DNA from: Promethearchaeota archaeon
Lineage (GTDB): Archaea > Asgardarchaeota > Lokiarchaeia > Sigyniarchaeales > Promethearchaeaceae
Assembly: GCA_016933055.1 (NCBI GenBank)
Contig: JAFGBS010000009.1
Location: forward strand, 210,001-242,000
Length of the DNA: 32,000 nucleotides
Reading direction: 5' to 3'
Shown here: positions 1-32,000 of the stretch, piece after piece
Layout: the number at the start of each line of letters is the position of its first letter
Numbering within the stretch: the stretch's first letter is position 1
Made by a program: the position numbers and the translations under genes
Notes under the pieces: generated by a model
Databases searched by the model: none
What the model was told of the DNA's origin: nothing
Seen by the model: only the letters and a program-made list of their open reading frames with translations

Positions 1-33
1 AGTTTCCTCTGGTCTTTCTGTTATGCGCATCAT
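1..33 (-). CDS. Possible 5' end of a gene running off the left edge (MMRITERPEET...)
   Basis: Reverse complement of 1-33 reads ATG ATG CGC ATA ACA GAA AGA CCA GAG GAA ACT without a stop, preceded by an A-rich tract like the one before the 31391 ORF. Too short to assign a product. Confidence 0.3.
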   Translation of the reverse strand, partial: MMRITERPEET

Positions 34-156
34 TTTTTTTTCACTTTTGATTTTTTTTTTTTTTCATTATATGCTCAATGTCTGAAAAACATGAAATTCT
101 GTAGCATTTTCATGTACTATTTTTTTTTGTTTTTTTAATTCATTCTTTTTTAGAGA

Positions 157-2166
157 CTAGATAGGTTCCCCAAGATCATGGAGGAATCCTGCATCAAGTT
201 TTCGAAAAACTTCTCCGTATTTTGCACCAAAACTTGCTCCTATTTCACCATAATAGGCACGAACTAAGATATTGACTCGAATTGGATTGGGAATATCCTC
301 TTCTAATAGATCAACACGCAGATTATTAGCACGTGCTAATAGTTTTCGTTGATGGAACCAATTTTTCATAACAGTTTGGTGCTGAGAAACCGCATTAATT
401 TTCGTATCGATAACATCAGTAATATCCAAATGGAAATTTATCACTTGCGGGTTCAAATTTTCCGCAAATAGGTATCTCTCTCCGACAGTATGAATCTCTA
501 ATCCTTCTTTGAAATGGTGTCGATAATAGGAATCAAAACTAGCCTGCCAGCAGGCATCATTCACCACTCTTGCAGTGATGATGTGGTCGGGATTCTCCTC
601 ATACAGTGGTGCGACGTCAAAAGTTACTACCACATCCGGTTTATGGATGCGGATTAATTTCACGAAAATTTCACGAAGAATTTCATAATCGGCCGTATAT
701 AACGTATCGGAAGGATAGTCTAAGTGGATGGTTTTTTCAGCTCCCAAAATTGCATATGCTTTTTCCGCTTCTTTACGGTTTCTGTTAATTGTTTTTTCGG
801 GAGTAAGTCCTACCGAGTCTCCATAATCATCAGTTATTCGAACGCAAATGAGTTTATTTCCTTCATCCGTAAGTTTTGCGAGTAATCCTCCGGAAAATAT
901 GGTTATATCATCTGCATGTGGAGACACCGCCATAATGGTCTTGTATTTTAAGATATCCCTAATTGCTTCTTGAATTGCATCCGATGCAGCTAATCCCATC
1001 GATTCCATTTCATGTCCCACAAAGTTTTCCTTTGTTTCTGGTTTTAAAAACTGGACTGGGTCTAGATTCCATTCCTTTCGGGGAATAAAATATCCCACTG
1101 AATCATTTACGTGACTCATGATGATAAAATGGTGATCAGTGTATTTTTCTAACAATGGATTGATTAATCCTGGAAAAGGTTCTCCTGGAATAGTTAATAA
1201 ATGTAAATTTCCGATTCGAATCTTTCCAATAGAACTACGTATTACATTTTCTTTAACCATCCTTAAATTAAAGATACCTAAAGTGTTTAATAAAGAAAAA
1301 TCATCGTTTTCTAAAGGTAGATCAACATGACGCTCTCGAATTTCAATCTTATTCGATTCTATATTGCATAAATTTTTAGAAATTCGTTGCAGTCCAGCAA
1401 ATACTTCATTTGCCAAAATTTCCATTTTATCGTAGCCTTGTTCCACGTAAATAGGAGTTTGAGATCCACACAAACCTAAAGAAAATAGTGCAACTCCCCC
1501 CATTGATTGTTCAATTTTCATACTAACTAGTCCGGGATAATCTCCTGAGATCTGGACATTTTCTCGGGTAGTAATTTCAGGTTGAGCTGGGAAAGTCCAT
1601 AATGTGCCTATAATTTCGTCTCCTTCTTTAAATTGAATCAGGTTAAGAGTGTCTTCTACGAGATTCTCAAGCCGAAAATTTACAATTAATTCTTTAATCG
1701 ATTTTGAACCAAAATATATATCCACAGATCTTAGTGATTGCAATGTCTGTTCCACGCTTTGGATAATTTGATGGCGCAAGAATAGCATATATCGGGAATT
1801 GATTCCAGATTTTCCAATCAAGGGACCCCATAATCCCATAGTATCAGGACCTGCATGAGTATGCGTAGAGAACACGAAAATTCGCGACTTTTTAAGTCCC
1901 AAACCTACAAGATCCGCTTTTACTAAGGAAATAAAATCTTGAAGCAATCCTACGCACTCTACGGAAATTAAAACAATCCGTTCTTTATCATCATCTAACA
2001 CTAAAGAGCGTACATATATTGGATCATGCAACCCCTCTACCAAAGGTGCTTCCATCGTTGCATATCCCGCAATGTACATATTTCCAAATTCCTCTCTTGG
2101 AGTAATTTCCACCTTGTAAGTACCGCATTTCATGATATTTTTCACTGAACGATGATTATTATACAA
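157..2166 (-). CDS. Fusion: neutral/alkaline ceramidase-like amidohydrolase (N-term) + PIG-L/LmbE family deacetylase (C-term)
   Basis: N-term GYA...GLHDPIYVRSLVL and STHTHAGP are ceramidase N-domain motifs. From about residue 410, MAVSPHADD and NPDH are PIG-L Zn-deacetylase motifs. The start could instead be the ATG at 2133 (MKCGTY). Confidence 0.8.
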   Translation of the reverse strand: MYNNHRSVKNIMKCGTYKVEITPREEFGNMYIAGYATMEAPLVEGLHDPIYVRSLVLDDDKERIVLISVECVGLLQDFISLVKADLVGLGLKKSRIFVFSTHTHAGPDTMGLWGPLIGKSGINSRYMLFLRHQIIQSVEQTLQSLRSVDIYFGSKSIKELIVNFRLENLVEDTLNLIQFKEGDEIIGTLWTFPAQPEITTRENVQISGDYPGLVSMKIEQSMGGVALFSLGLCGSQTPIYVEQGYDKMEILANEVFAGLQRISKNLCNIESNKIEIRERHVDLPLENDDFSLLNTLGIFNLRMVKENVIRSSIGKIRIGNLHLLTIPGEPFPGLINPLLEKYTDHHFIIMSHVNDSVGYFIPRKEWNLDPVQFLKPETKENFVGHEMESMGLAASDAIQEAIRDILKYKTIMAVSPHADDITIFSGGLLAKLTDEGNKLICVRITDDYGDSVGLTPEKTINRNRKEAEKAYAILGAEKTIHLDYPSDTLYTADYEILREIFVKLIRIHKPDVVVTFDVAPLYEENPDHIITARVVNDACWQASFDSYYRHHFKEGLEIHTVGERYLFAENLNPQVINFHLDITDVIDTKINAVSQHQTVMKNWFHQRKLLARANNLRVDLLEEDIPNPIRVNILVRAYYGEIGASFGAKYGEVFRKLDAGFLHDLGEPI

Positions 2167-2246
2167 TCGCTACTAAATTATAAAAAAATTCTCTAATAAG
2201 AGTATTAAAAGACTAGAATAGAAATCTACATGAAGAGAAGATATCA

Positions 2247-3269
2247 ATGCCCAGTACGATCAAATTTGGTCAGAATCTTGCCGTAGATGTAATGAATGAT
2301 GCAGGTTCTTATGTTTTAGTTACCCAAACCCCCCCGTTTACCTCTGTGCTTAAATCCAAACTATCCAATTTTCCCGCATATACCCTATTTCCGAAAAAAA
2401 TGGATATTCACTACCAAGAAGAACTCGCTCAAAAGAAATCAAGCAAGCAAACCATTGGATATGTTATAGGATTCGGAGGAGGTGTTGCGATTGATACAGC
2501 AAAATATCTTTCTTGGAAATGGAACCTTCCCTTAATCCAAATTCCCTCGATAATTTCAACAGATGCGTTTTTAACCCATGAAATCGGAGTACGAGTCGAA
2601 AATAAGGTGAGGTATATCGGGAAAGTTGTTCCTGAACAGCTGATAATTGATTATGAAATTATCAAATCCGCTCCAAAAGTTTTGAATTATGCGGGAACAT
2701 GTGATGTGCTTTCGATCTGCACAGCTTTAGGAGATTGGAAAATAGCTCATGAACAATTTGGTGACCCTATGGATGTCTCTATCTTTAGAAGTGCACGGGA
2801 TTGTGCCCAACGTTTGCTTGATGATGCATTCATAATAAAAGAGATGCAAGAAGAAGGAATCCGAAAATTAGTAGGATATTTACAAGAAGAAATACAAATT
2901 TGTGAAAAATGGGGCTCATCAAGACCCGAGGAGGGGGGGGAACACCATTTGGCTTACTGTATTGAAGAATTAAGTCCAAAAAGATATTTACATGGTGCTT
3001 TAGTAGCTTTAAATATCTTAACGGTGTTACGACTTCAAGAGGATTATGCAGAATTTCAACCTGCTGAATTAAAACATTTCTTTGATATAATAGGGCACAG
3101 TTACACTTTTTCACAAATAGGAGTTACTTCCGATATTTACAGAAAAGCACTCGATTCTATCATGTTCTACGTGCGGAGAGAAAAATTGGAAAAAGGAATC
3201 TGGTATACTGAAGATCCCTTTTTGCGATATTCCATTGCTGAAATAATAGATTGGATTTCTAAATTCTAA
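2247..3269 (+). CDS. Glycerol-1-phosphate dehydrogenase-like protein (EgsA/AraM-like; dehydroquinate synthase-like/Fe-ADH superfamily)
   Basis: GFGGGVAIDTAKY NAD-binding motif; metal-ligand motifs CDVLS, SRPEEGGEHH and LHGALV parallel EgsA GD(L)xS, SRPxSGxEH and HG. Substrate specificity uncertain. Confidence 0.7.
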   Translation: MPSTIKFGQNLAVDVMNDAGSYVLVTQTPPFTSVLKSKLSNFPAYTLFPKKMDIHYQEELAQKKSSKQTIGYVIGFGGGVAIDTAKYLSWKWNLPLIQIPSIISTDAFLTHEIGVRVENKVRYIGKVVPEQLIIDYEIIKSAPKVLNYAGTCDVLSICTALGDWKIAHEQFGDPMDVSIFRSARDCAQRLLDDAFIIKEMQEEGIRKLVGYLQEEIQICEKWGSSRPEEGGEHHLAYCIEELSPKRYLHGALVALNILTVLRLQEDYAEFQPAELKHFFDIIGHSYTFSQIGVTSDIYRKALDSIMFYVRREKLEKGIWYTEDPFLRYSIAEIIDWISKF

Positions 3270-3410
3270 TTGATGAAGAAAGTCCATCTGTAATATTTCT
3301 AATTTCTTTCACTTTAAAAGAAAGAACTGGACCTTATAACAAAAATTTATTATCTCTAAACGGGATAAATGGATCATTGAAATTATTCGAAAAACACATA
3401 GAAACGGAAG

Positions 3411-4730
3411 TTGAGTGAAAAATTGATACAGACAACTCTCAGTATTTGGGATCTCGGTGGGCAAGAAAGATTCGATTCCTTCAAGGAGAGCTATATGCGG
3501 GGTACTGCAGCTATAGTATTGGTATTCGACTTAGTCAATTTCGATTCTTTCAGCAAATTGGATTCTTATTTAGAAACAGCGAGGAATGGTGCAGGTAATG
3601 TACCTATTTTGCTCGTTGGCAATAAATCTGATTTAGAAACTGAGGAAGAATTAGGACAAGTGATCCATCAAAATGAGATTGATGATTGGATGCGCCTTCA
3701 CCAGATCACTGATTTTATGAAAACCTCCGCTAAAACTGGGGAAAATGTAAGAAAAATGTTCACAAAAGTCACTATCATGTCATTAGTTGATATAGATGAA
3801 AATCCCCGTATGGGTGAAGTTCGTGATGGAGGTTTCTTATTCAAAATAGTCGTGATTGGTGCCGCAGGGGTCGGTAAAACATCGTTAGTACATCGATTCA
3901 CTGAGAATGTCTTTCTCCAAGATTATAAGCTCACAGTTGGTGTGGATTTTATTGTGAAGAATTTAGAGATTGATGAGGATCTCCTTCCAACAGATGTATT
4001 ACAAAATCTAAAAACCTATATGGAAGAAAAAGAACCAAAACAACCTATTAAACCAATAACTCCTCCCGATGCAGAAAAACCGATAAAGCCCGAACCTTTT
4101 GCAATCGCATCCACTCAAAAAATAGAAAAACCTCTACCCAAACCTGCACCTAAAAAAGAACCTACGTTGATTCATCCCCCAAAAGAAGTTCCTCCGGAAA
4201 AAGTAATCAGTGTAATTTATAATAAGCAAATGATTTTGAATTCTCGCAATAAATTCATCCTTCAAATTCAGAGTGAACATTTTTTCACTGATCCTTACGT
4301 TGAAATTACAATTAAGCCGGAATTTCCAGGGTGTATTGTCACTCCCAATGAAATCATATTGGATCAAGCGAAACCTGAAGAACAAATAGAATTTAATATT
4401 ACTCCGATGAGTGTAGGGGATTTAGAGGATGCAAGCATGAAGATATTACATGATCAAAAACAAAGATATACATTTCACACTCCAAGTAAAGTAGTATCTC
4501 AAGTTAGTAGTTGGATTCTTATAGGGATATGCTTAGCGTTTTTATTACTAGGTCCACTTTTTGGTGAGACTTTCTTTAGTGGTTATTCTATAGGTCCTCT
4601 ATCAATAACCCTCATAAGCCTTATCCTAGCAGCAGTATTGTTGGTTTTTGGATTAATCTCATACTTTTCTAAGAAGCAAAAACATACTGATCATGCGGAT
4701 TTTACCATAAAAGATGGTAATAATGATTAG
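3411..4730 (+). CDS. Circularly permuted Rab-like small GTPase (G3-G4-G5-G1-G2) with Pro-rich linker, beta-rich domain and two C-terminal TM helices
   Basis: WDLGGQERF (G3, D at 3450), GNKSD (G4, N at 3621), TSAK (G5, 3723-3734), GAAGVGKT (G1, 3858-3881), TVGVDF (G2, T at 3933). TTG start with an in-frame TAG at 3399-3401. Hydrophobic helices at about 4512-4565 and 4590-4667. Confidence 0.85.
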   Translation: MSEKLIQTTLSIWDLGGQERFDSFKESYMRGTAAIVLVFDLVNFDSFSKLDSYLETARNGAGNVPILLVGNKSDLETEEELGQVIHQNEIDDWMRLHQITDFMKTSAKTGENVRKMFTKVTIMSLVDIDENPRMGEVRDGGFLFKIVVIGAAGVGKTSLVHRFTENVFLQDYKLTVGVDFIVKNLEIDEDLLPTDVLQNLKTYMEEKEPKQPIKPITPPDAEKPIKPEPFAIASTQKIEKPLPKPAPKKEPTLIHPPKEVPPEKVISVIYNKQMILNSRNKFILQIQSEHFFTDPYVEITIKPEFPGCIVTPNEIILDQAKPEEQIEFNITPMSVGDLEDASMKILHDQKQRYTFHTPSKVVSQVSSWILIGICLAFLLLGPLFGETFFSGYSIGPLSITLISLILAAVLLVFGLISYFSKKQKHTDHADFTIKDGNND

Positions 4731-4757
4731 AATTCACTGTTTTCCTATTTCTTTTAT

Positions 4758-6650
4758 TTAATATTCCATAGATTTTATACGTTCAGCGATAATCTGCGCG
4801 GACGTATCATCATACATAATTTTATACAAATGTTGTGCTTTTTGGAAATTTTCCAGTGCAGAATTGGTTTCATTGCGATCGATGTGAATTTCTGCAGACT
4901 TTACCAATAAATCTGCTTGTTTTCTTCGAAAATTTTCTTCTTGATAAATCACAAGAGACTTAGCATAATGCTCTAAAGCCTTATCTAATTGATCTAGGTT
5001 TTCTGCATATATATTTCCTAATTTTTCGTATATGTCTCCCTCTGCTTCTTTTTCTCCAAATTTTTCATAAATTTCCTGGGCTAATTGATAATATTCCAAA
5101 CATAATCCGAATTTCTCTTTCACGAGATATAGATCTCCAAGATGGTGGTAAAAAAAAGCTTCCTTTTGTTCAAACTGTAAAGTTCTAACCAGATTTAATC
5201 CTTCCACAAGAATATTCTCTGCGATCTCCAATGAATTTTCTTTCAGATAAATGATAGATAGTAATTCATAATCTTCGATGCATTCCCGGTAGAATTCATT
5301 CCTTTTTTTTATTGCAAGTGCCAAGTTACTATACTTCTTTGCTAAATGATAATACGCTTGCCCTTGTTCAAAATATAACCTCCCAAATTTAGAAAATACC
5401 ATTGCCAAGCCAAACTCATTTTGGGTTTCTTGGAAGAATACGGCATTTTTTTGCAAAATAGCATACGCACGAGCATAATTTTGCAATTTAAGATACACAT
5501 CTGCAATATTATTAAAGATTGAGACTTGATCGACTATATCAGTGGATTCTTCATAAGCTTTTTTATATTTCCGTAAAGCAGTATCAAAGTTATTGAGTTT
5601 GAAGTAGATATTTCCTATATTATTCAAAACTCGAATACGTCGTCGATTATCATGAGTTTTTTCCAAAATTCCATAGGCATCATCAAAATAATTAAGCGCT
5701 GTGTAAAAATTACCCCTATCCTCATAAAACAAACCTAGTTCATTCTTGACTATCGCAAGACCGGTTCTTGAATTTTCATTCTCCTCAGTGCTAAACTCTT
5801 CTTCTGCTGATTCTAAGTATCTAAGAATTTCAGATTCATTACCCATCTGAGATAGCAATCGGTTCGCCAATTGCAATTTTAAATAAGCAGTATTCTTACC
5901 CAACTGACAGGCTAATTCAATATCACTACGGAGTTTCTGGATCTCAAAATCTTGATCGATAATAGAGAGTTCATATTCATCATATTCTAAGGGAGTCGAT
6001 TCCAAGAATTTTGATTCAAATCCAGGATTCATCATTTCAGTTTCCTTACCTGAATCCATGGGAATGGGAGGATCTTGATAGCTTTTTTCCAGAACTGCAC
6101 CATCAGGGGTAATCTTTCCTGATGATTGATATAATTCAGACAGAGCTACTAAAGAACGAGCAAAATAGAATTTATCTTCATCTTCTGGATGAGAAATGGT
6201 GTAGGGTACATTTTTTATATTCTCCCCATCAGTTTGAAACACTAGAAAACCGTTATTAAATTGCTCAACGCGTGTAAAATCAAATATAATACATAATGCA
6301 CCAAATTCAAATGTTGATAAACTTTTTACATCTTGTTCTGATAATTTCCCTCCACTTCGTGGAAAACCATGAAAAAATCCACAGATAAACGAATTCTTTC
6401 CATATACATTTATATCTATTGTGCAGAAAGATTTAGTGATTTTTTTCTCGTTGGGGGTTCCTGTATTATGGGGTATAAAATTTCTAACTTCCACTTGTCC
6501 ATCCTTGGCAATCTCACCAATACAAAATCCATACGTATGTTGGATATCCCCTGGATCCATTAAACGATTAGCATATTTTCCTGAAAATAGTATCATGTCT
6601 CGAAAACATTTCGAGGATATTTTGACCATAGGAGTTATCAACACTATCAA
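4758..6650 (-). CDS. MPN/JAB-like domain (degenerate JAMM) fused to a long TPR array
   Basis: N-term YGFCIG...GFFHGFPRSGGKLSEQD...LCIIFD matches the MPN layout (GWYHSHP...SxxD). C-term about 380 aa of TPR-like repeats (NELGLFYEDRGNFYTALNYF, NNIGNIYFKLNNFDTALRKY, EKLGNIYAENLDQLDKALEHY). The start may be the ATG at 6629. Confidence 0.75.
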   Translation of the reverse strand: MIVLITPMVKISSKCFRDMILFSGKYANRLMDPGDIQHTYGFCIGEIAKDGQVEVRNFIPHNTGTPNEKKITKSFCTIDINVYGKNSFICGFFHGFPRSGGKLSEQDVKSLSTFEFGALCIIFDFTRVEQFNNGFLVFQTDGENIKNVPYTISHPEDEDKFYFARSLVALSELYQSSGKITPDGAVLEKSYQDPPIPMDSGKETEMMNPGFESKFLESTPLEYDEYELSIIDQDFEIQKLRSDIELACQLGKNTAYLKLQLANRLLSQMGNESEILRYLESAEEEFSTEENENSRTGLAIVKNELGLFYEDRGNFYTALNYFDDAYGILEKTHDNRRRIRVLNNIGNIYFKLNNFDTALRKYKKAYEESTDIVDQVSIFNNIADVYLKLQNYARAYAILQKNAVFFQETQNEFGLAMVFSKFGRLYFEQGQAYYHLAKKYSNLALAIKKRNEFYRECIEDYELLSIIYLKENSLEIAENILVEGLNLVRTLQFEQKEAFFYHHLGDLYLVKEKFGLCLEYYQLAQEIYEKFGEKEAEGDIYEKLGNIYAENLDQLDKALEHYAKSLVIYQEENFRRKQADLLVKSAEIHIDRNETNSALENFQKAQHLYKIMYDDTSAQIIAERIKSMEY

Positions 6651-6683
6651 CTAAAATAGAAAAGAAAAACCCCCCCTTTATTT

Positions 6684-7841
6684 TTATTCCAGAAAGGGAT
6701 CTAAATTGTATGAGCGCAATCTCGATTTAGATCTAGTCAATTTGGTTAATATTCCCTCATAATTTCTTGTTTGAGATTGAGTTTGATAATTTTTCACGTA
6801 ATAATTCTCAATTTGACTATGCATCCATTTACTTAGCAATCTCTCTAAATTTACAACATCAAAAAAGTTATGCTCAAGAATTTTATATATAGCTCCCATA
6901 TAAGAACGGGTGTCTTCTATATATAATTTATAGGCCAAGGGTACTTCAGAACTCGGTAAATTCTCTACTCGCTTAAAATCTAATAAAAACTGTTCTACAG
7001 TGGTCAATCGGTAATTTGGAAAGAAATTTTTAAAATCTCGACGAAACGCATAATATAAATCAAAATGAATAAATTGATCAAAAAGTTGTTTAGCAAACCC
7101 ATATGCACCTATTGTATTTTGTATAGGATCCGAACGAACTATCTGCTTGAACGTGTCCTCAAGATCGTCAGGTTCAAATAGGACTGAAACTCGATTCTGT
7201 AAAAAGGGAATATCAAAGGAACGTCCATTATAAGTTACAAACATTTTGTATCGAGGTAGCTGTTTCAAAAAATAAGACAATACTGCTACCTCCTCAGAAA
7301 TTTCTCGAGCAAATAACAACTCTGTGCGAAATCGGGAAGTTTCTGAACAATAATACCCAATTCCAATAAGAAATACTTCTGATGTTGCTCGCCCTGTAGT
7401 TTCGATATCAAGAAATAACATATCTTGATCATTTACACAAAATAGATAATCTTCATCATGAGTTTTTTTCAACATACGGAGTTTATGGATATCTTTACTG
7501 GAAATTGTACCTAAAATTTCAGAAATCTGACAAGAATATTTTGCATATAATCCTAGTAGGTCAGACATATCACTCATACTGCGCTTATTAAATTCTAAGG
7601 ATTTTTTTTCTCCGATCCCGGGAATTAACTGAAATTCGGATCTCAAAATCCTTTCAAATATACCTAATTCTTCTTTTGTAATTGATTGTATCTGAAAATC
7701 TTCAATTGAAAACGGATTTATTATTTTAAGAAATTCCCCGAATTCATTTTCGACAATTTCACACTCTCCAAATAGCTCCTCGAAATTTTTATTTTTATAC
7801 TTTTCAAGAGTCTTATTGGAAATTTGAAATGTCATACACAC
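6684..7841 (-). CDS. YprB/MrfB-like RNase H-like (DEDDh) 3'-5' exonuclease
   Basis: LFLDIETTG (Exo I), VTYNGRSFDIPFL (Exo II), HFDLY, ILEHNFFDV (Exo III), and a helix-hairpin-helix-like IPGIGEKK. Confidence 0.85.
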   Translation of the reverse strand: MCMTFQISNKTLEKYKNKNFEELFGECEIVENEFGEFLKIINPFSIEDFQIQSITKEELGIFERILRSEFQLIPGIGEKKSLEFNKRSMSDMSDLLGLYAKYSCQISEILGTISSKDIHKLRMLKKTHDEDYLFCVNDQDMLFLDIETTGRATSEVFLIGIGYYCSETSRFRTELLFAREISEEVAVLSYFLKQLPRYKMFVTYNGRSFDIPFLQNRVSVLFEPDDLEDTFKQIVRSDPIQNTIGAYGFAKQLFDQFIHFDLYYAFRRDFKNFFPNYRLTTVEQFLLDFKRVENLPSSEVPLAYKLYIEDTRSYMGAIYKILEHNFFDVVNLERLLSKWMHSQIENYYVKNYQTQSQTRNYEGILTKLTRSKSRLRSYNLDPFLE

Positions 7842-7951
7842 TCTAACATAATGTACCCTATAAAAGACATATATTACACCGTAAAAGTGAATCTTTATTT
7901 ACACACTCTTAGATAATCAAAGTTATAATCCGACAGATCGAGTAATCTACA

Positions 7952-9178
7952 ATGGACCGAAATCCCTATAAACCAATACATAAGTATGATGTCACTTATC
8001 AAGCCGTACAATCCTATCTCAATCATACGGAGTATATGAAGAAAAATGCGGTTAAAAAAACTGTATTTCTAGGATTTGACGGGTATGTGGATCTGATTTA
8101 TTCTTTAGTTGCATCAAGAGAAAGTCCCGAAACATGGAAGCGAATGACAACTATGAAACAATTTGGGGAACGCATTTTGAACACAGCAGGATCATCTTGC
8201 AATATTGAACGCGTTCTCAAAAAAAAGATTGCTGGTGGATTCGCACCCAATATGGCACGAGCTTTAGAAAATTTAGGATTAAAAATTATTTTGGCTGCCT
8301 CTATGGGTACTCCTGAAATCGCACCATTATTCCGGGAATTTAGTCATAATGTTAGGTTGATTTCCATACAAAATCATGGCACAACAATAGGCCTGGAATT
8401 TGATGATGGAAAAGTTATGATGACTGACTTCGGAAGCATTAATTCCTTAACTTGGGATAAGATTTTAGAAGCTGTTCCTCGGGAGGAGTTTATCGGACTA
8501 ATTGAGCAGTGTGATGCTATCGGACAAGGCCACTGGGCATTAGTTCCTGATATGAATTCTTTTTGGAAGAGCATGATAGATGAAATTTTTCCAAATATTT
8601 CTAATGCAAAACAGAGGATTTTCATGGTTGATGTTGCAGATGTGAGTAAACGATCGGACAATGATATTCTCGAAATGCTGCAACTACTTCATAAGGTAGA
8701 TGAAATAATGCCGGTGGTATTATCAATGAATGATCTAGAAACCATTGCGATCTCAAAAGTGCTCTCAAGAAATTCAGAGAAATTTGGGAAAAATAGCTTG
8801 GAAGCAATCGAAAATCGGCAAGATTTCTATGACATCGGTGAGCGGATGAACAAATTGCTAGATCTAAGCTATCTCACTAGCCATGATCCCCATTTTACCA
8901 CTATAACAACAAGAGAACATCATTATTGGGTGACTGAGGGATTTACCGCCCATCCAAATTTTACTACTGCTGCAGGCGATCACTATAATGCGGGAGTCCT
9001 ACTAGGGCTGGTGTGTGGGCTTCATCCTTACGAAAGTTTAGTATTAGGAAATGCGGTCACCGCAATTTTTGTGCGTACTGGGTATTCTCCTTCAATTGAA
9101 CAGACAAATAAATTTATCACAAATTATTTTCATTATGTATCAATGGATGACAATACCTTTAACTTGGACATCGAGTAG
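7952..9178 (+). CDS. PfkB/ribokinase family carbohydrate kinase
   Basis: C-terminal TTAAGDHYNAG matches the PfkB signature DTxGAGDxFxAG; AGGFAPNMARAL resembles the N-terminal GGxxxNxAxxL motif. Confidence 0.75.
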   Translation: MDRNPYKPIHKYDVTYQAVQSYLNHTEYMKKNAVKKTVFLGFDGYVDLIYSLVASRESPETWKRMTTMKQFGERILNTAGSSCNIERVLKKKIAGGFAPNMARALENLGLKIILAASMGTPEIAPLFREFSHNVRLISIQNHGTTIGLEFDDGKVMMTDFGSINSLTWDKILEAVPREEFIGLIEQCDAIGQGHWALVPDMNSFWKSMIDEIFPNISNAKQRIFMVDVADVSKRSDNDILEMLQLLHKVDEIMPVVLSMNDLETIAISKVLSRNSEKFGKNSLEAIENRQDFYDIGERMNKLLDLSYLTSHDPHFTTITTREHHYWVTEGFTAHPNFTTAAGDHYNAGVLLGLVCGLHPYESLVLGNAVTAIFVRTGYSPSIEQTNKFITNYFHYVSMDDNTFNLDIE

Positions 9179-9180
9179 GG

Positions 9181-9188
9181 TTTATAAG
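9181..9188 (+). promoter_or_regulatory. Candidate archaeal TATA box (TTTATAAG) upstream of glpD
   Basis: Matches the TTTAWA consensus in the intergenic gap, about 65-70 nt before the ATG at 9254. AT-rich background makes a chance match possible. Confidence 0.25.
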
Positions 9189-9253
9189 CTGGTTAATTCT
9201 TATAACCCATTTTTACCAGTTATTTTATCAATCTCTGAATCTAAACACACAAT

Positions 9254-10927
9254 ATGGGAATAGCCAATATTTTCAATACAGAATGGACATATGCCAATCG
9301 TGATAAGTTTATTGAAAAATTAAAAACCGAGGAATTCGATCTCATCGTTATCGGAGCGGGTGTAACAGGTGCTGGCGTTATACGTGAAGCAAGTTTACGA
9401 GGAATAAAAACTGCCTTATTGGATAAAAATGATTTTGCATTTGGTACATCCTCCCGTTCTTCAAAACTCGCTCATGGGGGATTACGATATCTAAATTATG
9501 CTGAATTCAAACTTGTACATGAGGCTTGTGTAGAGCGGAATTGGATGCGTGTTGATTTTCCTAATTTGATTCGACCGGATAGATTTACAATGCCGGGATA
9601 CAAAAAAGGTAAGGATTCCGTTTTGAAAATCTGGCTAGCCTTGTTATTATACGATCTTATGTCAGAAGTTGGCACGAAATTCAAGAATAGAGGAAAACGA
9701 AAATATATTTCGAAGAAAAAAACCTTACAAGAAGAACCCAACCTAAATCCAAATGGCTTAAGAATGGCTGGACAGTATTTTGACAACCATGTGGATGACG
9801 CACGATTGACTGTCGAAATTATTAAAGAAAGTGTTGCAACAGGTTATACAACAGCAGTTAACTATCTTGAAGTCTGTGATTATATAGTAGAGGATGGCAA
9901 AATTACGGGAGTACATATAGTTGATAATTTAACAGGTACTACGTTCTCCATTTTGGGTAAAGTGTTTGTAAACGCCACTGGAATTTGGACGGATGAATTG
10001 TTACGAAATTATCCTCGCAAACTTATTCGTCCTACTAAGGGTGTGCACGTAATGGTTCCGAAAGAACGAGTAGGGAACAATCATGCCTTGGTGTTACGAA
10101 CTATAGATGATCAGCGTGCATATTTTGTTCTAGATAGGGAGAAATATACTCTCATAGGCACTACAGATACAGATTATACAGAGGATTTGGACACGCCTTT
10201 CTGTACCAAAGAAGACTGCGATTATTTATTCCGTTCTGTGAATCACACCTTTCCTAACGCTAACCTGACTTATGATGATATTATATCCACGTATGCAGGG
10301 ATCCGACCCCTTGTTCGTGAAGAAGGAAAATCCGAAAGTCAAGTATCCCGAAAACATGCTTTATTTGAAACGGATGATGGATTAGTGACAATTGCAGGAG
10401 GAAAACTTACTACATGGCGTAAAATGGCAGAAGAAGTATTATATCACATTTTTAAGAACAATCGATTGCCTAAGGAGATACCAAAATCTGAATTAACAAA
10501 GGGATATTCGATGAAACCGTTCTTGATTGGCTTAGAACGGGAGGATTGGGATGAATTTGTTAAAGAAAAATCACCTGATTTGCCTTCTCATACCTTGGAT
10601 ATGCTCTATCAACAATATGGTAAAGGTGCTAAAAGAATCATTGAGTATATACTGCAAAATCCTGAAGTGGGAAAACCGTTTTTGGAGGAATGTTATTTCA
10701 TTCCCGCAGAGATCCACTACATAATGCAATATGAGTTCGCTCCCCGGTTGATCGACATTTTATGCAGAAGAACGGAGATAGCTATCAAGGTTAAACATAC
10801 ACAACAGCGTATCGTTGCAGAACAAGTCGCAGATATTATGGCTACATATTATAATTGGAATGAAGAGACAAAATCCAACGAATTGGAGCATTATATGGAA
10901 TACATCAGTAAAACCATTTGGTTTTAG
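9254..10927 (+). CDS. glpD: FAD-dependent glycerol-3-phosphate dehydrogenase/oxidase (GlpD/GlpA family)
   Basis: DLIVIGAGVTGAG FAD motif, DFAFGTSSRSSKLAHGGLRYL, DDARL, RPTKGVHV, LIGTTDTDY, YAGIRPLV, GGKLTTWRKMAE, and a C-terminal D(I)LxRRT motif. Confidence 0.93.
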   Translation: MGIANIFNTEWTYANRDKFIEKLKTEEFDLIVIGAGVTGAGVIREASLRGIKTALLDKNDFAFGTSSRSSKLAHGGLRYLNYAEFKLVHEACVERNWMRVDFPNLIRPDRFTMPGYKKGKDSVLKIWLALLLYDLMSEVGTKFKNRGKRKYISKKKTLQEEPNLNPNGLRMAGQYFDNHVDDARLTVEIIKESVATGYTTAVNYLEVCDYIVEDGKITGVHIVDNLTGTTFSILGKVFVNATGIWTDELLRNYPRKLIRPTKGVHVMVPKERVGNNHALVLRTIDDQRAYFVLDREKYTLIGTTDTDYTEDLDTPFCTKEDCDYLFRSVNHTFPNANLTYDDIISTYAGIRPLVREEGKSESQVSRKHALFETDDGLVTIAGGKLTTWRKMAEEVLYHIFKNNRLPKEIPKSELTKGYSMKPFLIGLEREDWDEFVKEKSPDLPSHTLDMLYQQYGKGAKRIIEYILQNPEVGKPFLEECYFIPAEIHYIMQYEFAPRLIDILCRRTEIAIKVKHTQQRIVAEQVADIMATYYNWNEETKSNELEHYMEYISKTIWF

Positions 10928-11047
10928 TATTTTTATGAATCTTGTTTTTTCCTTCAAATCAAAGCTCTAAAGAGTGAACTCGACTTTATTTAAATATCAT
11001 TATCGTTCTAGTTATCTTAAGACATAAAAATAAAATGATGGGATAAC

Positions 11048-11722
11048 ATGGCAACTTTTCAAGAGGTATTTTTCGCAATTATTAACTGGTTTCCCCGGAA
11101 TGCTGGTTGGATGCTTATTATTGGAGGTGTAATGGCAATCACATGGATGGGGTATGAAACAAAAAGAAAGCAAGCATTCTTTAAGAAGCGTTTTAAGAAA
11201 GAAGATTGGGAGGAAGTGGAGGTCTCAAAATTTCTCAAGGTACTCTCCTTTGCTGGCTTAGCCTTAGGAATTCTCTTTATTTGGGCAGCTGCAGTTGGTG
11301 CTATTAACAATATTCCTCCCAGTACCCAGTATGCAACTAAATTTGGAGATAAATGGGATTGGTTGACAACTATCTCATTATTAGTCGTCGGGATTGTGAT
11401 GTTTCTTAAACCAATTAATGATCTCCCTTGGTCTGGTATGATTGGATTGCTAGCTGGCGTTGCTACTGCAGTTTTATTGGTAGTGTTCATCCCTAAAACA
11501 TGGTTAGCTAACCCTAATGCAAAATGGGTGATCTTAGGCATTGGCTTTGTTATTTCAACTCTGGTGGGAGTATCCATGAAATTCTGGGTTGGAACTCTTC
11601 AATCAATCTCCAGAGTACTTTCATACCCTCCTATCGCTTTGGTTGTTGCACTATACTGTTTTGTGCAAGGAGGTTTGATTTTATTGTGGGGATTTGGATT
11701 AGGAAATCTTGGTGCAATTTAA
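11048..11722 (+). CDS. Polytopic membrane protein of unknown function (about 6-7 TM)
   Basis: 224-aa ORF with repeated hydrophobic segments and a basic loop after TM1; no family recognised. Confidence 0.75.
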   Translation: MATFQEVFFAIINWFPRNAGWMLIIGGVMAITWMGYETKRKQAFFKKRFKKEDWEEVEVSKFLKVLSFAGLALGILFIWAAAVGAINNIPPSTQYATKFGDKWDWLTTISLLVVGIVMFLKPINDLPWSGMIGLLAGVATAVLLVVFIPKTWLANPNAKWVILGIGFVISTLVGVSMKFWVGTLQSISRVLSYPPIALVVALYCFVQGGLILLWGFGLGNLGAI

Positions 11723-11750
11723 TCTCAAAATTCCTTTCTTTCTATTCTTA

Positions 11751-12530
11751 TTACTGATAACTTGTGATGAGACGGGAAAACATCACTCTTAAGTGGGTTT
11801 CTTCATCCGTTGAATTTTTACTAGCTTTAAAGTATCGCAAAAAGTCTTGTTCGTAGAAACTTCCAACGGGAGCACAGAGAATACCCCCGATTTTCAAATA
11901 ATCAAAAACTTGTTTAGGAACCTCTTTCATAAACCCCGTTACAAGAATCTTATCAAATTGAGATATAGGAAGCTCATTTATAGAATAAATTGGATCTCCC
12001 AAGTAAATCTTGATTCCTGCATTAATTCGATCCAAATTTGATTTGGTGATAGAGTAAATTTCAGGAACTTTTTCAATGACATATACTTGGGTCCCTTTCT
12101 CAATATCTTGAATAACACTTTCTAAATAACCTGATTTCGATCCTAATATCAAGATCTTATCATTTTCCTCAATGTCTAACAACTGAGCGATAATAGCTAT
12201 CATATGAGGGGCTCCTGTAGATCGAGAGAGTTTTGGGTCGAAGTAAAACGGGAGCGGTTGGTTTTTATAGTATCGTTCGAATAGCTCATTTAAAACAGTT
12301 TTCACATCGTTTGTATCGATATTTCCTCCACGAAGCTTCTTTTCAGGAGGTATAAAGGATTCAATCATCTCTTCTGTTATGAAATCTTCAATACGGATGT
12401 TTCGCATGGCCTGGACTACTCTTACATCATTAAGTAATTCAGTAATTGTCATCGATTCGAGCATTTTATAAAGTAATTCCGTGTTGGGTTCCTTGTATTC
12501 TGTTACAATTTTTTGTAGATTTTCAATCAT
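11751..12530 (-). CDS. Protein-L-isoaspartate O-methyltransferase-like protein (divergent)
   Basis: GAPHMIAIIAQLLDI (cf. ISAPHM), ILILGSKSGY (cf. LEIGTGSGY), FDKILVT, LKIGGILCAPVG, and VMFSRL (cf. VxFVPL). Confidence 0.75.
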   Translation of the reverse strand: MIENLQKIVTEYKEPNTELLYKMLESMTITELLNDVRVVQAMRNIRIEDFITEEMIESFIPPEKKLRGGNIDTNDVKTVLNELFERYYKNQPLPFYFDPKLSRSTGAPHMIAIIAQLLDIEENDKILILGSKSGYLESVIQDIEKGTQVYVIEKVPEIYSITKSNLDRINAGIKIYLGDPIYSINELPISQFDKILVTGFMKEVPKQVFDYLKIGGILCAPVGSFYEQDFLRYFKASKNSTDEETHLRVMFSRLITSYQ

Positions 12531-12696
12531 TTAGGACATCAATCCCCCGTGTTTCCCATGATCATAGTATATATTTAATTAACGTTATAGAATTAAAAAA
12601 AAATTTGGAATTTCCGAAAATTCCTTTGGAATAATACTCCTTTCAATTATTATTGGTAATGGGAATGAGTAAATACATTGATAAGTATTTAATTAT

Positions 12697-13206
12697 ATGT
12701 CCAGTGAAAATCCAACTTGGTATGATATTAAATCAGAAACAATGACCCGCGATGAGTACTTTGTAAAATTTGGCGATAAACCTGAAATTAAATCTACTTT
12801 TGAATCCTATTCTCCCAAAACGGATGTGATTAAAGAAATACACGACTTACTATTAGATCAGAATCAAAGTATAAAAATCTTAGCGTTAGGTGCTGGCTGG
12901 TGCAAAGATTGCACAACAAATGTGCCCAAATTAGTAAAAATAGTGGACAATTTACCTAATGAACGTGTAGAATTAAGGATGCTATATGGTGTGAAAGTAA
13001 ATCCTTATAGAAAACCTGGAGAACCTATTTGGTCAAAACATCATTCACCTCCAGAAACTCAAGATCCAAAATTTGCTGTGACTAAAATCCCTATGATCTA
13101 TTTCTTTGACAAATCTGGTGAATTCTTGGGAAAAATAGTGGAAAATCCAAAGCGGTTTTCTACCATTGAGGAATGTATCTTAGCCTTTTTGAGAGAGAAG
13201 TCCTAA
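12697..13206 (+). CDS. Thioredoxin-fold protein (Thioredoxin_9-like)
   Basis: GAGWCKDCTTNVP CxxC motif; KIPMIYFFD cis-Pro strand; FLGKIVENP. Confidence 0.85.
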   Translation: MSSENPTWYDIKSETMTRDEYFVKFGDKPEIKSTFESYSPKTDVIKEIHDLLLDQNQSIKILALGAGWCKDCTTNVPKLVKIVDNLPNERVELRMLYGVKVNPYRKPGEPIWSKHHSPPETQDPKFAVTKIPMIYFFDKSGEFLGKIVENPKRFSTIEECILAFLREKS

Positions 13207-13263
13207 ATTATACCAAGAGAGGAAAAGCAGAACTGAATAAAAAAATAAATAGAAAAATATTAT

Positions 13264-13674
13264 TTATTCCTCTAACTCGTCTCGAACTAATTCAGTAAGA
13301 GTTCTGAATTTGACTGCATCTGGTAGGGGCCCAATGACCTTTAGCTCGTTATTCATATAGGCTTGTGTTGCATCGATTTCACCAGAGAAAATTCCAACGG
13401 CAGTGTCTGAATCGAATTCAAGAGTGACATCTGGTTCTGCTGTATCACCAGGTCCGGTTTCGAATTTTCCACCGGAAATTTTCATCCATAAATTCGCAGC
13501 ACCGTCAATTGAAAATTGGAATATGCGGTCCCATCCTTCCACTTCTTCTTGTACTTCTTCGTTTTCATTGCAAATCTGAACAAATAAATTCATATAGTCC
13601 GGAATGTCTGCTGGCGTTAAGGAGCCTTCGTCAACCTTTTCCGCCAATTTTTCTTTTAATGCTTCGTCAACCAT
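13264..13674 (-). CDS. SCP2 sterol/lipid-carrier domain protein
   Basis: PDVTLEFDSDTAVGIFSGEIDATQAYMNNELKVIG matches the SCP2 consensus (xDxxxAFMxGKLKIxG). Confidence 0.88.
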   Translation of the reverse strand: MVDEALKEKLAEKVDEGSLTPADIPDYMNLFVQICNENEEVQEEVEGWDRIFQFSIDGAANLWMKISGGKFETGPGDTAEPDVTLEFDSDTAVGIFSGEIDATQAYMNNELKVIGPLPDAVKFRTLTELVRDELEE

Positions 13675-13827
13675 TTTAATTACCTATAAATGTAGATAAA
13701 ACAATATCTATCAATTAGTGTGGGATCAAATTAGATTTAAATTTTGCCCAAGGAAAGACATACAATCTCTCAAAAGACTGCATACTGATCAGAAAAGGTG
13801 TAGGAAAAACAAAGAAAAATGCAATTT

Positions 13828-14673
13828 TTACCAAAGACTTTCCTTGAGTTTGTTGAAAGATCGAATCTTAATTTTAGACACATCTTTCTGGAAGCGTTTA
13901 TCGAGAACAGCTTTAATCAACTCAATTTCATAATTGGATACTCGTTTTTGCATGAATTGTTTTTTAAACTTGTCTTTTAAGTCGTCTTCATATACGACGT
14001 CTTGACTTAATAACAATTCTCCAATAAAATTGAGTTTCCGGAAAAACGAAGTCAATAATTGCTGAAAAATTATCTTCTGTTGATTAAAATCATCCAATTT
14101 TAATACTTTGGTAAGTAAATCCTCTTCAATTTCAAATTTGTTGATTTCCCACGGAGAAATTAAAATAAATCCCTCTTCATCGATAGCAAGACAATTCTCT
14201 ATGTTTTGAAGGCTTTTAAATTCGTTTCTGTCTATTATTCGGATTCCATTGGAGTTTTTAAAAAATCTTGGGAAGAGTGCATCTAAAGTTCCATTTATTA
14301 CTTTTTCCATCATCGGATCTACTTTCGTTTGCACTATGATAATGGGGAGATCTAAAAATAGAGCATGTAAAACGTTCAAAGTGGCAAATTCTCCGACCAT
14401 CCCAACAAAATCTTTTAACGTTAAAAGTTTTTCTTTTTTCTCACGTTTAACAGCAGGAAGTTGGTAATCTGTGGTTTCATACGAACGTATATTACCTTTT
14501 TTATCCACATAAATAACAAATTGATGTTCTAAACATACACTCCCTTTAGGAATTTGGATTTTGAGAGCACCAAATGCTTTAGAAGCAAATACATAACTTG
14601 GTACTTTTATAGTTTTTTCCGCATTACACATAGGGCATTTAACATGTAATGAAATTTCTGATACTTCAACCAT
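13828..14673 (-). CDS. Hypothetical protein with N-terminal Zn-binding module (CPxC...CxxH)
   Basis: KCPMC...VCLEHQFVIYVDKKGNIRSY is a pattern I recall from Lokiarchaeia hypothetical proteins. C-terminal alpha/beta region unassigned. Confidence 0.7.
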   Translation of the reverse strand: MVEVSEISLHVKCPMCNAEKTIKVPSYVFASKAFGALKIQIPKGSVCLEHQFVIYVDKKGNIRSYETTDYQLPAVKREKKEKLLTLKDFVGMVGEFATLNVLHALFLDLPIIIVQTKVDPMMEKVINGTLDALFPRFFKNSNGIRIIDRNEFKSLQNIENCLAIDEEGFILISPWEINKFEIEEDLLTKVLKLDDFNQQKIIFQQLLTSFFRKLNFIGELLLSQDVVYEDDLKDKFKKQFMQKRVSNYEIELIKAVLDKRFQKDVSKIKIRSFNKLKESLW

Positions 14674-14789
14674 TAATATCTAGCACCCTAATTTGGAAGT
14701 GTATAATAGATAAGTTTTTTTACCCTAAATGCTGTTGCATGAAAACCAGATTAGCCACTGTTCATTGTGAAGAACCCAATATCGTGAGA

Positions 14790-15446
14790 CTAAAATTTAT
14801 AATATTTTATTCCTTTCTCTTTGAAGCCTAATCCCTTTATGAGATTATAACTCCCCTTATTTTTCCTATAGACCTCACAGCGAAGCTCTTGGATACCTGC
14901 ATTCTTAAAATAAGCCCAAGAAGCAATTCCAAGGGTAGTACCTATTCCTCGTTGTTGCCATTCAGGTAGAGTGCCCAAGCCACAAATATAACCGATCTTC
15001 TTACCATTCTCCTCTTCAAAATCAATAATAATAAAACCAGAATCAACTCCCCAAATAGAAGAAATAAGAATTATAGTATGGTTGTGCCGGAAAATCATCT
15101 CCATATCTTCTTCTTTCATTGGACTATAGGGATCTTCCGCTGTAATAAAGGAGCGATTGTATAATTGTGTTAATAGAGGTATATCCTCTTCTTTAGCGCG
15201 ACGAATCTTCACTTGACTTGCAATTCGTTTCTTTAGTTTCTCCTCGAATTCTGAAGTCAAATTCTCCTCTTCCAATACCATTTGGACATAAGGATAACCT
15301 TCTTCTGGAGGTTTCTCTCTTGCAACGGACTTAGAAACAGACAATTCTTGATCTTCTTCTTCCAAAGAAAATGTAGGCATCGAAAAAAATCTTCTAATTT
15401 GGTCCCGTTTTAAAGATTTTTTTTCATGGGATTGCTGAGAACTCAT
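14790..15446 (-). CDS. GNAT family N-acetyltransferase
   Basis: LGTLPEWQQRGIGT acetyl-CoA motif A; CEVYRKNKGSYNLIKGLGF motif B. Confidence 0.88.
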   Translation of the reverse strand: MSSQQSHEKKSLKRDQIRRFFSMPTFSLEEEDQELSVSKSVAREKPPEEGYPYVQMVLEEENLTSEFEEKLKKRIASQVKIRRAKEEDIPLLTQLYNRSFITAEDPYSPMKEEDMEMIFRHNHTIILISSIWGVDSGFIIIDFEEENGKKIGYICGLGTLPEWQQRGIGTTLGIASWAYFKNAGIQELRCEVYRKNKGSYNLIKGLGFKEKGIKYYKF

Positions 15447-15502
15447 ATACTATGATCAATTCGTTGATAATTTTATTTATGTTTTCGCTTAATATTTTTC
15501 CT

Positions 15503-16597
15503 CTAAAACCAAAATCCAACCCTTTTTTTCCCTATACCCTTGATAAACGTTGGTTCTCCACAATTTTTACAATTGTTCTCCGCATCTAGATTAATCGCTG
15601 AGACTGTGAAGCCCGTTCTTTCTATTAGGATATTATTGCATTTATGGCAATAAGTATTATTTCCTTTCGAACTATGCACATTGCCTATATAAGTATAATA
15701 TAAACCCGCTGCATGTGCAATATCAAATGCTTTTTCTAGCGTGGTTATAGGAGTTTGTGAATGATTTAGCATCTTATAATCTGGATGGTATGCAGAAAAA
15801 TGTAGGGGTGTTTCAGGACCGAGATTAGCTACAATCCACTCACACATATTCTGAATTTCTATAGGATTATCATTTTCCTCGGGAATAATAAGATTAGTTA
15901 TTTCAATATGCATTCCATGAGATTTCCAGTGTTTTGCAGTATCCAAAACTGGCTGTAAACCCTTGACTTTCGCAACTCGTTTATAAAAACTATCATTAAA
16001 CGCCTTAAAATCAATATTTGCAGCATCTATAACCTTAACTAATTCATCTGATGCTTCTGGAGTTGAAAATCCATTGGTAACTAAAACAGATTTTATATTT
16101 GCCTTTTTTGCGAGAGAAGCAACATCCATTACATATTCGTGCCATATTGTTGGTTCATTATAGGTAAATGCAATCAATTCACATCCCGATTGTTTGATAT
16201 TCTCAATCAACTCTGAAGGAGTCATTTGAACTAATTTATAGGAGTTATCTTTATACTCTCCTTCCTCACAAATTGCTTTGGATCCATTTTCATTAGGAAA
16301 ACACTGGGAAATTGACCAATTTTGGCACATTGTACAATGAAAATTGCATCCCACAGATGCGATCGAATATATATCATGGCCGGGATAGTAATTATACAAA
16401 GGTTTTTTCTCGATTGGATCTATCGAACCTCGGGAGATAAGCGAACCGTATATCAATGTATACAGAGTTCCTGCTTCATTCAAGCGTGTGGTACAAATAC
16501 CTCTCTGTTTGTCCCGAATTACGCATCTATGAGCGCATACATTACACTTAACTCTTTTATCATCTAATTTTTGGTATAACATAGCTTCTTTTTTCAT
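15503..16597 (-). CDS. amrS: AmmeMemoRadiSam system radical SAM enzyme
   Basis: VKCNVCAHRCVI N-terminal Zn motif, DPIEKKPLYNYYPG, GCNFHCTMCQNWSISQ (CxxxCxxC), TYNEPTI, C-terminal TYCHKC Zn motif. Confidence 0.92.
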   Translation of the reverse strand: MKKEAMLYQKLDDKRVKCNVCAHRCVIRDKQRGICTTRLNEAGTLYTLIYGSLISRGSIDPIEKKPLYNYYPGHDIYSIASVGCNFHCTMCQNWSISQCFPNENGSKAICEEGEYKDNSYKLVQMTPSELIENIKQSGCELIAFTYNEPTIWHEYVMDVASLAKKANIKSVLVTNGFSTPEASDELVKVIDAANIDFKAFNDSFYKRVAKVKGLQPVLDTAKHWKSHGMHIEITNLIIPEENDNPIEIQNMCEWIVANLGPETPLHFSAYHPDYKMLNHSQTPITTLEKAFDIAHAAGLYYTYIGNVHSSKGNNTYCHKCNNILIERTGFTVSAINLDAENNCKNCGEPTFIKGIGKKRVGFWF

Positions 16598-16661
16598 TCT
16601 TCCACCAATACATGAAACTATATTTCACTAAAGTTCCTATAAAACAATGATCTGAATCTTA

Positions 16662-16669
16662 TTTATAAG
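16662..16669 (+). promoter_or_regulatory. Candidate TATA box (TTTATAAG) for the TPR gene
   Basis: Begins 27 nt before the in-frame ATG at 16689, a spacing compatible with a leaderless archaeal transcript. Confidence 0.3.
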
Positions 16670-16676
16670 ACTATTC

Positions 16677-17621
16677 GTGAGTTATGCAATGCCACAAAAA
16701 AATAATGAAGCAAAGGGACGGCTTGAACTTATTGAAAAGATTCGAAAAGAAATTGATTCTTTTCCCCATTTAAAAAGAGGTTATAGCAAAGAGCGGGAAG
16801 AGTTAATTGATTTACATCTTACATTAGGCTATTTGTATTCAGATCTGCCAGAGTTCCAAGGGCAATCCTTGCAAGAATTTCTTATTGCACACTCCCTCAC
16901 CAAAGAATTAGGGGATATGGAAAAATTTGCACATATTAACGGGATCATTGCATCTATGTATCTGGCTCAATTAGATTATTCTTCAGCTATTTCTTATTAT
17001 GAAGAATCTATACAACTCCTCAAGACCACTAAATATAACAAAGAAATGATGATTACAAAAAAAGGACTGGGTATTGCTTATCTAAAAACTAGGAATGTTG
17101 AAAAAGGAGTGCTGAACTTAACGAATGCTGCCGAAATTTGTGTAGATCTGGGCGATATAGATAATTATATGGAAATTATTACGATTTTGGGAGTATATTA
17201 TAAGGAACAACAAGAATGGGATACTTTCATAGATATTGAGACTAAGGCACTCAAAATATTACTTGATATGGGGGCAGATGAAGAGATATCAAAAGCTTAC
17301 TTAGATTTAGGGATTGCATATAGCAAATTAAAGAGGAATTCTGAAGCTCTAGCTCAATTTAAACAAACTGTGAACTATGCTATCAAATCTGAAAGCAATT
17401 TGTTAATTTATCAAGGAATAATCATGGTTGCAGAAACCTATTTTCATTTGCGGTATATTGAGGAAGCAAAAAAGGAGTACTTGCAAGCACTATCCATGGC
17501 GTATTATTTGGGAATGCAAAATGAAGTAAAAAAAACAAAAATGGTACTTCTTACTTTAGGTGCTACGGAAGAGGAATTGCATCTAGCGGAAAAAACAGGA
17601 AAAATGGATGGGAAGAAATGA
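16677..17621 (+). CDS. Tetratricopeptide-repeat protein
   Basis: TPR-like repeats (GIIASMYLAQLDYSSAISYYEES, GLGIAYLKTRNVEKG, DLGIAYSKLKRNSEALAQF). The start is GTG 16677 or ATG 16689. Confidence 0.8.
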   Translation: MSYAMPQKNNEAKGRLELIEKIRKEIDSFPHLKRGYSKEREELIDLHLTLGYLYSDLPEFQGQSLQEFLIAHSLTKELGDMEKFAHINGIIASMYLAQLDYSSAISYYEESIQLLKTTKYNKEMMITKKGLGIAYLKTRNVEKGVLNLTNAAEICVDLGDIDNYMEIITILGVYYKEQQEWDTFIDIETKALKILLDMGADEEISKAYLDLGIAYSKLKRNSEALAQFKQTVNYAIKSESNLLIYQGIIMVAETYFHLRYIEEAKKEYLQALSMAYYLGMQNEVKKTKMVLLTLGATEEELHLAEKTGKMDGKK

Positions 17622-17630
17622 CTTCCTATC

Positions 17631-19259
17631 CTATCGATATTTGTGTAATTCTGACAAATAATTTTGTTCCATACGATCATTTGCCAACCCTTTTAATTTT
17701 AGGGATGCAAACCCTTCCTTCATCAGTTTCTCTATTCCATCAATTTTGAATAGATTCATCTTCTCAATAGTGAATTCAAAATTACTCCGAATTTTCATGT
17801 CTTCCTCTATAATTTTAGAAAGTTTTTGGTTTAATTCCACAAAACCCTCACTTAATGGGCTAATTGAGAGATTTGGGTCTACAAAGCCAGGAAATGCAAA
17901 CACAATGCGTTCGTCTCCTCGTTTATTCTTTAGAAGACCTGCATATACTGGCATAAAAATCCGGATGACGGGCGTAGATATATTGGAAATTCTATCTTCC
18001 AATCCCCATTTTAAGATTAAATGTTTATCTTTTTCACAAGCTTCCATTTTCTTAGTGATAATGTTTTGTATCTCCTTGAGATTTTCCGTTAGTTTGACTT
18101 GTAATTGTTCTAATTCGGTTATTCGAGCCTCCTTTTCTTCCAAGAGCCTCTTAATTCGTGCATTTCGCTCAGAAAGATTTTTCTTAAGTTCAAATTCTTT
18201 ATCCTTATATTCATTCTGAATTCTTTTATCAATCGCTTCAATTTCTGTAGTTTTTTCTTGGATTTTTTGACGTAGTATTTCAATTTTTACTCCCAGATCA
18301 TGCTTGATTTTTTCGAGAATTTCCAAATGTTTCGCAGCAGAAAGGATCGCTCTATCAACAGGTTGCTTTTTAAAATAATCCGTATCTAAAAACATCTTCA
18401 ATCCTTGAGAACCATTTACAAAGAGCTCATTTAACGGGAAGAAAAATCCTCCCACTTTTTCTAAAATCGCTTTCTTCTCTTGTAAACTCACAATATCCAA
18501 ATGATTCCGTAATTGTTTGAGACTATTTTCCACACTTTCTGGGGTTATAGAATTTTGTTCCTTGGAGATTGCAGCCTTAAACCTTAATTCTTCATCTTTT
18601 GCTTGTACTCGGAGTTCTGTTGCCCATTCTTCAAAGGGTTTTGAAAGTAATAATTTTAAATCATTCCATCGAATTCTATTTCCATTAGTTTCCTTTACGT
18701 AAAATCGGAATAATTCTGATAATTCAAGTGTTTTTTCCACCGAGTATTTACTTTCCAATAGCGTATATTCAGCTAATGATTCTGTACGCATAAAACTGAT
18801 AAGTTTCGCTAAACCGTCAATTAATCTCGGGTTCATCATCCCTTCAATGAAAATATCCTTAAATTCTTCCGTTTCTTCTTCTTCAATTTCACCTAATTTA
18901 AATTTACGACCTCTTTCCGTGTATAATATTATGTCTTGAATGATATCTAAAATCTCATCTTGGGTGCGATTTTCAATATTTCGCAAAATATGCCCAATAA
19001 TTGCTTGTCGAGGCGGATTATTTATTTTTAAATTCATATTACAAATACCGACATCGTCAAATACAATATGAGTTGAAGAATCTCCTGATACTATAATTAA
19101 TGGCCACGCTAATCGAGAAAAACTGTCAAAGCTTTCATCTGCTTTTTTTTGGTCAAGCAGCATCTTAAACCCAATAACATAGTCACCAGGAGTATCTACT
19201 AACGGACCAGCACTGGATTTCATAAACGGAAGAAATTTTTGATTACCATGAATCGACAT
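17631..19259 (-). CDS. Hypothetical protein with a long central coiled coil
   Basis: 542-aa ORF with a heptad-rich K/E/L/I stretch at about residues 300-410, flanked by beta-rich segments (WPLIIV...HIVFD; RIFMPVYAG...RIVFAFPG). Confidence 0.75.
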   Translation of the reverse strand: MSIHGNQKFLPFMKSSAGPLVDTPGDYVIGFKMLLDQKKADESFDSFSRLAWPLIIVSGDSSTHIVFDDVGICNMNLKINNPPRQAIIGHILRNIENRTQDEILDIIQDIILYTERGRKFKLGEIEEEETEEFKDIFIEGMMNPRLIDGLAKLISFMRTESLAEYTLLESKYSVEKTLELSELFRFYVKETNGNRIRWNDLKLLLSKPFEEWATELRVQAKDEELRFKAAISKEQNSITPESVENSLKQLRNHLDIVSLQEKKAILEKVGGFFFPLNELFVNGSQGLKMFLDTDYFKKQPVDRAILSAAKHLEILEKIKHDLGVKIEILRQKIQEKTTEIEAIDKRIQNEYKDKEFELKKNLSERNARIKRLLEEKEARITELEQLQVKLTENLKEIQNIITKKMEACEKDKHLILKWGLEDRISNISTPVIRIFMPVYAGLLKNKRGDERIVFAFPGFVDPNLSISPLSEGFVELNQKLSKIIEEDMKIRSNFEFTIEKMNLFKIDGIEKLMKEGFASLKLKGLANDRMEQNYLSELHKYR

Positions 19260-19384
19260 TTTAACCTACTACTCCAGTTATTTTAGAATTATGAAAATCA
19301 CAGCTTAAAAAATTTTAAGGTTGTGATCTCAGTATCCCTTTGGATTGAAATAGAAAAAAGAAGGTAAATATTTAGTGATTATTG

Positions 19385-20188
19385 TTAAGATTGAAGTATA
19401 AAATTTGCTAGGGCGATCAATAACAATCCCAATAATATGATGAGAGGAGGTAAGAACGCTTGGATTAGAGCAGATCCTCCAAATTTAAGTAGTGGTTGCA
19501 CAGATCTACCCACATAGTATATAATAATTCCTAAACCATTTAACACCGAAGATTTTCGAATTATTCCTACGGACTTTGCAGCTAAATAAAAGAAAATACA
19601 AGGAAGTGCAAAGTTTAGAATAGGAAGTAGCACATAATTTAAATAGAACAAACCCACTGGATAACTGTCGCCAAATATAGGTGCTGGTTTGATAGTTACT
19701 GGAGGACTAATTCCCAATACATCCTGATAATATTTCGGATCCACAACATATTCGGGAGGTAACCATAATACCGAGGACGCTATCAGAATCACTATAGTAG
19801 GAAGAACATACGCCATTAATTTATGTAGAGTCGTTTCCTTTGTGAATAATAGTGTAGCGAGAATTCCTACCACCATAGATGCAGCTAACCACCCTGTAAA
19901 TGATGCAAAACGATATATCACAATTGGTAAATTTGATCCAGCTTCTATTTGAGTCAACCAGATTCCCATATAGAAGTCATATATAATGAACAATCCCCGA
20001 CTGATAGACAAAAACAAAAAGAATAAACTAAAATAAAACCAATACAACTTCTTCGTTTTCCGAAACCGAATGAACATGAAATAACAAAACATCAGGAACA
20101 AATATCCAATTATCACAAAAAATAATGCTAATGAAAGTGAATCGACTACGCTTAAAAATGGAACATCAAGTGGGATCTGCAAGATCAT
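19385..20188 (-). CDS. Seven-TM membrane protein of unknown function
   Basis: Seven hydrophobic segments. The start is probably the ATG at 20188 (MILQ), preceded by the SD-like AGGTGA; the track uses GTG 20197. Confidence 0.75.
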   Translation of the reverse strand: MILQIPLDVPFLSVVDSLSLALFFVIIGYLFLMFCYFMFIRFRKTKKLYWFYFSLFFLFLSISRGLFIIYDFYMGIWLTQIEAGSNLPIVIYRFASFTGWLAASMVVGILATLLFTKETTLHKLMAYVLPTIVILIASSVLWLPPEYVVDPKYYQDVLGISPPVTIKPAPIFGDSYPVGLFYLNYVLLPILNFALPCIFFYLAAKSVGIIRKSSVLNGLGIIIYYVGRSVQPLLKFGGSALIQAFLPPLIILLGLLLIALANFILQS

Positions 20189-20193
20189 TTTTT

Positions 20194-20199
20194 TCACCT
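20194..20199 (-). promoter_or_regulatory. Shine-Dalgarno-like site (AGGTGA)
   Basis: Minus strand reads ...AAAGTAGGTGAAAAAAATG; GGTGA is the archaeal SD core, 5 nt before the ATG at 20188. Confidence 0.5.
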
Positions 20200-20411
20200 A
20201 CTTTTTATTTATTTAATTTCCTTAACCATTATTTATCTTTATTTGCATTCTCGTCTATGGAATTCAATTAGAACCCAGTAATCGAAAATGATCGAACGAA
20301 ATAGTTTAAATTTCAAAATAAATATGCCTAATGCATATAGGGACTACTAAAACCAAACGTCTTTAGACCCGTATGATTATTCATTGAAATGGAAATCGGA
20401 GCCAAATCAGA

Positions 20412-23057
20412 TTGAAAAAAAAAATTCATCAATCCCTTATTGTTGTCGGTCTTTGTATCTTAATTATGGGGAATATTGTTCTAATCGGAACAAATCCAAA
20501 TCAATCCTTCCAGTCACCACGAAATGAAAAGCATCCCTCAACATCCACATTAGGAATAAATCTAAGCCCATTCTTTGCCCATCTAGAAGAGGATATGGAG
20601 TTATACCTTCAATTAAATGACAGTGTTGATGGGTATAATGAAGACTTTTTCCATCACGCCTTTACAAATAACGCTGGTTTTTCCATTACAGATTACACTC
20701 ATTATGCAAGTGACCTCATTTATTTTCTACTGGGTTTTAAAAATACTCTTGCGGATTTTGAAACAATCGATTATACAAACACTCCATTATGGGATTCTTC
20801 AGATGGAGGATTTTTCACATCCATGGATAGGACTTTAACAGCTATCTCTGAAGAAAAGACAGTATTTGATAATTTACTTTATATACTTGCTCTATTAGAG
20901 GGAACTGAATACCTTGGTAATCCCACAAATTTAGTGGGAAAGATCACTACTCAATGGAACGCTATAGTAAATGAATTCTGGGATGATACTAATAATGCTT
21001 TTGATCATTCTACAGAAATTCTTACCGAACGATATGCGAGTGATAATTTCTTAGGAGCTTTCGTGGCATTTTCCATAAGTAAATCCTCATTGTTTACTAA
21101 CACCTTTCGGAATCAAGTTAAACAGTATGGGTTAGATATAATGACAGGATTTGCAAGTTCTATGTATGATAGTGTCAGTGGAAGGGAAAGTTTTTATAAT
21201 ACCAGCGATTTGACAAATGTTGCGACTTCAGATTACAAATATCTTTATTCCAATGCCTTAGGTATACTTGCTTTATTGGAATACAATATCCAAAATGGAT
21301 ATGAAAAAAATTCTATCGAAGTTCAACAAGCAGAATATATTTGGAGATTTCTAAATCAGAAGTTCTTCAATTCTACTTATAATATGTATATGACGGAAAC
21401 CAATTTTAATGGTAATATTCTACGCGATTGGGATTTATATCTTCTTGAAAATGCTTGGATGATGAAATCAACTCTGAACTTATTCAAACACACTGGTAAT
21501 ACGACCTATTACGACAAAGCTATGGAATTATTCAATGGTATTGAACACAATATCTATGATTCAGTAAATGGTGGATACAATACTTTAATCGGTTCTTCTG
21601 TGAAAACTTTGGATAGCTATAGTATGCTCTTGTACACATTACAGGACTTCTATAATATTTTCACTCAATCGGAGATCAATGTGGTTCTAAACCAAACCGA
21701 ATATATCTATCAAATTGATGAAGTATTGAACTTCACCTTATCTTATAACATAACGATGGAATTTTCATATCCTGCTGTAGGTGAGTCATGGACAATTTCA
21801 GCACCCATCGAAAATGCTAGTATAAAATATATATTGCGCTATGCAGAAAATAATACCATCATCAGCATTAATACAAGTACTACAAATGCGTATGGTCAAC
21901 ATCTATTTTTGTATGATATCACCAATTTAACCTCCCTATATGATTACAAATTAAATATTTTATGCAATCGAACCGGATTTAATGCGGGAACTACTGTATT
22001 CCAGTTGCCATTATCCTCTGGTATTGATATTACGAAAATAACTCCCTTGTTTGATATCTTGCATCAAGGAGAAAGTGCTTTGATAAATATCACCTACACC
22101 AGCTCTCGTCCAGATGATATTGATGCAATAACAACTACTTCTGGAGAAAATTTCGTAGAACAATCCAGTACCAGACACATCATAAAACGTGAAGATGAAA
22201 TCGAGGGAAAAATAGAAAGTTCGATCATAACCAATATCACTGTTCGTGGAAATGCGGAATTGGGAAATCAATTCTTAGAAATTATTGTATTAAATAACAT
22301 TTCGGAAAGCATTTATTTGGAAAAATATGAATTAGAAATCTATTCTACGATCGAAGTAGTGTCGATTTTGGTGGATCAATATCTTGTAGCGTTTAGTTCG
22401 GTTGATGTGATACTGACTCTGCGGAATCATCGTAGACTAGAAAATGAATCCTTAAATATTGAAATAAACGGTTCTGCATTTGTGTATTCGAATTTTTCGG
22501 TTCAAGATATTGCCCCTCAATCCGTTAAAAATATCGTGTTATCCCTTACCCCTAATGAGAACACCAAAATGGGACCCTTACATTTTATGCTGACTATCTG
22601 GAGATTTAGTATTAATATTTATTCTCAGGAATTTACCATTAATGCCGTTCCTGAGGTAGATATTTTAGAAATCAATTCGGACAATTTGAAAGTCATTCAA
22701 GGGCAATCACCCACAGTAACTATACGGCTTTTTAACTACAACGAGTCTGTTAAACAAATACGAGTTACTTCAAATGGGAATGAAGTCTTAAACAGAGTCG
22801 TCCCGACTGGAGAATCACTCATACAAGTAAATATGGCTAAACCTATCCGTAATCCCTATAACATTGGAGAATTAATATATGAATTAAACATTTATGATAG
22901 TTTAGGAAATTTGCTTGCGACAAAAGTAATCACGGTAGACATAAAACCATCTCCTCTAAATATATTCCTATTTTATGTACTACCTATTCTCATACCCATT
23001 GGAGTAGTGGTCTACTTCAAATACAAGGAATCAGAACAAAATAAACGAATGAAATAA
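20412..23057 (+). CDS. Large secreted, membrane-anchored protein: (alpha/alpha)6-barrel glycosidase-like region + Ig-like beta-sandwich domains + C-terminal TM
   Basis: N-term signal/TM; recurrent W/Y-D-x-x-x-G-G-F/Y motifs (WDSSDGGFF, IYDSVNGGY); LLENAWMM...LFKHTGNTTYYDKA resembles AGE/YyaL/GH76-type barrels; beta-rich C-half; C-term TM FLFYVLPILIPIGVVVYF; many NxS/T sequons. Confidence 0.7.
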   Translation: MKKKIHQSLIVVGLCILIMGNIVLIGTNPNQSFQSPRNEKHPSTSTLGINLSPFFAHLEEDMELYLQLNDSVDGYNEDFFHHAFTNNAGFSITDYTHYASDLIYFLLGFKNTLADFETIDYTNTPLWDSSDGGFFTSMDRTLTAISEEKTVFDNLLYILALLEGTEYLGNPTNLVGKITTQWNAIVNEFWDDTNNAFDHSTEILTERYASDNFLGAFVAFSISKSSLFTNTFRNQVKQYGLDIMTGFASSMYDSVSGRESFYNTSDLTNVATSDYKYLYSNALGILALLEYNIQNGYEKNSIEVQQAEYIWRFLNQKFFNSTYNMYMTETNFNGNILRDWDLYLLENAWMMKSTLNLFKHTGNTTYYDKAMELFNGIEHNIYDSVNGGYNTLIGSSVKTLDSYSMLLYTLQDFYNIFTQSEINVVLNQTEYIYQIDEVLNFTLSYNITMEFSYPAVGESWTISAPIENASIKYILRYAENNTIISINTSTTNAYGQHLFLYDITNLTSLYDYKLNILCNRTGFNAGTTVFQLPLSSGIDITKITPLFDILHQGESALINITYTSSRPDDIDAITTTSGENFVEQSSTRHIIKREDEIEGKIESSIITNITVRGNAELGNQFLEIIVLNNISESIYLEKYELEIYSTIEVVSILVDQYLVAFSSVDVILTLRNHRRLENESLNIEINGSAFVYSNFSVQDIAPQSVKNIVLSLTPNENTKMGPLHFMLTIWRFSINIYSQEFTINAVPEVDILEINSDNLKVIQGQSPTVTIRLFNYNESVKQIRVTSNGNEVLNRVVPTGESLIQVNMAKPIRNPYNIGELIYELNIYDSLGNLLATKVITVDIKPSPLNIFLFYVLPILIPIGVVVYFKYKESEQNKRMK

Positions 23058-23071
23058 AAAAGTGATTTAAT

Positions 23072-24763
23072 ATGAATAAGAAAAGGATCGCCTACATCTT
23101 TCTTTTAGTTGGATTATTAGGCTTAATCGGTAGTGTCTGGGGAATACCATGCATTAATCAAATCTCAGGTTCAAATATTAATAATCCCTCATATGCAGAA
23201 TTATCAAATTCTACTATAATTTATACCCATGAAGTTGATCGAGTTATTGAACCATTTGAAGTATCCGTTAATTTATCATCTACTTATCCTGATGCGACCA
23301 AGGTTGAAATGACCATTTATTATTCTAATGCAACGGATATAAATTATACTCTCACTGAAGTTTCTAATATTTGGAGCTATTCCCTTTATTTTGAACCGAA
23401 TGCCCCGCTAGGACAACAATCCTTTCAGTTGTTTGTATATGAGGGAGTAATCTTGTCGGATCAAAGCTACATTCAATTCTTTGAAATAAAAAATAGTGCT
23501 CCTAAAATAGGAATCTCATTATCCCATTCAGAAATTTATAGGAATGAGACATTATTCTTCAATGTCACCCCAATGGATGCAGAAGATTCGTTCTCAACCC
23601 TAACGTGGTCTTGGCAAATATTGTATCAAAGTCTGGTAATCAATTCCTCAGCGGGAAATAAACAAATTTCAGATCTTAGTCACTTCTTTCCATCAACACT
23701 TGCGAATAATCGTCTAGGAGAATATTCCTTAAAAGGTACGATATCCGACTCAGATGGTGCAATAACCACGAATACAGTGAATTTTACAGTTTTAAATAAT
23801 GCACCAATCATTACCGCCTATAATATCACCTTTCTAAATAATGAATCCCAAATCTTACGAGATACCGAACATTTTAATTTGAAAGTCAATGTTTCTGACG
23901 TTGAAGTCGCACCTAACAATATATTTTTGAAAATTCACTTGTATGGACCCTCGGATACATTTATTGATCGATCTGGTAGAATGACTCGTAGTTCTCCTTG
24001 GAATTTTGATGGAAATATCAGTTTACCTTTATCAGTTCCAACTGGTCAATACACCGGTGAGATTATAGCATACGAGACCATAAATGATATAGAATATAAT
24101 ACTAGTACTTCATTTACATTTTCTTTGTTGAACAACATTCCCAATGCTTCTGCTATCAGTTTTACATTAAATGATAGAATTCCTACGGGTAGTGGATTAC
24201 GTTTTAAAGAGTTTGAGAAAATCACTTTCAAAATTAACGTAACAGATGTTGATCCTGAGGGTATTGAGATAATTCAAATATTATTAATCCCTATCCCTGG
24301 AGAAGAAGAATTGTTTTTTTCATTCAGAAATCCAGAAAATGATGTTTTGGAATTCACAATCTACGCTAAAGACTTGCCGTATGGTCAGTGGGTCACATGG
24401 ATTTATGTGATTGATTCTGATGGCGAGAGAATCCAAAGTGCTGTATCCTATTCTTTTGATATCATTCAAGATCGTTTTCCCAAAATTCTCCCGTGGATAA
24501 TGCTGTTAGTAGGAGCAGTGGTTGCTTTTGGAATAGCTATGGCTTTCCTAGGAACTCGGTATATTTCTCTACGTCGAGATTTTGATAACTTACTTTCCCG
24601 TTCGGGAGAATACAAAAAATCAGAATCCGTACCAAAAAAAGTGGAACCAGAAACTCCCTCTCCTAAAAAAGAACAATCAAAAACCGCTGATAAATCCTCG
24701 GTCACAATAAAGAAATCCCCTACTAAAAAGCATAAATTATTTCGAGAGATTAAGAAAAAATAA
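23072..24763 (+). CDS. Cell-surface type I membrane protein with tandem Ig/cadherin-like repeats
   Basis: Signal peptide; repeat-boundary motifs NSAPKI, NNAPII, NNIPNA; DxD-type motifs DAED, DSDG, DVDPEG; C-term TM plus a Lys/Ser/Pro-rich tail. Confidence 0.7.
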   Translation: MNKKRIAYIFLLVGLLGLIGSVWGIPCINQISGSNINNPSYAELSNSTIIYTHEVDRVIEPFEVSVNLSSTYPDATKVEMTIYYSNATDINYTLTEVSNIWSYSLYFEPNAPLGQQSFQLFVYEGVILSDQSYIQFFEIKNSAPKIGISLSHSEIYRNETLFFNVTPMDAEDSFSTLTWSWQILYQSLVINSSAGNKQISDLSHFFPSTLANNRLGEYSLKGTISDSDGAITTNTVNFTVLNNAPIITAYNITFLNNESQILRDTEHFNLKVNVSDVEVAPNNIFLKIHLYGPSDTFIDRSGRMTRSSPWNFDGNISLPLSVPTGQYTGEIIAYETINDIEYNTSTSFTFSLLNNIPNASAISFTLNDRIPTGSGLRFKEFEKITFKINVTDVDPEGIEIIQILLIPIPGEEELFFSFRNPENDVLEFTIYAKDLPYGQWVTWIYVIDSDGERIQSAVSYSFDIIQDRFPKILPWIMLLVGAVVAFGIAMAFLGTRYISLRRDFDNLLSRSGEYKKSESVPKKVEPETPSPKKEQSKTADKSSVTIKKSPTKKHKLFREIKKK

Positions 24764-24778
24764 ATTTTTTTCCCAATT

Positions 24779-25699
24779 TTACGATAGGATTTTCTTTAAA
24801 TCAAAAATGATTTTTCCTAATTTTCCCCCGTAATTTCCTGCGCTAATCTTTACTACGGATGGATTGGTGCATAAACTAGTAATTCCCTCTTTCATAGCAA
24901 GTTCTACCCGCTTTTGGGTAAAGCCGTTGATGATGAACTCATATCCTGTTTGTGCAGTACTTGGGACATTGCTATTGTCAATTTGATCCCGTAATACTGG
25001 GGAAAGGATTTCGTTGGTTGAAGCAGAAAGAAACTTGTATTTTGAACCAACTTTACTCGGACTTCGAACGAATCCGCCTGGAAAAGGTAACACAATTCCT
25101 TCTATATCGTTCATTTTGGTAACTGCTTGTTGACATGCAGTAATTATTTCAGATGTGTTATTTGAGAACACCAAAAAATTCCCTCCTGCAATAATTTTGG
25201 TCACTTTAAAGGACTCTTGAATAGTAAAATACCCGTCCATCATCGGTATTTTCCATAGAGGTAGAAACTCACCTTTCCATTTTAGTTCGTTCTTTTGTTC
25301 AAAACCATCACCAAAAAACTTAAGTTTATAGCCAGTTTTAACCGAAAATGTTTTATCGTTTAAGACATCTTCTGGAAACCAATCAAAACAAGCAGTACTA
25401 GCACTGGTTAGAACGCATTGTCCTATCCGATTTAATAACACCTCGTCAACTTTCTCTTTTTTTTGAATACAGAATATTACAGACACTCCAGGGCGATGAT
25501 CGGGTGTTTCAGTGGAGTCATAGACTTTATCGATTCCAGCTTCGCAATCACAATGGATAGTGGATGTTGCGTAACCCGTAACATTTGCAGCAGCGACTTT
25601 CGCTAATTCTATACTATCCGCTGTTATTAGAATTCGTGAACCATACAGACGAAATCCCTCCGCATAGGTTTCCTCAATTTCAACGTGATTTAGTATCAT
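24779..25699 (-). CDS. ftr: Formylmethanofuran--tetrahydromethanopterin N-formyltransferase
   Basis: IEETYAEGF, IHCDCEAGID, RIGQCVLTS, IAGGNFL, LPFPGGFVRSPSKVGSKYKFLSASTN, ISAGNYGGKLG. Confidence 0.95.
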   Translation of the reverse strand: MILNHVEIEETYAEGFRLYGSRILITADSIELAKVAAANVTGYATSTIHCDCEAGIDKVYDSTETPDHRPGVSVIFCIQKKEKVDEVLLNRIGQCVLTSASTACFDWFPEDVLNDKTFSVKTGYKLKFFGDGFEQKNELKWKGEFLPLWKIPMMDGYFTIQESFKVTKIIAGGNFLVFSNNTSEIITACQQAVTKMNDIEGIVLPFPGGFVRSPSKVGSKYKFLSASTNEILSPVLRDQIDNSNVPSTAQTGYEFIINGFTQKRVELAMKEGITSLCTNPSVVKISAGNYGGKLGKIIFDLKKILS

Positions 25700-25828
25700 A
25701 TTGGTAACTTGCCTAATTTTTTTTAAATAAACACAAAATATTACCTAATTTAAATAATCCATCACTAAGTTGAGAGGATAGAATTAAAAAACTATCTTTA
25801 TACTCCCTTGAATAATTAAGCTAGTATA

Positions 25829-26323
25829 ATGAAATGGTATTTAATTTTAATAATAGTTCTGGGTAGTCTCGGAATTGGATTTTATGTGTTTCTAAGAATT
25901 GTAGATTTGATTTTCGGGGGAAAACCAACAAACTTAGGTTTACAATCTGGAAAGTTATCTCCGATGAAAAAAACTCCCAAAGGCGTAAATAGCTACACAG
26001 ACTATGAACCGCAGAAAATGGCTGCTTTTCCCTACAAAGGAACCAAGGAAACAGCCGTTAAAATGATGGTGAATGTTCTTAAAAATTTAAAAACATCTCC
26101 CCGCATCACCTTTTATGAAATAAATCTGGAAAAAGGTTATATTTGGGCTCGCGATATATCTTTGTTCATGCGCTGGAAAGATGATATAGAGTTCTACTTT
26201 GATGATGATCATATGGTACAATTTAGAAGCTCACCTAGGTATGGGACCTACGATTGGGGTTTTAATCGAAAACGTATGGAATTAATACGGGATGAATTTT
26301 TAAAACAACAATCGACCTATTGA
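25829..26323 (+). CDS. DUF1499 domain protein with N-terminal TM
   Basis: KPTNLGLQSGKLSP, WKDDIEFYFD, VQFRSSPRYGTYDWGFNRKRMELIR match the DUF1499 pattern (VDDVEF...RSASRxGxSDLGVNRxR). Confidence 0.8.
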   Translation: MKWYLILIIVLGSLGIGFYVFLRIVDLIFGGKPTNLGLQSGKLSPMKKTPKGVNSYTDYEPQKMAAFPYKGTKETAVKMMVNVLKNLKTSPRITFYEINLEKGYIWARDISLFMRWKDDIEFYFDDDHMVQFRSSPRYGTYDWGFNRKRMELIRDEFLKQQSTY

Positions 26324-26409
26324 GGTAGGAATTTGAATTTTTCTGAGATTAAATTTTTAGGAACTACTAATCAATAATATAATCAATAATTCACTTGAGT
26401 TGAAGAATC

Positions 26410-27366
26410 ATTAAAACCCTCCTTTTCGGTCCCGCAAATGCGGGAAAAACCTCATTAATGCGCAGAGCCTGTCTAGGCTATGCCTTCACCAAAGTATCAG
26501 ACTTAAAACCAACTAAAGGAATTTCCCGGGAGAATTTCATTTTTCGGGGGTTGTTAGAAATCACAATATGGGATTCTGGAGGACAGGAAACATACTTGGA
26601 AAAATATTTCACCGACCAAAAAGATGCGGTTTTTTCTGAAGTAGAGATACCTATTTTCATGGTAGATTCAATTGTCACCGATTCTCGAGTAAAGGAGATA
26701 TTTGATGCTTTTCTGGAAGCTCTCTTGGAATTCTCTCCCCAGACCTTAAACATTTATGTGTTTCTCAATAAAATTGATCTAGAAGAATCCCAAGAAGATG
26801 AAGTCTACAGCATCTTAACTAAGGGTCTGGATAAAACTATATTGGAAAAATGTAAATTCACTCCCGTTTCCGTAAAAACCGGTTCTGCTCAACACCGCCT
26901 TATTGAAATTCTTGATACTCACATCCAAAAATCCCAATTAGAAACCCACAGATTAAATGAAATACGAACCACGCTAGAAAAACTCAAATCTCGATTACAC
27001 TATGAATTATTTTTATTTAATTTACCGGATGGATTGGTTATTTCTTCCACTTTGGGAGAGTTTGAAGTGGAACCATTGAAATACATGAAATTGGAACTAG
27101 GTTCTTTGGAGTCTAATGTACATTCTGTGTTTTCCGAGATTCTCAAAATGAGATCAGGGAAGATGGTTCCCATAGATCTTTCCCTATTGGTGTATGAATC
27201 CCCTACCCATCTTGTTCTCGTCAAAGATTTTATGGAAACAGCGGTGTTAGTATTCTTTAGTGATGCCAAAAATTACGCCAGTATATCTGAAATTTTAAAA
27301 CTATTTACATCAAACAATGAGGATTTGGAATATTTGCGAAAGCTGTTGAAAGTTCGACGATTCTAA
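26410..27366 (+). CDS. Rag/Gtr1-like small GTPase with C-terminal roadblock-like domain
   Basis: The frame upstream of ATG 26458 reads IKTLLFGPANAGKTSL (G1 at 26428-26451). Then PTKG (G2), IWDSGGQETYLEKYFTDQKDAVF (RagA-like G3 region), FLNKID (G4), and a C-term DGLVISS roadblock-like segment. True start uncertain (ATT 26410 or ATC 26407). Confidence 0.85.
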   Translation: MKTLLFGPANAGKTSLMRRACLGYAFTKVSDLKPTKGISRENFIFRGLLEITIWDSGGQETYLEKYFTDQKDAVFSEVEIPIFMVDSIVTDSRVKEIFDAFLEALLEFSPQTLNIYVFLNKIDLEESQEDEVYSILTKGLDKTILEKCKFTPVSVKTGSAQHRLIEILDTHIQKSQLETHRLNEIRTTLEKLKSRLHYELFLFNLPDGLVISSTLGEFEVEPLKYMKLELGSLESNVHSVFSEILKMRSGKMVPIDLSLLVYESPTHLVLVKDFMETAVLVFFSDAKNYASISEILKLFTSNNEDLEYLRKLLKVRRF

Positions 27367-27897
27367 TTATTCGTCCTCAACAGGCATTTTTATAAGAGAG
27401 TGTATATCGTATCCCTTTAAATTATCCCTTCCATGCAAACTTCCAGTTAATTCTATTACAAAAATTAACCCCTCTACAATCCCCCCTGCCTTTTCCACTA
27501 ACCTGCATGCAGCTGCTGCGGTACCTCCTGTTGCAAGCAAATCATCCAATATTAATACTTTATCGCCACTAGAGATAGCATCGATATGCATATGGATAGA
27601 ATCTGATCCATATTCTAGTTCGTAGGATTCATCAATTGTTGTATAAGGTAGTTTTCCTATTTTTCGGATAAGGACAAACCCCACACCTAAGAGATATGCA
27701 ACCACTCCACCAAATACATACCCACGCGCTTCAATAGCCGCTACTTTTATAATCTTTTTCTCTTTATACTGGTTAGCGATTCGTTCACAAGTTTCTCTAA
27801 ACGGGATCGCTTCCTTACACAATGTAGTTATATCCTTGAATTGAACTCCATGTTTTGGCCAATTGGGTACATTTCTAATATATTTAGATAAATCCAT
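27367..27897 (-). CDS. apt: Adenine phosphoribosyltransferase
   Basis: IRNVPNWPKHGVQFKDIT, IEARGY, IRKIGKLP, YELEYG, and the PRPP motif VLILDDLLATGGT. Confidence 0.96.
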   Translation of the reverse strand: MDLSKYIRNVPNWPKHGVQFKDITTLCKEAIPFRETCERIANQYKEKKIIKVAAIEARGYVFGGVVAYLLGVGFVLIRKIGKLPYTTIDESYELEYGSDSIHMHIDAISSGDKVLILDDLLATGGTAAAACRLVEKAGGIVEGLIFVIELTGSLHGRDNLKGYDIHSLIKMPVEDE

Positions 27898-28755
27898 CTA
27901 GAGGATCGCCCCTTTTAGTGCATCTTTACAACTACATTCTCGTTCGGTTGGAATTTTCGGGATTGCTGTTTCCAGCAGCTTTTTCAAATTAATTGCATTC
28001 GTTTTCATAGTTTCCAAAACCTCATCAATAGAAACAGCAAGTTTACGAATTGACCCGCCGCACTTGTTACAAGTCTTTCCAAATTCTACTACCCCACATT
28101 TGTCACATTGAGCTGCCCATACATCCAGATCGGTTACCATAGCTATGGTAGCATAGCACATGGCTTGTTCTGCGGCCAAAGTTACTTCAGGATAACAAGT
28201 CATTCCAATAACATCTCCCCCCCACATGCGAAATACCTTACTCTCAGCACGTGTGGAGAATCTGGGTCCTTCTATGCAAACATAGGTTCCTCCCTTGGTT
28301 ATGGGAATTCCTATTTCTTTCCCTACGGAATAGAATATTTCATTCATTGTATTGCAGTATGGATCTGCTTGTGAAATATGACATACAGATCCTCCCTCAT
28401 AAAATGTACTGATACGAGTCCTGGTTCTGTCAATATATTGGTCACAAATTACAAATTGTCCCTTATTCAATTCCTCCCTAAGACTTCCTACAGCAGAAGG
28501 ACTAATAATACGCTGTACTCCTACTGACTTCATTGCCCAAACGTTAGCTCGAAAATTCAACATATGTGGAGGAATGCGATGATCTTTTCCATGCCGGGGT
28601 AGAAATGCTACCTTCTTTCCCTTAAAATATCCAATACTAACAAGATCACTTGGGGCACCGTAAGGGGTGTATACTTTTAATCTTTTCTCGTCTTCAAGAG
28701 TAATATCAGAGCCTGTGCCCCCGATTATTCCTATTTCTACATTATGTTCCATCAT
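27898..28755 (-). CDS. mtnP: S-methyl-5'-thioadenosine phosphorylase
   Basis: IGIIGGTG, TPYGAPSD, FLPRHGKDH, NFRANVWA, EGPRFSTRAES, DVIGMT, MVTDLD, C-terminal CSC. Confidence 0.93.
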   Translation of the reverse strand: MMEHNVEIGIIGGTGSDITLEDEKRLKVYTPYGAPSDLVSIGYFKGKKVAFLPRHGKDHRIPPHMLNFRANVWAMKSVGVQRIISPSAVGSLREELNKGQFVICDQYIDRTRTRISTFYEGGSVCHISQADPYCNTMNEIFYSVGKEIGIPITKGGTYVCIEGPRFSTRAESKVFRMWGGDVIGMTCYPEVTLAAEQAMCYATIAMVTDLDVWAAQCDKCGVVEFGKTCNKCGGSIRKLAVSIDEVLETMKTNAINLKKLLETAIPKIPTERECSCKDALKGAIL

Positions 28756-28846
28756 AGTCTTTACTCACTTTAAGGTGTATAGGATCATTTTGACGTATCG
28801 CTTAAAAAATGATTTCTTAATGAGAAAATTAATTAGATTTGCTTAA

Positions 28847-30163
28847 TTGGTTCAACTCATGCGTTTGTCATTTTTGGGGTCTTGTCGCGAGGTTGGTCGT
28901 AGTGCAGTATTAGTTGAGTCTGATCAAAATAATGATCGAATCCTTTTGGATTATGGAGTAAAAATGGATGGTACTGAAGACAATTTTCCAGAACATATAC
29001 GGGGAAGAGATCTTAGTGCCATAGTTGTTACTCATGCTCACATAGATCACGTAGGTGGGATCCCCATTTTTTTTATATCCGGTTCAGTTCCTTTGTTCAT
29101 GACACGGTTGACTCAAGATGTGTCGGATGTATTATTACGAGATATGATTAACATCGCACGTTATAATTCGAATACCGATTTGTTATTTGATCGTGAAGTG
29201 TTAGGAAGAATGCATCGACATACTCATACACTTAGATATACCGAAAGAGTGAAAGTAGGAAAAGATTCTCATCTAACTTTATTTAACAATGGACATATAC
29301 CAGGGAGTGCAATGGCTCTCGTTGAGATGGATGGTCAAACCATGCTTTATACATCAGATATGAATGCAACGCAAACTCAACTCATGAATCCTGTTCACCC
29401 CCTTCCGAATAAAATTGATGCCTTAGTCACAGAAAGTACTTACGGAACCACCGATCACGAACCTCGGGAAGAAGTTGAAAAGCGATATATTGAGAAAGTT
29501 CAAACCGTATTGGAAAATGGAGGAACTGCTTTAACTCCCGCTTTTGGAGTATCTCGTAGTCAAGAAATAATGATGGTGCTTCATAAATACATCAATACTA
29601 AAAAGTACCCCGTATATGTGGACGGAATGGCTCGGAAAATCGGAAATATCTACAAAAGATATCGGACGTATTTCAGATCCTATGGAGAACTACGCAATGC
29701 TTTGGAAAAAAGTAACTATATATCGAGAGATAATACTTTTGAGCAACGTCAAGAAGCAAAAAGAGCAAATGCGGCAATTGTGGCTCCTTCGGGGATGTTA
29801 AAAGGCGGTACATCACGTATGTATGCGGAAGCAATTTTGGACGATCCGAATTCTGCAATATTACTGGTTAGTTATCAAATCCCTGGAACACCAGGGGAGA
29901 TCCTCCTGAAAGAAAATAAATATGTTTACAATAACAATGAGCAAGTCGAAACATCTTGTGAAGTGGAGCTTTTTGACTTTTCGTCTCACTCCGGTAAAAC
30001 TCAATTGATCGATTTTGCAAAAAAGTGTAATTTTGGGGATCAAGAGCGCAGAATTTTTGCAGTACATGGAGAAGAAGAGACTGCCACTGCTTTATGTAAT
30101 GAGATGAATGAATTGGGACTTCATGCAGTCGCCCCAACTCAAGGAGAAACTTATAAAATCTAA
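28847..30163 (+). CDS. Metallo-beta-lactamase beta-CASP ribonuclease (CPSF3/aCPSF-like, no KH domains)
   Basis: FLGSCREVGRS, LLDYG, THAHIDHVG, GHIPGS, YTSD, LVTESTYG, PAFGVSRSQE, FSSHSG, VHGE. The start is probably ATG 28859. Confidence 0.9.
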   Translation: MVQLMRLSFLGSCREVGRSAVLVESDQNNDRILLDYGVKMDGTEDNFPEHIRGRDLSAIVVTHAHIDHVGGIPIFFISGSVPLFMTRLTQDVSDVLLRDMINIARYNSNTDLLFDREVLGRMHRHTHTLRYTERVKVGKDSHLTLFNNGHIPGSAMALVEMDGQTMLYTSDMNATQTQLMNPVHPLPNKIDALVTESTYGTTDHEPREEVEKRYIEKVQTVLENGGTALTPAFGVSRSQEIMMVLHKYINTKKYPVYVDGMARKIGNIYKRYRTYFRSYGELRNALEKSNYISRDNTFEQRQEAKRANAAIVAPSGMLKGGTSRMYAEAILDDPNSAILLVSYQIPGTPGEILLKENKYVYNNNEQVETSCEVELFDFSSHSGKTQLIDFAKKCNFGDQERRIFAVHGEEETATALCNEMNELGLHAVAPTQGETYKI

Positions 30164-30180
30164 TCTTTTTGGTTTGATCT

Positions 30181-31275
30181 ATGCGAAATTTCAATATGTC
30201 TCAAAAAAATATTCATTCACCCACATCCATACGGAGAATAATTTCTAGTCTTATCAAAACGTCTCTGTGGGGGTTTTTTGAAACTCTTACCTTGAATTTA
30301 GTTCACTTTATTGACCGTTATCTCTGGTCGAATTTTCATACTCGTTTTATGCGCTTAATCCATAATAAGTTTGGGGGGATTGTCACCCCTTTTGATATAA
30401 CTTTGGAACCAAATCCCCTTAACCGGAATTGGGAACACCGGACTCCGTATATCCACCATTATCATCAAGGACAGGAAATTCTGCAAAAAGGGAAAGTAAT
30501 GATATGGCCTACTCAAGAAATCTTCAATTTAATTATTCGTTCTAACGTAAATCCCTTCGTTTCTATTTGTTACTGTAGAGATCACATGAAAAAGCATGGT
30601 CATCGATGTGAGCTAAATGCCCCTTTACGTACATGTTTAACATTACGACTTCCTCAAAGTGTTTCCTCGATTCGCACTTCAGAAATTCGATTAAAAGAAC
30701 TTCAACAAAAAGCTCTATATAAATTACTACTAAAATGTGAAAAGATTGGCCTGGTGCATCAAGTAATATTTTACGAGAAATACAATACTTACGTTATTTG
30801 CAACTGCTGTCCAGATTGTTGCGAAATTTTAAGTGTGTTTTTTCGAAGTGTTATGGAAATAAAATATCACCAAAAAAAGCTGGATACCTTGCATTCTTTA
30901 GAACTGAGAAAAAAAGATCATTCACTTAATCTCAAGGAACTTAATCAATACCGAGTACTGAAACACTCAAAAAAAAACCATCAAAAAGGAGCGAATATGA
31001 AACCAGTTCCCTTGGTTGCTCAAAGTGCTTTCATCTCAATCCAGAATTCCTCTGGAGAGTGTGTGAATTGTGGAAAATGCGCTGAGCATTGCTATTTTGG
31101 GGCTAGAATAATGAAAGAAGGGACGCTGCATTATAATCCGGATTTGTGCTATGGTTGTGGATTGTGTGTATCTCGATGTGTGCATTCGGTTATTGAATTA
31201 AAAAAACGCATCAAATCCAAAGAAATGAGTTCAATCGGAATAGGTATTACACATGATCATCCTCACTTTTTGTGA
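30181..31275 (+). CDS. 4Fe-4S ferredoxin-domain protein (2x[4Fe-4S] plus additional Cys motifs)
   Basis: ICYCR...C...TCL; GLVHQ; ICNCCPDCC; CVNCGKCAEHC and CYGCGLCVSRC. Confidence 0.82.
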   Translation: MRNFNMSQKNIHSPTSIRRIISSLIKTSLWGFFETLTLNLVHFIDRYLWSNFHTRFMRLIHNKFGGIVTPFDITLEPNPLNRNWEHRTPYIHHYHQGQEILQKGKVMIWPTQEIFNLIIRSNVNPFVSICYCRDHMKKHGHRCELNAPLRTCLTLRLPQSVSSIRTSEIRLKELQQKALYKLLLKCEKIGLVHQVIFYEKYNTYVICNCCPDCCEILSVFFRSVMEIKYHQKKLDTLHSLELRKKDHSLNLKELNQYRVLKHSKKNHQKGANMKPVPLVAQSAFISIQNSSGECVNCGKCAEHCYFGARIMKEGTLHYNPDLCYGCGLCVSRCVHSVIELKKRIKSKEMSSIGIGITHDHPHFL

Positions 31276-31390
31276 TAGATAAGAACACTCCAAGCATTTT
31301 CCTTGAAATATACGTTAGTATAGAAAAAGAATATAGGCTTTCAATTTTTAAATAACATAGGATAAAAAGAAAAAAGTAAAAAGAAAAAAA

Positions 31391-32000
31391 ATGAGTATAC
31401 GCAGATTTCCCTCGAGAACTAAAGAGCGTAAATTTAGGGCAAGAATCGATAAAAATACTTCACTTTCATTCATTGAAAAAGATTCAGGGATTCAATGTAT
31501 TATTAAAAAAGACTTAACTGAATATGATGTCCATATATTTCCCTCGGAAGCACCCATTACGGGGGACTACTTAAAAAAAGATATTGATCCGTTTGAAGTT
31601 ACTCTCGCGGATATTCAAATACTGGAAAAAGAAATTTTCCCTATAGTAATTGCAATACAAGAGATTTTTGGGGAAGACAAAGTCCCTCAGCTAGGAAAAA
31701 TTCGATTAGCTATAGGAAGTAACGAGACGGACTATGTTACCATCGATGAGGGAGAATTTGAAGAATATGACTTTTTTCCAAGTATTCAAGGTCTCGTGGA
31801 GTTTCTTAAATCGAATCGAAAAGGAGTTATTGGTTTTGAAGATCGTGAATATCAACCCGAGAAAGGGAATTTGATCTTCTTCAGTAGTATTATAAAAAAT
31901 CCTGATCAAAATATTAAGATGATTGAGCTGAAAATCCTCTCATCACTCCATCAGAGGGGATTATATATGCAAAAACATCATCAATACTATGGGCTCCAGT
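31391..32000 (+). CDS. Hypothetical protein, truncated by the window edge (not in the ORF track)
   Basis: ATG at 31391 opens a frame without a stop to the end of the window (MSIRRFPSRTKERKFRARIDK...HHQYYGLQ, about 203 codons). No family recognised. Confidence 0.7.
   Translation, partial: MSIRRFPSRTKERKFRARIDKNTSLSFIEKDSGIQCIIKKDLTEYDVHIFPSEAPITGDYLKKDIDPFEVTLADIQILEKEIFPIVIAIQEIFGEDKVPQLGKIRLAIGSNETDYVTIDEGEFEEYDFFPSIQGLVEFLKSNRKGVIGFEDREYQPEKGNLIFFSSIIKNPDQNIKMIELKILSSLHQRGLYMQKHHQYYGLQ

What the first reader, a model, noticed from the sequence alone, without database searches (positions are those of the whole stretch)
3411..3980. Rab-like small GTPase circularly permuted in the order G3-G4-G5-G1-G2
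Seen in sequence: the protein begins with beta3/G3 (LSIWDLGGQERF), then the Rab-like SYMRGTAAIVLVFD, G4 (NKSD), G5 (TSAK) and helix alpha5. A short linker (IDENPRMGEVRDGG) leads into beta1/G1 (FKIVVIGAAGVGKTS) and G2/beta2 (YKLTVGVDFIVKNLEI, containing the RabF1-like VGVDF). Exactly one complete motif set is present. An in-frame TAG at 3399 and a short AT-rich gap upstream leave no room for an earlier G1/G2. Established knowledge: the circularly permuted GTPases I know (YlqF/RbgA, YqeH, RsgA, Nug1/nucleostemin, eukaryotic cpRAS) are cut between G3 and G4, giving G4-G5-G1-G2-G3. Inference: this is a different permutation, opened at the beta2-beta3 interswitch hairpin, probably made by tandem duplication and trimming. 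It would unlink switch I from switch II and attach switch I/beta2 directly to the C-terminal tether. I know of no description of this topology.
Basis: partly seen in the sequence, partly recalled or inferred. Interest (0 to 1): 0.93.

Follow-up and report, generated by a model that had tools for sequence, protein, structure and literature searches.

The report
Circularly permuted Rab-like GTPase, Lokiarchaeial family
This archaeal gene encodes a real, conserved Rab-like GTPase whose domain is rearranged to start at strand beta3 and end at strand beta2; the same rearrangement was described in 2008 for eukaryotic cpRAS, so this is a second, apparently independent and undescribed case, not a new topology.

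Summary
ORF 3411-4730 (+) encodes 439 aa with one set of GTPase motifs in the order G3-G4-G5-G1-G2. Residues 9-127 align to Rab30 76-190 and residues 135-189 to Rab30 18-72. It is neither an artefact nor a decaying duplicate. Collinear orthologs occur in about 70 of about 153 genomes of one Asgard order (Promethearchaeota/Lokiarchaeia) and in none of about 247 other Asgard genomes searched. All G motifs are conserved, dN/dS is 0.05-0.14, and an independent metagenome contig bridges the alpha5-to-beta1 junction. AlphaFold2 gives one confident domain (pLDDT 87.9, pTM 0.87).

The novelty claim does not hold. The archaeal family is Rab-like, lacks VWA/COG2373 partners, and groups with conventional Asgard GTPase genes that mostly sit in head-to-tail arrays. 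That points to a separate origin by fusion of neighbouring genes followed by trimming.

The chain leaves beta2 through a conserved acidic-Pro helix into a membrane-directed tail. Here the tail is a Pro/Lys linker, an Ig-like beta-sandwich and a two-helix transmembrane hairpin. I found no paper describing this archaeal family. The same scan noted the membrane tether on this window (e1-5415489), not on other DNA.

The parts
3411..4730 (+). Whole gene: permuted Rab-like GTPase with membrane tether (439 aa; start TTG 3411 or TTG 3423; stop included)
   Evidence: The public gene call for this genome (P0009) starts at M29 and cuts off beta3/G3.
3432..3473 (+). Strand beta3 and G3/switch II (TTLSIWDLGGQERF; DLGGQ at 3450-3464), at the very N-terminus
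   Evidence: W13, D14, G17 and Q18 are invariant in alignment A1.
3621..3632 (+). G4 NKSD
   Evidence: NKxD is present in 55 of 55 orthologs.
3723..3734 (+). G5 TSAK
3744..3791 (+). Helix alpha5
   Evidence: AF2 helix 113-126; aligns to the end of Rab/Rho chains
3792..3833 (+). New alpha5-to-beta1 linker (IDENPRMGEVRDGG), with the family-conserved PR[LM]GE motif and invariant G135
   Evidence: A contig from an independent metagenome (X2, 3688-3852) bridges it.
3834..3881 (+). Strand beta1 and G1 P-loop (GAAGVGKT at 3858-3881)
   Evidence: The P-loop is intact in 55 of 55 orthologs.
3933..3971 (+). G2/switch I threonine within the Rab-type TVGVDF motif, and strand beta2
3972..4028 (+). Conserved acidic-Pro motif (DEDLLP) and helix directly after beta2
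   Evidence: L192 and P193 are nearly invariant; AF2 helix 194-204 has pLDDT about 86-91
4029..4202 (+). Pro/Lys/Glu-rich low-complexity linker
   Evidence: Read from the sequence; length varies greatly among orthologs
4203..4496 (+). Ig-like beta-sandwich domain, with no Pfam family
   Evidence: Alignment A2; AF2 all-beta, pLDDT 76; weak filamin/PapD/ASH/MSP-like matches; no Pfam match
4512..4667 (+). Two transmembrane helices (aa 368-385 and 397-419) forming a hairpin anchor, followed by a basic tail
   Evidence: AFDB clusters show the same beta-sandwich plus helices module at the C-termini of STAS, TIR and other proteins.

Best explanation
The gene belongs to a conserved family of Rab-like small GTPases found in one order of Asgard archaea (Promethearchaeota/Lokiarchaeia). 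In this family the G domain is circularly permuted at the beta2-beta3 hairpin. The chain runs beta3-alpha2-beta4-alpha3-beta5-alpha4-beta6-alpha5, then a conserved 14-residue linker, then beta1-alpha1-beta2.

Shown here: one motif set in the order G3-G4-G5-G1-G2; a confident single-domain model; collinear orthologs in about 70 genomes; purifying selection; conserved nucleotide-binding and catalytic residues, including the switch II Gln.

Inferred: the protein binds and hydrolyses GTP as an ordinary switch. Its membrane tether leaves from the tip of the interswitch (after beta2) instead of from alpha5. The switch I/beta2 element is therefore coupled directly to a conserved acidic-Pro helix and a membrane-directed tail. 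That tail is a polybasic helix, a single C-terminal TM helix, or, as here, a Pro-rich linker plus an Ig-like beta-sandwich plus a TM hairpin. The likely role is a permanently membrane-resident switch that recruits effectors without a prenyl/GDI cycle.

Inferred origin: one event inside this order. Two adjacent conventional Rab-like genes of a head-to-tail array fused, and the first G1-G2 and the last G3-G5 were then lost. This was independent of eukaryotic cpRAS, which has the same topology.
For: - Order and homology. Both halves hit Rabs best; all 60 best PDB matches of the G1-G2 half are Rab family proteins.
- Fold: AF2 pLDDT 87.9, pTM 0.87, with secondary structure in the permuted order. 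Residues 4-129 superpose on beta3-to-alpha5 of Rho/Rab structures at Z 12-13 and rmsd 1.5-1.8 A (Foldseek).
- Family: collinear hits to profile positions 1-201 at E 1e-57 to 1e-100 in 67 genomes, plus 3 divergent ones, all in one order, among 400 Asgard genomes. There are 60 cp ORFs in the fetched loci and about 13 clusters at 50% identity.
- Selection: dN/dS 0.05-0.14 in eight ortholog pairs, 0.215 in a divergent pair; for the window versus L011, dS is saturated at 89% aa identity.
- Motifs among 55 complete orthologs: G1 55, G2 Thr 55, G4 55, DxxGQ 52.
- Assembly: an identical 117.5-kb contig in run X1, and independent X2 contigs including one across the junction.
- Origin: 38 cp rows form one clade (SH-aLRT 99), sister (SH-aLRT 88) to a clade in which 22 of 34 genes lie in arrays. 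Holding all 41 Asgard cp rows as one clade is not rejected and scores higher (p-AU 0.746, lnL +24). Three independent tandem pairs lie in frame, separated by little more than a stop codon, with the same alpha5-to-beta1 spacing as cp proteins.
- Tether: 21 of 57 cp ORFs have a hydrophobic 19-mer after the G domain, against 0 of 86 conventional relatives; the others carry a polybasic helix.
Against: - No biochemical data exist. GTP binding, hydrolysis and membrane association are inferred.
- No aligner that allows circular permutation was available, so the position of beta1-alpha1-beta2 in the model rests on pTM and pLDDT alone.
- The sister relation to the tandem-array clade has moderate support only (88, quick LG+G4 search).
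- Three divergent members sat elsewhere in the unconstrained tree.
- Independence from cpRAS rests on family signatures and architecture, not on a joint tree, because no cpRAS sequence could be obtained.
- Most members (36 of 57) have no TM helix, so an integral-membrane anchor is not a family-wide trait.
Confidence: 0.85

Rival explanations
1. The archaeal family and eukaryotic cpRAS share a single origin. One permutation event was inherited from Asgard archaea by eukaryotes, or transferred between them.
For: The motif order and cut site are identical. Asgard archaea are the source of many eukaryotic small-GTPase lineages (general knowledge). CPRas is now considered a possible LECA gene (PMC13393502).
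Against: - cpRAS is classified in the RAS family and has the TIE G2 motif. It sits in VWA or COG2373-like proteins.
- This family has a Rab-type TVGVDF motif. Both halves hit Rabs best, and there is no VWA domain.
- The family nests beside conventional GTPases of one Asgard order and is absent from the other Asgard genomes searched.
Confidence: 0.05
2. The gene is an artefact or a dying gene: a misassembly, a frameshifted tandem GTPase, or a unique decaying duplicate.
For: The public gene call starts at M29 and misses G3. The start codon is TTG. No RNA evidence was found.
Against: About 70 independently assembled genomes carry the same order. Purifying selection is strong. All motifs are conserved. 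Contigs from two studies agree. There are no extra motifs or room for them upstream.
Confidence: 0.01
3. The chain does not close into a monomeric G domain. It completes the fold in trans, as a domain-swapped dimer or oligomer in which beta1-alpha1-beta2 of one chain packs on beta3-alpha5 of another.
For: Opening the interswitch hairpin removes a covalent constraint. Anand and colleagues argued that this cut should impair folding (cited in PMC2430557). Permuted proteins are prone to swapping (general knowledge).
Against: The conserved 14-residue linker is modelled with pLDDT 85-92, and the monomer has pTM 0.87. Linker length is nearly constant across the family.
Confidence: 0.07
4. The protein is a nucleotide-binding pseudo-GTPase that no longer cycles and serves as a static membrane scaffold.
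For: One sub-branch (L091-L093) has replaced DxxGQ by DPPG[DE] and so lost the catalytic Gln. TM-anchored forms cannot use a GDI cycle.
Against: The window's protein and 52 of 55 orthologs keep the P-loop, the switch I Thr, DxxGQ, NKxD and SA[KL].
Confidence: 0.07

Closest known systems
cpRAS domain (Elias & Novotny 2008, Biol Direct 3:21; PMC2430557)
   Same: Ras-superfamily G domain with motif order G3-G4-G5-G1-G2. It is opened between strands 2 and 3, and helix 5 leads into strand 1.
   Different: cpRAS is eukaryotic and belongs to the RAS family (TIE G2 motif). It is embedded in large VWA or COG2373-like proteins, and its authors called it eukaryote-specific. This family is archaeal and Rab-like. 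It stands at the N-terminus of small or membrane-tethered proteins and appears to have arisen separately.
Asgard Rab-like small GTPases (for example Thorarchaeota Rab, PDB 7ezb) and eukaryotic Rabs
   Same: Best sequence matches for both halves. Rab-type switch I motif, WDxxGQERF switch II, NKxD and SAK.
   Different: Those proteins have the canonical order G1-G5. Eukaryotic Rabs have a prenylated C-terminal Cys tail after alpha5. Here the order is permuted, there is no Cys motif, and the tail leaves from beta2.
YRG/YlqF-RbgA-YqeH-RsgA circularly permuted GTPases
   Same: A circularly permuted P-loop GTPase domain that still forms a GTPase fold.
   Different: Their order is G4-G5-G1-G2-G3, cut between strand 3 and helix 2. 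They are an ancient ribosome-assembly family of the TRAFAC class and are not related to Rab.
Arf-family interswitch toggle
   Same: By inference only: nucleotide state could be passed through beta2-beta3 to a membrane-binding helix.
   Different: In Arf the hairpin is intact and the helix is N-terminal. Here the hairpin is open and the helix follows beta2. There is no evidence for a register shift.

Membership tests
cpRAS (Elias & Novotny 2008) | Motif order G3-G4-G5-G1-G2, with the chain opened between beta2 and beta3 | tested here: met
   compared with the definition
cpRAS (Elias & Novotny 2008) | RAS-family sequence signature, such as the TIE G2 motif | tested here: not met
   G2 is TVGVDF (Rab type). 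All 60 best PDB matches of the G1-G2 half are Rabs, and the top whole-protein matches are Rabs.
cpRAS (Elias & Novotny 2008) | Domain sits in VWA-containing or COG2373-like large proteins of eukaryotes | tested here: not met
   Pfam finds only Ras/Roc/Arf in this protein. Orthologs come from Promethearchaeota MAGs.
Rab family (sensu stricto) | RabF motifs (IGVDF, KLQIWDTAGQE, RFRSIT, YYRGA, LVYDIT) | tested here: inconclusive
   By eye, against motifs recalled from general knowledge: VGVDF is present; LSIWDLGGQE, RFDSFK, YMRGT and LVFDLV are partial matches. The protein is Rab-like, as are other Asgard GTPases.
Rab family (sensu stricto) | C-terminal Cys prenylation motif after a hypervariable tail that follows alpha5 | tested here: not met
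   The C-terminus is ...TIKDGNND, with no Cys motif. The tail follows beta2 and carries TM helices.
Rab family (sensu stricto) | Canonical order G1-G2-G3-G4-G5 | tested here: not met
YRG / YlqF-type circularly permuted GTPases | Order G4-G5-G1-G2-G3 | tested here: not met
   G3 precedes G4 at the N-terminus. The RsgA_GTPase Pfam match covers the P-loop only and is below its cut-off (19.4 against 30 bits).
Functional small GTPase (Ras superfamily) | Intact G1 GxxxxGK[ST], G2 Thr, G3 DxxGQ, G4 NKxD and G5 SAx in one folded domain | tested here: met
   Enzymatic activity itself was not tested.

The most novel reading that the evidence does not exclude
The beta2/beta3-opened Ras-superfamily fold arose a second time, in Asgard archaea, by fusion of neighbouring tandem genes. 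The rearrangement was kept because it wires the interswitch/switch I element directly to a membrane-binding tail. That would give a membrane-resident switch in which nucleotide state and tether conformation are mechanically coupled, an archaeal counterpart of the Arf interswitch-to-helix toggle with no prenylation or GDI cycle.
Probability: 0.2. Interest if true: 0.8.

Novelty: new variant of a known kind. Interest (0 to 1): 0.6.

Why it matters
- Anand and colleagues argued that opening the beta2-beta3 turn should impair GTPase folding. cpRAS was the single counter-example, and its authors considered it eukaryote-specific.
- A second lineage with the same cut, conserved under purifying selection in about 70 archaeal genomes, suggests the interswitch hairpin is a repeatedly tolerated opening point of the Ras fold.
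- Possible precursors still exist: adjacent in-frame genes separated by a stop codon. This makes it a clear natural case for the permutation-by-duplication model.
- It adds an unnoticed architecture to the Asgard small-GTPase repertoire, which is central to ideas on the origin of eukaryotic membrane trafficking. Here the G domain is tethered to the membrane from beta2 by TM helices or a polybasic helix.
- Public annotations call these proteins only 'GTP-binding protein' or 'Arf-like', and the call for this genome truncates G3.

Tried and rejected
- Literature searches combining Asgard or Lokiarchaeota, GTPase and permutation terms found no paper on a permuted Asgard GTPase. The bioRxiv hit uses 'permutation' in the statistical sense. 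Subscription journals are not covered.
- RNA evidence: no RNA holder was listed, and the two metatranscriptome runs of the source study laid no contigs on the stretch. This says nothing on expression.
- Structure comparison allowing circular permutation could not be run.
- A direct sequence comparison with cpRAS was not possible, because no cpRAS sequence could be obtained. No obvious cpRAS-like long protein appeared among the best 150 profile hits. That list is dominated by higher-scoring Rab-like proteins, so it is not evidence of absence.
- Genes neighbouring the window's copy give no functional link: an Fe-ADH-like gene upstream and a convergent TPR protein downstream. The conserved neighbours of the short forms (thioredoxin-like, a 692-aa coiled-coil protein, a methyltransferase, an HD protein) are not present here.
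- The C-terminal domain has no Pfam family. Fold matches to filamin, PapD, ASH and MSP domains are weak (E about 1e-4, TM 0.3-0.5) and support only 'Ig-like beta-sandwich'.
- Complex prediction was not used. Splitting the domain into halves would pass merely by likeness to solved GTPases.

Full report
**1. The observation**

The + strand ORF 3411-4730 encodes 439 aa. Pfam Ras (PF00071) matches at E 8e-39 in two stretches. phmmer against PDB chains aligns residues 135-189 to Rab30 residues 18-72 (P-loop, helix 1, switch I, strand 2). It aligns residues 9-127 to Rab30 residues 76-190 (strand 3 through helix 5). This is a clean circular permutation, with the break in the beta2-beta3 hairpin.

A motif scan of window 2001-5200 in all six frames finds one G1 (GAAGVGKT, nt 3858), one G3 (DLGGQE, nt 3450), one in-gene G4 (NKSD, nt 3621) and one Rab-type G2 (TVGVDF, nt 3933). 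The bare four-residue G4 pattern also matches twice by chance in other frames (nt 2834 + and nt 2270 -), with no other G motif near. The in-frame TAG at 3399 is there. The upstream gene ends at 3269, and the 141-nt spacer is 27.7% GC and full of stops.

The start may be the second in-frame TTG at 3423. That would give M plus four residues before LSIWD, as in the orthologs (MIDITLSIWD and similar). The public gene call for this genome (P0009) starts at M29 and so loses strand 3 and G3.

**2. The gene is real**

- A word-indexed search found collinear proteins covering 94-99% of residues 1-200 at 41-90% identity. All begin within a few residues of strand 3.
- A profile of 15 of them (A1) was run on 400 Asgard genomes. 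It gave single collinear matches to profile positions 1-201 at E 1e-57 to 1e-100 in 67 genomes, plus three divergent copies. All lie in one GTDB order: for example genus g19 in 51 of 54 genomes and g9 in 5 of 5. None lies in the roughly 247 genomes of other orders.
- Record titles name Promethearchaeota/Promethearchaeia MAGs. A few are labelled Hermod-, Hod-, Thor- or Odinarchaeota by their submitters.
- The window's genome has one permuted gene and about 30 conventional small GTPases.
- In 55 complete orthologs the P-loop, the switch I Thr and NKxD are intact in all, and DxxGQ in 52.
- dN/dS over the G domain is 0.05-0.14 in eight pairs and 0.215 in a divergent pair. For the window versus its same-genus ortholog L011, synonymous sites are saturated at 89% amino-acid identity.
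- Logan's assembly of run X1 contains the stretch in one identical 117.5-kb contig, but X1 may be the source sample. A hot-spring metagenome from another study (X2) yields identical short contigs, one of which (3688-3852) crosses the helix 5 to strand 1 junction.

Misassembly, frameshift and a unique decaying duplicate are therefore excluded.

**3. Fold**

AlphaFold2 on residues 1-205 with alignment A1 gives mean pLDDT 87.9 and pTM 0.87. The elements run E5-15, H19-29, E34-40, H44-61, E66-71, H87-96, E102-104, H113-126, E141-150, H156-165, E178-188 and H194-204. In canonical terms this is beta3-alpha2-beta4-alpha3-beta5-alpha4-beta6-alpha5-beta1-alpha1-beta2 plus one extra helix.

Sequential aligners superpose residues 4-129 on strand 3 to helix 5 of Rho, Rac and Rab structures, with VIA Z 12-13 and rmsd 1.5-1.8 A over 122-128 residues. 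Foldseek's best matches are Rab6, Rab1b and Sec4. An aligner that allows permutation was not available. The placement of strand 1, helix 1 and strand 2 therefore rests on the high pTM and on local pLDDT of 85-97.

The helix 5 to strand 1 linker is conserved in length and carries a PR[LM]GE motif with an invariant Gly.

**4. What is already known**

Elias and Novotny (Biol Direct 2008, PMC2430557) state that cpRAS conforms to G3-G4-G5-G1-G2. In cpRAS, strand 1, helix 1 and strand 2 directly follow helix 5, and the bond missing is the one between strands 2 and 3. They also quote Anand and colleagues' argument that this permutation should impair folding.

The topology is therefore known. cpRAS was described as a RAS-family domain with the TIE G2 motif. 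[quoted passage not shown] A 2026 paper from the same group treats CPRas as a possible LECA gene.

Five full-text searches found nothing on a permuted GTPase in Asgard archaea. Sources name these proteins only 'GTP-binding protein', 'small GTP-binding protein' or 'ADP-ribosylation factor-like protein'.

**5. Relation to cpRAS, and origin**

Both halves of the archaeal domain match Rabs best. All 60 top PDB matches of the G1-G2 half alone are Rab family proteins, including the Thorarchaeota Rab. No VWA domain is present.

I cut each domain into its two HMM-defined parts, put them in canonical order, and built a tree of 133 non-redundant sequences. In that tree 38 permuted sequences form one clade (SH-aLRT 99). 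Its sister (SH-aLRT 88) is a clade of 34 conventional GTPases, of which 22 lie in head-to-tail arrays of two or three genes. These arrays are often in the same MAGs that carry a permuted gene.

Three divergent permuted sequences (L091-L093) fell elsewhere on a long branch. They share the C-terminal domain of the long forms. Constraining all 41 Asgard permuted rows to one clade gave a better likelihood than the unconstrained search (+24 lnL; p-AU 0.746). A single origin inside this order is therefore the best reading.

In three independent arrays (L064/L094, L067, L096) the two genes are in the same frame and are separated by 3-15 nt including the stop. The distance from the end of the helix 5 model to the start of the strand 1 model is then -3 to +6 nt, which matches the permuted proteins. 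Loss of one stop codon would create G1-G5 fused to G1-G5, and trimming both ends would give the observed order. This is the classical permutation-by-duplication path, here with plausible precursors still present. It remains an inference.

**6. The rest of the protein, and how it probably works**

Immediately after strand 2 every member has an acidic stretch with a nearly invariant Leu-Pro, followed by a helix. After that come three kinds of tail:

- A 25-45-residue strongly basic helix, with no TM helix: 36 of 57 complete ORFs.
- A Lys/Glu-rich segment ending in one TM helix 5-9 residues from the C-terminus, a tail-anchor layout.
- The long form found here: a Pro/Lys/Glu linker of variable length, a conserved all-beta domain of about 100 residues, and two TM helices.

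None of 86 conventional relatives has a hydrophobic segment after the G domain. The all-beta domain has no Pfam family. Its model (pLDDT 76) is an Ig-like sandwich with weak filamin, PapD, ASH and MSP-like matches. In AFDB clusters the same sandwich-plus-helices module closes STAS, TIR and other signalling proteins. It looks like a reusable membrane-anchor module.

From these parts I infer a GTP/GDP switch held at the membrane without prenylation. Its tether emerges from the distal tip of the interswitch rather than from helix 5. That changes which face of the G domain looks at the membrane, and it links switch I/strand 2 mechanically to the tether. Whether nucleotide state is passed to the post-strand-2 helix, as the Arf interswitch passes it to the N-terminal helix, is speculation (about 0.2).

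The sub-branch L091-L093 has DPPG[DE] in place of DxxGQ and may not hydrolyse GTP.

**7. Verdict**

The claim of an unknown topology is wrong, because cpRAS (2008) has it.

What remains is an apparently undescribed archaeal Rab-like family with the cpRAS-type permutation. It probably arose independently and has unusual membrane tethers. I rate it a new variant of a known kind, with interest 0.6.

Noticed in passing
L064:5797-6891 (same locus as L094:1297-2391); L067:3744-4850; L096:882-1943: Pairs of conventional Rab-like genes lie head to tail in the same reading frame, separated by only 3-15 nt including the stop. Loss of one stop codon would fuse them with the same helix 5 to strand 1 spacing as the permuted family.
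   Followed up: partly
L091:1561-3024 (+), L092:644-2236 (-), L093:46-1464 (-): Divergent permuted members in another genus of the same order keep the P-loop, NKxD and the C-terminal beta-sandwich plus TM module. They have WDPPG[DE] instead of WDxGGQ, so the catalytic Gln is lost.
   Followed up: partly
P0199 (243 aa; EukProt, Bolivina argentea transcriptome): A Rab7-like sequence from a foraminiferan starts at strand 3 (IQVWDTAGQERF) and ends with P-loop, KATIGADF and strand 2. It is a single-member cluster. It may be a third independent permutation, or a fragment of a tandem Rab transcript.
   Followed up: partly
window 3411-3494: The public protein for this genome (P0009) starts at the internal Met29. 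The gene caller missed the TTG start and cut off strand 3 and the G3 motif. About half of the orthologs also lack an upstream ATG and appear to use TTG, GTG or other starts.
   Followed up: partly
L013-L062, about 3.4 kb upstream to 0.8 kb downstream of the short-form gene: Short-form permuted genes have conserved neighbours. On the same strand: a thioredoxin-like protein (181 aa), a 692-aa coiled-coil protein with no family, and a class I methyltransferase (247 aa) just upstream. An HD-domain protein lies convergent downstream. The window's long-form gene does not share these neighbours.
   Followed up: partly
window 4203-4667 (aa 265-419): The beta-sandwich plus two-TM-helix module has structural look-alikes at the C-termini of STAS, TIR and other unnamed prokaryotic signalling proteins in AFDB clusters. 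This suggests a widespread unnamed membrane-anchor module.
   Followed up: partly
window 157-2166 (-): A 669-aa protein combines an N-terminal neutral/alkaline ceramidase-like region (PF04734, E 3e-11) with a PIG-L GlcNAc-PI de-N-acetylase domain (PF02585, E 1e-23). This is an unusual lipid-related pairing in an Asgard genome.
   Followed up: no
window 4758-6650 (-): The convergent downstream gene encodes a 630-aa protein with many TPR repeats (a SNAP-like match among them). Its roughly 200-residue N-terminal region has no Pfam match.
   Followed up: no
G134, G137, G142 (single-contig genomes of the window's family): The closed genomes in the same family show only conventional-GTPase-level matches (best E 1e-31 to 1e-34). 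The permuted gene is patchy even within the family; it is present in genera g1 and g7 only.
   Followed up: no
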